Source: an uncultured Nitrospiraceae bacterium (lineage in GTDB: Bacteria; Hydrogenedentota; Hydrogenedentia; Hydrogenedentales; SLHB01). From it: a stretch of 64,000 nucleotides of DNA. The translations under genes were made by a program, and so were the position numbers. The DNA lies in NCBI GenBank assembly GCA_964493915.1, contig CAZBQH010000200.1, forward strand, positions 12,182 through 76,181. The letters run 5' to 3'. Every line of letters starts with the position of its first letter. The stretch's first letter is position 1. Below the pieces are notes generated by a model. The model was not told the origin of the DNA. It ran no database searches and worked only from the letters and a program-made list of their open reading frames with translations. Below, piece by piece: positions 1 to 64,000 of the stretch.

Positions 1-763
1 CCTCCGATCCGTAGATCTCGAATCCTGTGAAGCCTGGTTTGCTCGTCCAGCCTACCTCGATATAGCCGAGCGCGCCGCTCTTGAACTCGAGCATCAGTAT
101 GGCATTATCGTCTACCTCGATTTTCTTCATGAGCGTCTTGGCTTGTGCGTCAACGCGTGCAATAGGGCCGAGCAACCATAGGCACAGATCAATTGCATGA
201 ATGCCCATATCGAGCATAGCGCCGCCGCGGGCCATTTCTTTCTTATAGAACCAGTCCGATTTCGCCCAGCCGGGGTACGGCCCGCCATGCGCAAATCGCA
301 CACGAATCATGAAAGGTTTGCCGATCTGCTTTTTTTCGAGCATTTCCTTGCACCGGGCCGGTCCCTCCATGAAGCGGTGCGTAAAGCCGATCATGAGCTT
401 TTTACGGGTCTTCCGGGCCGCGGCAATCATGCGATCGGCCTCTACAATGCTCGTAGACATGGGCTTTTCACAAAGCACGTCACAGCCCACTTCGAGCGCA
501 TCGATAGTCTGTTGGGCGTGGTGCTTGTTTGGCGTACAAATGCTGACCACGTCCAGTCTTTCCTTGTTGAGCATCTCCTGATGGGTCTTGTATCCCTTCA
601 TATGGGGATAACGTTCCGACATCTCAGCGTGTCGCGCCTTGACCGGGTCGGCGAACGCCGCAAGCTCTACATTTGCATTGCGGGCATATCCCGGAAGATG
701 GCAGTGCTGCGCGATGGCCCCCGCTCCAATGACACCGACCCTGTATGTTTTTCCGTCGGCCAT
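1..763 (-). CDS. Gfo/Idh/MocA family oxidoreductase (C-terminal end beyond window edge)
   Basis: Not in the ORF track because the frame runs off the 5' edge of the window. Reverse-complement of 721-780 reads ggtaggagaaccgaaccATGgccgacggaaaaacatacagggtcggtgtcattggagcgggg = RBS + MADGKTYRVGVIGAG (Rossmann N-terminus typical of the family). The frame stays open to position 1 (…GWTSKPGFTGFEIYGSE). Confidence 0.6.
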   Translation of the reverse strand, partial: MADGKTYRVGVIGAGAIAQHCHLPGYARNANVELAAFADPVKARHAEMSERYPHMKGYKTHQEMLNKERLDVVSICTPNKHHAQQTIDALEVGCDVLCEKPMSTSIVEADRMIAAARKTRKKLMIGFTHRFMEGPARCKEMLEKKQIGKPFMIRVRFAHGGPYPGWAKSDWFYKKEMARGGAMLDMGIHAIDLCLWLLGPIARVDAQAKTLMKKIEVDDNAILMLEFKSGALGYIEVGWTSKPGFTGFEIYGSE

Positions 764-1123
764 GGTTCGGTTCTCCTACCCAATCTTGCGTGGTCCCCTC
801 AAAGTTGGGCCAGTCTACTAGGACCCCGATTTCGCTTCAAGTGCCTTGAAACGCAGCGTCCTTGGACTTGCTCAGCGTTGCTTTGTCCACGACAGAGTAT
901 CCTCGTCTTTGCGGTAGGGACTGCGCACGAGTCCCCAAGAAGGCTATCTATGCGTTGCGCGGGTGTGGAGTGCACCAATCCCCTTAAGCCAATGAAGGCG
1001 CTGCAGAATCAGCGGACAAAAGAAACGCGCCGCTCCTTTCGCTTTACTTCTTGCGCTTGAGGAAAAAACATCAACCGCGATGTCAGGGGCCGCGCTCCAC
1101 CCGCAGTCCGTGGGCCTGTCCTC

Positions 1124-2974
1124 TTAGAAGAGATCCGGTATCTTTGTCATGTCCACCTCGGGAGTTTCTGACACGGCTTCCTCGGGTTCCCGCGCCGGAA
1201 TGTGGTCGCCTGTTATCATCTCGCGGTAACCCATGCCGGGACCAACCATGGGGTAGACTTCTGCGTTCGGGTCGATCATGACTTCGAGGAACGCGGGACC
1301 TTGATAGGCAATCAACTCGCGCAACGCCGCGGGGATGTGGGCCTTGTCCGTAACACGCCTGGCGAACAGGAAGCCGTCGGCTTGGGCTGCTTTCACAAAG
1401 TCCTTTTTGTGAAGCGATTTGTCCGTGCCGGAGAACCGCTCCCCGAAATAGAGGTGCTGCCACTGGCGCACCATGCCGTCGCCCAGATTGTTTAAGAGGA
1501 CAATCTTGACAGGGACGCCGTAAGTGGTGACGGTTTCGAGTTCGCCGAGGTTCATTCGCATGCTGCCGTCGCCGTCAATGTTAACTACCAATCTGTCCGG
1601 GCAGGCCAGTTGCGCGCCGATGGCCGACGGCAGACCAAACCCCATGGTTCCCATACTGCCGGAGGTGATCCAGGAACGCGGGTGTCTGAAGTCGAAAAAC
1701 TGCGCTGCCCACATCTGATGCTGACCCACGCCTGTGCTCACAATTGCGTCGCCCTTGGTCAGCTTGTTAAGCTCGTCAATAACGTACTGGGGCTGGATCA
1801 GGTTGCTGTTCCGATCGTAGTTCATCGCGTGCTTTTTCTTGAGCTCTTTTACAGCCTCCACCCATGGGCCAAAGTCCTTTCGGAACTCCTTGCCGCCGCT
1901 GAGCAAGCTCTTGAGTGCCTTCTTGGCGTCCCCCACATGGGCCCAGTCCGCGGCTTTAACCTTCCCGATCTCTGCGGCGTCGATGTCTATGTGGGCAGTG
2001 TACTTGGCTTTCGACGCAAACTCCGAGACTTTTCCTGCAACGCGGTCGTCGAACCTTGCGCCGACGGCAATCAAAAAATCGCAGTCCTCAACAGCATAAT
2101 TGGCATAAGCCGTGCCGTGCATCCCCAGCATGTGAAGGCAGAGGTCGTCCTGGGTATCCATGCTGCCGATTCCTGTCAGCGTGGTTACGACGGGGATCTG
2201 GTGCTCATGGGAAAATGCCCGCAATTCCTCTGCTGCGCCGCTTGCAATAATGCCGCCTCCAGCGTAAATGAGCGGGCGGTCCGACTCGCGGAGCATCCGG
2301 TAAAAGGAAGCCACTTCGTCCCGCGTCAGGCGTGCTTCTTCGATGGCGGCGACCCGCTGATTCCATCCATGGAATTCGAGAAGACCTTCCCCCTGAAAGG
2401 TGCCCACCCAGTTCTGCATATCCTTTGGGAAATCTATCACGACCGGACCCGGCCGGCCCCGCCGCGCGATCTCAAAGGCTGTTCGAATGGTTTGCTCGAG
2501 TTCTTCCCCCTTTGAAATCAGGAAAACATGTTTTGCACAGGCGCTCATTATGTTGTAAACGGGCGCCTCCTGGAAAGCGTCTGAACCAATGGCTGCACGC
2601 GGAACTTGGCCGCAGATAAGCACTACAGGGATTGAATCCGCCATGGAATCCCGGATGGGCGTCACACTGTTGGTAGCGCCCGGACCGGAGGTAACCATGA
2701 AAACGCCTACCTTGCCGCTCGCACGCGCGTAACCTGCCGCCATAAAGCCGGCCCCTTGCTCGTTTGCCGGTACGACAAGGCGAATCTGATCCTTCTTCTC
2801 GCGCGACTGATTAAAACGGAAAATGGCGTCATATGTCGGTAGAATGGCGCCGCCGCTGTAGCCGAAAATCGTGTCCACCCCCTCGTCTGCAAGCACCTGC
2901 ATAGCCATCTCCGCGCCGCTCATCTGCTGTCCGGCGAGCTGGTGCTTGTGTTTCTTGCCTGCGGTCATCAACAT
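1124..2974 (-). CDS. ilvB: acetolactate synthase (AHAS) large catalytic subunit-like thiamine-pyrophosphate enzyme
   Basis: 616-aa ORF with AHAS hallmarks: FGYSGGAILP, VTSGPGATN, GSDAFQE, GTMGFGLPSAIGA, NIDGDGSMRMN. A GAGGAG RBS sits directly upstream of the ATG ATG at 2974/2968. No ilvN small-subunit gene lies downstream within 360 bp. Confidence 0.75.
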   Translation of the reverse strand: MLMTAGKKHKHQLAGQQMSGAEMAMQVLADEGVDTIFGYSGGAILPTYDAIFRFNQSREKKDQIRLVVPANEQGAGFMAAGYARASGKVGVFMVTSGPGATNSVTPIRDSMADSIPVVLICGQVPRAAIGSDAFQEAPVYNIMSACAKHVFLISKGEELEQTIRTAFEIARRGRPGPVVIDFPKDMQNWVGTFQGEGLLEFHGWNQRVAAIEEARLTRDEVASFYRMLRESDRPLIYAGGGIIASGAAEELRAFSHEHQIPVVTTLTGIGSMDTQDDLCLHMLGMHGTAYANYAVEDCDFLIAVGARFDDRVAGKVSEFASKAKYTAHIDIDAAEIGKVKAADWAHVGDAKKALKSLLSGGKEFRKDFGPWVEAVKELKKKHAMNYDRNSNLIQPQYVIDELNKLTKGDAIVSTGVGQHQMWAAQFFDFRHPRSWITSGSMGTMGFGLPSAIGAQLACPDRLVVNIDGDGSMRMNLGELETVTTYGVPVKIVLLNNLGDGMVRQWQHLYFGERFSGTDKSLHKKDFVKAAQADGFLFARRVTDKAHIPAALRELIAYQGPAFLEVMIDPNAEVYPMVGPGMGYREMITGDHIPAREPEEAVSETPEVDMTKIPDLF

Positions 2975-3334
2975 CTCCTCGATCTGTCAACGGGGTTCAA
3001 TGATTGGGTCATGGTACGGAAACAATCTCGTATCGGCGCCGAACCAATACGTGAGAATGCCTGAAAAGGCTCAAAAAAGTAAAACAAAGGGTAAACTGGC
3101 CGCCCCATCTCTGTCAATTCCTTGTGTCCTGGCGTTTTCAGTCTAGAATGAACACAACTCACACAAATAGGAATGCGCTCTAGGGGTGTGGGCACATGAA
3201 TTGCCCGCCGCCATCCCCTGCCACTTGCTGGTCACGCATCTCCTGGGCGCACGTGTTGTGTTCGAACACGCTCGTGAAGACGGACCTTTCCTCGCTTTCT
3301 TGGGGCCATTGTTTGCAAATTGCGCATAGAGAAG

Positions 3335-3363
3335 TTGACGTCGGTTTTACATAGTTCTATGAT
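3335..3363 (+). promoter_or_regulatory. sigma70-like promoter candidate upstream of comM (TTGACG-17 nt-TATGAT)
   Basis: TTGACG at 3335-3340, a 17-nt spacer, TATGAT at 3358-3363, about 60 nt upstream of the comM ATG in a lower-GC intergenic stretch. Confidence 0.3.
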
Positions 3364-3421
3364 GCAGCCTTAACCTGAGGGGGTACACGTAAATGCCTAG
3401 TACAAAAGAGATTCTGGCGCC

Positions 3422-4957
3422 ATGCTAGCTCGAGTCCATGCCAGCGCCGTCATCGGAATTGACGGCTTTCCTCTCGCCGTCGAGGTCGACAATTATCCCG
3501 GCTCCGTTCAGTTCACTATGGTCGGATTGCCCGACCTTGCCGTGAAAGAAAGCAGGGAACGCGTCTCTTCAGCCATCAAGAACTCGGGTTTTCGCTACCC
3601 CCGGGGGGTAGTCGTGGTAAACCTCGCACCCGCGGATATGCGCAAGGTCGGGAGCGCCCTCGATCTTCCGATAGCAATGGGGCTTCTCGTAGCGAGCGGA
3701 CAGTTGGACGGTACCCGGCTTACCGAATACGGCTTGATTGGCGAATTGGCCCTGGACGGCTCCATTCGCCCTATAGCAGGTTCTCTTTCGATGGGCATCG
3801 CCTTGTGCAACCAAGGCCTGAGGGGCCTGGTTCTGCCCACGGCGAACGCGGAGGAGGCCGGCGTCGCACCGCAGGTCGAGATCATCCCCGTTGCGACCTT
3901 GAGCCAGGCCGCAGCCTTTATGGCTGGACGCGAGGATATCGAGCCTTTCCGGACGGATGTTACGGCTGTCTTCGCAGATGCGCGGCGCTCGATGCCGGAC
4001 CTGTCGGAGGTCAAGGGCCAGGCCCATGTCAAACGGGCGCTGACTGTGGCCGCAGCGGGAGGACATCACCTCTTGATGATTGGTCCGCCGGGCACAGGCA
4101 AGACCATGCTCGCATCGCGTCTGCCGGGCATCCTCCCGGACATGACATTCGAGGAAGCCCTGGAGACTACCCGCATTTACAGTATCGCGAATGGCGTTTC
4201 GGGCGCCCGCTCCCTGGTGGTTCAGAGGCCTTTTCGCGCCCCCCACCACACTGCGACGACGGTCTCGATATGCGGCGGCGGGACGGGCGGCCAGCCCACG
4301 CCCGGCGAAGTCAGCCTTGCCCATAACGGCGTGCTTTTTCTCGATGAGTTGCCTGAATTCTCACGCAGCAGCCTCGAAGTTCTTCGTCAACCCCTCGAAG
4401 AAGGCTTGGTCCACATTCGCCGGGCCATGTACAGCGTCACGTTGCCCAGCAGATTCATGCTGGTTGTGGCCATGAATCCATGCCCCTGCGGCTACAGAAC
4501 GGACCCGCGCCGCCAGTGCCACTGCTCGGTGGGGGAAGTTCAGCGGTATCTGCGCAAGCTGTCGGGCCCTCTGCTTGACCGCATCGATCTGCACGTCGAT
4601 GTGCCGGCCTTGAGCTTCGGCGAATTGACTGACAGCCGGCCTGGCGCGCCCACGAGCGCGGAGGTTCGCCAAGTAGTTCAAGCGACCCGAGACCTCCAAC
4701 GCAGGCGCTACGGGAATACGTATGGGTGCAACGGGGTCCTTGACGCGAAAGGTGTGCGAAAGTACTGCACCACCACGCCCAGCGCCCAGAAACTCCTCGA
4801 GCAGGCGATTGACCATCTTGGATTCAGTGCCCGCGCTTACGACAAGGTGCTCCGCGTTTCGCGCACCATTGCTGATCTCGAAGAGTCGGAAACAATCGCC
4901 GAGCAGCATGTTGCGGAGGCTATCCAGTACCGGTCGATCGACCGGGAGCTGTTCTGA
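3422..4957 (+). CDS. comM: YifB/ComM family Mg-chelatase-like AAA+ ATPase
   Basis: 511 aa. The N-terminus MLARVHASAVIGIDGFPLAVEVD is a typical ComM start. Walker A is GPPGTGKTM; the C-terminal Mg-chelatase subunit ChlI-like region is present. Confidence 0.85.
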   Translation: MLARVHASAVIGIDGFPLAVEVDNYPGSVQFTMVGLPDLAVKESRERVSSAIKNSGFRYPRGVVVVNLAPADMRKVGSALDLPIAMGLLVASGQLDGTRLTEYGLIGELALDGSIRPIAGSLSMGIALCNQGLRGLVLPTANAEEAGVAPQVEIIPVATLSQAAAFMAGREDIEPFRTDVTAVFADARRSMPDLSEVKGQAHVKRALTVAAAGGHHLLMIGPPGTGKTMLASRLPGILPDMTFEEALETTRIYSIANGVSGARSLVVQRPFRAPHHTATTVSICGGGTGGQPTPGEVSLAHNGVLFLDELPEFSRSSLEVLRQPLEEGLVHIRRAMYSVTLPSRFMLVVAMNPCPCGYRTDPRRQCHCSVGEVQRYLRKLSGPLLDRIDLHVDVPALSFGELTDSRPGAPTSAEVRQVVQATRDLQRRRYGNTYGCNGVLDAKGVRKYCTTTPSAQKLLEQAIDHLGFSARAYDKVLRVSRTIADLEESETIAEQHVAEAIQYRSIDRELF

Positions 4958-5144
4958 GATGTTGCCGGATCTCGATCCCAAAGAGGGGAGGACGTTCTCT
5001 GGCCAAGGTGGACCTTGGTAAAAAGGTGAGAGGATACTACAAGGCGCTGCTGCACACGACGGCGAGCATGGACGTGGGGAGCATGCGTTTGCGGCCCGCG
5101 CTTTCGCCCGAGTCCGCCTCGCTGATCAATCTGTCGCTTGCGTA

Positions 5145-5174
5145 TTGCAACCTTTTTCACAGCTTAGGCATAAT
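5145..5174 (+). promoter_or_regulatory. promoter candidate upstream of the exbB operon (TTGCAA-18 nt-CATAAT)
   Basis: AT-rich stretch in the 337-bp intergenic region. TTGCAA at 5145-5150, CATAAT at 5169-5174. The RBS GAAGGAG precedes the ATG at 5294. Confidence 0.25.
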
Positions 5175-5293
5175 AGGTCTGAAAAAACCTCCTATGTTTT
5201 GACACCCATACGTAGTGGTCAGCGGATCGCCGTCGCGCGCACCCGCGTGAGGTTTGGATTGTTGCAATATGACTGTATGAAGGAGCTTGGCGC

Positions 5294-6058
5294 ATGCATT
5301 GGACCTTTTTGATGCGTTGCGTGGCTGTACTTTTGATGCTGGGCGTCAGCGCCGCAGCTTCGGCGCAGGAACAGGGCGCCCCCAGCGATTCCGGATCGGC
5401 TGGGCCGTCCGCCGTTTCTCCCGCAAAAACAGCGGAGCAGATGACCATGAAGCAGATGCTTCAGCAGGGTGGGTTTATCTTGTGGACTATCATTCTTCTG
5501 AGCGTTGTCGCTTTGGGAATGGCCATCTACCTTTTCCTGACACTGACCCCGGCCCGTGAAGCGCCCGAGAGCTTTCTCCGCCGTGCCGTAGCGCAGATTC
5601 GCGCCGGCGATTTGCGCGGCGCCTATCAAATGTGCGAAGGACGCGACGAGCTGTTGGCGAATGTGCTCCGCTCGGGCCTTAGAATGTCCGGCCACGAACG
5701 TTATGTGGTCCAGGAAGCCATGGAAAGCGAGGGCGAGCGGGGCGCAACAGCCCTCTGGCAGAGAATCTCGTACTTGAACAACATCGGCGTGATCGCTCCC
5801 ATGCTGGGATTGCTGGGGACGGTTTGGGGCATGATTCAGGCTTTTGGGGGCATCGCTTACGATGACTCGCAAGTCAAAGGGATCATGATAGCGGCGGGTG
5901 TCGCCCAAGCGATGATTACGACCGTTGCGGGGCTTTCACTGGCCATTCCAGCCATGCTTGTGTACTTTTACCTGCGTGGCCGCGTGGTGAAGATCATTGC
6001 CGAAGTCGAGGCGCAATCGAGCGAACTTGTTGAATTGCTCACACGGAATGAAGGCTGA
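5294..6058 (+). CDS. MotA/TolQ/ExbB proton-channel family protein (with N-terminal signal peptide)
   Basis: 254 aa. A signal-peptide-like N-terminus is followed by the ExbB/TolQ core with three TM segments (…GVIAPMLGLLGTVWGMIQAF…). Its stop overlaps the exbD start (TGATG). Confidence 0.8.
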   Translation: MHWTFLMRCVAVLLMLGVSAAASAQEQGAPSDSGSAGPSAVSPAKTAEQMTMKQMLQQGGFILWTIILLSVVALGMAIYLFLTLTPAREAPESFLRRAVAQIRAGDLRGAYQMCEGRDELLANVLRSGLRMSGHERYVVQEAMESEGERGATALWQRISYLNNIGVIAPMLGLLGTVWGMIQAFGGIAYDDSQVKGIMIAAGVAQAMITTVAGLSLAIPAMLVYFYLRGRVVKIIAEVEAQSSELVELLTRNEG

Positions 6059-6486
6059 TGCGATTTGGACACCGCGGCCCAACGGAGGCCGAAAACATCC
6101 CCTTGGCGCCCCTCATTGATATTGTGTTCCTGACCTTGGTCTTTTTTATGACCACCTCCGTCTTTTCGACCCTCGAAAGCGAGATTGATATTACCTTGCC
6201 CACTGCGGACAGCGCCGTCCAGACGGAGCGCTCGCGGGGCGAAATCTATATCAACGTGCGCCAAGACGGCCAGATCGTGCTCAACAATCGCGAGCTCACC
6301 ATCGATGAGTTGCAGGATGTTCTGAACCGCGTAGCGGCCTTGGTGCCGGGCGGCGCAGTGATTGTGCGGGGTGACGAGAAGGCGATGCTGGGCCGTATTG
6401 TCGCTATTCTGGACTGCTGCCGGAAAGCCGACATCCAGAACGTGAAGTTCGCTGCGCTTAGAGCAGCCCCGGAAGACACGGAGTGA
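6058..6486 (+). CDS. ExbD/TolR biopolymer transport protein
   Basis: 142 aa. The N-terminal motif PLIDIVFLTLVFFM is typical of ExbD/TolR. A single TM is followed by a periplasmic domain. Confidence 0.8.
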   Translation: MRFGHRGPTEAENIPLAPLIDIVFLTLVFFMTTSVFSTLESEIDITLPTADSAVQTERSRGEIYINVRQDGQIVLNNRELTIDELQDVLNRVAALVPGGAVIVRGDEKAMLGRIVAILDCCRKADIQNVKFAALRAAPEDTE

Positions 6487-6487
6487 T

Positions 6488-8833
6488 ATGCAAGCACTGC
6501 GCTTTGGAATCGCCGTATCGTGTATCTTGCTTGCAGTGCAGAACCCGGCGATTGCCCAGGCGTCCTCGCCGGAACAGGACCAGTTTGACTTTGCGAGCGC
6601 TCTCTTCCAACACGGTTTTTTCGACCTGGCGGCCCAGGAATTCCACAGTTACATCGAGCATTTCCCTGACAGTCCGCAAATCCAGACCGCCCTGTACCGT
6701 CTTGGCGAGTCCGAATACGCTCTGAAAAACTACGAGGCCGCGCTTTCCGCTTTCTCGAAAGTGCTCGAGTTGAATGTCGGCCCGGAGACCCGGCAGCGGT
6801 CGCTCCTGCGAAAAGGCGAGATTCTCTACCGGCTTGCCAGGCACGCCGAGGCAGCGGCAACGCTCGAGCACGTGACAGGGGCTGAAGTCGATCCTGAGAT
6901 ACGCAGCGGCGCCTTGTACTATCTCGGCAGGGCTTTTCTCGATGCAGGCGATAGCGCGCGAGCGGCCCAGGCCCTCGATACGCTGATCGAGGCGCTACCC
7001 GACAGTCCTCTCGTGCCTTACGCACGGTATCAACTGGCGTTTGCGAAGCTTGCGCTTGGCGAATCCGAGGCAGCTGCCCTTCAATTCTCAGAGGTCGCTT
7101 CGTCCAATGCCGAGGCGGCCCTGTGCATCGCGGCGCGTTTCCGTGCGGCGGAAACCTACGACAAGATTGGCTGGTACGATGCAGCCGCCCTCGCCTATAA
7201 ACAATTGCTCGACGAGTCTCCCGAGAGTTCCTATGCGCAGCGTGCCCTGTATGGCTATGCGTGGGCGTTGTACCGGGGTGGCAAGTTCTCGGAAGCGGCG
7301 GAAGCAGCAGCCGGCTATCTAAGCAAGTATCCCGACGCCCCTGAGGCAACCGGCACGCTGTACCTGCAAGCGAATTGCCTTCAGGAGTTGAAGCGCTATC
7401 CCGAGGCGCTGGCCCTTTACCAAAAGGTCCGGGAGAAGCAGCCGGATTCTGAATTCGCAGTGCGCGCCGCGCATCAGACGGCCTGGACCCTCTACTTCAG
7501 CGGGGATGCCACCGAGGCAAAACGACTGGCGACGGCCTTTCTAAAAGACTATAAAGAAAACAAACTTGTGGGAGACGCGGCTTTCTTGCTTGGCACAATC
7601 CTCATCGACGAGGGCAACTACAGCGACGCCTACGATGCGTTCCGGCTGGTGGCGGAGAAGTATCCGGAGAGCAAATTCGGACCCGAAGCCCTGTACAAAG
7701 CAGGGGAATGCCTTGCCCAGATGGGACGCACCGGCGAGGCTGCCGAGCTTTTCGAGAATTTCGTGAAAGCCTATCCGTCCAATCCTCTTGCAGAGGAGGC
7801 TATGCTTCGTGCAGCAGACGCGGAATTCTTCTCGGCCGCTTTCGACGATGCCATCGCCAAGTACAAGCAAGTGCTCGAGTCGAGTCCCGATCCACAGGTG
7901 GAGCGCGATACACTCCATCGGCTCGCGGCAACTTACCACAACAAGCGCGATTTCAAGGCCAGTGCGGCAGTATTTCAGACGCTGCTGGAAAAGTTCCCAG
8001 AGAGCCCCTATGTGGCTGAAGCCCATTTCCGCATTGCCGAATTCCAGTTGCGGGAACAACAGGCGCCGGTGCCAGCGATTGAATCCTACCAGAAAGCGTA
8101 TGACTTGGACTCCTCAGGCCCCTTTGCAGGCAGGGCGGTTAAAGGCCTTGGCCTGGCCCGATACGAAACGAAGGACTACGATGGAGCAGCCGAGCATTTC
8201 CTGAAAGTGATAAGGGAATTTCCGTCCGTATCGCTTAATGAAGAGGCCTATGCATGGCTTGGCCAGCGGCTCTATGACCAGCAACGTTGGAACGACGCAG
8301 CTATTGCATTCGGCGCACTCCTGAAGACCAGCCCGAACTACCCGAATCCGGAGAGGGTACAGTTCAAGATAGCCCAATGCAGCGAGCAAGCCGGCGAGCT
8401 TGATACCGCTCTCAAACGCTATAGCGAGGTAGCGGCGACTGCCCCGCTAAGCGCCTCCGCCGTCGAGGCGCGCTTCCGCATGGCCAAAATATACGAGGCG
8501 CAGAATAAGGCCGACGAGGCCATGAGGCTTTACGAGCAAGCCGCCAGCACGAACACGGGCGACATTGCGGCGCGTGCCCGTTTCAGGCTCGCCGAGCTGT
8601 ACGAACAGAAGGGCGACTTCGAGCAAGCGGCAAAGAGCTATATCCTTGTCGCCATACTCTTTTTGCATCAGGAGTTGTCCCCGGAGGCATACTGGCGTGC
8701 GGGCCAGTGTTTTGAGAAGATGCAATCCGTCGACTCCGCGGTAAAGGCCTATCGTGAGCTTGTTGCGGAGTTTCCCGACAGCGCTCAGGCAGCCAATGCT
8801 GCGCAGCGCCTCGCCGAACTGAACAAGGGTTGA
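6488..8833 (+). CDS. tetratricopeptide (TPR) repeat protein, secreted/periplasmic
   Basis: 781 aa. Signal peptide MQALRFGIAVSCILLAVQNPAIAQA. Repeated 34-aa A/Y/L-rich TPR-like units run through the whole length. Its start is 2 nt after the exbD stop. Confidence 0.75.
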   Translation: MQALRFGIAVSCILLAVQNPAIAQASSPEQDQFDFASALFQHGFFDLAAQEFHSYIEHFPDSPQIQTALYRLGESEYALKNYEAALSAFSKVLELNVGPETRQRSLLRKGEILYRLARHAEAAATLEHVTGAEVDPEIRSGALYYLGRAFLDAGDSARAAQALDTLIEALPDSPLVPYARYQLAFAKLALGESEAAALQFSEVASSNAEAALCIAARFRAAETYDKIGWYDAAALAYKQLLDESPESSYAQRALYGYAWALYRGGKFSEAAEAAAGYLSKYPDAPEATGTLYLQANCLQELKRYPEALALYQKVREKQPDSEFAVRAAHQTAWTLYFSGDATEAKRLATAFLKDYKENKLVGDAAFLLGTILIDEGNYSDAYDAFRLVAEKYPESKFGPEALYKAGECLAQMGRTGEAAELFENFVKAYPSNPLAEEAMLRAADAEFFSAAFDDAIAKYKQVLESSPDPQVERDTLHRLAATYHNKRDFKASAAVFQTLLEKFPESPYVAEAHFRIAEFQLREQQAPVPAIESYQKAYDLDSSGPFAGRAVKGLGLARYETKDYDGAAEHFLKVIREFPSVSLNEEAYAWLGQRLYDQQRWNDAAIAFGALLKTSPNYPNPERVQFKIAQCSEQAGELDTALKRYSEVAATAPLSASAVEARFRMAKIYEAQNKADEAMRLYEQAASTNTGDIAARARFRLAELYEQKGDFEQAAKSYILVAILFLHQELSPEAYWRAGQCFEKMQSVDSAVKAYRELVAEFPDSAQAANAAQRLAELNKG

Positions 8834-8837
8834 CAGC

Positions 8838-10613
8838 ATGTTCAGCAAGAGAGCCATCCTCGCAATGAGCATTGCGCTCTCGGTGGCCTTTCACGGAGCG
8901 CTTCTTGCACTCGCGCCGCGAGTCACGCTGCTGCCTATGGCGGCGTACCCTGAGCAACTCGTCCGCCGGTTCAATATCGAGCTCTTCAGGCCCGAATCTG
9001 TCATAATCGAAGAGCAAATTGTGGAAGCCAGACACGCCGGTCTGATCACCCGTCCAGACTCGATCGAGGACCTGCTCAGACGCGACAACGAGAAGGCCAG
9101 GACATCCGAAACGCTGCTCCGCCAAACGGTCGAGGTCCCGCGCCTCGCTGAACGCGTAGCAGCGGAAGATCTCGATCGGGAGCACGACCTGACCCCTGAT
9201 CCGGACCTCCTCAGCCGGATGGACGCCCGCATCATCGAGATTACCGAGTCTGCAGCGCGTCGTGACGTCGAGGTCCCGCGGCGGCTTGTTCGGCCCAGCC
9301 CTTCCCGGATCCTCCCGGCGGATGCGTTCCCGGTCCTTCGCTCTTCACAAGAGGAAGGCCTCGTCGACGTCATGCTCATTGATTCACCAGCGGGGAGTGG
9401 GCAAGCAGGGAGCGGCGGCCCCGCCGCGAGCAGCGTCGAGCCCGAGGATGAATCCGCGCATCCTGTGCAGGTTCCCGACGAAGACATCCTGAAGCCCGCG
9501 CCTGCGGAACGCAGTCTGCCTGAGTTGCCTGCTGAGCCTGTTGTCGTACGCGAGGCGGTCCTCGAGGAGGTGAAAAGAGAGCGGCCCTACGAGTTCATGG
9601 ACGAACTGGTCGATATCAAGGTCGATTCCTACATGCCTTCCGGCGACGAGAAGGGCTTTTTCAAACTGCGCATCATTCCGAAGGCCAAGTCCAACATCGA
9701 GGTCTTGCCTAAGGACATCACCTTTGTCATCGATGCATCAAGCAGTATTCTGCAACGAAAACTCAATCACACTACGGCCGGCCTCGAGCAAGTAATAGCA
9801 GCCTTGAGACCGGAGGATCGATTCAATGTCGTGGTCTTCCGGGATGCGCCACAGCAATTTCAGCCGGCGCCTGTGTCCGCCACCGAAGAGAACAAGCAAG
9901 GCGCTCTCGGTTTCATCTCGAACCTTGAGTCTTTCGGCGAGACCGACGTGTACCAGGCTATTCGTCCTGTCGTGCTTGAATCGCCCCGGCCCGGTGTCCC
10001 CGGGATTGTCGTTCTTATGTCGGATGGACGCCCGACAAAAGGCGTGCGCGACGGACGCACTATTATCAATGCCCTTACCGCTGAAAACGAGGGACGCCAG
10101 GCGATCTTCGCCTTGAGCGGCGGAGGCGGCGTGAACCGTTATCTTCTCGACCTGCTCGCCTACCGCAACAAGGGGGCTTCCTTTGTCACGGGGACCATAG
10201 AAGAGATCCAGCAGGCCGTGCCCCGCTTCCTTGGGCAGGTCAGCGATCCTATCCTTGTGGATTGCGAGGCCGACTACGGGCGCATTAACCAGGACGAAGT
10301 CTTTCCGAAGGAAATCCCCGGCTTTTACCGGGGCCGCCCGGTTACAATCTACGGACGCTTCGATCCTGCTAAGGACCATAGCCTTGTGATGCGGCTCAAA
10401 GGGCTCGCGGGCTCACGCGAAAAGGAGGTAGTGTTTCAGACGGATCTTGCCGCCGCAGCGACAGGCGAGGCCGAGATCGCACGAAACTGGGCGTTCCACA
10501 AGATCTACTACCTCATCGGCGAGATATGCCGGATTGGCGAAGACCCGGCCCTCTTGTCTGAACTCCGGCATCTCAGCGAAGAATACCGTATCAAGACAAG
10601 TTATGATGAATAG
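8838..10613 (+). CDS. VWA (von Willebrand factor type A) domain membrane protein with Pro/Glu-rich linker
   Basis: 591 aa. N-terminal TM (ILAMSIALSVAFHGALLALAP), then an acidic/Pro-rich segment (…PVQVPDEDILKPAPAERSLPELPAEPVVV…), then a VWA domain carrying a MIDAS motif (DASSS) in DITFVIDASSSIL…VVLMSDGRPT. Confidence 0.75.
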   Translation: MFSKRAILAMSIALSVAFHGALLALAPRVTLLPMAAYPEQLVRRFNIELFRPESVIIEEQIVEARHAGLITRPDSIEDLLRRDNEKARTSETLLRQTVEVPRLAERVAAEDLDREHDLTPDPDLLSRMDARIIEITESAARRDVEVPRRLVRPSPSRILPADAFPVLRSSQEEGLVDVMLIDSPAGSGQAGSGGPAASSVEPEDESAHPVQVPDEDILKPAPAERSLPELPAEPVVVREAVLEEVKRERPYEFMDELVDIKVDSYMPSGDEKGFFKLRIIPKAKSNIEVLPKDITFVIDASSSILQRKLNHTTAGLEQVIAALRPEDRFNVVVFRDAPQQFQPAPVSATEENKQGALGFISNLESFGETDVYQAIRPVVLESPRPGVPGIVVLMSDGRPTKGVRDGRTIINALTAENEGRQAIFALSGGGGVNRYLLDLLAYRNKGASFVTGTIEEIQQAVPRFLGQVSDPILVDCEADYGRINQDEVFPKEIPGFYRGRPVTIYGRFDPAKDHSLVMRLKGLAGSREKEVVFQTDLAAAATGEAEIARNWAFHKIYYLIGEICRIGEDPALLSELRHLSEEYRIKTSYDE

Positions 10614-10627
10614 AAAAGGGGGACCCG

Positions 10628-13051
10628 ATGATCACTCTTGGGTGTTTTCTTCTAGGCGCTCTGCTTCCCGTTGAAGGACCAAGCGATGCCGAGTGGGATC
10701 ATGCCCGCTGCATCCTCGAACCTCTGCCGGACGGGGCGATGATCATCTATGACTTTACAGGGAATGTCACGAGCTGTTGGGCGCGTCGTGTCTATGCCGA
10801 GGCCCGGGACCTGACAGCCCACCAGTACCTCACATTCACCGTCCACGGCGAAGGGACCGGATTGCGGCTCTCAACTCACATCATTCGGCATGAGAACGGC
10901 AAGGAGCAGGCGTTCGCCAGTCCGGCCATCGAGTTGGATTATGCAGAGACCCGCTCTTTCAGTGTTCCGTTGCGCGCTATGGTGCATAGCGGCAGACTGA
11001 TCTCCGACGAAGAACTCCGGGACATCGACCAAGTGAACTTTGGCCTCAATCGGGTAGCTTCAGGCCGGGGACGCCTGTCCGTCACAGACATCGCATTTTC
11101 TGATGCGCCCCGGGGCGAGGTCCTCGAACCTTCTCTCTCGAAGGCCGCATTCGCATCCGACGAAGACTTTCTGGCGGCGATTGACTGGCCGGCGGGCGTA
11201 GAGCGGAGCGTCGAAGGTTTTGGGACACATCTAGCCCGTCGGGGAAAGCCGCGTTTCTTCTTTGACGGACAGGATCCGGCCAAGCTCCTGGCCGTGTTGC
11301 GCGCCCGATTCCCCGGCGTGCTTCGGGCTAAACGCCGCGATGCCGATGAGCACGTGCTCCCCCGGCGCTTTGTGTTCGAAGGCGACGCGCGTCAACTGTC
11401 GGATCCGATTCAATGGCATCAAGGTCCCGTCGAATGGACGAATATTCTCAACCGTCTTCAGTACCTCGAGTCTCTCTGGGTCACCTATTGGGATACAGGC
11501 GATGACCAATATGCTGAGGACTGCGTGGGTCTTCTGAATGACTGGATCGACAACAACCGCCCCCCGGACCTCGTCGGCAATGAGGGCTACCCCGAGGGCA
11601 ACCCGTGGCGTTCACTCGAAGTGGGCGTCCGCTGCGATACGGTCGCGCGGGCGTTTTACGCCCTTGCCGGTTCGCCGTCTCTTTCTTCCACTATGCGGGC
11701 AAAAATCGCCCGATCTCTGGCCGAGCACGCCCGCTACCTGGTCGCTATGGAAAAGCGGACGGGCTACAGCGGCGGGAATTGGCAAGTAGTCGAATGCGCC
11801 GGGCTTGCGACCGTCGGCATGCTCTTTCCCGAGTTCAAAGAGGCGACGGAATGGCGCGAAACAGGGCTTCACTGGCTTTATGAGCACATGAAGCGCGACG
11901 TCTATGACGACGGCGTCCACCACGAGGTCACACCCGGTTACCATGGCTGGGTAACGGAACGGTTCACGACTGTGCTGCAATTGGCCAGACTTAATGGGTA
12001 TGCCCTGGACGAAGGTTTTACCCGCAAACTCGAGAGAATGTACGACTTCGACCTCAAAATCGCGTCTCCCAGCGGACATACTCCAATGAACGGAGACTGC
12101 GGCCGCGCCTCACTGCGCGGACGCTTGGCAACTGGCGCACTTCTCTACGACGACCCGCACATGCGCTATCTGGGGGACCCGGCGCCTTCCCTTGACGCCG
12201 TTTGGCTCTTGGGTCCGGGTGCCGTAGAACGTTACGACGCTATGGCGAAGACGCCGCCGTCTTTCACGTCGGTCCTTCTGCCCGACAGCGGTTACTGCAT
12301 CATGCGGACGGGTTGGGGACCCGACGACCTGTGGTTCTTCTTTGACCTGGTCCCCTATGGCGGCGGCCACAGCCACCCCGACCAACTCTCCTTCGATTTC
12401 CAGGCGGGGCCAACGCTCGTCATAAGCGACTCGGGCCGGGCCAATTACAACCATCCGCTTCATGCCGGCTACTTCCGCACGCCTGAAGCCCACAACACCT
12501 GCTCGGTGGACGGCCGCTTTGCTGATCCACAGAAATCCCCGAAAAGACTCGAGTGGCAGGTGGGCGCGCGATATGCCGTTGCGCGCGGGTCTATTCCCAT
12601 CGGCGACGTGCTGTGGGAACGTGGCGTGCTTTGGGTCAAACCGGACCTCTGGGTGGTCCGCGACCTCTTCAAAGGAACGGGTCTCCATCGCGTCGTGCGC
12701 CGGGTGCATTTCGCTGCTTCTTATCCAGAAAACCCTGAGCTGCCGTTCCCCTTTACCGACTGCGTACGGATCGACGACGGGCAAGTCCGCGCCGAGGATG
12801 GTTGGTTTGGGATCAGCGCCTCGACGCGCTATGAAGCGCCGACTCTCGCGGCGGCGAGCGAGATCCAGTTGCCCGGCGTCCTGTGGATGTTAGTCAGCCC
12901 CGATAGCGCCCTTCTCAAAGCCGTCTCGGTCCGATCGAATGTCGAAGACTTTGCTCTCACAGTCCCCGGCGCTTGGGAGGTGCATTGGCGCTGGCCCGAC
13001 GGGGAAGGCCCCAGCGACGTAGTCTGGACCAGGGTAGGTGATGCGTCGTGA
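10628..13051 (+). CDS. heparinase II/III family protein (polysaccharide lyase-like) with N-terminal beta-domain
   Basis: 807 aa. The central region resembles heparinase II/III/alginate-lyase toroid proteins (…NPWRSLEVGVRCD…GGNWQVVECAGLATVG…HHEVTPGYHGW…). Its stop overlaps the next gene by 14 nt. Confidence 0.6.
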   Translation: MITLGCFLLGALLPVEGPSDAEWDHARCILEPLPDGAMIIYDFTGNVTSCWARRVYAEARDLTAHQYLTFTVHGEGTGLRLSTHIIRHENGKEQAFASPAIELDYAETRSFSVPLRAMVHSGRLISDEELRDIDQVNFGLNRVASGRGRLSVTDIAFSDAPRGEVLEPSLSKAAFASDEDFLAAIDWPAGVERSVEGFGTHLARRGKPRFFFDGQDPAKLLAVLRARFPGVLRAKRRDADEHVLPRRFVFEGDARQLSDPIQWHQGPVEWTNILNRLQYLESLWVTYWDTGDDQYAEDCVGLLNDWIDNNRPPDLVGNEGYPEGNPWRSLEVGVRCDTVARAFYALAGSPSLSSTMRAKIARSLAEHARYLVAMEKRTGYSGGNWQVVECAGLATVGMLFPEFKEATEWRETGLHWLYEHMKRDVYDDGVHHEVTPGYHGWVTERFTTVLQLARLNGYALDEGFTRKLERMYDFDLKIASPSGHTPMNGDCGRASLRGRLATGALLYDDPHMRYLGDPAPSLDAVWLLGPGAVERYDAMAKTPPSFTSVLLPDSGYCIMRTGWGPDDLWFFFDLVPYGGGHSHPDQLSFDFQAGPTLVISDSGRANYNHPLHAGYFRTPEAHNTCSVDGRFADPQKSPKRLEWQVGARYAVARGSIPIGDVLWERGVLWVKPDLWVVRDLFKGTGLHRVVRRVHFAASYPENPELPFPFTDCVRIDDGQVRAEDGWFGISASTRYEAPTLAAASEIQLPGVLWMLVSPDSALLKAVSVRSNVEDFALTVPGAWEVHWRWPDGEGPSDVVWTRVGDAS

Positions 13052-14711
13052 CTTTCTGACGCCGAATCAGTGGATGAAAGCGCTACATACGCCTGCGGCG
13101 GCGAGGCAGCTCTCCGCTGTCTACGGCCCTTCGAGCGAGGTTTTGGCTGATCGGGTCCAGCTCTTGCGGCGGGTACTGGACCAGTTTGGCGCACGCTTCG
13201 GCGATGTGCCCGTCCGTGTGTTCCGATGCCCAGCGCGGGTGAACCTGCGCGGCATGCATGTCGACACCCACGGCGGATTCCTTAACCTGACGACCCACCA
13301 GCGAGAAACGGTGATTGCCGCGTGCTCTAGTGGTACCCGCCAAGCCGTAGTTGCCAATATCGACCCTCAGTACCCGGAGACGCTGGTCGATCTCGACCAC
13401 GAGACCCGCCGCTCCATTTTCACGGGACCTTGGCTTGACTTCATTTCTGCACCCGAAGTAACAAGCGAGGTGGATAAGCGAAAGGGCGCGTGGAGTAACT
13501 ATGTCAAAGGCGCCTTGCTGAGCGCTCAACACCGATTCCACGATGCGCCGCTCTCTGGCATGAATGGGGTCGTGGGCAGCGACATACCTCAAGGGGCCGC
13601 CCTTAGTTCGTCTGCGGCCCTCTGCGTTGCTGTTATCCTGAGTTTCCTGGGCTGCAACGGAAAAGCCCTTGGCGAACTGGAATTGATCCAGGCAGGCGCC
13701 GACGCGGAGTGGTACACAGGGGCACGGAGCGGCCTGAGCGACCAGGCCGCTATGGTGCTCGGCGATCTCGGCGAGATGATCAATGTGGCGTTGTTCCCGC
13801 CGGCGCCTGACCTGTCTAGCTGTCGGCGGCTGGTCTTTCCAGAGCAACTGACCTTGCTTGTCATTGACTCGGGGACCCGGCGCAGTCTCAGCGGTGCTGA
13901 ACTCGCGGCCTATACGCGGAATCGCTTTGTTTACTCGCTGGCGTTGGACGTCGCCCGCCAGGAACTTGCCGTACAAGGAGCGCCTCCCGGTCTTGTGGAC
14001 CGGATCGATCGGCTTCCCCATCTCTCTCCTGGATTCCTCGAAGAAATCGGGGGGCTCGAAGCCGTCTACAGGCTTCTGGCGCACTTGCCCCTCGAGATCT
14101 CCCTGAACGGGCTAAGGGAGCGATATGGTCTTTCCTCGCTGGATGCGCACTATAGACGGTATTTTGATACGGTACCGCCTGATCTCAGACCCCAAACCTT
14201 CAGCATGCGCGGTCCCTTGGCCTTCGGCATCGCAGAGTCCGAGCGTGCCCGCCTGTTTATCGACTTCATGGCCCGCGGTAATTACGAAGAGGCTGGAAGA
14301 CTCATGTCGATAGGGCATGACGGGGACCGCCGCGTGGACAGGGCAGGGCGGGCATACGAAAACACGTTGAACGATCGGCGCCTGACAATCCTCGCACGGT
14401 CCCGCAAGCCCATCTACTTAGTACCCGGAGTCTACGGTGCGAGCAGCCCGGTTCTCGACAGCATCGTGGACGTTGCTCTGGATGCGGGGGCATTGGGCGC
14501 CAGTCTAACGGGCGCGGGCATTGCGGGGACTGTTGTGGCGTTGTGCAGGGCGCATAGCAGCCAGGCAGTTGCCGAGGCCCTGCGGCATTGGCTTGGTTCG
14601 AGGGAATACGCCGCGTTGGCAAGACGCCGGACCGCTTTCACGAAGGCCGAAAGCGCCGCTGCCGTCGTCGAGAACCATGTCGTTGCGCCGGCATGTGAGC
14701 TGACAATTTAG
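13038..14711 (+). CDS. GHMP-family sugar kinase (galactokinase-like)
   Basis: 557 aa. PARVNLRGMHVDTHGGF matches the galactokinase signature. GHMP motif 2 is GAALSSSAA; the C-terminal glycine-rich motif is TGAGIAGTVVAL. GTG ATG start with the RBS AGGGTAGG. Confidence 0.65.
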   Translation: MMRRDFLTPNQWMKALHTPAAARQLSAVYGPSSEVLADRVQLLRRVLDQFGARFGDVPVRVFRCPARVNLRGMHVDTHGGFLNLTTHQRETVIAACSSGTRQAVVANIDPQYPETLVDLDHETRRSIFTGPWLDFISAPEVTSEVDKRKGAWSNYVKGALLSAQHRFHDAPLSGMNGVVGSDIPQGAALSSSAALCVAVILSFLGCNGKALGELELIQAGADAEWYTGARSGLSDQAAMVLGDLGEMINVALFPPAPDLSSCRRLVFPEQLTLLVIDSGTRRSLSGAELAAYTRNRFVYSLALDVARQELAVQGAPPGLVDRIDRLPHLSPGFLEEIGGLEAVYRLLAHLPLEISLNGLRERYGLSSLDAHYRRYFDTVPPDLRPQTFSMRGPLAFGIAESERARLFIDFMARGNYEEAGRLMSIGHDGDRRVDRAGRAYENTLNDRRLTILARSRKPIYLVPGVYGASSPVLDSIVDVALDAGALGASLTGAGIAGTVVALCRAHSSQAVAEALRHWLGSREYAALARRRTAFTKAESAAAVVENHVVAPACELTI

Positions 14712-14817
14712 TACGGACTGTGCGCGCAATTGTGCCTGGCATCCGGCAAAACGCTGCCAGAACTGACGAACTTTTTCATGTATTCACCCCTCATAAGGGT
14801 TCATTTCCTGCTCTTTA

Positions 14818-14847
14818 TTGATTGAAAGTGAGTTTTATCAGTATATT
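14818..14847 (+). promoter_or_regulatory. sigma70-like promoter candidate inside an AT-rich island (TTGATT-18 nt-TATATT)
   Basis: The island spans about 14760-14880 and falls below 35% GC in a genome of roughly 63% GC. TTGATT at 14818-14823, TATATT at 14842-14847. Confidence 0.35.
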
Positions 14848-14953
14848 ATCTTTTTTCCGATTTAGGCATATATCTTGCTCACCCAATGGCCAGAGCATAT
14901 GTACTTGGGTGACACGCAAGCCTCCGGGCTTGACTTTCAAGGGATTCAGCGCC

Positions 14954-15952
14954 GTGAGCAACGACGAAGTACTTGTTGATTTGATGGAGCACGCGATAGC
15001 AGGGGACTGCCTCAGCAGTCATTCGGCGGCCGTCCTCGAGGAACGATTGGAGAAAGGCGCTGGCGACGACCGTGCAAGGGCTCAGCTTCTGGGCTACTGG
15101 TTTCCACGAAGACAAGGTTCTGAGTCGGCGCGTTCGTCCCATGACGCACAGGTGTTGTGGCTGATCGAGCATACACCGGACAGCCCTATCCTGGCGCTGC
15201 CTCAGGCCTATATCGTTGCGCCCGTCGAAGACACGGAATACGAGCGCATGAGGACCGCGTGGCTGCGGCAGGTCCAGGTTCATGGTTCCGATCCGGCGGT
15301 GTTGGGCAACGCTGCCCGCTTCTTTATTCTGCATGACCCCGAGCTGTCGGAATCCCTTCTAAAAAAAGCCCGCACACTTGACCCTCTCGAACACGAATGG
15401 GCCCAGCTCTTGGGGCAAGTCTATACGCTGCGCTACCAGTCCTCATGGACGCCGGAAGAAAGACACGAGGCTGCCGCACTTGCTCTCGATGCACTTGAGG
15501 AGTCCCTGCGTCTGGCAGATGAAGAGGTGGAGCGCTCCGATCTGCTGGACGAGGCGGCCAAGATTGCCCTTGCCGCCGGGTCTTACGAGAAGGCTGCTGT
15601 GTATGCGCGGGAATTGCTCACATACGCCCTGTCGGAGGATTGCTGGGAGAAAGGCAACGCCGTGCATGACGGCAACATGGTTCTGGGATGTGTTGCCCTC
15701 CGAGCCGGTCAGACTGCCATCGCAAAGGCCCACCTGATGGCCGCGGGACGCGCGGAGGGCTCGTCGCACCTCAATTCCTTCGGTCCTAACATGACACTTG
15801 CCAAAGAACTGCTCGAGGCCGGGGAGCGCGCTGCTGTACTCAAATACTTGCGCCTTTGCAGACGGTTTTGGCCTGACGAGATCCTTGGTCTATGGATTGA
15901 ACAGATCGAGAGAGGCGCAATACCTGAATTCGGGCCGCATCTTTACTTCTGA
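14954..15952 (+). CDS. hypothetical all-alpha protein
   Basis: The track ORF 14822..15952 begins inside the promoter island, so the real start is probably GTG 14954 (AAGGGA 9 nt upstream) or ATG 14984 (MEHAIAG…). No recognisable family; helical, TPR/HEAT-like composition. Confidence 0.4.
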   Translation: MSNDEVLVDLMEHAIAGDCLSSHSAAVLEERLEKGAGDDRARAQLLGYWFPRRQGSESARSSHDAQVLWLIEHTPDSPILALPQAYIVAPVEDTEYERMRTAWLRQVQVHGSDPAVLGNAARFFILHDPELSESLLKKARTLDPLEHEWAQLLGQVYTLRYQSSWTPEERHEAAALALDALEESLRLADEEVERSDLLDEAAKIALAAGSYEKAAVYARELLTYALSEDCWEKGNAVHDGNMVLGCVALRAGQTAIAKAHLMAAGRAEGSSHLNSFGPNMTLAKELLEAGERAAVLKYLRLCRRFWPDEILGLWIEQIERGAIPEFGPHLYF

Positions 15953-16090
15953 CCGTGCGGCCGTGTTCGCCTCGATCCGCCCGAGCAACGTCCCGATTTG
16001 CCTGCACAGCCCCTTTGCTGATATCCTTAATCGAAGGTTCCTCGCCTGGTTCTTCACCCGTTCTCCTGGTCCAATGCACGGGAGCCTGCC

Positions 16091-16822
16091 GTGTCGCAAG
16101 AGCGAACAGAAGCCATCGTATTGCGCGGGGTCGACTTCGGCGAGACAAGTCGAATCGTTACCTTTTTCTCCCCTGAGCGGGGACGGCTGACGTGCATCGC
16201 CCAAGGCGCCCGGCGGCCGAAGAATCGGTATGGCGCGGCGCTCGACACGCTGAATCGCTTGGAGTTGGTGTATTATTGGAAAGATGGGCGGGAAGTTCAG
16301 AAACTGGGCGAGGTAAGCCTGCTGGAAGACTTCGGGCAACTAAAGGCAGACCTCGACAAAAGCCTGTTCACGATGCTTCCCGTTGAGCTGGTGTATCGAA
16401 TTGCCCATGCAAACGAACCCTCGTCTGAACTGTATGGGATGCTCATGCATGGACTGCATGAGATGACGGCATGGCGCGGCGATGTCCGGACGCACGCTGT
16501 GTGGCAGGCAGTTCAGTTGGTTTCGGCGGCTGGTTTCCGGCCGGACCTCGGCGATATCAACCGGACGGGCGAAGGCGGGCCCTTCGCATATGCCCGGGGT
16601 CTGGCCGATTCGCAGGAAACGGCCGGCTGCAAGTTGGAAGCGGACGAGGTCCGCGCGTTGCGCGCGCTGGTGCTTGAGGAATCGCGTTGCCCGGACCTTG
16701 TGGTGAGTGGCGCCTTGTTCGAAGCCCTGTGCGGCTATTTCCGGTGGCAGCTCGATACGGATTTTCGAAGCTTGCGCGTCATCCGTGAAATGTACGGTTC
16801 GCGCAAAGGACGCGCTACGTAA
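16091..16822 (+). CDS. recO: DNA repair protein RecO
   Basis: 243 aa, GTG start. The N-terminal OB-fold pattern EAIVLRGVDFGETSRIVTFFSPERGRL and a central Zn/Cys-poor bacterial RecO-like region are present. Confidence 0.8.
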   Translation: MSQERTEAIVLRGVDFGETSRIVTFFSPERGRLTCIAQGARRPKNRYGAALDTLNRLELVYYWKDGREVQKLGEVSLLEDFGQLKADLDKSLFTMLPVELVYRIAHANEPSSELYGMLMHGLHEMTAWRGDVRTHAVWQAVQLVSAAGFRPDLGDINRTGEGGPFAYARGLADSQETAGCKLEADEVRALRALVLEESRCPDLVVSGALFEALCGYFRWQLDTDFRSLRVIREMYGSRKGRAT

Positions 16823-16849
16823 CGCGCGGGGCGCTGGCAATGGAACAAG

Positions 16850-18664
16850 ATGGCAGATTCCCAAAGTAAAACGCGTAATTTCTGCATCATAGCTCATATC
16901 GACCACGGCAAGTCGACGCTGGCGGACCGTATCCTGCAGGAGACAGGGGCTGTTGATGAACGGACGCTCAAGGAACAGACCCTTGACACCATGGATCTTG
17001 AGCGAGAGCGGGGGATTACAATCAAATCTGCGACGGTCCGGCTGAACTACCGGGCTGTCAACGGCCAGGACTATACCCTGAATCTCATAGACACCCCGGG
17101 CCATGTGGATTTCTCCTACGAAGTGTCCCGAAGTCTAGCTGCATGCGAAGGCGCCCTTCTGGTGGTCGATGCGGCGCAGGGGGTCGAGGCCCAGACGCTG
17201 GCCAACGCATACAAGGCTGTCGAGCAGAACATCGAAATTGTCCCGGTGATTAACAAGATCGACCTGCCGGGCGCGGATGTTGCAAGTGTACGCAGACAGA
17301 TTACGGAAGTGGTGGGCCTCGATGGCGACCATGCCCTCCTGACCAGCGCCAAGGAAGGCATAGGAACCCAAGACGTTCTCGAGGCGATCGTGAGCAGGAT
17401 TCCCCCGCCGCAGGGCAATCCAAGCGCGCCGCTCCGCGCCCTGATTGTGGACGCGATCTATGACCTGTACCGAGGCGTGATCGTCTATGTGCGCGTTGTG
17501 GAAGGTCGCCTTGTGAAAGGTATGAAGGTCCAGATGATGGCTACAGGCGCCCGGTACGACGTGTCTGAGCTGGGCGTGCAGACCCCCGAAATGAAGCCCA
17601 TAGACGAACTGCAGGCGGGAGACGTTGGCTACCTGATCTGCAACATAAAGACCTTGCAGGATACCAAGATCGGCGACACGGTCACAGGCGCGCACAACCC
17701 CGCCTCGAAGCCTTTACCGGGCTACAAGGAAGTCAAACCGGTAGTGTTCTGCGGACTGTATCCGGCGGTAGCCACGGATTTTCAGGAGCTGCGCGACGCC
17801 CTTGAACGGCTGCAGCTCAATGATTCGTCTTTCCAATTCCACCCTGACAGTTCGGACGCTCTGGGTCTGGGGTTCCGGCTTGGTTTTCTGGGTCTGCTCC
17901 ATATGGAAATTGTGCAGGAACGACTCGAGCGCGAGTTTGGCCTGACTCTCGTCATCACCATGCCGAACGTGGCTTATCAGGTAACGGACAGGGACGGGAC
18001 CACCGTCACGATCCAGAACGCCTCGCAAATGCGTCCTCAGGCCGAGGTGGAACGGATTGAGGAGCCCTACATCGAGGCGGAGATTATCTGCCCGACCGAG
18101 TATTTGAGTCCGGTCATCGAGTTATGCAAGAAGAAGCGCGGCGTTCACGTCCGGGTGGACTACATTGACGCCAAGCGCTGCATGGCGGTATATGAGATGC
18201 CGCTGGCTGAGATTGTTATTGACTTCTACGACAAGCTGAAGACCTTCACCCGGGGTTACGGGTCCCTCGAGTACCAGATTATCGGTTTCCGGGAGAGCGA
18301 TCTGGTAAAATTGGACATCTTATTGAACGGCGAGCCTGTGGACGCGCTCTCGACGATTGTTCACAGGCAGCGTGCCGAAGGGGTAGGGCGGCAATTGGCG
18401 TCGAAACTGCGCAAACTGATTCCGCGCCAGCAGTTCGAGGTTGCAATACAGGCCGCTATCGGCAGCCGGATTATCGTGCGCGAAACGGTTAAGCCATTGC
18501 GCAAGAATGTGACGGCCAAGTGCTATGGAGGGGACATCACACGCAAACGCAAACTGCTTGAGAAGCAGAAAGAAGGCAAACGTCGGATGAAGCAGATTGG
18601 TGCAGTCGAGGTACCGCAGGAGGCTTTTATGGCCCTTCTGCGCGTTAGTGAGGAGTCGGATTAA
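16850..18664 (+). CDS. lepA: elongation factor 4 (LepA) translational GTPase
   Basis: 604 aa. [18 protein letters not shown]1 motif, [12 protein letters not shown], and the C-terminal LepA-specific domain. Confidence 0.95.
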
Positions 18665-18670
18665 CCCATT

Positions 18671-19936
18671 TTGACCCCCAAGAATGAAGCCGGTAAGAAG
18701 CAAGACACAGGCGGAAAAGGGCTTAGCCTTATTCGCAGTATTACAGGTCCATGGACTTGGGAGAACCTTTGGGGATGGCTGAAAATAATCCTCATCGTCC
18801 TTGTCATCCGATGGATCTGGTTCGAACCCTACAGCATCCCGTCCGGATCGATGGAACCCACCCTCCATGGAGATCCACGATTTCTTCGCGGAGACCGGGT
18901 CGTAGTGAACAAGTTCTGGTTCGGTCCTCGTATCCCCTTTACCAATAAACGCTTGTTCCGATGGCACGAGCCTGAACGGTGGGACATCGTCGTCTTTAAC
19001 TCACCCGAGCCGGACGCGCAACACAAGGTGCTCATCAAACGCGTCGTGGGCCTCCCAGGAGAACGGGTTCATATCGAGGGAGGCAGAGTCTACGTGAATG
19101 GGAAGCCCCTCGAGTTGCCCGAGGATATACAGCATGTGAGCTACACGTCTGCGCCCTCTATGAGGTCATTCGAGCGGTTGAGCGGCGGCGAGCTTAGGCT
19201 TCTCATGCTCCAGCATGAAATGCGGTACGGGATCCTGCCGGACGAGCGTTACAGCGTCGTGCCAGAGAACCATTACTTAGTGTTGGGCGACAACAGCGCC
19301 GACAGCAAGGACGGCCGGTATTTTGGATGGGTCCCCCACGAGAACCTGATAGGGCGGGCCTTTGCAATCTGGTGGCCTCTGAGCCACCGCCGCGATCTGA
19401 CTGGCTTCACCAACACTTGGTGGGGCATGGCATTGCTTCTCGGACTCCCCGCACTTTTGCTCCTCTATGAGGGATCTCGCGCCTTTTTCTGGGCGTCGTG
19501 GCGCGTCTGCTCCAACGATTTGCCGGGGGAGCTCCGCGAAGGCGAGCATATCCTCGTCAGTCGTATTGCGTTAGGTTTGCGGCTGCCGTTTTCGAGGCGG
19601 CGGATTATTCCGGGCCGTGGTTTACGCAGGGGGGAGACGGTGGTACATGTTTCAGAGCAAGACGGTTCGGGGCGGTCTCTGAAACTTTCGCGAGTCATTG
19701 CTGTTCCAGGCGAAACAGTCAATGCTCGACTTGATATGCCCTGCGTCGAGCGCAAAAAAAACTCCCAAATCGTCCGCGACGGATACTATCTCGTAACCGA
19801 CGGCAATCCGGCTGCCGGAACGGGTTGCGTCTCGAGCCTCGACCTGGTTGGAGTTGCACAGCTTGTCTGGTGGCCCTTGCACCGGCGTCGAAAGCTTGCA
19901 GCGCCTGGGGCTGCTAATTCCACACGGACTGCCTAG
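18671..19936 (+). CDS. lepB: signal peptidase I with an additional degenerate peptidase-like C-terminal domain
   Basis: 421 aa. The first half is canonical (SGSMEPTL catalytic Ser box, LIKRVVGLPGE Lys box, GDNSADSKDGRYFGW box). After a second TM (WWGMALLLGLPALLLLY) there is a second SPase-like repeat lacking both catalytic residues (CSNDLPGEL, LSRVIAVPGE). Confidence 0.75.
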   Translation: MTPKNEAGKKQDTGGKGLSLIRSITGPWTWENLWGWLKIILIVLVIRWIWFEPYSIPSGSMEPTLHGDPRFLRGDRVVVNKFWFGPRIPFTNKRLFRWHEPERWDIVVFNSPEPDAQHKVLIKRVVGLPGERVHIEGGRVYVNGKPLELPEDIQHVSYTSAPSMRSFERLSGGELRLLMLQHEMRYGILPDERYSVVPENHYLVLGDNSADSKDGRYFGWVPHENLIGRAFAIWWPLSHRRDLTGFTNTWWGMALLLGLPALLLLYEGSRAFFWASWRVCSNDLPGELREGEHILVSRIALGLRLPFSRRRIIPGRGLRRGETVVHVSEQDGSGRSLKLSRVIAVPGETVNARLDMPCVERKKNSQIVRDGYYLVTDGNPAAGTGCVSSLDLVGVAQLVWWPLHRRRKLAAPGAANSTRTA

Positions 19937-19937
19937 C

Positions 19938-20699
19938 GTGACCTGGAAAGCGAAGAGCGGCAAGCGCCGGGCGGCTGTTCCCAGAACGGGGCGCCGGGGC
20001 TTGGTTGTGCAGCTCGGTTGTGGTTTGCTCTTGCTCGGGGTTTTGTTCTGGTACTCGCGACAACTCGAAACCATCGAACCGGTTGAATTGCTGACCACAA
20101 TTCCCCTAGCCGTGTCTGTCGCCTTCGTTGTTCGGTGGATCGCGATCGAGCCATACAAGATCCCTTCCGCTTCAATGAGGCCGGCCCTCGAGCCCGGCGA
20201 CCGCATTTTCGTGAACAAATGGGTCTATGGGCTCCGCTTTCCACTTAACGGGATGCGCGTCCCTTTTACGACGCGCGGCGTCCGTTATGCGGCCCGCCGC
20301 TTGTGGCGGGGTCGACGGCCGGAACGGGGAGACATTGTTGTGTTTCGTACGGTGGAAGAAGGGGAAACACACGACATCTTGGTCAAGCGGGTCGTCGGGA
20401 AGCCGGGCGAACACATACTTATTCGAGACGGACGGATCCATGTAAATGGAACGCCTCTCGAGACGCCGCCTTCGATTGCCCGCAACTACTACACGGCGCC
20501 GCGCGGCTTTCCCGTCATGCACTACGGCATTTCCGGCGGGAAGACCTACTCGCTTGTCCCGCCGGACCATTATCTGCTCCTTGGCGACAACAGCGCAGCG
20601 AGTCGGGACGGCCGTCTCTTCGGCTGGGTACCTGATGAACATATCTTGGGGCGCGTCTGCGCTATCTGGTGGCCTATCCGCCGGTGGCGCCGTTTGTGA
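19938..20699 (+). CDS. lepB: signal peptidase I (second copy)
   Basis: The track ORF 19848..20699 overlaps the upstream gene out of frame. The in-frame GTG at 19938 lies 1 nt after the upstream TAG, giving VTWKAK…TM…IPSASMRPAL (Ser box), LVKRVVGKPGE (Lys box), GDNSAASRDGRLFGW. Confidence 0.75.
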   Translation: MTWKAKSGKRRAAVPRTGRRGLVVQLGCGLLLLGVLFWYSRQLETIEPVELLTTIPLAVSVAFVVRWIAIEPYKIPSASMRPALEPGDRIFVNKWVYGLRFPLNGMRVPFTTRGVRYAARRLWRGRRPERGDIVVFRTVEEGETHDILVKRVVGKPGEHILIRDGRIHVNGTPLETPPSIARNYYTAPRGFPVMHYGISGGKTYSLVPPDHYLLLGDNSAASRDGRLFGWVPDEHILGRVCAIWWPIRRWRRL

Positions 20700-21808
20700 T
20701 GATTGGTGTTTACATCCATATACCCTACTGCCGCCGCTTGTGCCCTTATTGCGACTTTGTCCGTCAACAAGTGTCCGGCGACCCTCCCGAGGCCTTTACA
20801 GACGCTCTGTGCCGTGAGATTGCGTCTTTCGAGGGTCCGCGAGAAGCAGGGACCCTGTTTATCGGCGGCGGCACGCCTTCAATCATGCCGCCAGACGCGC
20901 TGGCGCGCATTTTCAAGGCGTTGGAAAGGCGTTTTGCGTTTTCTGACCCTGTCGAAGCGACCATCGAGGCCAATCCGGACGACGTTGCGCCGGAGTTGGC
21001 CCAAGCTTGGGCAGATCTCGGCATCAATCGCGTCAGCTTGGGTGTTCAGAGTTTCAGCGATGCGGCCCTGAGCTATCTTGGACGGCGGCACGACGCGAAG
21101 GCGGCGCTGCGGGCCTGCGAGACCGTCGCAGAGCACTTCGCCAACTGGAGCATGGACCTTATCTTTGGTGCGCGTCCGATCGAGGCGTGGGAGGAGACTC
21201 TCGATACCTGCCGAGCGCTGAGGCCTCCCCATGTCTCGGCCTACGGCTTGACGTTCGAAGAAGGCACGCCCTTCGCCCGGCGGGCCCATGAGGCCGTTGA
21301 CGATGAGACCTACCTCGACTTATACAGGCTCGCTGCGGCGGTGCTCGACGCATACGAGCGCTACGAGATCTCGAACTATGCCTTTCCCGGGTACGCCTGT
21401 CGTCACAACCTCATCTACTGGCGAAACGAGGAGTATGTCGGCTTTGGACCGGGGGCCTATTCGTTTATCGACGGAGTGCGCGCCCGGAATACGCCTGAAC
21501 TTGAGGTCTATTACGACGGCCCTGGACGAAAAACAGAGTCCCTCGATCTGCCGCAGCGGGAGGTTAAGACGGAAACGCTCATACAGCATTTCCGGCTCGC
21601 TGCGGGCATTGACAAAGGGTACTACAGAGCGCGGTTTGGTTCTGAACTACAGGTGGACTTTGGCGACAGACTTGCAGGACTGGTTGACAGGGGTCTACTG
21701 GTCGAGACAAAAGACGCCTTCCGTCCCACGGATGTTGGGTTTGAACTGAACAACGAGATCGGCCTTGCCCTTGTTGGCGATTCCCCCGCCGGCCATCAAT
21801 CAGCCTGA
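20699..21808 (+). CDS. hemW: radical SAM heme chaperone HemW (coproporphyrinogen III oxidase-like)
   Basis: The ATG at 20699 overlaps the lepB TGA (TGATG). The N-terminus MIGVYIHIPYCRRLCPYCDF is the CxxxCxxC radical-SAM motif in a typical HemW context, followed by the HemN C-terminal domain. Confidence 0.8.
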   Translation: MIGVYIHIPYCRRLCPYCDFVRQQVSGDPPEAFTDALCREIASFEGPREAGTLFIGGGTPSIMPPDALARIFKALERRFAFSDPVEATIEANPDDVAPELAQAWADLGINRVSLGVQSFSDAALSYLGRRHDAKAALRACETVAEHFANWSMDLIFGARPIEAWEETLDTCRALRPPHVSAYGLTFEEGTPFARRAHEAVDDETYLDLYRLAAAVLDAYERYEISNYAFPGYACRHNLIYWRNEEYVGFGPGAYSFIDGVRARNTPELEVYYDGPGRKTESLDLPQREVKTETLIQHFRLAAGIDKGYYRARFGSELQVDFGDRLAGLVDRGLLVETKDAFRPTDVGFELNNEIGLALVGDSPAGHQSA

Positions 21809-21893
21809 AAGGATAGGATTAGCGCCTTCTAAAGGCCAACGCCCCCGCGAACGGGCGCAGGGGCGCTTACACTGCCGCGATCTCTGGTGCACT

Positions 21894-22979
21894 TTAGAGC
21901 TCGCCAAGGTTCCTGAAGAGATACAGACCCTCTTTGCCGGGGGCGATAATGTCCTTCCAACCGTTGCCGTCGAGATCCTCGACCCAGAAGTAGATCCCGG
22001 CCCCGCTGCTTTTGTCTGGCTCGCCGTAGTCGAGGGTAATCCGCTCGAACGCACCACGGTTGATGTTGAAATAGTAGATTCCGACGGGGTCGGCCGCGCC
22101 AGGGTCATGTCCCTGGTGAGCCCGGTAGCGTTTTCCGGTGATCAACTCGACCTCTCCGTCATTGTCGATATCGACGAGTTGCAGGTCGTGGTACTGGCTC
22201 CGGTGCAAGTCGATGTCGTGCTTGATCCATGTCCGATTACCGCCGCCATCTTTTTGCTGCTCCCACCAGAAGAGTCCGTAGTCGTGGCCCATCCCAACGA
22301 TGAGGTCGTTGAGACCGTCTTTGTTAACGTCGTAAACCAGGATCGGCACGCTCGCGGTGCCGCCCAGTTCGAACTCCTGGTGGAAGGTCCACGCCTCCTC
22401 ATAGGGCCGTTGAGGCGCTTCCCACCATCCGTTGTTCAACACGATGTCCATTCTGCCGTCGCCGTTGATGTCGCCAAACCCTAGGCCGTGCCCTTGCGCG
22501 CCCGTCGTGATGGAGACCTGCTTGAACGAGGCGGCCGGTTTGCCGCCGGCGTCGCGCTCGAGCTTGAAGATCGACACGGGCTCGCCGGGGCAATTGGGAA
22601 TGACCTCGATTTCGCCGTCGCCGTCAATGTCAAAGAAAGTCGGCCGCTCGATGTTGCCGATTTTTCCAATGTCATGGACCTTCCACTCTTCAGCTGATCC
22701 TTTCGGGTTTTCCCGCCAACGAAGCGTTTCGTCAAACCATCCGCCGGTGATGATGTCGAGATAGCCGTCGCCGTTCACATCCATAGGGTAGTCCGAGAAG
22801 TCGTCGAAGTAGTCGCCCACCGCCTTTACGCTGCAGATTTTGTGTTTTGTCTTGAAGTCCGGTCCTTCGAACCAGTACTCGCCCGATACGATATCCAGAA
22901 TGCCGTCCTTATTGACATCAAACGCTGAGGCAGCCTCATAGGTGACATCCCCGATGCGCGTCTTCTCGAACTTGAGCAT
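21894..22979 (-). CDS. FG-GAP/VCBS repeat-containing protein (ASPIC/UnbV-like beta-propeller)
   Basis: The track ORF runs to 23039, but GGAGG is spaced 8 nt before the ATG at 22979 (MLKFEKTRIGD…). It carries repeated DxNxDGxxD FG-GAP-type Ca-binding units (DVNKDGILDIV, DVNGDGYLDII, DIDGDGEIEVI, DINGDGRMDIV, DVNKDGLNDLIV, DIDNDGEVELI, DLDGNGWKDII). Confidence 0.55.
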   Translation of the reverse strand: MLKFEKTRIGDVTYEAASAFDVNKDGILDIVSGEYWFEGPDFKTKHKICSVKAVGDYFDDFSDYPMDVNGDGYLDIITGGWFDETLRWRENPKGSAEEWKVHDIGKIGNIERPTFFDIDGDGEIEVIPNCPGEPVSIFKLERDAGGKPAASFKQVSITTGAQGHGLGFGDINGDGRMDIVLNNGWWEAPQRPYEEAWTFHQEFELGGTASVPILVYDVNKDGLNDLIVGMGHDYGLFWWEQQKDGGGNRTWIKHDIDLHRSQYHDLQLVDIDNDGEVELITGKRYRAHQGHDPGAADPVGIYYFNINRGAFERITLDYGEPDKSSGAGIYFWVEDLDGNGWKDIIAPGKEGLYLFRNLGEL

Positions 22980-23269
22980 GTCGTGTTCCTCCGTTGCTAT
23001 ACTAAAAAGGGTCATTGCCGCAATGCACACGGAATACATGGTTTTGGTCCTCCGAAAGGCGCCAAGTTATGGTAAATTGCATAGTACCATACCATATGGC
23101 GGCGAAGCATGTTCGAGGTTTTGAGCCGGTCGAACGCAGTGTAGTCGACTCCACGCAAAGGCTGTCAGTTTGCGTTACGTCCTTCAGGCACGATATGATC
23201 GCATGCTTTCACGTTTCCCACTCCTGCCGTTGACGGCGATTTCCGAAGACTACAAGGACTGACAAATAT

Positions 23270-25159
23270 ATGCCGGCCATAGACCGGATTCGCAACCTGG
23301 CCATTATCGCCCATATTGACCACGGCAAGACGACACTGATCGACAGCATCTTCCGTGCGACCCATGTGTTTCGCGACAACGCGCACGTAGCAGAGCGCGT
23401 GATGGACAGCAACGAGCTCGAGCGCGAGCGGGGCATCACGATTCGCGCCAAACACTGCACCGTCGAATGGAACGGTTATCTTATCAACATTATCGACACG
23501 CCGGGCCATGCTGATTTCTCAGGCGAGGTCGAACGCATCTTGTCTATGGTCGATTCGGTCTTGCTTCTAGTGGACGCCAACGAAGGGCCGATGCCGCAGA
23601 CCCGTTATGTGCTCATGCGTGCACTACGCCTCGGCTTACGTCCCATCGTTTTCGTGAACAAGACGGACCGGCCCAACGCCGACCCCCACGACGCCGTTGA
23701 CAAGACCTTCGACCTTTTTGTCGAACTGGACGCAACCGACAGCCAATGCGATTTCCCGATCCTTTATGGTTCGGGACTTCACGGTTGGGCGACGCGCCAT
23801 CCTGGGGACCCGCGTGAGGGCATGGAACCTCTGTTCGAGACGATCATCAAGGAAGCGCCGGCGCCTTCCGGAAAAGTCGATGCGCCTTTTCTTATGCAGA
23901 TAAGCACTCTGGGATGGTCGGACCACATAGGCCGTACAGGTGCTGGCCGCGTGTTGCAGGGGCGCCTCAGGCGCGGCCAAATCATTGCGCGAACAGCCAC
24001 GCGATGGAAACAGGCCGAATGGCTTCACCACCACGATCGAAGCCGCCGGGAAGAGTGGGAGGTCACCGGTGTCGAAGAGGAACGGGCAACTTATCTCTGG
24101 ACCACGCGGGGCCTGACCGCCGTGGCGTGCGACGAGGTGAGCGCGGGCGACATCGTCACAATCGCGGGTCCTAAAGACTTGGCCATCGGCGATACCATTT
24201 CAGCGCCTGGTCTCGAGAATGCCGCCCTTCCGCCTCTCGAAATCGAAGACCCCACGGTGTCCATGTTGTTTTTGGCGAATAACGGTCCCTTCGCAGGGCA
24301 AGAGGGCGCGGCAGTCACGCTCCGGCAGATCAGGACACGCGTCGAACGTGAATTGCGCACCAACGTCGCCCTTCGAATCGAAGACGCGGCCCGGAGGAAC
24401 GCGATACGGGTTTCAGGACGCGGGGAGCTGCATCTGGCCATTCTTGTCGAGGAAATGCGGAGGGAAGGGATGGAATTGTGCGTGTCGCCCCCCGAGATCA
24501 TCACGCACCGGGATGCCCAGGGCCGCCTGCTCGAGCCCTTTGAGGAGCTCACCATCGACCTTCCTCTCGAATATCAGGGTATAGTCATCGAAAAGGTCTC
24601 GCATCGGATGGGAAGACTCCTGAACATGGAAACACACGGCAATACCGTGCGCCTCGGCTTTGAAATCCCTACCCGCGGCTTGATGGGTTACCGCAGTGAG
24701 TTTCTCACCGACACGCGAGGCCAAGGCGTCATGGCCTCCCGGTTTACAGGCTATGGCCTCTGGTCTGGAGAAATCTCGATTCGCGGTCGTGGGTCGATGA
24801 TCAGCACGGACACGGGCGAAGCCACCTCCTACAGCATCGAGAATCTGCAGCAACGCGGGGTCCTGTTTATATCCCCGATAGATCGTGTTTACGAAGGCAT
24901 GATTGTCGGAGAACACGCCCGGCCCGGTGACCTGCCCTGCAATCCCACCAAGCGCAAGGCCTTAACCAACCACCGTGCGGCGAGCAAAGACCACACGGTT
25001 CTTTTGGATGTGCCCCGTGTGTTGACATTGGACAGCGCCCTCGAATGGATTGCGCCGGATGAGCTTGCCGAGGTGACGCCGAAAAGCGTCCGTGTGCGCA
25101 AGGCGACGCTGGCCGCCGAAGACCGCAAGCGCGAGATGAAACGGCGCCTCGCGGGGTAA
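23270..25159 (+). CDS. typA: translational GTPase TypA/BipA
   Basis: 629 aa. N-terminal [17 protein letters not shown] and DTPGHADF; overall BipA architecture. It carries an in-frame insertion of about 20 aa in domain II (see noticed_but_rejected). Confidence 0.9.
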
Positions 25160-25401
25160 CAGCGCTCGGGGCCGCAGAGACCCGTCACAGGAATCCGGAG
25201 CAAAGACCCTTGCTATCGGTTGCGTCGCTCCATCCGGGCGGAATGTTGCAAGGTTTGCGAACAGGCTGCGGGTTTGGGAACGCTGCCTATTGCCTGAGGA
25301 GGGCGCCGCGTTATAGGATCGGGGCGTTGATTCTATGAAAGCGTTGTAGTGTCGGGGATAAGACGGGCGGGCGTGTGTTCAAAATTCTTGCATCTGCAAG
25401 C

Positions 25402-25430
25402 TTGACATACGGAAAGAAGTTGCATAAACT
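25402..25430 (+). promoter_or_regulatory. sigma70-like promoter candidate (TTGACA-17 nt-TAAACT) with adjacent TTGCA inverted repeat
   Basis: TTGACA at 25402-25407, TAAACT at 25425-25430. Immediately upstream is TTGCATCTGCAA (25388-25399, 5-bp inverted arms) and TTGCA recurs inside the spacer. This leaves a 5' UTR of about 150 nt before the aldolase ATG. Confidence 0.3.
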
Positions 25431-25579
25431 GGCAGGGCTTAACAACCGTTTATGCCGACCGTCAAGCTGGGCTTCTGCCGCTGTATCCAAGGAATCCGTC
25501 CGCTGCGTTGTTAGCGGCAGGGTTCAGGCAGGTGCCTATCGGGGCGCCCGGCCGCTATGAAACCGGAAAGGAGTTGCTC

Positions 25580-26470
25580 ATGCCTGAAGCTGATGTCGCC
25601 AAAGAAACGACCAAGAATTTTTACGAAAACATTCCAATGGAGACCCCGGGCTTCTTCTTGCGGGGTTCAGGGTCTTACGATTGGGGGATGAAAAACCGGC
25701 TTGCGCGTGTCTTTAACCCCGACACAGGCCGGACGTTGATGCTGGCAATCGATCACGGGTATTTTCAGGGACCGACCACGGGGCTCGAGCGCATTGATCT
25801 GAACATCATGCCTCTCGCGCCGTATGCCGACGCGCTGATGTTGACCCGGGGCATCCTGCGCAGCACTGTTCCTCCGGCGTATAAGAATGCGATTGTCATG
25901 CGGGCAAGCGGGGGCCCGAGCATCCTGAAAGAGTTGTCCGACGAGGAGATTGCAGTGGATATCGAGGACGCCATCCGCATGAACGTTTCGGCTATGGCGA
26001 TTCAAGTCTTCATCGGGGGGGAGTTCGAGACCCGTTCTGTGCACAACATGACCCGCCTGGTCGATATGGGTTTGCGCTATGGAATCCCGGTGCTGGCAGT
26101 GACCGCTGTTGGCAAAGACATGGTACGCGACGCCAAGTATTTCCGCCTGGCCTGCCGCATTTGTGCGGAATTGGGCGCCCAGTTCGTGAAGACCTACTAC
26201 GTGGCCGATGGATTCGAGACCGTGACAGCCTCGTCTCCCGTACCTATCGTTATGGCCGGCGGCAAGAAACTGCCCGAGCTCGACGCATTGCGCATGGCCT
26301 ACAACGCGGTGCAAGAGGGAGCGGCCGGCGTCGACATGGGACGCAACATCTTTCAGTGCGACGCGCCTGAGGCCATGATTACGGCCGTCAAACGGGTGGT
26401 CCATGAGAACCTGAAGCCCGAAGAGGCGCTCGACCTGTACAAAACGCTCAAAAACGAGAAAAAGAAGTAG
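25580..26470 (+). CDS. DhnA-type class I fructose-bisphosphate aldolase family protein (LsrF/FbaB/ADH-synthase-like)
   Basis: The AAGGAG RBS is 7 nt before the ATG at 25580. The product (296 aa) shows DeoC/LacD-family class I aldolase features (…[11 protein letters not shown]…, Schiff-base region …AQFVKTYY…). Confidence 0.7.
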
Positions 26471-26484
26471 CGAAGGGGAGTCAG

Positions 26485-27210
26485 ATGCCAGAGCCACGCG
26501 CCCTTGACCGCCTGCGGGCCGTTGCCCCTACTATCAGTGCGGGCATCCTCACGGCCGATCTACTCAAGCTGGGGCAGGAGATAGCGCTCATCGAACAGAC
26601 CGGGGTCCAGCTTGTCCACGTGGACGTGATGGACGGGTGTTTCTGTCCAATGATGACGGTGGGACCGCCTCTCATCAAGGCCATTCGCACCACCATGCTC
26701 AAAGATGTTCACTTGATGGTCGTCGACCCAATCGACAAGCTGCATGCGTATGTTGGTGCCGGCGCCGACATCATCACGGTCCATGTCGAGGCGACGCATC
26801 ACGTGCACCGTGTTCTTCAGATACTCACGGAAGTAAGGAATGCCAACGACAGCGAGCGCGGCATCGTGCGGGGGATTGCGGTCAACCCCGGCACGCCCAT
26901 CGAGGTTGTCAGGCCCCTTCTCGACGAGGTCGATATGGTTACGGTGATGGCCGTCAACCCCGGTTGGGGAGGCCAACCATTTATACGCAACGTCAAGACA
27001 CGCATCGAGGCAGTGCATGACATGGCCCACGACGCCCAGCGCGACATTCTAACCGCCGTCGACGGAGGCGTGAAAAAAGACAACATCGCCGACGTCGCAG
27101 CTATGGGGGCAGACATCATCGTGACAGGCAGCGCGGTATTTGACGGCAAAGACCCCGCGGGCAACGCTCATCTCATGCTGGAGGAGGTCGCTCGCGTCAA
27201 AAGACGCTGA
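26485..27210 (+). CDS. rpe: ribulose-phosphate 3-epimerase
   Basis: 241 aa. VHVDVMDG, HLMV, VNPGWGGQ, DGG and the rest of the canonical RPE motifs. Confidence 0.9.
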   Translation: MPEPRALDRLRAVAPTISAGILTADLLKLGQEIALIEQTGVQLVHVDVMDGCFCPMMTVGPPLIKAIRTTMLKDVHLMVVDPIDKLHAYVGAGADIITVHVEATHHVHRVLQILTEVRNANDSERGIVRGIAVNPGTPIEVVRPLLDEVDMVTVMAVNPGWGGQPFIRNVKTRIEAVHDMAHDAQRDILTAVDGGVKKDNIADVAAMGADIIVTGSAVFDGKDPAGNAHLMLEEVARVKRR

Positions 27211-27235
27211 GCAAGGAACAGAATGACAGGGGAAG

Positions 27236-28378
27236 GTGATGGCCATGGATAGGCTCACGGCGGAAATCGTGGTGCGAATCCGGCGGCTGCTTGCAGTCGA
27301 GACAGGCGACCCCGATCTACCGCTTGCCTTGCCCTTGTTGTCGACCTTTACGGACGAAGACGCTGTCGCTTACGCTGGCGGCGAACCGGGCGCCCAAGCT
27401 CCCGCGCTCGCGGCCGCTGCCTCCGCTCCACCCCTTTTCCTCGAGGGGGAAACACCTGAGCTCGATAGGGCTTTTCGAGCGTACCAAGAGGCGCACGGGA
27501 GGAAGCCGGAGGTCGTCTGTCTATCCGGGAGGGGCGTTGTTTGTGTCGCGTCGCCGGCCAGCTCGAAGGGTGGCCCACTCCGCAACAAGGTGGCGGTCGT
27601 CACCGGCGCAGCGGGCGCCATCGGCCACGGGGTCGTGCGCGGACTGCTCGACGCGGGTTGCGCTGTCGCCGCAACCGACCTTGCAGGACCTCAACTCGAG
27701 CAGATGCTTTCGCACTTCGAGGACGGGGTTCGCGACCATCTTATAACTGTTGCGCTTGACGTGACGGACCGGGCCTCTGTCGCCCGGGGACTCGATGCGG
27801 TAGCTGCGCGCTGGGGCGGCATCGACATCGCCGTGGTTAATGCGGGGATCGCCCATGTGGCCGCGCTGAACGAGCTGGACCTTGAGACCTTCCGCAAACT
27901 TGAACGGGTCAACGTGGAAGGCACGCTTTTGACCATCTCCGAGGCCTCGAAGCTCATGATCGCACAAGGCGCCGGCGGCGACATGGTGCTCATCTCGACA
28001 AAGAACGTCTTTGCACCGGGCGCGCGTTTCGGTGCCTACAGCGCCACCAAGGCGGCCAGTCATCAGTTAGGCCGGATCGCCAGTCTGGAACTGGCCGAGC
28101 ACGGGATACGCGTCAACATGGTCTCGCCCGACGCCGTATTCTCGGATCGGGATGTTCGATCAGGGTTGTGGGCGACTGTCGGTCCTGACAGGATGCGCGC
28201 GCGCGGACTCGACGAAAAGGGCCTCGAAGAGTACTATCGGAGCCGGAACCTGCTCAAGGCGCGGGTAACGGCCAAGCACGTGGCGAATGCCGTCCTTTTC
28301 TTTGTCACGCACCAGACGCCCACAACGGGTGCGACCATCCCGGTCGACGGGGGCCTGCCCGATGCCGCTCCGCGATAG
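27236..28378 (+). CDS. SDR family oxidoreductase with about 120-aa N-terminal extension
   Basis: 380 aa. The C-terminal 260 aa is a classical SDR (TGAAGAIG cofactor motif, YSATKAA catalytic YxxxK). The N-terminal extension ends in …EVVCLSGRGVVCVAS…, reminiscent of the C-terminal strand region of class II aldolase/adducin domains. Confidence 0.7.
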   Translation: MMAMDRLTAEIVVRIRRLLAVETGDPDLPLALPLLSTFTDEDAVAYAGGEPGAQAPALAAAASAPPLFLEGETPELDRAFRAYQEAHGRKPEVVCLSGRGVVCVASPASSKGGPLRNKVAVVTGAAGAIGHGVVRGLLDAGCAVAATDLAGPQLEQMLSHFEDGVRDHLITVALDVTDRASVARGLDAVAARWGGIDIAVVNAGIAHVAALNELDLETFRKLERVNVEGTLLTISEASKLMIAQGAGGDMVLISTKNVFAPGARFGAYSATKAASHQLGRIASLELAEHGIRVNMVSPDAVFSDRDVRSGLWATVGPDRMRARGLDEKGLEEYYRSRNLLKARVTAKHVANAVLFFVTHQTPTTGATIPVDGGLPDAAPR

Positions 28379-28539
28379 GGCATCCCTTAACCATAGGGAG
28401 TGACCTTGACTATTCGCCAGATAGCCCTTTCTACGATGTCAAAGGCTGCATTCTAACAGCGCTGTTGCTCTCCGGCCGATGTGGCCGAATGGACAACAGC
28501 GCTTGACGCCCTACAAGAAGCGGCTTGGGTCCAGGTTAT

Positions 28540-29946
28540 CTATCCGCGTGCAGCCATATCGCTGCAACCGGGAGCATCGGCCTGGTTGTCGGCCAGTTTG
28601 ACGAGCCAGTCAGGGTATCCGCCTTTCGCGTCGCTTTCCGCTACCTTGAACAACGAGCGTGCCACGTCCGGATGCTCGTTAGCGACATTGCGGACGAAGG
28701 GATCTGCGGCCTGCAAATCGTACAGAAGAATGCCGGTCCCATTGACCTTGCTGTTAAACCACCAGCGGTCGGTGACAACAGTCGGGGTCGAACCCCAGCC
28801 GATGGTTACGTGGTCGCGCGGACCCGGCTTGCCGCTCAGAGCGTAATCGAGGAACGAGGCGCCGTCCATTTCAGGCGGGATTGTTGCGCCGGCGGCGTCG
28901 AGGATGGTCGCCGTGATGTCCGTGTGCTGGACAAAGGCGTCGCAGGTCTTGCCGGCATGTTCCGCCTTGGGGAACCGGAGCATGAGGCACGTATCGTAGA
29001 CCTCCGGCATCGAGGGATACCCCCGCTTGCCCATGTAGTGGCGGTCGCCAATGCTATGGCCGTGGTCGCTGGCGAAGATGACAAGCGTGTTGTCCAGCAA
29101 GCCAAGAACGCGCATGGACTCCATGAAATAACCAAACCACCGGTCACATTGCGACACTGAGCCGCAGTAGTTGGCCTGAGTCCGTTTCAGCAGAGACGGG
29201 TCGAGTCCCGACACATCTGCATAGCTTGATTTCACCTGTTCCTGACCCTCCTCCGGCAGATACATCTTACGATAGTGGGAAGGTATGAGCCATGGCTCGT
29301 GGGGGTCAAAGGACTCGACTGTTAGGAAGAACCTGTCGGCGTCCTGATTCTGTTCAAGCCAGCGGGCCGCCTCGCGCAAGACGCGCGGGGAGAAGTAGTC
29401 GGCCTCCTCGTGGCGGTCGCGAATATTCGTGATGCAACGCTGGATAAACTCAATGGTCGCCTCATTCTGCAGTTCTCTCGGCAGCCAGTAGTCGAGTTCT
29501 TCCTGGGTGAGTCGCGGACCCGAGAGATAGGGGTCGTTTTCCTGGCCCCGCAAAAAGGTCCACTGGTGGAACCCACGCGTATAGTTTTTCGACGGCTTGA
29601 ACATGTGGTAGAGGTCGGCGATAAGACCTGTCCGGTAACCCGCTTCGCTGAGGAGTTCGGCCAGAGTCGGCTGCTCCTCGGGAATTGGCCCCCAAGCCGG
29701 CGCCCCGACAAAGTCGCCTTTAAGCCGGAAATCGCTGTTGTGGAAGGGGTAGCACCGTCTGCCTGTATAAAGGGCCCGCCGCGCCGGCAAAGTCGGGAGC
29801 GACTCCGGATAGGCCCGGGTCATAATCAGCGATTCTTTGGCAAAGGCGTCGAAGTGAGGAGTCTTGAGGGGCCACCAGGGGGCGGGGCCATACGCGTTCA
29901 TGCAATCCTTACGCAGCGAGTCAAATACGACGAGGACGATGTTCAT
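28540..29946 (-). CDS. sulfatase-like hydrolase/transferase (alkaline-phosphatase superfamily), cytoplasmic, Thr at nucleophile position
   Basis: 468 aa. Metal-binding N-terminus VVFDSLRKD. The sulfatase signature region reads TLPARRALYTGR, i.e. T-x-P-x-R instead of C/S-x-P-x-R. No signal peptide; the RBS AAAGGGGAAAA lies upstream. Confidence 0.7.
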   Translation of the reverse strand: MNIVLVVFDSLRKDCMNAYGPAPWWPLKTPHFDAFAKESLIMTRAYPESLPTLPARRALYTGRRCYPFHNSDFRLKGDFVGAPAWGPIPEEQPTLAELLSEAGYRTGLIADLYHMFKPSKNYTRGFHQWTFLRGQENDPYLSGPRLTQEELDYWLPRELQNEATIEFIQRCITNIRDRHEEADYFSPRVLREAARWLEQNQDADRFFLTVESFDPHEPWLIPSHYRKMYLPEEGQEQVKSSYADVSGLDPSLLKRTQANYCGSVSQCDRWFGYFMESMRVLGLLDNTLVIFASDHGHSIGDRHYMGKRGYPSMPEVYDTCLMLRFPKAEHAGKTCDAFVQHTDITATILDAAGATIPPEMDGASFLDYALSGKPGPRDHVTIGWGSTPTVVTDRWWFNSKVNGTGILLYDLQAADPFVRNVANEHPDVARSLFKVAESDAKGGYPDWLVKLADNQADAPGCSDMAARG

Positions 29947-30005
29947 TGTGGTTTTCCCCTTTTCGTTTGTGTTGCGACATTGTGCCCAATTGTAGCAACC
30001 CGCGT

Positions 30006-32468
30006 CTAGGATTGGTAGAGTGCGAAGAGGACTCCCTCGCCTGGTCCCGTGCGAACGGGGAAGGTCGTAAAGACGCCGTCGAATGTCCCCGGGACCGTTA
30101 CGGCGCTGCCTATGCTCAGGTCGAGGATGCGAGGCCAGTGGCCGCGCACGCTTACGGAGGTGAGACCCGGCTTTTTCAACTCGAGGCTGGTGACGAAGAG
30201 CAGCAGATTGCCGTCCGGCGCTTTGCGCAAGACCAGTTCGTGATCTTGTGATGGCGAGTAGACCGCTCGAGCCGGATATTCCCGCGCCACAACCCGGCTG
30301 AGCAGGCCGCGGTCGCTGTTAAAAACGTCTTTTTCATAGCGCACGAGCCTCCCTTCGCCGTGCTCGGCCTCGCGGGCTTGCGCCCATAGGATGACCTTGC
30401 CCTTGTCGGCCCGTTGATCAAAGGCGCCCAAGGGTTCGCCGTCTTCATCAATCGTGCCCAGCGCACCCTGCCAGACAAGCGTGCCCCCTGCGGCAACCCA
30501 GTCGAGGAGTTGGGCCGCCAGCCTACGCGGCAGCACCCTAGCAGGGGGCACAACAATGACATGGAAGGCCTCGAGAGGCACTGACCCGTCAACAATGCCC
30601 GCTTCCGGAAGAAACAAGGGGAGCCAGTGGTCGGCGAGAAGCGTACGCGCAATGACGTTTCCCCACCACTGGGTCGATGCAGGATTGTCGTCGCCTAGGA
30701 GGGTTGCCGTCGGCACCAGTACGCCGAGGCCGTCGTTAACAATTTCTGTTGGGTAAACCATTGGTGCGAGCCGGTCCAGTTTTCCCGGCAGATGGCCGAA
30801 TACGCCCGCTGCGAAGCGTGGAAACACCATCCCTGAGGCGCGGTTAAGGATCTCGTTGTTCCAGTCCCCTTCAATGTCCGTGTCCCACAGCCCATCCCAG
30901 ACAAAGAGTTCGAGTGCCCGTTTGCCCCATGCGAACTGACGCCAGATGCCGCTGCGAGCAGCACCCCACAAGGCCTCCTCGCCGGCATCACGGCTGACCC
31001 AGTTCGACCAGATGTATTCCTCGTTCCACAGCGGCTTGTCGGCCCAGTGAGCGACGCTGTAGGTGAAGGCGGTCTCGAAAGCAGGTCCTTGCCCGGGCCA
31101 GTCATGAGTCGAATAGAAATCCCAGTTCGCCTGCGCGAGCAAGAATGGGTCCAACCCATGCCTGGGTCCCAGGAAGGACATGGGGAGGAATTGGGGTACA
31201 ACGGGGTGGTTGGGGTCGGCTGTTTTAAGGATATCGACGAGTTTCGCAAAAAATGCTGCGTGGCTTTCGCACCGGAACCGGTTAAAGTCGCTGCGTGCTG
31301 GAACGCTTGGATTTGGCAATTGGGCTGTACCAGGCAAGACGACCTCGTCGAAGTCCCCGTAATCTGTTTGGTATCGGGTATTGAGAGCAGCGATGGTCCC
31401 GTATTGGGCCCGGAGAGAGTTCTGGAACGCCTCCTTTGCATGCTTGCTATAGCCGCCGGCGTGGCGCGGCAAGGCCTGGCCCTCCGGCGGATTGGCGGGG
31501 GCAAATACGAGATCGGGCTCTTCGAACAATTCATAGCACAGGACGTTTGGATTGGCCACGAAACGTTCGCCGATACCTCGTAAAAAAGACTCGAGCGCTT
31601 CCACGACGGCCGGATGCCAAAAGTTGGCGTTGTTGTGAATGCGTGAGCGTGAGTAGTATGTGCCGTCTGCCGCGTGCAGGTAGACCTCGGGTCCATGTTG
31701 CCGCTCCAGTGCTGTGATGACGTCGTCGGGTTCGATCCAGATGCTCGTCTTGAAGCCTTCCAGTGCATTCCGTGCGACCAGCGCCTCAATGCGCGACACC
31801 CGGTCGGCGATCACCTCGTTTACAGAGCCGGAAGGGACGTGCCCTCGATAGCCCCACGCGCCTACCCAAGGGCAGACAGCATCAAACCCAAAGGCTCGGA
31901 GCAAATCCCAGTCGCCGTCGCCGTTGTAGAAGTCCAGTTTGCCGGAGATGATGACCGGAAAAACCTGGAAATGAGCCGCAAGCGACCTTGTTGGAGCAAT
32001 TCCTTTCGTCCGCTTATCCGGCACTGTCTCTGCCTCGGGCGAGACGGGCAGCAAGCTTGCTCCTCTATCCCGGTCCGCTCTCGTACGGGCAACAGCAACG
32101 GGCAATTGCTCAATTGCCATCTGCAATCGTTTCTCTTGAGATGGTTCAAAGACTGCCGGCGCATCGCAGTCCGTATCGAGGATTTTCGAGATTGCTTTCT
32201 CTGTCTGCCGGGCTTGGTCGAGACCCTGCTCGAAGTCAGAGTCAAAGCGACTGCTCCACTTGAGGTAAATAGACAACCGTTCTATCTGGTCCACCAGGTC
32301 CCGCAGTTCAGCAACCTCTATGATCGCCCCGGCGTAGGCTTGGGCACGGGACCGCAGGGCATTGCTGGGAAGTGGGGCCTCGGTTTGAGCATCAGCATCG
32401 TTAGCCGGCGCAAACGTTGTCAACAGCGTTACAAAGAGCAGCCATCCAGCAGTCATGCCGATACTCAT
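30006..32468 (-). CDS. secreted glycoside-hydrolase-like protein (GH42 beta-galactosidase-like catalytic and trimerisation-like regions)
   Basis: The 922-aa track ORF was trimmed to the ATG at 32468 (GGAGGCGCCG ATG; MSIGMTAGWLLFVTLLTTFAPANDADAQ signal peptide), because the upstream part overlaps a small same-strand gene. It has a TIM-barrel-like central region and a C-terminal class-I-glutamine-amidotransferase-like fold, as in GH42 trimerisation domains. Confidence 0.4.
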   Translation of the reverse strand: MSIGMTAGWLLFVTLLTTFAPANDADAQTEAPLPSNALRSRAQAYAGAIIEVAELRDLVDQIERLSIYLKWSSRFDSDFEQGLDQARQTEKAISKILDTDCDAPAVFEPSQEKRLQMAIEQLPVAVARTRADRDRGASLLPVSPEAETVPDKRTKGIAPTRSLAAHFQVFPVIISGKLDFYNGDGDWDLLRAFGFDAVCPWVGAWGYRGHVPSGSVNEVIADRVSRIEALVARNALEGFKTSIWIEPDDVITALERQHGPEVYLHAADGTYYSRSRIHNNANFWHPAVVEALESFLRGIGERFVANPNVLCYELFEEPDLVFAPANPPEGQALPRHAGGYSKHAKEAFQNSLRAQYGTIAALNTRYQTDYGDFDEVVLPGTAQLPNPSVPARSDFNRFRCESHAAFFAKLVDILKTADPNHPVVPQFLPMSFLGPRHGLDPFLLAQANWDFYSTHDWPGQGPAFETAFTYSVAHWADKPLWNEEYIWSNWVSRDAGEEALWGAARSGIWRQFAWGKRALELFVWDGLWDTDIEGDWNNEILNRASGMVFPRFAAGVFGHLPGKLDRLAPMVYPTEIVNDGLGVLVPTATLLGDDNPASTQWWGNVIARTLLADHWLPLFLPEAGIVDGSVPLEAFHVIVVPPARVLPRRLAAQLLDWVAAGGTLVWQGALGTIDEDGEPLGAFDQRADKGKVILWAQAREAEHGEGRLVRYEKDVFNSDRGLLSRVVAREYPARAVYSPSQDHELVLRKAPDGNLLLFVTSLELKKPGLTSVSVRGHWPRILDLSIGSAVTVPGTFDGVFTTFPVRTGPGEGVLFALYQS

Positions 32469-32666
32469 CGGCGCCTCCAGGGAACGAGGGCCGTCTTTTG
32501 CGGAGCGTAAAGCTCCTTGGGCGCCCAGCCGGGGCTGGCGTTCAAGCTCGAGTTGATAGGTGGTCGGTCTGAATCTTCCCGATGCAGTACAGGCAACAGC
32601 CGTCCCCTCAAGGCTATGGACGGATCTCTTTTCCTCTTCGCGTAGAGTAGAGGAAACTGGATGCGG

Positions 32667-32704
32667 GCAAAACACGGCGCGTAACGCACGGACCCATGGC
32701 GTTA
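32667..32704 (-). terminator. putative intrinsic terminator of the entericidin-like gene
   Basis: Stem GTAACGC (32680-32686) pairs with GCGTTAC (32698-32704, overlapping the stop) across an 11-nt loop. Downstream on the minus strand is GUGUUUUG (32667-32674). Confidence 0.3.
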
Positions 32705-32842
32705 CTGGGTTACATCTTGGAGCTTCTCGCCGCCGCGTTCGATGTCTTTTCCCATGCCGCGGATTGTGTGGCACCCTCCAATGCTGACAACCACCATCAC
32801 TAGCGCCACAGCAATCAGGACAATCTTCTTAACTCCACGCAT
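32702..32842 (-). CDS. entericidin EcnA/EcnB-family small lipoprotein
   Basis: Absent from the ORF track (46 aa). The reverse-complement reads AGGAGG-9 nt-ATG…: MRGVKKIVLIAVALVMVVVSIGGCHTIRGMGKDIERGGEKLQDVTQ*. This gives a lipobox (SIGG-C) followed by the entericidin-like NT-RG-G-DI-G motif. Confidence 0.55.
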   Translation of the reverse strand: MRGVKKIVLIAVALVMVVVSIGGCHTIRGMGKDIERGGEKLQDVTQ

Positions 32843-32877
32843 TTCCTTGCATCCTCCTAACGACCATGGGCGGAGAG

Positions 32878-32905
32878 TCTATACTGAGCCTCGAGACAAG
32901 GTCAA
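32878..32905 (-). promoter_or_regulatory. sigma70-like promoter candidate for the entericidin-like gene (TTGACC-16 nt-TATAGA)
   Basis: On the minus strand, TTGACC is at complement(32900..32905) and TATAGA at complement(32878..32883), about 35 nt upstream of the ecn ATG. Confidence 0.3.
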
Positions 32906-33042
32906 GATACCTCGGATGTTCCCGTTGGCCGTCCGGTTTTGTAAGACCTTGCAGGGCAAGGATATCCGTGCGACAGGGCTAGAACCCTCTCGCTGCCTCT
33001 TTGTCCAGCTGGCCAGTTACGGCCTCCGTTCCGTGGCCAGCA

Positions 33043-33786
33043 TCAGTAATGCCGTCGCGTGTCCCAACGGCGTTGCAGGCGTGAAACGTCGCTGTATGGG
33101 TCTGGGGGTCTTGGCTTCGAGACGAAGAAGCGGTGCGTGAGAGCGCCGAAAGCGAATCCTCCGATGTGGGCCCACCAGGCGATACCTCCGCCCTCTTGGG
33201 GCGACATCAAAGACAACGATCCGCTGATGAATTGGGAGAAAAACCAAATCAGGATGAAAACAAGCGCAGACAGCTCAAAAAACACGGGGAAAAACAGGAT
33301 TGGGACGACGCAAATGACCTGTGCCCGGGGATAGAGAAAGAGGTAAGCTGCCAGAACGCCAGCGATGGCGCCTGATGCGCCGATCGCCGGCACGGTCGAC
33401 AAGGGAGTTGATATCATGTGGATGATGCCTGAAGCGATGCCGCACAGCAAGTAAAACAATAGGAACCGCAACGGCCCCATGCGATCCTCCACGTTGTCGC
33501 CGAATATCCACAAGGTCCACATATTTGCGATGATGTGAAACCAGCCTCCGTGGAGGAACATGCTCGTCAGAAAGGGCCAGTAATCATCGGCGGGAAAGCC
33601 GGCCCACACAGCCCAGTCCGGGTGAACATACCGTTTGGGCACGATCCCAAAAAAGTGCACAAGGCGAAGGAGTCTTTCCTGCGGAAGACCCAATTGGAAC
33701 ACAAACATAAATATGTTGACGCCGATCAGCGCCCACATAGCGACAGGCAGCCGCCGGCTCGGCACATTGTCGCGAATTGGAAACAT
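33043..33786 (-). CDS. rhomboid family intramembrane serine protease
   Basis: 247 aa. MFPIRDNVP start, GlpG-like core with the GASGAIAG catalytic Ser motif and a downstream AHIGGFAFG His. Six to seven TM segments. Confidence 0.8.
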   Translation of the reverse strand: MFPIRDNVPSRRLPVAMWALIGVNIFMFVFQLGLPQERLLRLVHFFGIVPKRYVHPDWAVWAGFPADDYWPFLTSMFLHGGWFHIIANMWTLWIFGDNVEDRMGPLRFLLFYLLCGIASGIIHMISTPLSTVPAIGASGAIAGVLAAYLFLYPRAQVICVVPILFFPVFFELSALVFILIWFFSQFISGSLSLMSPQEGGGIAWWAHIGGFAFGALTHRFFVSKPRPPDPYSDVSRLQRRWDTRRHY

Positions 33787-33831
33787 AACCTACTCCCGGC
33801 CTCGTCAAGGTTCTTATGTTGCAGTGCGCTG

Positions 33832-35490
33832 TTAGAACCCGTAGGGGCTGCTGCCGCCCGAGCTGTCGCTCGAGCCGCCGTATGTTCCGTACCCCCCGCC
33901 CTCGCTGTAGTCCGGGAGAATCGGCTGGGCGTTCGGATGACGGCTCTCATTCGAGCTTGTGACACGAATGGCGGGTTTGTCTTCGAAAGGGCACTTGTTC
34001 TCGCAGATGCCGCATCCAATGCACAGGGACGGGTCTACATGGGGTTGCTTGACTGTTTTCACGCTGCCATCGCGCATGGGGACCTGCGCCTCGATAAAAT
34101 AGATGGCCTTCGTCGGCAGGGGGCAATGCTCCTCGCAGACAATGCAGTCTCTGCCGTATGCGTAGGGCAGACAACGCGACGTATCAATAGACGCAAGCCC
34201 CAGCTTTACCTTCTGTTTCTCCTCCATGGAAAGGGGCTGGATGGCTTGCGTTGGGCACACTTGGCCGCAGAGGTTGCATTCATACGCACAGTAACCGATC
34301 TGGGGATCGAGACGCGGCGTCCATATGCCTTCAATGCCCGCCTCGAAAAGCGTCGGCTGCAAGCCATTGGTTGGGCAGACCCGCATACACAAACCGCATT
34401 GTATGCAGCGCTGGAGAAACTCGCGCTCTCCCCGTGCGCCAGGCGGGCGGATTAAATCCTTGTTGTAAGTTCGGGCTTGGGCTTGCGGGCTCAGCCGAAA
34501 AGCGAGCAGCGCTGCCAATCCCCCTGCCCCCGACGCGAGCATTGCGCGTTTTCCGAGGTCGAGCTTTGCTTTCGTGGGCGACTTAAACGGCGACCCGAAA
34601 CCAAAAGCCAACCCTTTCTCCGGGCAAGACGGCACGCAGTTCCAGCACATAAAGCATTCGGACGGCTGCCATTTGCCAGGCTTTTCCGGGGATGCTGCAC
34701 CTTGGCAAACGGCGGCGCACTCCCGGCATCCCGTGCAGGCGCCTTCGCCAGGCTTCAACCGAAGTACGGGGCGTCTGGCGACAAGACCCAGCAATGCCCC
34801 CAGGGGACAGATGTATCGGCACCAGAACCGCCTGCGAACAAGGTTCAACCCAAGTATGCCGATGAATACGCCGGCAACCAGCAGCGCGTTGCGAAAGGCT
34901 TGTCCCTTGACTGCAAACACCTGCTCGCGGAAAAAGCCATAGACCGGCTCCGTGATCGAGGTAATGTGAAAAGGTCCGATTGCTGGGTCCGATTGAAACA
35001 CGGCAGTGGACCCGTCTTCAATGGCGTACTGTGCAGCCGGGAGCACAAAGAACGTTAAGCTGCGATAGGTCAACGAAATGGGATCAAGCACCCCAAACCA
35101 ATGGACCCCGAAGACCGCCATCACGAGCAACGCCACGAGTAGATAGTACTTGGCTCTTTGCCACTTCGAGAAACGCTCGATTCGCCGCCGCCGGAACCAG
35201 CTCATCATGGTGTTCAGCGTGCCGAGAGGGCAGACCCACCCGCAGAACACCCGGCCGAACAGAGCGGTAACGGCCAAAGTCAGCACAGCGAGCAGCGCCC
35301 CTATTGCCACGGTGTGGGCCGATAGCAGCGTTCCCAGCACGATGAGGGGGTCCGCGTCGAAGAAAAGCTGCATCCCGCGGCTGGCTGTAGTGGAATCGTT
35401 CCTTGCTGCCCCTACGACAAGCCAGAAGAACAACAGGAGGAAGCTCCCTTGGACGAGGCGCCGAATCCATCTTATCCAGACTGGGCTCAC
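33832..35490 (-). CDS. NapH/MauN/NosR-type membrane polyferredoxin (4Fe-4S)
   Basis: 552 aa. Several N-terminal TM helices carry the two CxxxCP motifs typical of NapH-type proteins (FCGWVCPLG, CRYICPLG). The C-terminal half carries at least four CxxCxxCxxxCP ferredoxin motifs and a Gly/Ser-rich tail. Confidence 0.75.
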   Translation of the reverse strand: MSPVWIRWIRRLVQGSFLLLFFWLVVGAARNDSTTASRGMQLFFDADPLIVLGTLLSAHTVAIGALLAVLTLAVTALFGRVFCGWVCPLGTLNTMMSWFRRRRIERFSKWQRAKYYLLVALLVMAVFGVHWFGVLDPISLTYRSLTFFVLPAAQYAIEDGSTAVFQSDPAIGPFHITSITEPVYGFFREQVFAVKGQAFRNALLVAGVFIGILGLNLVRRRFWCRYICPLGALLGLVARRPVLRLKPGEGACTGCRECAAVCQGAASPEKPGKWQPSECFMCWNCVPSCPEKGLAFGFGSPFKSPTKAKLDLGKRAMLASGAGGLAALLAFRLSPQAQARTYNKDLIRPPGARGEREFLQRCIQCGLCMRVCPTNGLQPTLFEAGIEGIWTPRLDPQIGYCAYECNLCGQVCPTQAIQPLSMEEKQKVKLGLASIDTSRCLPYAYGRDCIVCEEHCPLPTKAIYFIEAQVPMRDGSVKTVKQPHVDPSLCIGCGICENKCPFEDKPAIRVTSSNESRHPNAQPILPDYSEGGGYGTYGGSSDSSGGSSPYGF

Positions 35491-36425
35491 GCGAGCGCGA
35501 TTTCCTTATAGCGAAGCTTCTTGTAATCGATTTGGCCAAGCCCTGCATTGTGACCGGACACGATGGTTCCGATTTCCTGAGGGTTGTAGCCCAAAAGAGA
35601 CGCGCCGAAGGCGTCGAGCGCGACGATATCCGTCCCTGCAACGACCGTATCCGCTCGTTTCACATCGGCCAGGTTGCCTCCTGTGGGGCCGTTGGCCGTC
35701 AACAGCCGGATGGCGTCAAGCACACAGAGTCTTGGCTTCATGAACAGCGAGATATCTGTAATAGTGGTGGGGAGATCCTGGTGGAATTTCGCCCGGTTGT
35801 CGACAACGCCCATGTAGTTTTTCATACACAGCGTAACCGTTGTGGCGCTGTGATGTTTGGCAATAGGCACGTTGATCACCAGGTCACAGTCCGTGATCTC
35901 CGTGTAGACAGGGATTGATTTGAGGCCCTTGCCGCCGATCTCGGTCTCGCGGAAGCGGCTCGGGTCGATATAGACCACCTCGGCGCCGGCCTCTTTTGCA
36001 GCCTGCTCGATACCGCTACGGGGGTAGGTTTTTGTAATCTCATTGCAGGGGTGATCGCCGACCTTCACGTTTTTGGCACCCGCCTTGTAGCACAGCTCGA
36101 CAAGTGCTGCAACAACGGCCGGGTTGGTCGTGGCCGCTTGTTCAGGTCTGCGATCCCACGCAATGTTCGGCTTCACCCAGACCACGTCGCCCTGGTTTAC
36201 GAAACGCTTCATCCCGCCCAGCGCGTCCATCGCCGCTACGGTCAGCTTCCGGGCCATCTCGGCGACGCCCTCATCTTCTACAGATGCGCCTTTCCAACGG
36301 CAAACGGCCATGTCAAGGGGCGCATCTACTGCTTCCTGAGCGGATACGGCCTGACTGGCCAGAGTCATTGCACCGCTCGCCGCGACCGTCTGTTTGAGGA
36401 AATCCCGTCGTGTTTTCCTGGACAT
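35487..36425 (-). CDS. Tat-exported DUF362 domain protein
   Basis: 312 aa. Twin-arginine signal MSRKTRRDFLKQTVAASGAMTLASQAVSAQE. The remainder resembles DUF362, which is often found beside ferredoxins. It overlaps the polyferredoxin start by 4 nt. Confidence 0.6.
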   Translation of the reverse strand: MSRKTRRDFLKQTVAASGAMTLASQAVSAQEAVDAPLDMAVCRWKGASVEDEGVAEMARKLTVAAMDALGGMKRFVNQGDVVWVKPNIAWDRRPEQAATTNPAVVAALVELCYKAGAKNVKVGDHPCNEITKTYPRSGIEQAAKEAGAEVVYIDPSRFRETEIGGKGLKSIPVYTEITDCDLVINVPIAKHHSATTVTLCMKNYMGVVDNRAKFHQDLPTTITDISLFMKPRLCVLDAIRLLTANGPTGGNLADVKRADTVVAGTDIVALDAFGASLLGYNPQEIGTIVSGHNAGLGQIDYKKLRYKEIALA

Positions 36426-36568
36426 CTGGCGTCTCCCATTTCCTTGTAGTTCAGGAGGTTAATCCCGAGCCTTCTTCTTTCTCGAGGGAAGAATACAGTT
36501 CTCCCTCCTGACCAGCGCCCGTATAAATGCGCGTTGCCCTTACCTTCCACTTACCCATATTCTAACCC

Positions 36569-37513
36569 ATGCCCAGGGGGCCGTTTCAAGGGCGGCAGAA
36601 CAGGCAACAGGCAGGATCTCAATTCTTGTTGCGCAAATCAACTTGGCGGCCTGCTTTGCTCGGTGCGGTTGCGCAAACGCTTACTGGCGCGCCGCTGCAA
36701 CCACATGCTATCGTCGTGAATGGGAATGCAACGACCTTGACACCCTACGTAAGCATACACAACGGCCGACAGACCGCGCTGGTGCACCATTCATACGCGG
36801 AACACGTCGCGGCCGCTTTCTTTGAAGGAAAAGCATGCATTCCCGTGCGCAAGGGCGGGCGCAATGCCCTTGTTTTTCGATTTCCACTCGGCAGCGGCGA
36901 AACCGGGATTATCCGGACGTGCAGACGGGGCGGGCTCGTGCGCCGTTTGTTCAAAGACGCCTACCCTTTTTCTAACCGCCCCTTGCGCGAGTTCCGCGTT
37001 CACCTCTATGCCTATAGCAGGAAACTGCCCGTTCCTGAACCCTTGGGCGTCTTCTGGGAGCGAAAAGGGATCGCATTCCGAGGCGCCGTTGCCACCCGGG
37101 AGATCGAGGCAGTAACCTTGTTTACTGCTCTTAAGCGTCTGCAGAGCAACGCCGGCCGTTTCGAGCCGCTGCTCATTCACGCTGGACGCGCTGTCCGCCA
37201 CATGCACGAGCTTGGCATCTGTCACGCCGACCTTCAGCTTGGCAACATTCTCGTTACGCACACCGGGATCCATCTTATCGACCTCGACAAGGCCCGCGTT
37301 TTCCCGAAACTCTCGACACTGCGTCGGGCGCGCAACCTCTTGCGTTTGCGCCGATCGCTCGGGAAAAACGGTTTCCCGCCGGAGCTTTTTGAGCGCATTC
37401 TCGACGGTTACGGTGCCGATGTCATTCCTCATTGGCTCGATGTGGCCTATCGCGTTAAGGGCATGCTCTCCGACGGCATCACAAGGCGGAAACGGAGGCG
37501 GAATGGTCGATGA
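36569..37513 (+). CDS. lipopolysaccharide kinase (Kdo/WaaP/InaA) family protein
   Basis: Catalytic loop HADLQLGNILV and DLDKAR. The N-terminal 50 aa of the track ORF look non-coding, so the likely true start is an internal GTG at 36716. Its stop overlaps the next paralog's start. Confidence 0.5.
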   Translation: MPRGPFQGRQNRQQAGSQFLLRKSTWRPALLGAVAQTLTGAPLQPHAIVVNGNATTLTPYVSIHNGRQTALVHHSYAEHVAAAFFEGKACIPVRKGGRNALVFRFPLGSGETGIIRTCRRGGLVRRLFKDAYPFSNRPLREFRVHLYAYSRKLPVPEPLGVFWERKGIAFRGAVATREIEAVTLFTALKRLQSNAGRFEPLLIHAGRAVRHMHELGICHADLQLGNILVTHTGIHLIDLDKARVFPKLSTLRRARNLLRLRRSLGKNGFPPELFERILDGYGADVIPHWLDVAYRVKGMLSDGITRRKRRRNGR

Positions 37514-38279
37514 CGCTATCCGCGCCGAGCGCGCCGGGGGATGGCTTGTATACTATCGAGCCGATTGCTCCCTGGATAGGATCTTTGCTGCAGCAGCATC
37601 CCCAGGCGAGGTGTTGAAACAGTCTTCGAAGACGCGAACGCGTCGCGTCGGGGAGTGGGTGGTGAAGGAAAGCCGGTTCAACTGCGGTCGCGGTCTCCTG
37701 AAACACACCTTCAGACGCGAGCGATATCGTCGCGCTTGGCGCGCCGCCTTGTTCCTTCACGCGCACGGCATCAGCGTGCCCGCCCCTGTGGCGCTGATCG
37801 AACGCAGCGCGGGCCCCGTTGTCCTGGGTAACGTCTTCATTACCGAATACCTTGACGGACACCACAACGTTGAAGATTATGCCCGAGGCCTGTTGGGCGC
37901 ACGCCAGGGGGATGTCGACGTCTTTCTGGCTGGCATCGCGGAGGCGGTGAACGCCCTATGCGCATCCGGCGCCTATCATGCCGATCTTTCCGGCAAGAAC
38001 ATCTACACCAAAGACGGCAGCCGCTTCTGGTTTATTGATCTCGATGAAGTCGTATTGAACCGGCCGTATACCGACAAACAACGCCTCGAAAATCACGCCC
38101 AGTTGTACGACTCTTTCTGCGACATCTGGGACTCGGATGTCCTTGAACCGTTCATAGTCCGGATGCTGCCCGCGTGCTATGATGCGCAAGCATGGTTGAG
38201 CAGAGTCCGCCGCGCCCAGAAACAGAGGCGCGACCGTCAGATTGCGATCTGGCGCAGACAGGGCAAACCTAGCTTCTGA
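37503..38279 (+). CDS. lipopolysaccharide kinase (Kdo/WaaP/InaA) family protein, second paralog
   Basis: The track ORF 37212.. overlaps the previous gene. ATG 37503 (MVDDAIRAERAGGW…) sits in ATGGTCGATGA, overlapping the upstream stop. Motifs are HADLSGKNIY and FIDLDE. Confidence 0.55.
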   Translation: MVDDAIRAERAGGWLVYYRADCSLDRIFAAAASPGEVLKQSSKTRTRRVGEWVVKESRFNCGRGLLKHTFRRERYRRAWRAALFLHAHGISVPAPVALIERSAGPVVLGNVFITEYLDGHHNVEDYARGLLGARQGDVDVFLAGIAEAVNALCASGAYHADLSGKNIYTKDGSRFWFIDLDEVVLNRPYTDKQRLENHAQLYDSFCDIWDSDVLEPFIVRMLPACYDAQAWLSRVRRAQKQRRDRQIAIWRRQGKPSF

Positions 38280-38380
38280 AACCGTACTGGTTCTTGCGAA
38301 CTACACATAAAAGGCGCAGCATAGACACCCGCGGCCTGGAATGACCCTATGCTGGACAGCGGCTTAATAGGAGATGCGAA

Positions 38381-39976
38381 ATGCAGATAACAGTCCAGAG
38401 GAATCATGTTGCCGAGTTCACTTTCGAGTCCACTGCGCAACATAGCGACCCCTACAACGAACTCGACCTGGACGTTGTGTTCACATCGCCGTCCGGCCGC
38501 GAACTGCGCGTGCCGGCGTTCTGGGACGGCGGCGGTTTGTGGAAAGTGCGCTTTTCGGGCAGCGAGCTCGGCGTCTACCGTTTCGAGTCGGTTTGCTCGG
38601 ATCGGGATGACCGTGGCCTTCACGCGCAGTCCGGCTCGCTTAGTGTGGTCCCATCAACGGGGCAATCCGATCTCATGGGCCATGGGCGCATCCGTGTGGC
38701 GGCTGACAGACGGCACTTCGAGCATGCGGACGGCACCTCCTGCTTCTGGGTGGGGGATACCTGGTGGATGGGGCTGACAAAACGCCTTGACTGGCCTCAC
38801 GGGTTCAAAGAACTTGCGGCGGATCGGGTCGCCAAGGGTTTCAACACCATCCAGATTGTCGCGGGACCGCTGCCCGATATGGATGCCTGGGATCCTCGGG
38901 GCGAGAACGAGGCGGGCCATCCCTTCGAGCGGGATTTCCTACGGATCAACCCCGCCTTCTACGACCTTGCCGATCTGAAGATTGCGCACTTGGTTGAGGT
39001 CGGGCTGATGCCTTGCATCGTGGGCATGTGGGGCTATTATCTTCCCCAGATCGGCGTCGATCGCGTCAAGCGGTTCTGGCGTTACCTCATTGCGCGTTAT
39101 GGGGCTTATCCGGTTGTATGGTGTATCTGCGGAGAAGGGAAAATGCCTTACTACCTCTCCAAACAGCCCGAGAAAGACGCAACCTTCCAGTTGAAAGGCT
39201 GGACGGAAGTCATGGCTCATGTGCGCGAGATCGACGCTTACCACAACTTGATCACCATCCATCCTACGCAGTTTGGACGGGAACAGGTCGAGGATCCGGG
39301 CCTTATGGACTTCGAGATGCTGCAGACGGGCCACGGTGATTTTGACAGCATCGTGCCCACGATTCAGTCTGTGCGTAAGGCAGTCGAGGCCCAGCCGCGG
39401 ATGCCTGTGGTGAATGCAGAGGTGAACTACGAGGGGATCATGGGGCGCGCGTGGCAGAACGTGCAGCGCTTGTGCTTCTACCATTCTGTTCTGAATGGAA
39501 CGACGGGCCACACTTATGGAGCCAATGGGATTTGGCAGATGAGCACCAAGGAACAGCCCTACGGGCCGTCGCCTCACGGCCGTTGCTGGGGCAATACCCC
39601 CTGGCGTGAGGCAGCACAGTTGCCCGGATCGCGGCAGATTGGCTTGGGAGGCCGTTTCATCCGGCGCTTCGCGTGGTGGGAATTCGAGCGGCATCCCGAA
39701 TGGGTTAAGCCGCCTGCCAATGGGGATGCTGCCTATGCATCGCTTGCCGTCGGTATCCCGGGGAAGTTGCGCATCGTCTATGCGCCTTTTGTTTGGGATC
39801 CGCCAATTCTCACGGCCTTCGAGCCGCACGTGAAGTATGAGGCAAGTTACTTTGACCCGATCCGAGGAAGCGATATTGCCTTAGGCGCTGTGGAACCCGA
39901 TTCGAACGGATTGTGGTGTCCGCCCCTGCCCCCTGAAATCCATGACTGGATTCTCGTAGTCCAGGCTTCTGACTGA
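38381..39976 (+). CDS. DUF5060 + DUF4038 (GH140-like) putative glycoside hydrolase
   Basis: 531 aa. The N-terminal beta-sandwich (…FTSPSGRELRVPAFWDGGGLWKVRFSGSELGVYRFE…) is followed by a TIM-barrel region containing FWVGDTWWMG, as in DUF4038/GH140 proteins. No signal peptide. Confidence 0.55.
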   Translation: MQITVQRNHVAEFTFESTAQHSDPYNELDLDVVFTSPSGRELRVPAFWDGGGLWKVRFSGSELGVYRFESVCSDRDDRGLHAQSGSLSVVPSTGQSDLMGHGRIRVAADRRHFEHADGTSCFWVGDTWWMGLTKRLDWPHGFKELAADRVAKGFNTIQIVAGPLPDMDAWDPRGENEAGHPFERDFLRINPAFYDLADLKIAHLVEVGLMPCIVGMWGYYLPQIGVDRVKRFWRYLIARYGAYPVVWCICGEGKMPYYLSKQPEKDATFQLKGWTEVMAHVREIDAYHNLITIHPTQFGREQVEDPGLMDFEMLQTGHGDFDSIVPTIQSVRKAVEAQPRMPVVNAEVNYEGIMGRAWQNVQRLCFYHSVLNGTTGHTYGANGIWQMSTKEQPYGPSPHGRCWGNTPWREAAQLPGSRQIGLGGRFIRRFAWWEFERHPEWVKPPANGDAAYASLAVGIPGKLRIVYAPFVWDPPILTAFEPHVKYEASYFDPIRGSDIALGAVEPDSNGLWCPPLPPEIHDWILVVQASD

Positions 39977-39984
39977 AAACGCGG

Positions 39985-40617
39985 CTACCCGGATAACGTG
40001 ACGGCAACCACGAGTTGCCCCGCGTCGAGATTCAGACCCCCGAGCAGCAACCGGCGCCCCGGGGCCACCAAACTTGTTGTGTCCAGCGCTTTGACGAGAC
40101 GCACCGGCGCTTCCGAGTTCTCGCTCCGTCGCGGCGTCAAGGGGCGGTACCCAAGAATAGGCGAGCTGCTGCGGTCTTCAGCCGTATCCTGGGTTTTCTT
40201 GCCGATCCGAAGCTGCAAGCGCGGCCGCTCCCAGCCTTTCTGTTCCTTGTCCTCTCTCTTCTCGACGATACGCGACTGGACGCGGATTCGCCCATCCGGA
40301 GCCTTCGCGACCGGCGTTACATAGAGCGTGTAGCGCCGATTGATGGGGAATACGGCTTGCTTGCCGAGTACCGTGCGCTTGCGGTCAGATGCGATCTTAC
40401 GGTAGGTGTCATAAGAGGCAAGTTTCCGGGTTGTATAGTCTCTGGGTTGCTCGAGCAGCTCCTCGAGCCACTCGAGGCCCGGGGCGTAGAACTTGGCCGG
40501 CCGATTCTCCTGAGTCGCCTGCACGGCCACGACCTCGACCGTGACCGGCTCTCCATCCCTTTCATCATCAGCGCCTGTCAACGTGAGAGCAAGTGTCAAT
40601 AGCACGAGCGTTTTCAT
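39985..40617 (-). CDS. secreted hypothetical protein downstream of anti-sigma factor
   Basis: Start taken at MKTLVLLTLALTLTG (signal peptide); its ATG overlaps the anti-sigma stop (ATGA). About 210 aa, basic, no recognisable family. Confidence 0.5.
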   Translation of the reverse strand: MKTLVLLTLALTLTGADDERDGEPVTVEVVAVQATQENRPAKFYAPGLEWLEELLEQPRDYTTRKLASYDTYRKIASDRKRTVLGKQAVFPINRRYTLYVTPVAKAPDGRIRVQSRIVEKREDKEQKGWERPRLQLRIGKKTQDTAEDRSSSPILGYRPLTPRRSENSEAPVRLVKALDTTSLVAPGRRLLLGGLNLDAGQLVVAVTLSG

Positions 40618-41069
40618 TGGATGTCTTTTCCTGTGACATTCACCCAAACGACCGCCGTGCCGTCTTCAGTAGAGTATGTATCGACGGTAGCCCCTTCGAG
40701 GTCCGTGCTGTACGATTCGACGACTGTGGCCTTCACAGACTGCGGCCCGCCGGTCATGATCAAAAGCGTTGCAGAAGCCACGATGATCGAGGCTGTTACC
40801 AGGGAGACTGCAGCCCACATGCCGGCCGAGCGGCGGGGGGGCGCCTCGAGCCGCTCGCGGATACCGTGCATGAATGCCGGAAACTGGGCATCCTGAATCT
40901 CCTCGCGGCGGGAGACGAGGCGAACACGTTCACGCAGAGTTCTCAGGCTTCTCAAATAGGAGGTGCAGTGGGGGCAGGACGCAAGATGCTTTTCTATGTC
41001 TCCGCTCTTGCCGGCCTCTTCACCGTCAAACCACTTTTCGATCTGTCTCGTCCAGCGGCATTTACTCAT
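40614..41069 (-). CDS. zinc-finger (zf-HC2) anti-sigma factor, single-pass membrane
   Basis: ATG at 41069 sits inside ATGAGTAA, overlapping the sigma-factor stop. MSKCRW…HLASCPHC is an HxxxCxxC motif. One TM (MWAAVSLVTASIIVASATLLI) and a short periplasmic tail. Confidence 0.55.
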   Translation of the reverse strand: MSKCRWTRQIEKWFDGEEAGKSGDIEKHLASCPHCTSYLRSLRTLRERVRLVSRREEIQDAQFPAFMHGIRERLEAPPRRSAGMWAAVSLVTASIIVASATLLIMTGGPQSVKATVVESYSTDLEGATVDTYSTEDGTAVVWVNVTGKDIQ

Positions 41070-41721
41070 CGGAGTAATCCTCCGCAATCCCCCTCTTCAA
41101 CAGAAAACGCTGCACTCTTTTCCGGGCATGATGAAGTCTGCTCATCACGGTGCCGGGGCCGCACTTCATCACCTTTGCCATTTCCTCATAGGACAATCCC
41201 TCGAATTCCCGGAGTACGAAGGCCGTCCGGTGTTTTTCTGAAAGGGTCCGTACAGCGGCCGAGATCGCTTCGCCTATCTCCGAGGCTTCCAACTGTCTTC
41301 GTGGGTCGAGTCCTTGGCTTGACACGTGCTTCGTTTCAATAGCTTCATCAAACGAGACGGTCTCGACTCGCCGTTTCTTCAAAAAATCCTTTGCTTGATT
41401 GGCGGTAATGCGCATCAGCCAGGTCTTGAAACTCGAGTCCCCTCGAAAACGTTTCAGCCCTCGGTAGGCCTTCACGAAAACATCCTGGGACAAGTCCCAA
41501 GCTTCCTCGCGATTCCTCACAAAATGATGGGACAGAGCAAAAACCTCGTTCCGATAGAGACGGACAAGCCCCTCGAACGCCCTGGAATCCCCCTTGCGGG
41601 CCGCTGCGACCAAGTCGGCAACCTCGCGTTCCCGCGCCGCCGATGGGTCGCTGACCTTGCCGGCATTCTCGCCTTTCCCGTCGCGAGAGAGGGCCGACTC
41701 AAAGGTAGCACTCAAGGGCAC
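41062..41721 (-). CDS. ECF-subfamily RNA polymerase sigma-70 factor
   Basis: 219 aa. Region 2 (…FVKAYRGLKRFRGDSSFKTWLMRITAN…) and region 4 (…LSYEEMAKVMKCGPGTVMSRLHHARKRV…). Confidence 0.8.
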   Translation of the reverse strand: MPLSATFESALSRDGKGENAGKVSDPSAAREREVADLVAAARKGDSRAFEGLVRLYRNEVFALSHHFVRNREEAWDLSQDVFVKAYRGLKRFRGDSSFKTWLMRITANQAKDFLKKRRVETVSFDEAIETKHVSSQGLDPRRQLEASEIGEAISAAVRTLSEKHRTAFVLREFEGLSYEEMAKVMKCGPGTVMSRLHHARKRVQRFLLKRGIAEDYSDE

Positions 41722-41859
41722 AACTCCTCACTCAAGAAACAAGACGAGGTAACAGCTGCCTTTATTCGCTTTGTCGCGACTGGCGGGGTCCGTTCTTGCC
41801 GGGAGCACGCCCGACCAATGCATGACTCTCCCATGTCCAGCGTCGCCTGCCTTGCCCTT

Positions 41860-42900
41860 CTAATACCCGCGTACCACAACAAATTCCGTGAGCCCCAACA
41901 TCGAGTCCCGATACGTGGAAGGCGGGATTCGGTCCAGGGCGACGCGGGCCTTCGCCGCATAGTTGCGTGCGAGGGATTCCGTTCGTTCGCGGGCTCCTGA
42001 GCTTTCGACGAGTGTCGCCACCCATTCCCGATCCCCGGCGCTTAAGGTGGCCCCGTTGAGCTTGTCCAGGTGCGTCCTGTTGCTCGAGTCTAACCCTTCA
42101 CGCAAATACGCTATCGGCAGCGTCTTCTTCCCCGCGACAAGATCTCCGCAAGCAGGTTTGCCAAGAACGCTGTCGTCTTGCGTCAGATCGAGCAAATCGT
42201 CAATGAGTTGGAAAGCCACGCCAAGGGCCATGCCGTACTCGTGAAGCGTATCGCGGTAGGTTCTGTCGGTCAGCAGAGCCGGGGTGCTGCACGTCACGGC
42301 GAACAGGCTGGCTGTCTTCTGGCGGGCAAGGCTGATGCACTGTTCCGGGGTCGCGTTGTCGGGCCCGAAACCAAAACTCTCAAGCTCGCCCTCAGCCATC
42401 TCGCGTACGGAGTCTATTGCGTTGACAATCACGTCGCAACAGTCGTAAACGCCCAAAAGTCTGATCGCCCGCGCGACCAGGTAGTCGCCTCCCAAAACGG
42501 CTGCATGGTTGTCCCACCTGGCATGCAATGAGCGCACGCCGCGCCGCATCTCAGCCTTGTCAATTACGTCGTCGTGCGCTAAGGCCGCCAGATGCAACAG
42601 CTCCATCGCTGTAGCCATCGAGACAAATCGCTCGAGGTCCGCACTTCCTGTCGCCCCTGCAGACATAAGCGCAAGCGCTGGCCGCAACATCTTGCCGCCC
42701 ATCCTCGGGGTCTTCATGCTTTCCCCGTGAACCAGCCGCAATGCTTCCGCCCAGAGTTCGCCCACGCCGTTGCGAACTGAGACAAGCTCCCCCTTCACGG
42801 GGTTGTAAAGCTCGGCCAATGTGACAGTTGTAGTCATTGAGGCTGATTTTAGCACAGCAAAACCGCTCCAATCGAGGGGAGTCCTGTCTTCAAAACGCAC
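41860..42900 (-). CDS. polyprenyl synthetase family protein (trans-isoprenyl diphosphate synthase)
   Basis: 346 aa. First aspartate-rich motif LAHDDVIDKAEMRRG, second DD-containing motif (GVAFQLIDDLLD). Confidence 0.8.
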   Translation of the reverse strand: MRFEDRTPLDWSGFAVLKSASMTTTVTLAELYNPVKGELVSVRNGVGELWAEALRLVHGESMKTPRMGGKMLRPALALMSAGATGSADLERFVSMATAMELLHLAALAHDDVIDKAEMRRGVRSLHARWDNHAAVLGGDYLVARAIRLLGVYDCCDVIVNAIDSVREMAEGELESFGFGPDNATPEQCISLARQKTASLFAVTCSTPALLTDRTYRDTLHEYGMALGVAFQLIDDLLDLTQDDSVLGKPACGDLVAGKKTLPIAYLREGLDSSNRTHLDKLNGATLSAGDREWVATLVESSGARERTESLARNYAAKARVALDRIPPSTYRDSMLGLTEFVVVRGY

Positions 42901-43098
42901 AATACGCGGTCGCTTCTCTTTCGCGATCTCAGCAACTCATGACCATCCGTTATCTTTCAAAAAAGCGTCAGGGTGGCTTTGTTTAGTTCTGCCCCGGCCA
43001 CTGGAATTTGCGTTGGTGGCGCGCTACAATCGCCGCGCAAGCGTCGCTTAATCGCCGTGTCAATACACGGCCAACAAGAAGGAAGAAGGGGTTTTACC

Positions 43099-44097
43099 GT
43101 GCTTCGCGTATGTGTGATCGGTTTAGGACCAATTGGCAATTTGCATTGCGATCAGTACCGAACGAGCCCGCTCTGTGAACTCGTCGCGGTCTGCGACATT
43201 ATCAGGGAACGTGCGGATGCCGCAGCGGAAAGACTTGGCGTTCCAGCGTTTTATGACGTCCAAGAGATGCTAAAACAGCTTCAGCCAGACCTGTGCGGGA
43301 TTGCCACCGGCGGCGACGAGTACGCCAGCGACCACTACAAACCGACCATCCAGGCCCTCGAAGCGGGATGCCACGTATTGGGCGAGAAACCCATTTCAAA
43401 CAATATCCAGGAAGCCGAGGAAATGGTCGCGCTGGCCAAAGAGAAAGGGGTGTGCTACGGCGTCAATCTGAACCACCGTTTTACGCCTCTCGCACGCAAG
43501 GCCAAACAATGGATCGAGGAAGGGCGACTGGGCCATCTGCTCTTTGTCAACATGGCCATGTGGATCAAAAACCCCCGGGAAAGCTCTCCTTGGTTTCAGA
43601 TAAAGGCCCTGCACCCTCACACAGTCGACATTATGCGGTATTTTTGCGGCGACATTGTCGCCGTTCAATGCTTCGCCACCAAGGCCCCAGGACGCCGCAT
43701 CTGGAGCACGGCCCACTTCTGCTTCAAGTTTGCCAATGGCATGGTGGGGGGTCTGACGGGGAGCTACGACATCGAGCGAGGCCACCCGATGGAACGATGC
43801 GAAGTAGCAGGGACCGGCGGCCGTTTCGTCCTGGACGACATGTTCTACGAATTGACGCTATACCCTGCCGGAACAATGGAGAAAACCGTCATCACCAACA
43901 CGGTTTTCGGCGACATCGCCGAGAAGACCTTCACCGACACGTTTCGCAATCGCATCCACCGCTTCGTCGAGCAAGTTGCTGAGGGCGCCCGACCCGACCA
44001 GATTGACGGCAGCGGGGCAGACGGATTGGCGGCCCAGAAGGTGCTTGCTGCGGCCATCGAGTCCATTCAGAATGAGACTGTCGTGAAGATAAGGTGA
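43099..44097 (+). CDS. Gfo/Idh/MocA family oxidoreductase
   Basis: GTG at 43099 with GGAAGAAGGGG upstream gives VLRVCVIGLGPIGNLH (Rossmann motif). The track's N-terminal extension from 42973 has no supporting feature. Confidence 0.7.
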   Translation: MLRVCVIGLGPIGNLHCDQYRTSPLCELVAVCDIIRERADAAAERLGVPAFYDVQEMLKQLQPDLCGIATGGDEYASDHYKPTIQALEAGCHVLGEKPISNNIQEAEEMVALAKEKGVCYGVNLNHRFTPLARKAKQWIEEGRLGHLLFVNMAMWIKNPRESSPWFQIKALHPHTVDIMRYFCGDIVAVQCFATKAPGRRIWSTAHFCFKFANGMVGGLTGSYDIERGHPMERCEVAGTGGRFVLDDMFYELTLYPAGTMEKTVITNTVFGDIAEKTFTDTFRNRIHRFVEQVAEGARPDQIDGSGADGLAAQKVLAAAIESIQNETVVKIR

Positions 44098-44113
44098 CTG
44101 GAGCTCTTTCCGC

Positions 44114-45220
44114 TCAGTTTTGTGCAATGTGGCCCAGAATGTCGAGACCCTTCAGGATGGTCTCGTCTTCGGCTGCGAAGCTGATTCGGAAATGGGTTTT
44201 CCTCTCGCTGAACACGCTGCCCGGGATTACGAGGAGATTGTTTTCAATCGCCTTGGCCACAAAAGCGTCGCCATCGCCGCCAGGTGCTTCTGGGAAGACG
44301 TAAAAGGCGCCTTCAGGTTTGACCACGGTGAAGCCGCGTTCCTTGAGTCCGTTGTAAACGAGGTCCCGTTTGCGCCGGTATTGTGCGACTTTCGCCGAGG
44401 GGTCCTGTTCCAGCGCGAGGACGGCAGCCTTCTGAGCGAAAGAAGGCGCACAAACAAACGTGTACTGCTGCAGCGTGTTCATTTTCTGGATGAGGTCCTC
44501 GGGACCGGCGGCAAATCCGACCCGCCAACCGGTCATCGCGGCCATTTTTGAGAAACCATTCAGAATCAAGGTGTTGCCGTAGATCCCGGCCAGCGATGCC
44601 CGCACGCCGTCGTAACTCAGCACCTCGTAGATCTCGTCGGATATGAGAAGGAGATCGTGCTTGCGCGCGACGCCCGCGATCGCCTCAAGCTCCTCGCGGC
44701 GCAACGTTGTCCCGGTGGGATTTGAAGGCGAATTGAGGAGCAAGACCTTTGTTCTGCTCGTAATGGCTTTCTCGACTTGCCCGGCTTTGAGTTTGAAGTC
44801 GGGATAGGTGTCTACCATAACGGATTTGCCCCCGAGCAGGCTCACGAGATGCTTGTACATCACGAAATACGGGTCTGCAAAGATGACCTCGTCCCCAGGA
44901 TTGATGGTCGCAAGGAGAGCCAGGAACAAACCGCCGGATACTCCGGACGTGATCATTACATTGTCAAGAGGCGCGCCGAAATGACGCTCGTAGTAAGCTG
45001 AGCATGCCGCCCGCAGCTCGTCGATTCCCCAAGTCTGGGTGTACTTGTTGTTGCCGGCGCGAATCTCTGCAATTGCTGCTTCTTTAACGGCGTCGTCTAC
45101 GTCGTAGTCCGGTTGGCCGATGCTCAGGTTCACAGGGTTCCGCAACTTCGAAGCCAACGCAAAAACCTTCCGTATGCCGCTTGCGTCAATGCGCGCCATT
45201 CTGTCCGCGATGTAGTTCAT
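44114..45220 (-). CDS. pyridoxal-phosphate-dependent aminotransferase (class I/II, aspartate aminotransferase-like)
   Basis: 368 aa. The NPSNPTG and SFSKMAAMTGWRVG regions, including the PLP-lysine region, are typical. Confidence 0.8.
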   Translation of the reverse strand: MNYIADRMARIDASGIRKVFALASKLRNPVNLSIGQPDYDVDDAVKEAAIAEIRAGNNKYTQTWGIDELRAACSAYYERHFGAPLDNVMITSGVSGGLFLALLATINPGDEVIFADPYFVMYKHLVSLLGGKSVMVDTYPDFKLKAGQVEKAITSRTKVLLLNSPSNPTGTTLRREELEAIAGVARKHDLLLISDEIYEVLSYDGVRASLAGIYGNTLILNGFSKMAAMTGWRVGFAAGPEDLIQKMNTLQQYTFVCAPSFAQKAAVLALEQDPSAKVAQYRRKRDLVYNGLKERGFTVVKPEGAFYVFPEAPGGDGDAFVAKAIENNLLVIPGSVFSERKTHFRISFAAEDETILKGLDILGHIAQN

Positions 45221-45571
45221 TTGGCACTCCTGTCGTTGTCAGAGCGGGTAGGTGTGAACAGACCCATTCTACAATGCGCGCGACCTATACGGCAACGCGC
45301 TGCGGCGTCGGAGACAGCACTCGCCTCGATGCTCGCGCCCCTTGCCGCCGATTCGGTTCGAGCCGACGCGTCGCTTTCTACTCGAGGATCGCCTTCACCA
45401 TCAGGTCCACAATCGGGCACAGCAGGTATGGTTTCAGGCGCCGTCCTCTTGATGGATTGCTCCGTTTGCGATATCATAGTAGTTCTCAAAAGGGTATGCG
45501 GGGGCCGTCGGCATGAGACCGGCGATCCAGGTGCGTCAGGCGACACTCCCATTCAAAGAAAACGAAAGGCT

Positions 45572-46153
45572 ATGGGGTTGTACGGAGCCAGATTTCTCAA
45601 ACAAGCGGTCCGTTTCCCTTTCGAAGTCGGCGCAATCGCTGCCAGCGGGAAGTACCTTGCTGAGGTCATCACGAATGCCGCGGAGGTCGCACAGGCGTCG
45701 GTGGTCGTCGAGTACGGACCGGGTACAGGCCCTGTCACGGAGGTCATCCTCCGCAAACTTCAACCGGGAGCGACCTTCTTCGCCATCGAAGTGATCGAGG
45801 AGTTCGTCGTTGGGCTTCGGACGCGTTTCCCCAATCTGACGGTCTACCATGATTCGGCCGCAAATATCCGGACCTACCTCGAAAAACACGGCGTGCCGGC
45901 CTGCGATACGATTGTCTCGGGTCTGCCTTGGACAGCGTTCAAAGAGAGTCTTCAGGACGAGTTACTGGACGCGACCCTCGGCGCCTTGCGAAAAGGCGGG
46001 CGTTTCACCACGTTCATGTATCTGCAAAGCCCTTTCTTCCCGAGCGGGAAACGCTTTGTTCGGAAAATGTACGCCCGGTTCTCGACGGTCGATTGCAGAA
46101 CGATCGTCTGGAGGAACGTGTTGCCGGCGGTCGTCTTTAGTGCGCTCAAGTGA
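45572..46153 (+). CDS. class I SAM-dependent methyltransferase (PmtA/rRNA-adenine-MTase-like small MTase)
   Basis: The track ORF starts at a TTG inside the aminotransferase. ATG 45572 gives MGLYGARFLKQ… with motif I VVEYGPGTGPVT; 193 aa. Confidence 0.55.
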   Translation: MGLYGARFLKQAVRFPFEVGAIAASGKYLAEVITNAAEVAQASVVVEYGPGTGPVTEVILRKLQPGATFFAIEVIEEFVVGLRTRFPNLTVYHDSAANIRTYLEKHGVPACDTIVSGLPWTAFKESLQDELLDATLGALRKGGRFTTFMYLQSPFFPSGKRFVRKMYARFSTVDCRTIVWRNVLPAVVFSALK

Positions 46154-46223
46154 ACGCGGTTTGCGGTGTTGCGGCGGCTGATTGAAGAATGCAATCTGAA
46201 AAAACCAGGGAAGGAAGCAAGGG

Positions 46224-46868
46224 ATGAAGTCTGCATTAATGGTATGGGGCGGCTGGGAAGGCCATGAGCCCAAACAATGCGTCGAGCGTTTTGTACCTGT
46301 GCTGCGAGCTGAGGGCTACCTGGTTGAGATCCATGACAATATGGACATCTACACGAATGAATCCAGAATGAAAGCGTTCGACCTTGTCGTTCCGTGCTGG
46401 ACCATGGGGGAGATATCTGCTGAGCAGTCAAGAGGATTGCTCGATGCCGTAAAGAGCGGCGTCGGAATCGCAGGATGGCACGGCGGAATGTGCGACGCCT
46501 TTCGCACGGACACGGAATACCAGTTTATGACGGGCGGCAACTGGGTCGCACATCCAGGGGGCATTGTGGGCTACGAGGTACACATCATCAAACCGGACGA
46601 TCCGATTGTTGCCGGACTCAGCGATTTCTCGATGCGGTCCGAGCAGTACTATCTCCACGTTGACCCGTCCAACGAAGTCCTTGCGACGACGACGTTCTCC
46701 GGGGATGCTGTCCCTTGGATCGCCGGGACCGTTATGCCCGTCGTTTGGAAACGGCGATGGGGCGAAGGGCGGGTCTTCTACTCGTCGCTTGGCCATGTCG
46801 CGAAGGACTTTGACGTCCCGGAGTGTTTTGAAATCATGAAACGCGGCATGCTCTGGGCCAGCCGCTAA
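46224..46868 (+). CDS. ThuA domain-containing protein (trehalose-utilisation-like, class I GATase fold)
   Basis: 214 aa. [11 protein letters not shown]… and [10 protein letters not shown]… are typical of the ThuA family. RBS GGGAAGGAAG. Confidence 0.7.
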
Positions 46869-46885
46869 TAGGAAGGCAATCGGGA

Positions 46886-47989
46886 ATGACACCTGTGAAA
46901 GTAGGCGTGATAGGATGCGGCAACATCAGCGATGCTTATCTCCATGTCATGAAATCGCTCGAGCGTGTCGAGGTGGCGGCCTGCGCCGATCTGATCAGGG
47001 AGCGTGCAGAGGCCCAAGCCGCTAAGCACGGCGTTCCTAAAGCCTGTTCGGTGGAAGAGCTTCTCGCAGATCCTGAGATAGGCATCGTCCTGAACTTGAC
47101 CATACCCCTGGCCCACGCCGAGGTGGCCCTGAAGGCCCTCGACGCGGGCAAGTCCGTCTACAATGAGAAGCCCCTCGCCGTAACGCGTGAGGACGGCAAG
47201 ACCATCATCGACCGCGCCCGGCAGAAGGGACTGCGCGTGGGGTGCGCACCCGACACATTCATGGGCGGCGGCATTCAGACCTGCCGCAAGCTCATTGACG
47301 ACGGCTGGATCGGCGAGCCCGTTGCTGCGACTGCTTTCATGCAGTGTCATGGGCACGAACACTGGCATCCAGACCCTGACTTTTACTACCAACCCGGCGG
47401 CGGCCCCATGTTTGATATGGGACCTTATTATCTTACGGCACTGGTGGCTTTGCTCGGCCCCGTCCGGCGCGTGGCGGGCTCGGCCAGAATCACCTTCGCC
47501 GAGCGTCTCATTACCAGCGAGCCAAGGCGTGGAACCGTCGTGAAGGTCAACACCCCTACGCATATCGCGGGAACCATGGACTTCCGCAGCGGCGCCGTCG
47601 GCACGATTGTGACCAGTTTTGACGTATGGGTTCACACGCTGCCCTGCATCGAGATTCACGGCACGGAAGGCTCGCTCAGCGTACCCGACCCGAACACCTT
47701 TGGCGGTGTGGTTCGCCTTTTCCGCAAGGGAGGCAAAGACTGGGCAACGGTTCCCCTCAGCCATGGTTACACGGAAAACAGCCGCGGAATCGGCCTCGCT
47801 GACATGGCCAACGCGCTTCAGTCCGGTCGTCCTCACCGGGCGAGCGGCGATTTGGCCTATCATGTGTTGGACATCATGCACGCCTTTCTGACCTCGTCGG
47901 AGAAAGGAGCTTATGTCGAGCTCGATAGTGCCTGTGAGAAGCCGCTGCCCGTACCCATGGACTTGAGACCGGGCACACTTGACCCGTAA
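46886..47989 (+). CDS. Gfo/Idh/MocA family oxidoreductase
   Basis: 367 aa. [12 protein letters not shown] Rossmann motif and the EKPLA motif. Pairing with an upstream ThuA gene is a common arrangement. Confidence 0.8.
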
Positions 47990-48084
47990 ACGCCCGGCCG
48001 GTTTCTGCTAAAAAGTCAAGCCCCTGCGCGAGCGCCTCGGGGGTCGTTGCACAGGGGCTTGTGAGTTTCTTTTCGCTGGGAAGG

Positions 48085-48933
48085 TCAGAAGCGTATCGAT
48101 ACGCCGACAAACGGGCCCTCCATGGTGAGATCGGCTTCCTTTTCCTCCTCAGCTCCAAGAAGTTTCGGAACTAACGGCAGGTCGTCGAACTCTCCAAAGC
48201 GGCCATTGATAGCAAACCAACGATAGCCTCCTTCGATCGCAAAATGGTCCCCAAATGGAAGGCGCAGTCCCGCTTCAGCGTCGAAGAGATGGCCGTAGTC
48301 TCCAGCATACATCCCCGCGAATTCCCCAAATACCTCGAGGTACTTGGTGGGGCGGCCGTTAAACCCCAACCCGACTACCGGAAGCCCAATTGTTCCATCG
48401 AAGCTGTGCTCCTCGGGCACGAAGTAATTCCACACGTCATAGTGTTTGGCCGACGCATCGAGACTGAACACCGCGGCATCCAGAACGGTGTCGAGGTGAA
48501 AACGTTCTGTAGGGTCTCCGATAATGCTCCATCGCCAGCCGACACGTCCATAATGCAGCTCGATGTCGCTCTCGACGTAGCTCGCGAGCCCGGCCAGCTC
48601 TCCTTCGAACAGCAGGGGCTCGACAACAGTATTCTCACCGCTGAAATCCAGATAGACATAACGAAACACAAGAGCATGGTTGCGGGTGAGCTGCAAACGG
48701 ATCCGTGCGTCGAGACTGTCTTCATCATCGATGCCGAGCTTCCGGTCAAGGTCAAGCCGGTCGCCTATAAGGTTGGTAATCAGACTTGTATCGCCGTCAA
48801 GGTTCGCGCGCCAACCTCGAACAGTAAGCCCAAGCCGTTGCAGACTGCCCCCGTCTTCAGTCTGAGCTATAGCGCTTACACCGGGCGCAATCAGCGCCAA
48901 CACAACAAGCCACAAACGCATATTCATGCACAT
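48085..48933 (-). CDS. outer-membrane beta-barrel protein (hypothetical)
   Basis: Start set at the ATG at 48933 after AAAGGGAGGAAGG (MCMNMRLWLVVLALIAPGVSAIAQ signal peptide). Alternating hydrophobic beta-strand pattern, ending in the C-terminal aromatic residue …GVSIRF. Confidence 0.5.
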   Translation of the reverse strand: MCMNMRLWLVVLALIAPGVSAIAQTEDGGSLQRLGLTVRGWRANLDGDTSLITNLIGDRLDLDRKLGIDDEDSLDARIRLQLTRNHALVFRYVYLDFSGENTVVEPLLFEGELAGLASYVESDIELHYGRVGWRWSIIGDPTERFHLDTVLDAAVFSLDASAKHYDVWNYFVPEEHSFDGTIGLPVVGLGFNGRPTKYLEVFGEFAGMYAGDYGHLFDAEAGLRLPFGDHFAIEGGYRWFAINGRFGEFDDLPLVPKLLGAEEEKEADLTMEGPFVGVSIRF

Positions 48934-49138
48934 GGGACCTTCCTCCCTTTGAACGTCTCTCGACCCTGCCTTGCTTCCGAGCAAGGCAGGACTTTTGTGA
49001 TGCGGGCCGTCCCGCATCTGGTCTGAACGCTTTCTAGAATAACTACATCGAATTGTAGCAGGGTATTCCGCATTCGGCAACCATGGATTCCCCGATTTTG
49101 CCGTCGGGCAATGACTGACTCGAGTGTACTCACGCCGC

Positions 49139-51562
49139 TCACGTCAGCTTTTCGTAAGGCCACATGTCGGTGCCGCCGTCCAACACGCGCACATCGGGAA
49201 AGTCCGCAGCCTTCAGAATCAGGGCCGCCTCGTAGCCCCGAAGCGAGATGTTGCAGAACGTGACGATGGTCTTGGACTTGTCTAGCTCGTGGAGACGCCT
49301 GCGAAGCACTCCCAAGGGAATGTTAATCGAGTTGGGAAGCCTGATCTCCTCGAACTCTTCCTGCGACCGCACATCCAAGAGAGTCACGGCCGTTCCGCCG
49401 GCGATCATTGCGCGATGGACCTCCATCGGCGTGATGCCCGTCAAGTAACCGTCAAGCTTGTTGCGGGCCACGTTCGCGGCCGTAATCAGGTTATCCATGG
49501 CCGGCGAGTACGGAGGCGCATAGCATAGGTCGGCGTTGGCAAGCTGGTCCACGGTCATTCCCGCCGCAATGGCCATAGCCGCGACATCGACGCGCTTGGC
49601 GCCGTCGCCCGGCCCCGTCACCTGAGCGCCCAGCACTTTGCGTGTGGCCGCATCCACAACAAGTTTGAGCATGAGTGGCTGCGCATCTGGCATGAAGTGG
49701 GCTTTGTCGGGAGCAGGGACCAGCACGGCGACGGCGTCGTAGCCGAGTGCCTGGGCCGAGGCCTCGGTCAACCCAGTGCGCCCCACGCAATACTCGAAAA
49801 CCTTGCAGATCGTGCTGCCGAGTATCCCGGGGAACTTCTCGCGGCCTCCACATAGGTTGACGGCAGCCACGCGGCCTTGCTTATTGGCCGTCGAGCCGAG
49901 AGGCATGTAGATGGGCCTTCTCGTCACGATGTCCCTGCATTCCACGCAGTCGCCTGCTGCATAGATGTCCGGGTCGCTTGTGCACATGAATTCGTCGACT
50001 TTGACGGCGCCCGTTTCGCCTATGTCAAGGCCGGCTGCCCGTGCAAGTCCTACGGAGGGCTGAACGCCGACAGCCATGATCACCATGTCGGCTGAGAGCT
50101 TGCCGGTTTGGGTCACAACCTGCGTAGACCATTCCTCGCCTTCAATAGCGGTGACTTTCGTGCCCGTCAAGACCCTGACACCGTTGGCTTCCATGTGTCT
50201 CTCAACCAGCTTGGCCATTTCCCAATCAAGCATGCCCAGAACCTGCGGCATCATCTCGACCATGCTGACACGGCATCCTGATTCCACCAACGCCTCCGTT
50301 GCTTCGACCCCGATAAGTCCTCCGCCTACAATTACAACGTCGCGCGCTTTGCCCTCACTGAGCATGGAACGGATGCCTTCGGCATCATGGACCCCGTGCA
50401 GCGTAAAGACATTAGGGAGATCGATTCCCGGCAAAGGAGGCTTGACAGGCGTTGCGCCCGTAGCCAAAACCAGTTTGTCATAGTCGAGCCAGGCGTCTTC
50501 CGATGTCAGGAGATTGCGTACAAGGATGCGCTTGTTTTCTCGATCGATCTCGATGGCTTCCGTCTCGTTGTGCACATGCACGTTTTTCACTTTCTGAAAG
50601 AAGACCGGGTCGCGCACCGCTCCTGCGGCGGTCGACATCAACTCGCGCTGTGAACGGACCATTCCTGAGACGTAGTAGGGAAGACCGCAACCCGCATAGG
50701 ACAAGAAACGCCCCCTTTCGATCACTGTAACTTCGGTGTCCGGACGAATACGGATAATCTTGGATGCCACTTTGGGGCCTGCCGTGACCCCACCGACGAT
50801 CACCACCTTAAGAGGCTGTCTCGCTTTGCTTTCTTCTTCAGCTTTTGCCGCCGCAGGTTCCGCCGCAGCAAGCAGAACCGAAAACTCAGCGCCTCCAAGA
50901 TCAGACGTCCCGACCGTGATCGATCCGCCCGCCGTCTCGAACACAGTTTTGGCGAAAGCCAGCCCCAGGCCGACCCCGGGCCGCGCAGAACCTTCTGCAG
51001 TTGCACTGCGAAAAAAAGGTTCGAAGATATGCTCTCGTTCCTCCGCCGGGATTCCTATGCCGGAGTCGTCAACTGTGAGACAGACGAAATTGCCTGGCGC
51101 CCGTGCAAGATTCAGCCGGACCCGCCCATGTTCAGGCGTGTACTTGACAGCGTTGCCGACCAAGGCCGCCACGGCTTCCGTCAGCGCAGGCGCATCGCCC
51201 TTCACGAAAACATCGCCCGCCTCGTTTACCGCCTCGAAGTCAATGCCTTCCTCAGCAGCTTTCTGAAGAAACAACGCATGAACGCGGTGGAGGAGTTGGC
51301 CCAGATTGCAGATGCTCTGCGTCGCGGACGGAGAGTCCAGCTCTCGTACGACATACAGCATCCGCTGCACCGCTGCGATCGCTTCGTCGCAGCGCGCGTT
51401 GGCCCGCTCCACCAGAGTGCGTTGCTTTGGCGTCATCGCGCCGGCATACCCCCCGAGGAGCGTCCGCAAATGGCTGCTCACCGCGCTCAGGGGCGCCTGC
51501 AACTGGTGTGCAATCAGACCTGCTGACCGAATGGCTGTGTCGTGCGGTTTGCTCTGACTCAT
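49139..51562 (-). CDS. fusion protein: histidine-kinase core (HisKA+HATPase) + CoA-disulfide reductase-like FAD/NAD(P) oxidoreductase + rhodanese domain
   Basis: 807 aa. Residues about 1-240 carry the H-box AHQLQAPLS, N-box LVGNAVKYT, G1 DDSGIGIP, F-box FEPFF and G2 GVGLGLAFAK, with no TM or sensor domain. Residues about 250-700 carry VVIVGGVTAGPKVASK (FAD), the redox Cys in SYAGCGLPY, and VVIVGGGLIGVE (NAD). Residues about 700-807 form a rhodanese domain with the active Cys in TFCNISLRG. Confidence 0.7.
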   Translation of the reverse strand: MSQSKPHDTAIRSAGLIAHQLQAPLSAVSSHLRTLLGGYAGAMTPKQRTLVERANARCDEAIAAVQRMLYVVRELDSPSATQSICNLGQLLHRVHALFLQKAAEEGIDFEAVNEAGDVFVKGDAPALTEAVAALVGNAVKYTPEHGRVRLNLARAPGNFVCLTVDDSGIGIPAEEREHIFEPFFRSATAEGSARPGVGLGLAFAKTVFETAGGSITVGTSDLGGAEFSVLLAAAEPAAAKAEEESKARQPLKVVIVGGVTAGPKVASKIIRIRPDTEVTVIERGRFLSYAGCGLPYYVSGMVRSQRELMSTAAGAVRDPVFFQKVKNVHVHNETEAIEIDRENKRILVRNLLTSEDAWLDYDKLVLATGATPVKPPLPGIDLPNVFTLHGVHDAEGIRSMLSEGKARDVVIVGGGLIGVEATEALVESGCRVSMVEMMPQVLGMLDWEMAKLVERHMEANGVRVLTGTKVTAIEGEEWSTQVVTQTGKLSADMVIMAVGVQPSVGLARAAGLDIGETGAVKVDEFMCTSDPDIYAAGDCVECRDIVTRRPIYMPLGSTANKQGRVAAVNLCGGREKFPGILGSTICKVFEYCVGRTGLTEASAQALGYDAVAVLVPAPDKAHFMPDAQPLMLKLVVDAATRKVLGAQVTGPGDGAKRVDVAAMAIAAGMTVDQLANADLCYAPPYSPAMDNLITAANVARNKLDGYLTGITPMEVHRAMIAGGTAVTLLDVRSQEEFEEIRLPNSINIPLGVLRRRLHELDKSKTIVTFCNISLRGYEAALILKAADFPDVRVLDGGTDMWPYEKLT

Positions 51563-51990
51563 ATCCGATTCGCCAAGTTCTTAGCCGATCATGTCAAACT
51601 GCTCCGTATTGAGCCTCGAGAGAAGATCTAATTCATGGGTCATAGGGTAGTGCACCAGGGATTCGCTGCTGAAGAACGCAAGCCTGACGCGCACATTCTC
51701 TTTGCGTCCAACAAGGTGTCCAGGCCCCTGCTCCCAATCCGTCTCATGATCACTTGCAGCAAGAAAACCTCCTCCTCTCGCGTTGTCGGTATATTACATG
51801 GCAGAGACCGTTCTCACAAGGGTTCGCTTCATGAGCAGGATGCAACCTGTCCTTTTCGCAGCGCGAGTTGCCGAGAGCTCCCAGCGTGTTGCTTTGTCTT
51901 GTTTTACGGGGAATTCCCCGGACGTAGCCGCCTGAATGGCCGTCTTCCATCTGGAACGCGTTCAACCCCTTCCTTGGATCCTGGCTCGGC

Positions 51991-52020
51991 TTGCGGATGA
52001 GAGCCGGATTGCCGTATACT
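51991..52020 (+). promoter_or_regulatory. sigma70-like promoter candidate immediately upstream of the lytic transglycosylase gene (TTGCGG-18 nt-TATACT)
   Basis: TTGCGG at 51991-51996, TATACT at 52015-52020. The ATG at 52028 would lie at the predicted transcription start, implying a leaderless mRNA, unless GTG 52055 is the real start. Confidence 0.25.
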
Positions 52021-52027
52021 TGTGCCG

Positions 52028-53071
52028 ATGTTAAAGTGGGCAACGAACAGTGTGGGCCTGCGGCTTTTCCATCATGCAGGGGCGGGTCCGGCGGCCGTCT
52101 TTATTGCACTTCTCCTTGCTCTGACGGCGTGGGCCCAGGAGGGGACAAGCATTCCGTCTCTCGACCAGCGGCGCGAGGAGCTTCGGCGCCTTGATCAAGA
52201 ACGGCGAAGCGAGATGGCAAGTCGGTACGCTAAGTCCGGGTTGCGTGTTTTCCGCAGTAAAGAAGGTGTGCCGACCTTCACAAACATCCCGCAGAAGTAT
52301 CATCATAAATCCGGTTATATCGAGGAGAGACTGCGCAGCCGGGGTCTGAGTTCCTCGGTTTCCCGCCGAAATGCAGGGCCTATTTTCAAGAGCAGAATCA
52401 CTTGGCAAACGGGTTTGGCCCCTATTGTACGCAAGTATGCGGCTATGTACGGCCTGGACGAAGGTCTGATCTATGCTGTGATCCGCGTGGAAAGTGATTT
52501 CAACCCCTATGCCGTGTCGCGCGCGGGGGCGCGCGGGCTTATGCAACTCATGCCCGATACAGCCGAAGACATGAACGTACGCAACGTCTTCGATCCGGTT
52601 CAGAATGTGGCAGGCGGGACACGGTACCTGGCGCTTATGCTCGACACATTCAACAACAACCTCGCTCTAGCGCTTGCGGGCTATAACGCCGGTCCGGAAG
52701 CTGTGAGGAAATATGGCGGCATTCCCCCTTACGAAGAAACGCGAGCGTATGTGCGGGATGTTCTATCCTACATGGCCTCGTATAGCCGTCGAGGGATCGG
52801 ATCCCAGGACAATGAGAAAGCCGTTGCCTTGGCCTTGGCTAGTGAGGAAGTCCAAGAGCCGGCCCCGAGTGCCGGGCAGGAGGATGAACCGCCGAGTGTT
52901 GCATATCTACCGGCCGTCGAAGGCAACTACTACGTGGTTGAGTTTAACAGCGGCTTGACGCAGCGCGCGGATAGGGTCGTAGATGCGGAAGACTACTATT
53001 ACGTCGAGTTTGAGGGACACACAGTCCGGGTGAAAAAGGCGCACGTCCGCAAGATAGTGGCGCCTGCCTGA
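52028..53071 (+). CDS. lytic transglycosylase (SLT domain) protein, secreted
   Basis: The track starts at GTG 52022; the ATG at 52028 is in frame. Signal peptide …AAVFIALLLALTAWAQE. SLT domain …YAVIRVESDFNPYAVSRAGARGLMQLMPDTA…AGYNAGP, containing the catalytic Glu. The exact start is uncertain. Confidence 0.65.
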   Translation: MLKWATNSVGLRLFHHAGAGPAAVFIALLLALTAWAQEGTSIPSLDQRREELRRLDQERRSEMASRYAKSGLRVFRSKEGVPTFTNIPQKYHHKSGYIEERLRSRGLSSSVSRRNAGPIFKSRITWQTGLAPIVRKYAAMYGLDEGLIYAVIRVESDFNPYAVSRAGARGLMQLMPDTAEDMNVRNVFDPVQNVAGGTRYLALMLDTFNNNLALALAGYNAGPEAVRKYGGIPPYEETRAYVRDVLSYMASYSRRGIGSQDNEKAVALALASEEVQEPAPSAGQEDEPPSVAYLPAVEGNYYVVEFNSGLTQRADRVVDAEDYYYVEFEGHTVRVKKAHVRKIVAPA

Positions 53072-53460
53072 AGGCAGCCATGGGGGCTTAAGCTGAATCC
53101 GTTTTGCCAAGGCTGCCATCTGCTGTAAGCCCGCGACGGCGGGCTGGGGCAGGAGCATGTGATCGCTCTGACCATTCACGAGCAGGCTGCTAACCGGCAA
53201 TAAGGGGGCGACGTCATCTCGTGGCGTTCCTGCTTTTCTTCATCCCACCCTTGCCAGAACCAACGTGTGCGAGATGGGCATTCACCTTTCTTGCGGCTCC
53301 TATCAGCGAATTGGGGAAAGCGGGCTCGGTTTTGAAAACAACGCCCTTGTGTGTTATGGTTCAGCCCCGTTAGGCAACGGGGCCATCCCCACCTTCGCCC
53401 TCGCTCCTGTCCGCAGAAGCAGTTTGCGCATTACGTGTGCCTGTAAGCTAGGTTTTTGCT

Positions 53461-54261
53461 ATGAATGCGGAACGCCAGCCGGCCGTTTTGGCGGTTATTC
53501 CGGCACGATACGCCTCGACCCGGTTCCCAGGGAAAGTGATTGCGCCGCTCGGCGGCAAACCCTTGGTTGTGCATACCTATGAGAATACAAGCCGTGCCCA
53601 GCGCGTCACACAGGCTGTTGTGGCCACGGACGACGAGCGCGTGATAGAAGCGGTCCGGCCTTACGGCGTCCCCGCCGTCATGACGCGGGCCGACCATTCA
53701 TGCGGCACCAATCGCATCGCGGAAGTGGCGGAGCAAAGCGATGCGGCGATTATCGTGAATGTGCAGGGAGACGAACCACTTATCGATCCCGGCACAGTAG
53801 ACGCGGCAGTGGGCGCGCTCATCGGCGAGGAGGAGGTGTCCATGGTTACGGCACGCCGCCGAATCAACGAGCCAAGGCGTATCCAGGACCCGAACGTCGT
53901 CAAAGTCGTTTGCGACCAACGGGGACGGGCGCTCTACTTCAGCCGTAGCGCCATCCCTCACATTCGCGACCAGAGCGATCGGGAAGCTGCGGCTCAATGC
54001 TATTGGCAGCACATAGGCATTTACGCTTTCCGGCGGGATTTTCTGTTGGTTTACGCGAAATTGCCTGCAACGCCCCTCGAACGGCTCGAAAAGCTGGAAC
54101 AATTGCGCGCGTTGGAACACGGCTACGCCATACGCGTCGTCGATACGGAACATGATAGTCTTGGAGTGGATTCGCCCGAAGACCTGGACAGAGTCTCCGC
54201 GTTGCTGGCGCGAATCGCGGATATAGGGGAAAGCGGGACATGCCGAAATACGTCTTCGTAA
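53461..54261 (+). CDS. kdsB: 3-deoxy-manno-octulosonate cytidylyltransferase
   Basis: 266 aa. VIPARYASTRFPGK N-terminus, and VQGDEP; canonical KdsB. Confidence 0.85.
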   Translation: MNAERQPAVLAVIPARYASTRFPGKVIAPLGGKPLVVHTYENTSRAQRVTQAVVATDDERVIEAVRPYGVPAVMTRADHSCGTNRIAEVAEQSDAAIIVNVQGDEPLIDPGTVDAAVGALIGEEEVSMVTARRRINEPRRIQDPNVVKVVCDQRGRALYFSRSAIPHIRDQSDREAAAQCYWQHIGIYAFRRDFLLVYAKLPATPLERLEKLEQLRALEHGYAIRVVDTEHDSLGVDSPEDLDRVSALLARIADIGESGTCRNTSS

Positions 54262-55871
54262 CGGGCGGGGTCGTTTCATCTGTCGGAAAAGGCATCACGG
54301 CTGCTAGCTTGGGGCTTTTGCTCGAGTCGCGAGGCCTGACCGTGAGCATGATGAAGCTCGATCCCTACATCAATGTGGATCCAGGCACCATGAACCCCTT
54401 CGAGCACGGCGAGGTCTTTGTGACGGACGACGGCGCCGAGACGGACCTCGATCTAGGCCATTATCAACGCTTTACGAATGCAAAGCTCTCTCAGAAAAGC
54501 AACGTAACCACCGGCGGAATCTACAATACCGTTATCCAGAGAGAGCGCCGCGGCGAGTATCTGGGCAAGACGGTCCAGGTCATCCCGCACATCACTGATG
54601 AAATCAAGTCGCGCATTCGCATGCTTACGGCGGATCCGGAGGATCAGACAGATGTGGCCATTGTCGAGATCGGCGGAACCGTCGGCGACATCGAAGGTCA
54701 GCCTTTCCTCGAGGCCATCCGGCAGTTTATCCTCGAGGTTGCACCCGTCCCATGCTGCACGATCCACGTTACCTTGCTCCCTTATATCGAGGCTGCCGGG
54801 GAACTCAAAACCAAACCTACGCAGCATAGTGTGCGCGCTCTGCGGGACATCGGGCTGCAACCTAACGTGATTATCTGCCGAACAGGGACCCGCCAGATCG
54901 GCTTGGAACAGCGCCGCAAAATCGCCATGTTCTGCAATGTGACCGAGGACGCGATCATCGGCGCTCCGGATATTTCCCCTGTCTACGCGATTCCCCTGAA
55001 TTTCAAGGACCAACGGCTTGACGAAACGGTCCTCAGAATCCTGGGCATTCAGGCGCCCGAACAGAATCTCGCGCCTTGGCGTGAGATTGTTCACAAAGTG
55101 ACGCACCCGGCTCAGGAGATCCGCATCGCGGCCGTCGGGAAATACGTCAACCACGATGATGCGTATAAGAGCATCAATGAAGCCTTCATTCATGCAGGGA
55201 TCAGCAACGATTGCCGGGTCTGCCTGGAATGGGTGGATTCCGAGCAGTTCGAGAACGGCGTGCTGCCCCAGGACGTGCTCAGCGACTTTGACGGCGTATT
55301 GATAGGCCCGGGTTTCGGCAAACGCGGCATCGAGGGTAAGGTCAGCGCCGTCCGCTACGTGCGCAAAAGCAAGAAGCCTTTCCTTGGCATCTGTCTGGGC
55401 ATGCAGATAGCCGTCATCGAGCTGGCACGCAACTGCCTTAAGCTGCCTAAAGCCAACTCGACCGAATTTGATCCCAATACCCCCGATCCTGTTATTTCAT
55501 TGCTCACGGAGCAGCAGGGGATCCGCGAGTTGGGCGGCACGATGCGTCTCGGGGCCTATGCATGCCGCCTGCGAGAAGGTACGCGGGCCCACGATGCGTA
55601 TGGTGTGGACCAGATTGATGAACGGCACCGTCACCGTTATGAATTCAACAACGCATATCGGGAACGGCTCGAGAAGGAGGCAGGGCTGGTTGTGAGCGGA
55701 CTTCATCAGCGCCAAGACCACGAACTTGTAGAGATTATCGAGCTGGAAGACCATCCCTGGTTTTGCGGATCGCAGTTTCACCCCGAGTTTACCAGTACCC
55801 CAATGCGGCCTCAGCCATTGTTCCGCGAGTTCGTGAAGGCCGCCTGCCGGCACAAAGAGTCCCGTAGATAG
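54240..55871 (+). CDS. pyrG: CTP synthase
   Basis: 543 aa. MPKYVFVTGGVVSSVGKGI N-terminus, GATase domain with GICLGMQ. Overlaps the kdsB 3' end by 22 nt. Confidence 0.95.
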   Translation: MPKYVFVTGGVVSSVGKGITAASLGLLLESRGLTVSMMKLDPYINVDPGTMNPFEHGEVFVTDDGAETDLDLGHYQRFTNAKLSQKSNVTTGGIYNTVIQRERRGEYLGKTVQVIPHITDEIKSRIRMLTADPEDQTDVAIVEIGGTVGDIEGQPFLEAIRQFILEVAPVPCCTIHVTLLPYIEAAGELKTKPTQHSVRALRDIGLQPNVIICRTGTRQIGLEQRRKIAMFCNVTEDAIIGAPDISPVYAIPLNFKDQRLDETVLRILGIQAPEQNLAPWREIVHKVTHPAQEIRIAAVGKYVNHDDAYKSINEAFIHAGISNDCRVCLEWVDSEQFENGVLPQDVLSDFDGVLIGPGFGKRGIEGKVSAVRYVRKSKKPFLGICLGMQIAVIELARNCLKLPKANSTEFDPNTPDPVISLLTEQQGIRELGGTMRLGAYACRLREGTRAHDAYGVDQIDERHRHRYEFNNAYRERLEKEAGLVVSGLHQRQDHELVEIIELEDHPWFCGSQFHPEFTSTPMRPQPLFREFVKAACRHKESRR

Positions 55872-55972
55872 CCAATCGCGGGCATACTCCTTGCCGCGCG
55901 TTCTTAAAACAGCGATATGCTACTATGGTGTTCGATGTCGGGGCGATAGCTGCCGGCAAGGAAGGATCGGCC

Positions 55973-57811
55973 ATGGTTGCGAACAGACAAGCTCTTATGT
56001 CTTTGCGTCTTGCTCTATCTCGTCGGGAAAAGGCATTGTCGCTCGCCCAGGAATCCAAGGAGGCCTTGACCGCGGGCCATATTGACAAAGCGCGCCATGA
56101 CATGCTGCAAGCCTTTTACTCGGGCCATCTCCAATCCGCCGAAAACCGCCTGCGCGACCTGCGCCAGGAGCACGCGAAGCGAATCGCCGAACTCGACACC
56201 GTTCTTGAGGAACTGCAAACACGTCAGAAAGAGGTGCAGGAAGGTGCAGCTTCCGGCCTTGTGAGGGTTTCTGAAGTGAATCGCCGGCATCGCAAACTTG
56301 CGAAACGAATCGGCGAGCTGAAAGAAGAAGCGGCCTTCGAGCGGCGCTTAGTTGAAGCCGATTCTCCTGATGCAGTGGGCGGTTTTATCGATATGCCTCT
56401 CGATGACTACGCCGCTGAGGCACCGTCGGGTCCTGCGGCCTATTCCACGGAGGAATGGCTGTTCACATGCGTGCTGTCCCTGCTCATGCCCTTCGCCTTG
56501 CTCTTGCCGTGGGTCATCGTACTCGGGGTCTCGTGGCGTCTGAGCGACTTGCCGGCCTTTCTTGAGATGGTGGGGTTGGAAGAGGTGCCGGAAACCGCTC
56601 GTTTCGTGTGGGCTGTGTATGCATTACTTCCTTTGGTTGGGTTGCCTTTCGCATTGTGGCGCAACCTCCAGAAGTCAGGTGCTTGGTTGATAGTCGTAGG
56701 CGCCGCCTGTACAGGCGCCGTTGTCACTCCGCTGGCAGCTATAGGCATCAATCCCAACATCGAGGCGTCCATCGATCCAATCCAACTTTTTGCGGGATTG
56801 CGAATCGGATCTCTATCTTACCTCGGCGGCGCGGTTCTGATGATGCTCTTGGGCGCACGCCGGATACGGTTGAGCAAAGGACCCCTGAAGTCTTCCTGGA
56901 AAGGCGTAGTGGTCCTTGTGGTCTCGGCTACGGTTCTTCTCCTGTTGGCAGGCGCCCTTTTCTCGACGGCGCCCGGTCACGCCTGGATTGCCATGGAAGC
57001 GGGCCCTGCACGAGAAGCAGGGCGGAGCGTGCGGCTTCACTTCGAAAACACCGGCACGCATACGGCTACCGTGCATCTGCCTTGGCCGGAGAATCGCGCG
57101 GCCGTAATCGAGGCGGGCCAGGAGAAACGTCTTTTCGGCGTGACAGTATGGGTGCGTGAACGGGGCGAGCGCGATTTCCATATGTATCCGCACTCGGATG
57201 TCTGCTGGGATTTTGGTAGTGTGCCTGCCCCCGAGAACAACGGCTTTCAACTCGAGCACGGCGTTTCCGTGCAGGCTCAATTTCACTTGGGCAGGTTGGA
57301 GACCGAGGGGATAGACGCCCTGCAGGTACGTTTTCGTCTGACCCGGGGCGACGGCCACCTTCTTCAATCTCTAGATGTTGACGTTCCGGAAATCAGTGCC
57401 GCAAGCGCCCGGCCTGCACCCCTCGCGGGGATGCCGGACATTGCTTCTGCACCCCAGCCTCCGCAATCGGAGACGCTTTCCCCGCCGCCATCCGCTATCG
57501 CAACAGAACAAACCGGCGCCTCTTCTGCAGAAACCGGAGACAGGGGATCGCCCGTGTGGTCCGTCGCTTTCAAAGGCACCATTGGAAACAACGCGATCTT
57601 AGCGATACGCGAAGCGGCTGATGGGAAAGTCGAGTCGCGGTCCGTCGCGGCCGGCGACACGGCAACTGGAGACTGGTTGGTCGAGTCTATTGAAGCGTCC
57701 GGTGCTGAAGTTGTGCTTCGCAATCGCTATACCGGGAAGCGTGTCACGTTGAAGCGGGGAGCTGGAGAAAGCCCCTTGCCCGACACAAAAGCTGCCTCGA
57801 GCGGCGGGTAG
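55973..57811 (+). CDS. hypothetical membrane protein with N-terminal coiled coil
   Basis: The track starts at 55925. ATG 55973 has AAGGAAGGA 6 nt upstream. About 120 aa of coiled coil, then a block of several TM helices, then a C-terminal soluble region that is Pro/Ser-rich near the end. Confidence 0.45.
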   Translation: MVANRQALMSLRLALSRREKALSLAQESKEALTAGHIDKARHDMLQAFYSGHLQSAENRLRDLRQEHAKRIAELDTVLEELQTRQKEVQEGAASGLVRVSEVNRRHRKLAKRIGELKEEAAFERRLVEADSPDAVGGFIDMPLDDYAAEAPSGPAAYSTEEWLFTCVLSLLMPFALLLPWVIVLGVSWRLSDLPAFLEMVGLEEVPETARFVWAVYALLPLVGLPFALWRNLQKSGAWLIVVGAACTGAVVTPLAAIGINPNIEASIDPIQLFAGLRIGSLSYLGGAVLMMLLGARRIRLSKGPLKSSWKGVVVLVVSATVLLLLAGALFSTAPGHAWIAMEAGPAREAGRSVRLHFENTGTHTATVHLPWPENRAAVIEAGQEKRLFGVTVWVRERGERDFHMYPHSDVCWDFGSVPAPENNGFQLEHGVSVQAQFHLGRLETEGIDALQVRFRLTRGDGHLLQSLDVDVPEISAASARPAPLAGMPDIASAPQPPQSETLSPPPSAIATEQTGASSAETGDRGSPVWSVAFKGTIGNNAILAIREAADGKVESRSVAAGDTATGDWLVESIEASGAEVVLRNRYTGKRVTLKRGAGESPLPDTKAASSGG

Positions 57812-57827
57812 CGTTTCGCAGACGGCC

Positions 57828-59894
57828 CTAGCTCGACGGCGTAGGCATCCCGTCCATCGCCCCAGTGTCTGGGAATACGGTGATTGCGGCCGCGAGGCAG
57901 CATGCTGCATTCAGTGTGTCCGGGTACACGGTGGGCGCCAGAGGATCAGCCTGGGCGGCTGCCCCTGCCCCTGACCCTCTAGCCATGGCGTCTCGCATGT
58001 ACGGCCCAAGACGGGCGAGTTCCTTCGGTTCGTCCCGCCAGAGCATTGCCAGGTTCAGCAGAGTCTTGGCCGTTTCATGGGGCGCCATCTCGTCGAGGCC
58101 CTCGAGAGCCTTCTCGGCAAGGTGTTCCCATGGCGCCGATCGAGGGCGGCCGGGCCGGGCGACATCCGCGGCCCAGTAGTCAAGAGCGCCTGGAACCGTC
58201 CAATGTCCCGTGCCGTCTAGGCAATGGTAGTTGATAAGCGCGCGTAACTCGCTGCGTCTTTCATTCCATTCCTCTTGCTTGAAGCCAAGGGCGTCGGCGA
58301 TTTCGATGGCCGCGCTGATTCCGATGTAGGTAACAGCGACCAGGCCGTTGCTCTGAGCGTCGCGCCAACGTGCAGGGTCGAACGAGTGAAGAGGCATGCG
58401 GGTCCTTAGGTCGCACCAGCGGACCAGAAAGTCTGCACCTTGCTGAACGCTCGGCCAGACACCCTCAAGAAAGGCCCGCCGCCGTTCTTTATCTAAGCGG
58501 CGGCTGTGCTCGGAAATGTCCCAGAGCGTCCAGGCAGTGCCGTCTACCTCGAGTACCGGATAAGGCAACGCCTCCGTGCCGTCGGCGTAGACCGTGGCCG
58601 GCACAGAGCCGGCAGGTCGGCCCGGTTGTGTCGTTTGGCGCACAAGCCCGGCCCCGAAAAGGACATGCCGCTCTGCAAGCTCGGGGAATCCCGCTTTATC
58701 GAGGGCCAACGTGATCCATGGGGCATGCCGCGCGAAGTGCATCGCCAACGGCGGCTGAGGAGTAGGGTTGCGCACAACAGCGCCCGTTTCCCGATCCATG
58801 GCGCTTAACAGCGTCATCAAGCAGCCTTCGGCCATGGCGCGAATGGCAGGATCCGGCGAGGCAGGCAGTGTCGCCTTGGCCTGAACCGCCGCGATGCGGC
58901 TTCGGGCGTCCTGCAAAAGACCAGCCCAACCTTGCACACAGGCTGCGGCCAGCCGCTCCGATACGGTCTCCCATGTTGGGCCAAAGGCCGTGTAGACGGT
59001 CGCTTCGCTCAGGGAACTGCCCGAATCGTCCTCGCGCTGCGTGGGCGGGATTGCTATGACTGAACTGCAGGTGCCCACCGCAGCCTGATCCTTTGCCAGC
59101 TTGCCCGCACTCGCCTGCGTGTAGGGCGATGCAGGCCCGGCGTCTGGTCCGCACTGGAACGCCTCCGCACCTGCGGAGGACGTATAGGCGATCCACACTC
59201 CCTCGCCGAAGGCGCGCCACGCTTCGCTTTCTGCCTTAGTCCTGATTAGCTCTCTGGCCTGTTGCCAGGACCTGCTGTTCAGGTCCTCGGGCCGGAAGTG
59301 GCAGATGCTCGTCCCAGTCCCCGTTGTGAAGACTGCAAAATCGTTCGCGCTGTCGAAAGCCCAGTCAGCGAGCGGCCATTCAGGGAGAACACGTGTGGCG
59401 GGGCAAAAGTTGGCGATCCAAAAGAACGTCTGGACCGGCCGGGCCGACTGTACGCGGATATGCACCCCGAACACGTCGTGCTCGGGGTGTACAAGAAGCT
59501 CCTGGGTGGCCGTAAAGTCCGGGTCCTTTGACCGCGTTGTCACCCGGAAGACGTAACCTGCCCGATCGGTTGACGCCGTTGCGTCGCCTGTGACCCCATT
59601 CAGCCAAAGGGTATTGTCGTCTATCCGCAGACCCCAGAACAGGCCATCTGCCGGCAGGGCGCCATACTGGGGCAGATTGCGGGAACGGGTGCGATAGCTA
59701 AGCTGGTCGCTGAGACCGGGGCTCGGCCAGCGGCACACTGTGATCCGCCCTGCGCCGTTCGCGCTAAGGGTCAACCGCCCATTGCCAAGAACAATCGCAG
59801 TATCCGGCGGACCAAAGATTTCTTCGAGAACGCCATACGACGGGGGTGCCGCGGCGAATGCCGCAAAAAAGAGGAGAGCAAGCGGCAATATCAC
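57828..59894 (-). CDS. secreted hypothetical protein, possible (alpha/alpha)6-barrel glycoside-hydrolase-like fold
   Basis: 688 aa. Signal peptide MILPLALLFFAAFAAAPPSYG, an N-terminal beta-rich region and a C-terminal helical region. Family assignment is tentative. Its start overlaps the upstream gene by 4 nt. Confidence 0.4.
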   Translation of the reverse strand: MILPLALLFFAAFAAAPPSYGVLEEIFGPPDTAIVLGNGRLTLSANGAGRITVCRWPSPGLSDQLSYRTRSRNLPQYGALPADGLFWGLRIDDNTLWLNGVTGDATASTDRAGYVFRVTTRSKDPDFTATQELLVHPEHDVFGVHIRVQSARPVQTFFWIANFCPATRVLPEWPLADWAFDSANDFAVFTTGTGTSICHFRPEDLNSRSWQQARELIRTKAESEAWRAFGEGVWIAYTSSAGAEAFQCGPDAGPASPYTQASAGKLAKDQAAVGTCSSVIAIPPTQREDDSGSSLSEATVYTAFGPTWETVSERLAAACVQGWAGLLQDARSRIAAVQAKATLPASPDPAIRAMAEGCLMTLLSAMDRETGAVVRNPTPQPPLAMHFARHAPWITLALDKAGFPELAERHVLFGAGLVRQTTQPGRPAGSVPATVYADGTEALPYPVLEVDGTAWTLWDISEHSRRLDKERRRAFLEGVWPSVQQGADFLVRWCDLRTRMPLHSFDPARWRDAQSNGLVAVTYIGISAAIEIADALGFKQEEWNERRSELRALINYHCLDGTGHWTVPGALDYWAADVARPGRPRSAPWEHLAEKALEGLDEMAPHETAKTLLNLAMLWRDEPKELARLGPYMRDAMARGSGAGAAAQADPLAPTVYPDTLNAACCLAAAITVFPDTGAMDGMPTPSS

Positions 59895-61330
59895 GGTTTT
59901 TCCCCGCTTGAATGTCTCGAGTGTGATGCAAGATGCCCCGTGAAATCGAGGGAATCCTTCTCTACGGTTGCGGCGATTTCGAGAGCGCCCATCTGACCCA
60001 GGGCGCGAAACTTCGGGATGACCTTCTCCTCAATCTCCTGTACGCCTGTTTCAGGCAAAAGCTGGCTCAGAGCAGCATGGCGCGCCAACTCTGAGAAAAC
60101 CTCGGAAGTTTCCTTCCAATCCACGCGCAATGCTACATCCGCATCAATCTGTTCAAGAACAGGCTCATTTCGTGCAAGCTCCGCCATCAAAGGCTCCTGG
60201 CTCGCCGCGAGCCAATACTCCTCCTTGTTACACAGGCACAATAGCAAGGCCTCGCCAATGAGCGGCGCAACGACTCCGGGCGCTCCATGCCACTCGTGGG
60301 GCAGAGCGTCCAGTTCAGCCGCAAGCGGCGCCAATGGATGATCACCAACGCCGGATTGGACCCGGCGCATCAACAGCGCCGCCTTTGGAACAGGCGTGGT
60401 CTGCGACGTGTCCACGCCCGTAATACCGAACGAGCACTCCGCCACGCCTTGGTCCCAACCCTCGGGCAGGCCTTGAATGTCCCATGAAGCCCACATCGCC
60501 CACGCCGCCTTTACGACGGCATCCACGACGCTGCAATCGCGGAAAGGCTCGTACAGAATCTGTACAACCGATGCGATGTCGCGCCACCGTGTCGCGGTGA
60601 CGGTGAGAAGTGCGGAGGAGGGCCAAGGCTTTGTCATCGTAAGGGGGACTTCGCGGTCCGTACAGACGCCCGTAATCTGGCCCGTGACGGGGAGGCCCTC
60701 TGCCGCGCGAACCACGAGTTTTGTTTTCGGTGTTTGTTCCCAGCGAAACGAAACTGTGTCATGCTGTTTCGGACGCTCCGCCAAGTAAGCCGGCGCGCTC
60801 AAACACTGCTTGACATACCTTTCAGACTCAGAGAATATAAGCGATCCGTCGCGCCACGCATAGTACAAGCCGCGAAACGTGGGGAGGGAACTGCCGGTTG
60901 GCGCAGGCCCAACCAACCGTTTCAGGAAAAGAACGGAACGGAGCAGAAGCCCAGGGCGCACGCAGGCGCCTGACTGGTTCTCTGACCCAGCGATAAGAAG
61001 CCTCGGGCCGAGCCATAGACTCCAACGAGAAGGGGTGGGCCGGATTCCATAGGCCAAACGGACGGCCCGTTCGAAATCGCGCAATGGCGCGGGAGCTTCT
61101 TTGTTGAAGGCGCGTACAGCCTCGGTGGCAGCGGCCATACGCCAGAATCGGGGGAAGTCGTGGGCAGCGAAAGACCATGCAGCGTCTCGAGGCGCATACA
61201 ACGCGCCTGGCGCCGTTTTCAGGCCCGCGTCAACATGATTGAAGAGAAATACCGCAGCTATGCATGCTGCTAAGAACAGCCACCGCCGCGCCGTACGCGC
61301 CATTCTCGACGTCGCCTCGCGCAATCGCAA
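59891..61330 (-). CDS. hypothetical membrane-anchored protein
   Basis: 479 aa. N-terminal TM (WLFLAACIAAVFLF), then a large soluble domain. No recognisable catalytic motif. Confidence 0.45.
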   Translation of the reverse strand: MRLREATSRMARTARRWLFLAACIAAVFLFNHVDAGLKTAPGALYAPRDAAWSFAAHDFPRFWRMAAATEAVRAFNKEAPAPLRDFERAVRLAYGIRPTPSRWSLWLGPRLLIAGSENQSGACVRPGLLLRSVLFLKRLVGPAPTGSSLPTFRGLYYAWRDGSLIFSESERYVKQCLSAPAYLAERPKQHDTVSFRWEQTPKTKLVVRAAEGLPVTGQITGVCTDREVPLTMTKPWPSSALLTVTATRWRDIASVVQILYEPFRDCSVVDAVVKAAWAMWASWDIQGLPEGWDQGVAECSFGITGVDTSQTTPVPKAALLMRRVQSGVGDHPLAPLAAELDALPHEWHGAPGVVAPLIGEALLLCLCNKEEYWLAASQEPLMAELARNEPVLEQIDADVALRVDWKETSEVFSELARHAALSQLLPETGVQEIEEKVIPKFRALGQMGALEIAATVEKDSLDFTGHLASHSRHSSGEKP

Positions 61331-61361
61331 CGCTTACCTTGCCGTTCTGGAGACAGACGTT

Positions 61362-61652
61362 TCAGGGATTGCCAGCGGGACTCGCCTTTTCCCAGACAGC
61401 CTTTCTGTCCCGTTCACGCCGCTCCTCGACCGAGGCCAGTTCCCGGCTCAGCCGGGCCTGGGCCTGCTGCAGCTCCTCGACGTTGGCGGCGTCCGCGATT
61501 TGGGCCTCGAGCGTCAGCCGCACTTCAGCCGCTTGAGCGTCATACTTTCTGTCTATTTCGGCCATCTGTTCCCGTTGCTCGTCGCTCAGTTTCTGGACGG
61601 GTCCCTGTTCCTTCTCGAGCCGTTCCATAGCAAGCTCATAAGCGCTTTTCAT
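61362..61652 (-). CDS. hypothetical small coiled-coil protein
   Basis: Start placed at MKSAYELAMERLEK, with GAGGAGAGA about 10 nt upstream. 96 aa, highly charged and helical (E/Q/R-rich). The track's N-terminal extension runs into the upstream gene. Confidence 0.4.
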   Translation of the reverse strand: MKSAYELAMERLEKEQGPVQKLSDEQREQMAEIDRKYDAQAAEVRLTLEAQIADAANVEELQQAQARLSRELASVEERRERDRKAVWEKASPAGNP

Positions 61653-61668
61653 GGCGTCATGTCTCTCC

Positions 61669-62166
61669 TCAGATTCTGAATTCGTCTTCCAGGACGCTTG
61701 TGATGAAACGCTCGATCGAGATCGGGTAGTAGCGACTGTCAGGAGTGACAATCACCCCCGTCGTGATGTCTTCCTGGCGTTCCAGTTCGTCCAGTGCCAG
61801 GCTCAGGAGCTGGTCGACGGACCGAGATGTGTGTCTAACCTCAATATGCTCCGACTTGCAATCGACCGGCTTGCCCCGAAAGCCCAGAAAACCAAAGATG
61901 CGGCCCAGCAAAGCGCGATCGACATTCTCCTCGCCGAAAATGTCACCGTAACTTGGCTGGTAATGCGTGGGGCGGATGACAAAACGCGGCGAGACCTGGA
62001 TCTTGCCCCGCACCTCGACGGACTTGTTCTCTTCCTTGAGGGCGCTGCCTACACAGATGTAAGGGAGCTCATGATAGCCGCTCACAATGCCGTACGTCGG
62101 TCTGCGGATGATTTGCGTCCGCTGGAATATTTCCCGCATTTCGTCGCTGTCCAGCATGTCAATCAA
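61669..62166 (-). CDS. hypothetical protein
   Basis: 165 aa with no recognisable motif. It lies 16 nt upstream of the coiled-coil gene on the same strand. Confidence 0.45.
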   Translation of the reverse strand: MIDMLDSDEMREIFQRTQIIRRPTYGIVSGYHELPYICVGSALKEENKSVEVRGKIQVSPRFVIRPTHYQPSYGDIFGEENVDRALLGRIFGFLGFRGKPVDCKSEHIEVRHTSRSVDQLLSLALDELERQEDITTGVIVTPDSRYYPISIERFITSVLEDEFRI

Positions 62167-62257
62167 TTATCTCCCAAGCGATGCCATGCTTTCTGATGGT
62201 GTGTCACACACTCAGAGCCATACATCAGTTTATCGAATCGGGACGGCGGACGGCAAC

Positions 62258-62716
62258 TCATTTCGCGTCGCCGCTTACAATCAGTTCCAGGACGCGGAGA
62301 TGCTGGCCCGACGAGCTGGTTTGGCATCTCACCTCAACTTCATCTCCTGCATCCAAGGCGTCCCAATCGGTACGGCCTACTCGCACAACCGTTTCTCGCT
62401 TATCGCCTTCATCCAGCGTTAGCCGTAGAGTGATCAGGTGTTGCTGTTTGCCTTTTAGGCCTTGCTCCCATTGCTTCGATACGACCCGTCCCGGCAGAAT
62501 CCGGACGGGTCTGCCCTGATATCGGAGGAAGTCCTGCGACAGTCTAGCGAACACGAGCAAAGCTGTAATAGCAAGAACGAGCGATATGAGCAGTAAAAAG
62601 CTCCGGCGCGCTAGGCGCTTCGTGGATCTTTCCACGTCAGCCAAGGCATCTATGTGCTTGCGTTGCCACGCCCCTTGTCGGTGCGGTTCTCGGGGCACGT
62701 ATTTCGTTGGGGTCAT
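62258..62716 (-). CDS. hypothetical single-pass membrane protein (DUF3592-like size/topology)
   Basis: 152 aa. A basic N-terminus, one TM (FLLLISLVLAITALLVFA), then a beta-rich C-terminal domain. Confidence 0.4.
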   Translation of the reverse strand: MTPTKYVPREPHRQGAWQRKHIDALADVERSTKRLARRSFLLLISLVLAITALLVFARLSQDFLRYQGRPVRILPGRVVSKQWEQGLKGKQQHLITLRLTLDEGDKRETVVRVGRTDWDALDAGDEVEVRCQTSSSGQHLRVLELIVSGDAK

Positions 62717-63009
62717 GAGAATCGATCCTCGATCGAACTCTAGCCTTCCGGCAGACGATTGGGCAAGCCCATAGGTTTACAACGCCTCGAGGGTCTGCCG
62801 TTCCAAGACACTTGGGCGGCCATTATCATTTCTCGCTCTAAAGAACCCAAAACAATTGGACAGTTCAGTGAAACATCAGCATTATCCGAGTTTCGCCGTT
62901 CTGGTCGCGAGTTTTGCATTGCCTGCGCCGAGGTCCATAGTTGAATCGCCCGGACTGCATATAAGATGATTGCACTGAAGCGAAGAGCAACCTTCTATCC
63001 AGTAGGCAT

Positions 63010-64000
63010 ATGAACATTTTTGTCGCAGGCGGCGGACGGGTCGGATTTCACCTTGCCCGCCTTCTAAGCATTGAGAATCATGATGTAACGGTCATCGAGC
63101 AGGGCGCCGGCCCTTTCGAGCAAGTGGATTTTGCGCTAGACGTCCGCACCATTCTCGGAAATGCCGCCAGCGTCTTGCTTCAGCAAGAAACGGGGGTCGC
63201 TGACGCGGATCTATTTGTCTCGATGACAGGCGCCGACGAGATCAATCTCATTGCGGCCGCAACAGCCAAGGGACTCGGGGCCAAGCAGGTTGTTGCAAGA
63301 GTAGACGACCTGGTCTATATCGAGAGCAACATCCTTTACGAGACGATCCTGGGCATCGACTACATACTTAGCCCTAACGCACTTTCGGCACTGGAAATCG
63401 CCAAAAGCATCGAGTCTCCTGGAATGGTGGCGGCCGAAGAGTTTGCCCGAGGATTGGTCCAGGTGCGGCAGCTCCGGGTATCGCAATCGCCTACGACGAA
63501 CGGGAAGACGCTGCAGGATGTCCTCCCCCCAGGGAGCGGGGTATTGCTCGGTCTGATCACCAGAAAAGGCGTAGCCGACATCCCGCACGGCGACTCGGTC
63601 GTTGAACCGGGCGACTTGGTCACGCTCATCGGCCGGCGCGATGCGATGCCGCATGTGCAATCCCTTTTCCAGGGGACGGAGCAAAACCTGAAGAATGTCG
63701 TCATCATGGGGGGGGGCCAGATCGGGATGCACCTGGCGCAAGTCCTCGAAACCCGGCGCCGTTCGGTCAAACTCTTCGATCTCGATATGAACCGATGCAA
63801 CCTCCTTGCCGGCAAGTTGCACAAGACCAAGATTGTCTGCCGCGATGCAACGGCGCGAGGCGCCCTTGATCAGGAAAACGTAGAAAGCGCGGATGTTTTT
63901 GTGGCGACCACCAACGACGACGAGCGGAATATCATGGCGAGCGTTTTGGCCAAGGAGGTGGGCGTCGGGCACGCCATCGCGGTGGTTCACCAACCGGACT
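63010..64000 (+). CDS. trkA: Trk potassium uptake system protein TrkA (two RCK/TrkA-N domains), 3' end beyond window
   Basis: Not in the track because no stop falls inside the window. ATG 63010 gives MNIFVAGGGRVGFHLARLL (first Rossmann GxGxxG); the second RCK domain shows VVIMGGGQIGMHLAQVL. The frame is open to the window end. Confidence 0.8.
   Translation, partial: MNIFVAGGGRVGFHLARLLSIENHDVTVIEQGAGPFEQVDFALDVRTILGNAASVLLQQETGVADADLFVSMTGADEINLIAAATAKGLGAKQVVARVDDLVYIESNILYETILGIDYILSPNALSALEIAKSIESPGMVAAEEFARGLVQVRQLRVSQSPTTNGKTLQDVLPPGSGVLLGLITRKGVADIPHGDSVVEPGDLVTLIGRRDAMPHVQSLFQGTEQNLKNVVIMGGGQIGMHLAQVLETRRRSVKLFDLDMNRCNLLAGKLHKTKIVCRDATARGALDQENVESADVFVATTNDDERNIMASVLAKEVGVGHAIAVVHQPD

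Follow-up and report, generated by a model that had tools for sequence, protein, structure and literature searches.

Five consecutive open reading frames, g1 to g5, lie on the minus strand at 57828–62716 of the window (the whole stretch of DNA analysed, 64,000 nt), which derives from a Candidatus Hydrogenedentota genome. The ORF listing of the window agreed with the arrangement described previously from the letters alone (the sequence-only reading): in transcription order the first four genes are separated by spacers of 91, 16 and 31 nt, and g5 starts within the last 4 nt of g4 (GTGA). The features are as follows.

62258–62716, minus strand: g1, 152 aa from an ATG start, single-pass membrane protein
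61669–62157, minus strand: g2, 162 aa from the ATG at 62157, cytoplasmic protein (predicted)
61362–61652, minus strand: g3, 96 aa from an ATG inside a 129-aa TTG ORF, charged helical protein
59891–61330, minus strand: g4, 479 aa from a TTG start, membrane-anchored protein
57828–59894, minus strand: g5, 688 aa from a GTG start, secreted protein (predicted)
62717–63009, no strand: divergent intergenic region of 293 nt, with g1 on one side and a trkA-like gene of the plus strand on the other
55925–57811, plus strand: convergent neighbour encoding a 628-aa protein, outside the operon

Two starts probably need small corrections: g2 has an alternative TTG start at 62166 (165 aa) and its database copies begin at the ATG at 62157 (162 aa; P0016), while those of g4 begin at the ATG at 61303 (470 aa; P0286) as against 479 aa from the TTG. 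The five genes are more than chance ORFs, because homologues are numerous for each of g2 to g5 and g1 has six positional ones. Codon-position GC was higher at position 1 than at position 2 in every gene, with GC3 of 0.59–0.71; a control antisense shadow ORF of 181 aa (61651–62196) gave 0.68/0.40/0.57 at the three positions, nearly equal to the 0.67/0.43/0.59 of g1, and per-position GC is therefore no independent evidence of coding, for g1 even less than for the others. The GC content of the cluster resembles that of the remainder of the window.

Topology was judged by hydropathy and charge only. On this basis the earlier protein descriptions held, with one hydrophobic segment in g1, an N-terminal anchor in g4 and a signal-like segment in g5; hydrophobic segments were absent from g2 and g3, which are predicted to be cytoplasmic. 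Above-threshold Pfam or NCBIfam matches were obtained for none of the five genes, in agreement with their previous description as uncharacterised, and no Rfam family was found across 57000–64000. The region 62717–63009 is likely to contain the operon promoter; it holds no convincing match to the sigma-70 consensus, and the promoter and terminator scans were both at chance level.

Conservation across Hydrogenedentota

Gene neighbourhood was compared in 20 Hydrogenedentota loci (the window and 19 others), which were fetched using g5 or g2 as query, a sample from which the share of Hydrogenedentota without the cluster is not derivable. All 20 share the order g2-(g3)-g4-g5. Ordered matches to g2, g3, g4 and g5 were obtained by tblastn with the window proteins in L001–L018 and L105–L107, and the gene calls concurred. 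This was the check proposed in the sequence-only reading, and the opposite pattern named there (confident homology to unrelated, well-characterised families combined with unconserved adjacency) was not encountered. Only g2, g4 and g5 are common to all 20 loci; of the 18 other loci with DNA spanning the g3 position, 17 contain g3 and one (L105) does not, and g1 occurs in 7/20 (the window and six others), its place being occupied by a PF03417 (AAT-like) gene in another sub-clade. The proposed five-gene unit therefore stands for g2-g4-g5 and does not extend to g3 or g1 in every locus, nor to g2 in other phyla, where it occurs alone.

Spacers are short throughout. In 12 of the 20 loci the g4 stop and the g5 start show the 4-nt overlap, pointing to translational coupling. 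An IS element separates g2 and g3 in L010. Flanking genes vary among loci; pyrG and kdsB adjoin the cluster in several genomes, where its chromosomal position is stable. No sugar transporter or kinase is conserved among the neighbouring genes. Identity to the window proteins (tblastn) was 59–69% for g2 versus 25–41% for g4 and g5. The presence of the cluster across the phylum fits vertical inheritance. We know of no well-studied cultured representative of the Hydrogenedentota, and phylum-conserved operons are therefore among the few handles on the cell biology of these organisms.

The convergent 628-aa protein begins with a coiled-coil region, carries four hydrophobic segments and has a domain at its C-terminus. 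Its homologues are convergent to g5 in L001, L003, L011, L012, L016, L018 and L106, in the last of these without adjoining pyrG, and it is a possible associate of the cluster, not a member of the operon.

The proteins g1 to g4

The most conserved gene of the cluster is g2, whose unnamed family spans at least three phyla. It occurs without g3–g5 in Methylomirabilota (after an O-methyltransferase gene), between the ComEC and NUDIX genes of a Fibrobacterota-labelled genome, and elsewhere; small ORFs that follow g2 in other phyla were considered as g3 and rejected, one being Flp-pilin-like and the other unrelated. AlphaFold prediction from 30 sequences at 62–93% identity gave a pLDDT of 41, and addition of the relatives from other phyla gave a confident model. 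No solved structural relative of this model was found, g2 had no match among solved structures by sequence, and the model had none in a viral fold library. DUF1491 proteins (PDB 2n6e/4goq, 2knr) and RNase H-like/ASKHA-type alpha/beta domains were among the closest known systems named. A strongly conserved 162-aa family with a confident predicted structure and no solved neighbour is a reasonable target for structural genomics.

Alignment of 16 orthologues of g3 (96 aa, charged, helical, without signal peptide) revealed a conserved N-terminus, MKSAYELAMERLEK..GP..KL(S/T)xxQ. Weak matches to LTXXQ (PF07813) were obtained with the window protein and the family consensus (E 0.007–0.008), and g3 resembles CpxP and Spy in carrying an L(S/T)xxQ motif in a helical, charged sequence. 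In the periplasmic proteins CpxP and Spy a signal peptide is present and the motif occurs twice, whereas g3 has a single motif and no signal peptide. Membership of g3 in this family was not supported, with scores of 17.3–17.5 bits against a cut-off of 24.3 and an N-terminal hydrophobic segment absent; the match could reflect coiled-coil composition.

A short basic tail, an N-terminal hydrophobic anchor (residues 17–37) and a large extracytoplasmic domain make up g4. Profile searches returned 23 orthologues only, none with a Pfam domain, no PDB match was found by sequence, and neither the 28 members nor the family consensus gave a consistent Pfam match. Assignment to DUF3352 (PF11832), suggested at first by one weak match, was rejected: 1/16 members matched at E 0.014, 0/28 did so in the wider set, and the consensus did not match. 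g4 is thus an orphan family, to date seen only in Hydrogenedentota, and with g3 it makes two orphan families contributed by the cluster.

The N-terminal tail of g1 is basic; a single hydrophobic segment (residues 35–64) and a beta-rich C-terminal domain follow. Immediately upstream of g2, homologues built in the same way occur in L004, L007, L009, L010, L015 and L106; they were missed by tblastn at E 1e-3 and were found by direct comparison of small ORFs upstream of g2 and with a family HMM. Identity to these six was 21–24% in full-length alignments and 24–30% in local BLAST segments, and g1 is an accessory, fast-evolving member of the cluster. DUF7489 (PF24315) was matched by 6 of the 7 g1 proteins (best E 7.7e-5), all under the Pfam gathering score (window g1, 18.9 bits; cut-off 27). 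The layout of g1 and its homologues, a small beta-rich domain behind a single membrane segment, is also that of DUF7489 and DUF2500 proteins; these families are themselves without known function.

g5 and the family 15 glycoside hydrolases

Following its signal-like segment (residues 1–23), g5 has an N-domain of the GH15 beta-sandwich type, joined by a linker to an (alpha/alpha)6-type domain, which is the domain order of prokaryotic GH15 proteins (glucoamylase, glucodextranase, the 'oligosaccharide amylase' TIGR01577 and GH15 trehalases). The glycoside-hydrolase-like fold suspected in the sequence-only reading could thereby be specified as GH15-like, on the basis of TIGR01577 and Glucodextran_N. 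TIGR01577 matched residues 234–558 of window g5 with E 3.1e-15 (55.8 bits versus a curated cut-off of 820.7) and was matched by 14/14 g5 relatives (best 7.7e-24), all far under the cut-off, which points to similarity at superfamily level only. Glucodextran_N (PF09137) was detected in 8/11 g5 members (best E 1e-4) and in the consensus (E 2.6e-4), always sub-threshold. PF00723 matched none of the Hydrogenedentota g5 proteins, only the distant relatives P0013 and P0015. The genomic contexts of the distant relatives P0013–P0015 are unrelated to the cluster.

Among solved structures the best match of the g5 profile was the methylmannose polysaccharide hydrolase MmpH (7qsj; E 2e-4, g5 residues 423–574); the profile also reached glucoamylase 1lf6, in an alignment spanning the last part of the N-domain plus the linker, and the linker region of Cgs. 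PDB searches with profiles of g5 plus the distant relatives, or of the relatives alone, gave partial alignments (1lf6, Cgs, MmpH, 8ic6) that left the catalytic positions uncovered. MmpH is an (alpha/alpha)6 barrel structurally nearest GH15 and GH125 (PMC9883506), and it shows that the catalytic acid can be shifted within the clan. It is mycobacterial and consists of the barrel only (373 aa), whereas g5 has an N-domain, and the match misses the catalytic Asp47/Asp50 and Glu262 of MmpH, so that equivalent g5 residues are not assignable. Judged by sequence, g5 is a descendant of the family 15 glycoside hydrolases with a predicted signal peptide and a putative (alpha/alpha)6 barrel. A literature search on Hydrogenedentes and glycoside hydrolases returned nothing specific.

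The g5 family was aligned with its nearest GH15-motif-bearing relatives with an hhalign probability of 100% (E 1.8e-54). Both hhalign and MAFFT placed F505-[N/D/Q]506-P507 of g5 against I-E-D-D of the relatives, and x-x-R-x of g5 against W-x-R-D, the Asp of R-D not being kept. On sequence alignment, I-E-D-D and W-x-R-D were taken by us to correspond to the GH15 W-E-E-type motif, which supplies the general-acid Glu, and to the Arg-Asp pair (R-D) that binds substrate. The presumed general-acid position is Asn in 6/11 g5 members, Gln in 2/11 and Asp in 3/11, among them the window copy. The profile–profile alignment ends at residue 565, ahead of the C-terminal base region, which is deleted in 4/11 members (P0002, P0004, P0005 and P0012) and contains no conserved Glu; g5 may still have an alternative base. 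Unlike prokaryotic GH15 proteins, g5 thus has its R-D and x-E-D/E motifs replaced and its base region unconserved, and it combines a predicted signal peptide with a suggested coupling to membrane-anchored g4. The usual GH15 catalytic residues seem to have been lost, and the motif alignment agrees with the earlier remark that g5 lacks a clear catalytic signature. Invariant acidic residues in the barrel region (D367, D512 and D659, with H463, R375 and R419 conserved) mean that g5 could still be an enzyme. g5 would add to the GH15 superfamily a new and very divergent branch in which the usual catalytic residues are replaced, and in CAZyme annotation proteins of this type should not be named glucoamylases.

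Interpretation of the cluster

We tentatively read the cluster as a genuine operon, specific to the phylum Candidatus Hydrogenedentota and inherited vertically, in which a remodelled GH15-like periplasmic protein is paired with membrane-anchored partners. g5 would be exported to the periplasm and act there with inner-membrane-anchored g4, plus g1 where g1 exists. Since the usual GH15 active-site residues seem to be gone, g5 would most likely be an envelope glycan-binding or glycan-handling component rather than a glucoamylase, and any chemistry would be non-canonical. g2 and g3 would be cytoplasmic and co-transcribed; g2 would be an ancient stand-alone protein that Hydrogenedentota put at the operon head, and through g2 a step in the cytoplasm may be linked to the periplasmic pair g4/g5. 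The envelope-associated complex of five proteins proposed previously is retained in part, as an extracytoplasmic g1/g4/g5 set: g2 and g3 are predicted to be cytoplasmic, g1 and g3 are not universal and g2 occurs alone elsewhere, so that a single five-protein envelope complex exceeds the evidence; the first and the last of these points also weaken the idea of a single machine. The data fit an extracytoplasmic g1/g4/g5 set presumably co-transcribed with two cytoplasmic proteins. The cluster overturns nothing in current understanding.

It is rather unlikely that g5 is instead catalytically active in the periplasm, as a glycoside hydrolase or a phosphorylase-like enzyme whose site has been rebuilt, the operon trimming or catabolising an envelope or storage glycan and g4 anchoring or presenting the substrate. 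GH15 homology over residues 234–558 is robust, the three Asp residues are invariant and His463 and the two Arg residues conserved, and the window copy has Asp at the presumed acid position; but that position is Asn or Gln in 8/11 members, the R-D motif has lost its Asp, the base region is either deleted or not alignable, and the neighbourhood lacks a conserved sugar transporter or kinase. GH65 and GH94, related members of the clan, have no base and use phosphate in its place. In GH125, another related clan member, Asp serves as the acid (PMC9883506). Both points count for activity.

Synteny might also exist without common function: g2, perhaps together with g3, would then have a housekeeping role in the cytoplasm, and the envelope pair g4/g5, unrelated to it, would only happen to be transcribed along with it. 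The stand-alone occurrence of g2 in unrelated contexts (Methylomirabilota, the Fibrobacterota-labelled genome and elsewhere), its much higher identity than that of g4/g5, the IS element between g2 and g3 in L010 and the missing g3 in L105 speak for this; however, the g2-to-g5 order has outlasted divergence of g4/g5 to 25–40% identity and complete reshuffling of the flanks, which would be unusual for unlinked functions, and we consider this explanation rather unlikely.

A more far-reaching version of the preferred reading, in which the genes form a hitherto undescribed, phylum-wide trans-envelope module that performs, or serves to sense, one step of a Hydrogenedentota-specific biogenesis of envelope glycan (GH15-derived periplasmic g5 with a rebuilt or disabled site, g4 and g1, and two cytoplasmic proteins, the g2 fold having no solved relative), appears quite unlikely.

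That the cluster serves in anti-phage defence or belongs to a mobile element is very improbable: several small proteins of unknown function, one of them coiled-coil, and weak coiled-coil-type PADLOC matches of g3 (E 0.02–0.08) would suit this, but no PADLOC match was significant and g1, g2, g4 and g5 had none at all, the g2 model matched no viral structure, the GC content is window-like, the position by pyrG and kdsB is stable in several genomes, and the phylum-wide presence fits vertical inheritance.

Gene layout and sequence support

The genes of the cluster (g1–g5, numbered in transcription order, taken from the ORF listing) and the ORFs discussed with them are:

55925-57811, plus: convergent neighbour, 628 aa, multi-pass membrane protein with coiled-coil N-terminus and four hydrophobic segments
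57828-59894, minus: g5, 688 aa
59891-61330, minus: g4, 479 aa
61362-61652, minus: g3, 96 aa counted from ATG
61669-62166, minus: g2, 165 aa
61651-62196, plus: shadow ORF, 181 aa, overlapping g2 and the first part of g3 in antisense
62258-62716, minus: g1, 152 aa
63010-64000, plus: trkA-like gene (NAD-binding potassium-uptake type), divergent from g1, running off the window end

Five consecutive minus-strand ORFs with gaps of 91, 16 and 31 nt and a g4/g5 overlap had been proposed in the sequence-only reading and were borne out by the listing; the overlap is a GTGA that holds both the stop of g4 and the start of g5. Database copies point to other starts for g2 (ATG at 62157, 162 aa, P0016) and g4 (ATG at 61303, 470 aa, P0286). 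Hydropathy agreed with the proposed single-pass g1, membrane-anchored g4 and secreted g5, predicting one membrane segment, an N-terminal anchor and an N-terminal signal-like segment, respectively; no hydrophobic segment was seen in g2 or g3. Per-position GC did not separate g1–g5 from the shadow ORF, so the reality of the five as genes rests on their homologues. GC3 of the shadow ORF (0.57) was below that of g2 (0.71) and near that of g1 (0.59), so composition is no guide to its status; we call it a shadow ORF on account of its position opposite the strongly conserved g2. GC content was even along the window, no Rfam family was found in 57000-64000, and promoter-like and terminator-like matches were no more frequent than expected by chance.

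Conservation of the cluster

Homologues of g5, g2 and g4 came nearly all from metagenome-assembled Candidatus Hydrogenedentota genomes. A pattern scan with the g5 family over species-representative genomes yielded 15 loci (12 labelled Hydrogenedentota or Hydrogenedentes, 3 Nitrospirales or Nitrospiraceae); in these and in L001–L003, tblastn with the window proteins placed g2, g3, g4 and g5 in the same order on one strand, and genes missing from the set coincided with contig ends. Three more loci were found via g2 homologues, two with g2-g3-g4-g5 and one (L105:8001-11744) in which g2 is directly followed by g4 and g5 without g3; no other locus has so divergent a g4 and g5 (28% and 25% identity). 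Compared with the window proteins, identity was 59–69% for g2, 43–56% for g3, 28–37% for g4 and 25–41% for g5. Gene-neighbourhood conservation, suggested earlier as a check, held: g2, g4 and g5 are present in this order in every sampled locus, g3 in nearly every one and g1 in 7 of 20 (window included), and since the loci were found by g5 or g2 searches, the frequency of cluster absence is not measurable from this sample. The 4-nt g4/g5 overlap is present in 12 of the 20 loci, and g2-g3 spacers range from 8 to 68 nt. The cluster is tightly spaced and of conserved order, with a predicted exported, GH15-derived g5 joined by the overlap to a membrane-anchored g4; g2 and g3, at the head of the operon, are predicted cytoplasmic proteins.

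In L010 the operon is split by a 484-aa ORF (6786-8240) between the g2 homologue (6235-6726) and the g3 homologue (8257-8541), putatively a DDE-type transposase as read from sequence alone. Fusion of g3 and g4 in L001 (6220-8004) and the equivalents in L012 and L016 was rejected: tblastn alignments crossed the stop because both genes are in the same frame, and a single stop codon separates them. Three records titled Nitrospirales/Nitrospiraceae (L007, L015, L018) and a protein labelled Bathyarchaeia (P0298) all carry the typical Hydrogenedentota cluster; the labels probably reflect misbinning or wrong taxonomy.

g5 and its possible role

Pfam returned nothing on window g5. NCBIfam TIGR01577 (GH15 'oligosaccharide amylase') matched residues 234–558 (E 3.1e-15) and all 14 g5 relatives tested (best 7.7e-24), which supports the glycoside-hydrolase-like fold suspected earlier. 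Among solved structures, the g5 family profile matched MmpH (7qsj, E 2e-4), an (alpha/alpha)6 hydrolase structurally nearest to GH15 and GH125 (PMC9883506). The same profile gave E 0.028 with glucoamylase 1lf6 and E 0.001 with the linker region of cyclic beta-1,2-glucan synthase. Sub-threshold Glucodextran_N matches were obtained in 8 of 11 family members, and the N-domain is the best-conserved region of the protein. Three distant relatives (P0013–P0015; 22–25% identity over the full-length alignment) bridge g5 to Pfam GH15 and carry W-x-R-D, I-E-D-D and G-E, which we take to be the GH15 substrate-binding pair, general-acid motif and base. In their profile-profile alignment with the Hydrogenedentota g5 family (probability 100%, E 1.8e-54; stopping at residue 565), W-x-R-D is paired with x-x-R-x and I-E-D-D with F505-[N/D/Q]506-P507, position 506 being Asn in six, Asp in three (the window copy among them) and Gln in two of 11 members. 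The expected base segment is deleted in four members, and the remainder have no conserved Glu. The usual GH15 residues appear to be replaced, in line with the earlier remark that no clear catalytic signature is visible. On sequence, g5 can be placed in the GH15 superfamily but not shown to be a GH15 enzyme.

Our leading, still tentative reading is that g4 and g5, plus g1 if present, would act jointly on some glycan at the periplasmic face of the inner membrane, g5 binding or handling it without classical hydrolysis, given that the catalytic residues usual in GH15 have been substituted. Invariant D367, D512 and D659 in the barrel region leave room for a rebuilt site; that g5 is an active enzyme of this kind is considered unlikely. 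More doubtful still is a trans-envelope glycan module that is specific to this phylum and includes a cytoplasmic protein of new fold, and a defence or mobile-element origin of the cluster is disfavoured. To our knowledge the g1–g5 combination has not been described before. The cluster is a periplasmic glycoside-hydrolase-like operon with unfamiliar partners: no member is a characterised protein, only one part can be recognised, as a diverged branch of a well-known superfamily, and no measurement on the cluster indicates an unexpected mechanism.

Partner and flanking genes

The g4 proteins form an orphan family, built of a short basic tail, a single anchor and some 440 aa of extracytoplasmic domain. 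It had no PDB match by sequence or profile and no reproducible Pfam match in 28 members or the consensus, and a profile search over 5.8 billion proteins recovered 23 orthologues and nothing further. g3 (90–96 aa) is helical and charged, with a strongly conserved N-terminus, a weak LTXXQ resemblance and no signal peptide.

For g2, 467 close homologues were found, of which the 120 listed were 62–100% identical and had no Pfam domain; an exhaustive profile search gave 127 clusters at 50% identity, with labels including Methylomirabilota/Rokubacteria and Fibrobacterota. In 80 Rokubacteria/Methylomirabilota-type metagenome loci (the best 80 of 566 matches), the g2 homologue was 85–100% identical, with an O-methyltransferase and an HMGL-like gene ahead of it; g3, g4 and g5 were absent. 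Soil contigs of this type carry:

L057:7430-8498, L089:7428-8498, L075:5657-6725: PF01596 O-methyltransferase gene, then the g2 homologue 4 nt after it

In three other genomes the neighbours of g2 were mutually unrelated. A second rival, in which g2 and g3 have nothing but a transcript in common with an envelope pair of unrelated function, is judged about as unlikely as the active-enzyme reading of g5.

No g1 homologue was returned by tblastn with window g1 over the compared loci; its orphan status was overturned by homologous small ORFs of the same architecture directly upstream of g2 in L004, L007, L009, L010, L015 and L106 (21–24% identity over the full-length alignment). Pairwise E to window g1 was 6e-8 to 8e-7 at four loci and 0.002 in L004; the L010 homologue had no direct match and was linked via L007 and L009. 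The family HMM recovered all six, and DUF7489 matched the C-terminal domain in six of seven members, always below threshold. In one sub-clade, g1's place immediately upstream of g2 is taken by another gene:

L001:4282-5712, L003:4255-5715, equivalents in L012, L014, L016, L018: AAT-slot gene, 476–541 aa

PF03417 (AAT, Ntn-hydrolase type) is present in the L001 and L003 copies, the two compared with Pfam, and the gap to g2 in these loci, which have gene calls, is 4–5 nt. Flanking-ORF clustering placed a PF03417 (AAT-like) gene directly upstream of g2 in five loci, and an L016 ORF of similar size and position suggests a sixth.

The same clustering found pyrG in seven loci, trkA in five and an ECF sigma factor a few kb upstream in six, and no universal flanking gene beyond the cluster. 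The trkA-like gene, labelled from its translation, is separated from g1 by a 293-nt divergent spacer; the divergent orientation is also seen in L004, L010, L012 and L016. The 628-aa gene follows pyrG and kdsB on the plus strand and ends 16 nt from the g5 stop. Its homologues hold the same position in 7–8 loci, one of them L106, which has no pyrG next to it, and the gene may have a functional link to the cluster.
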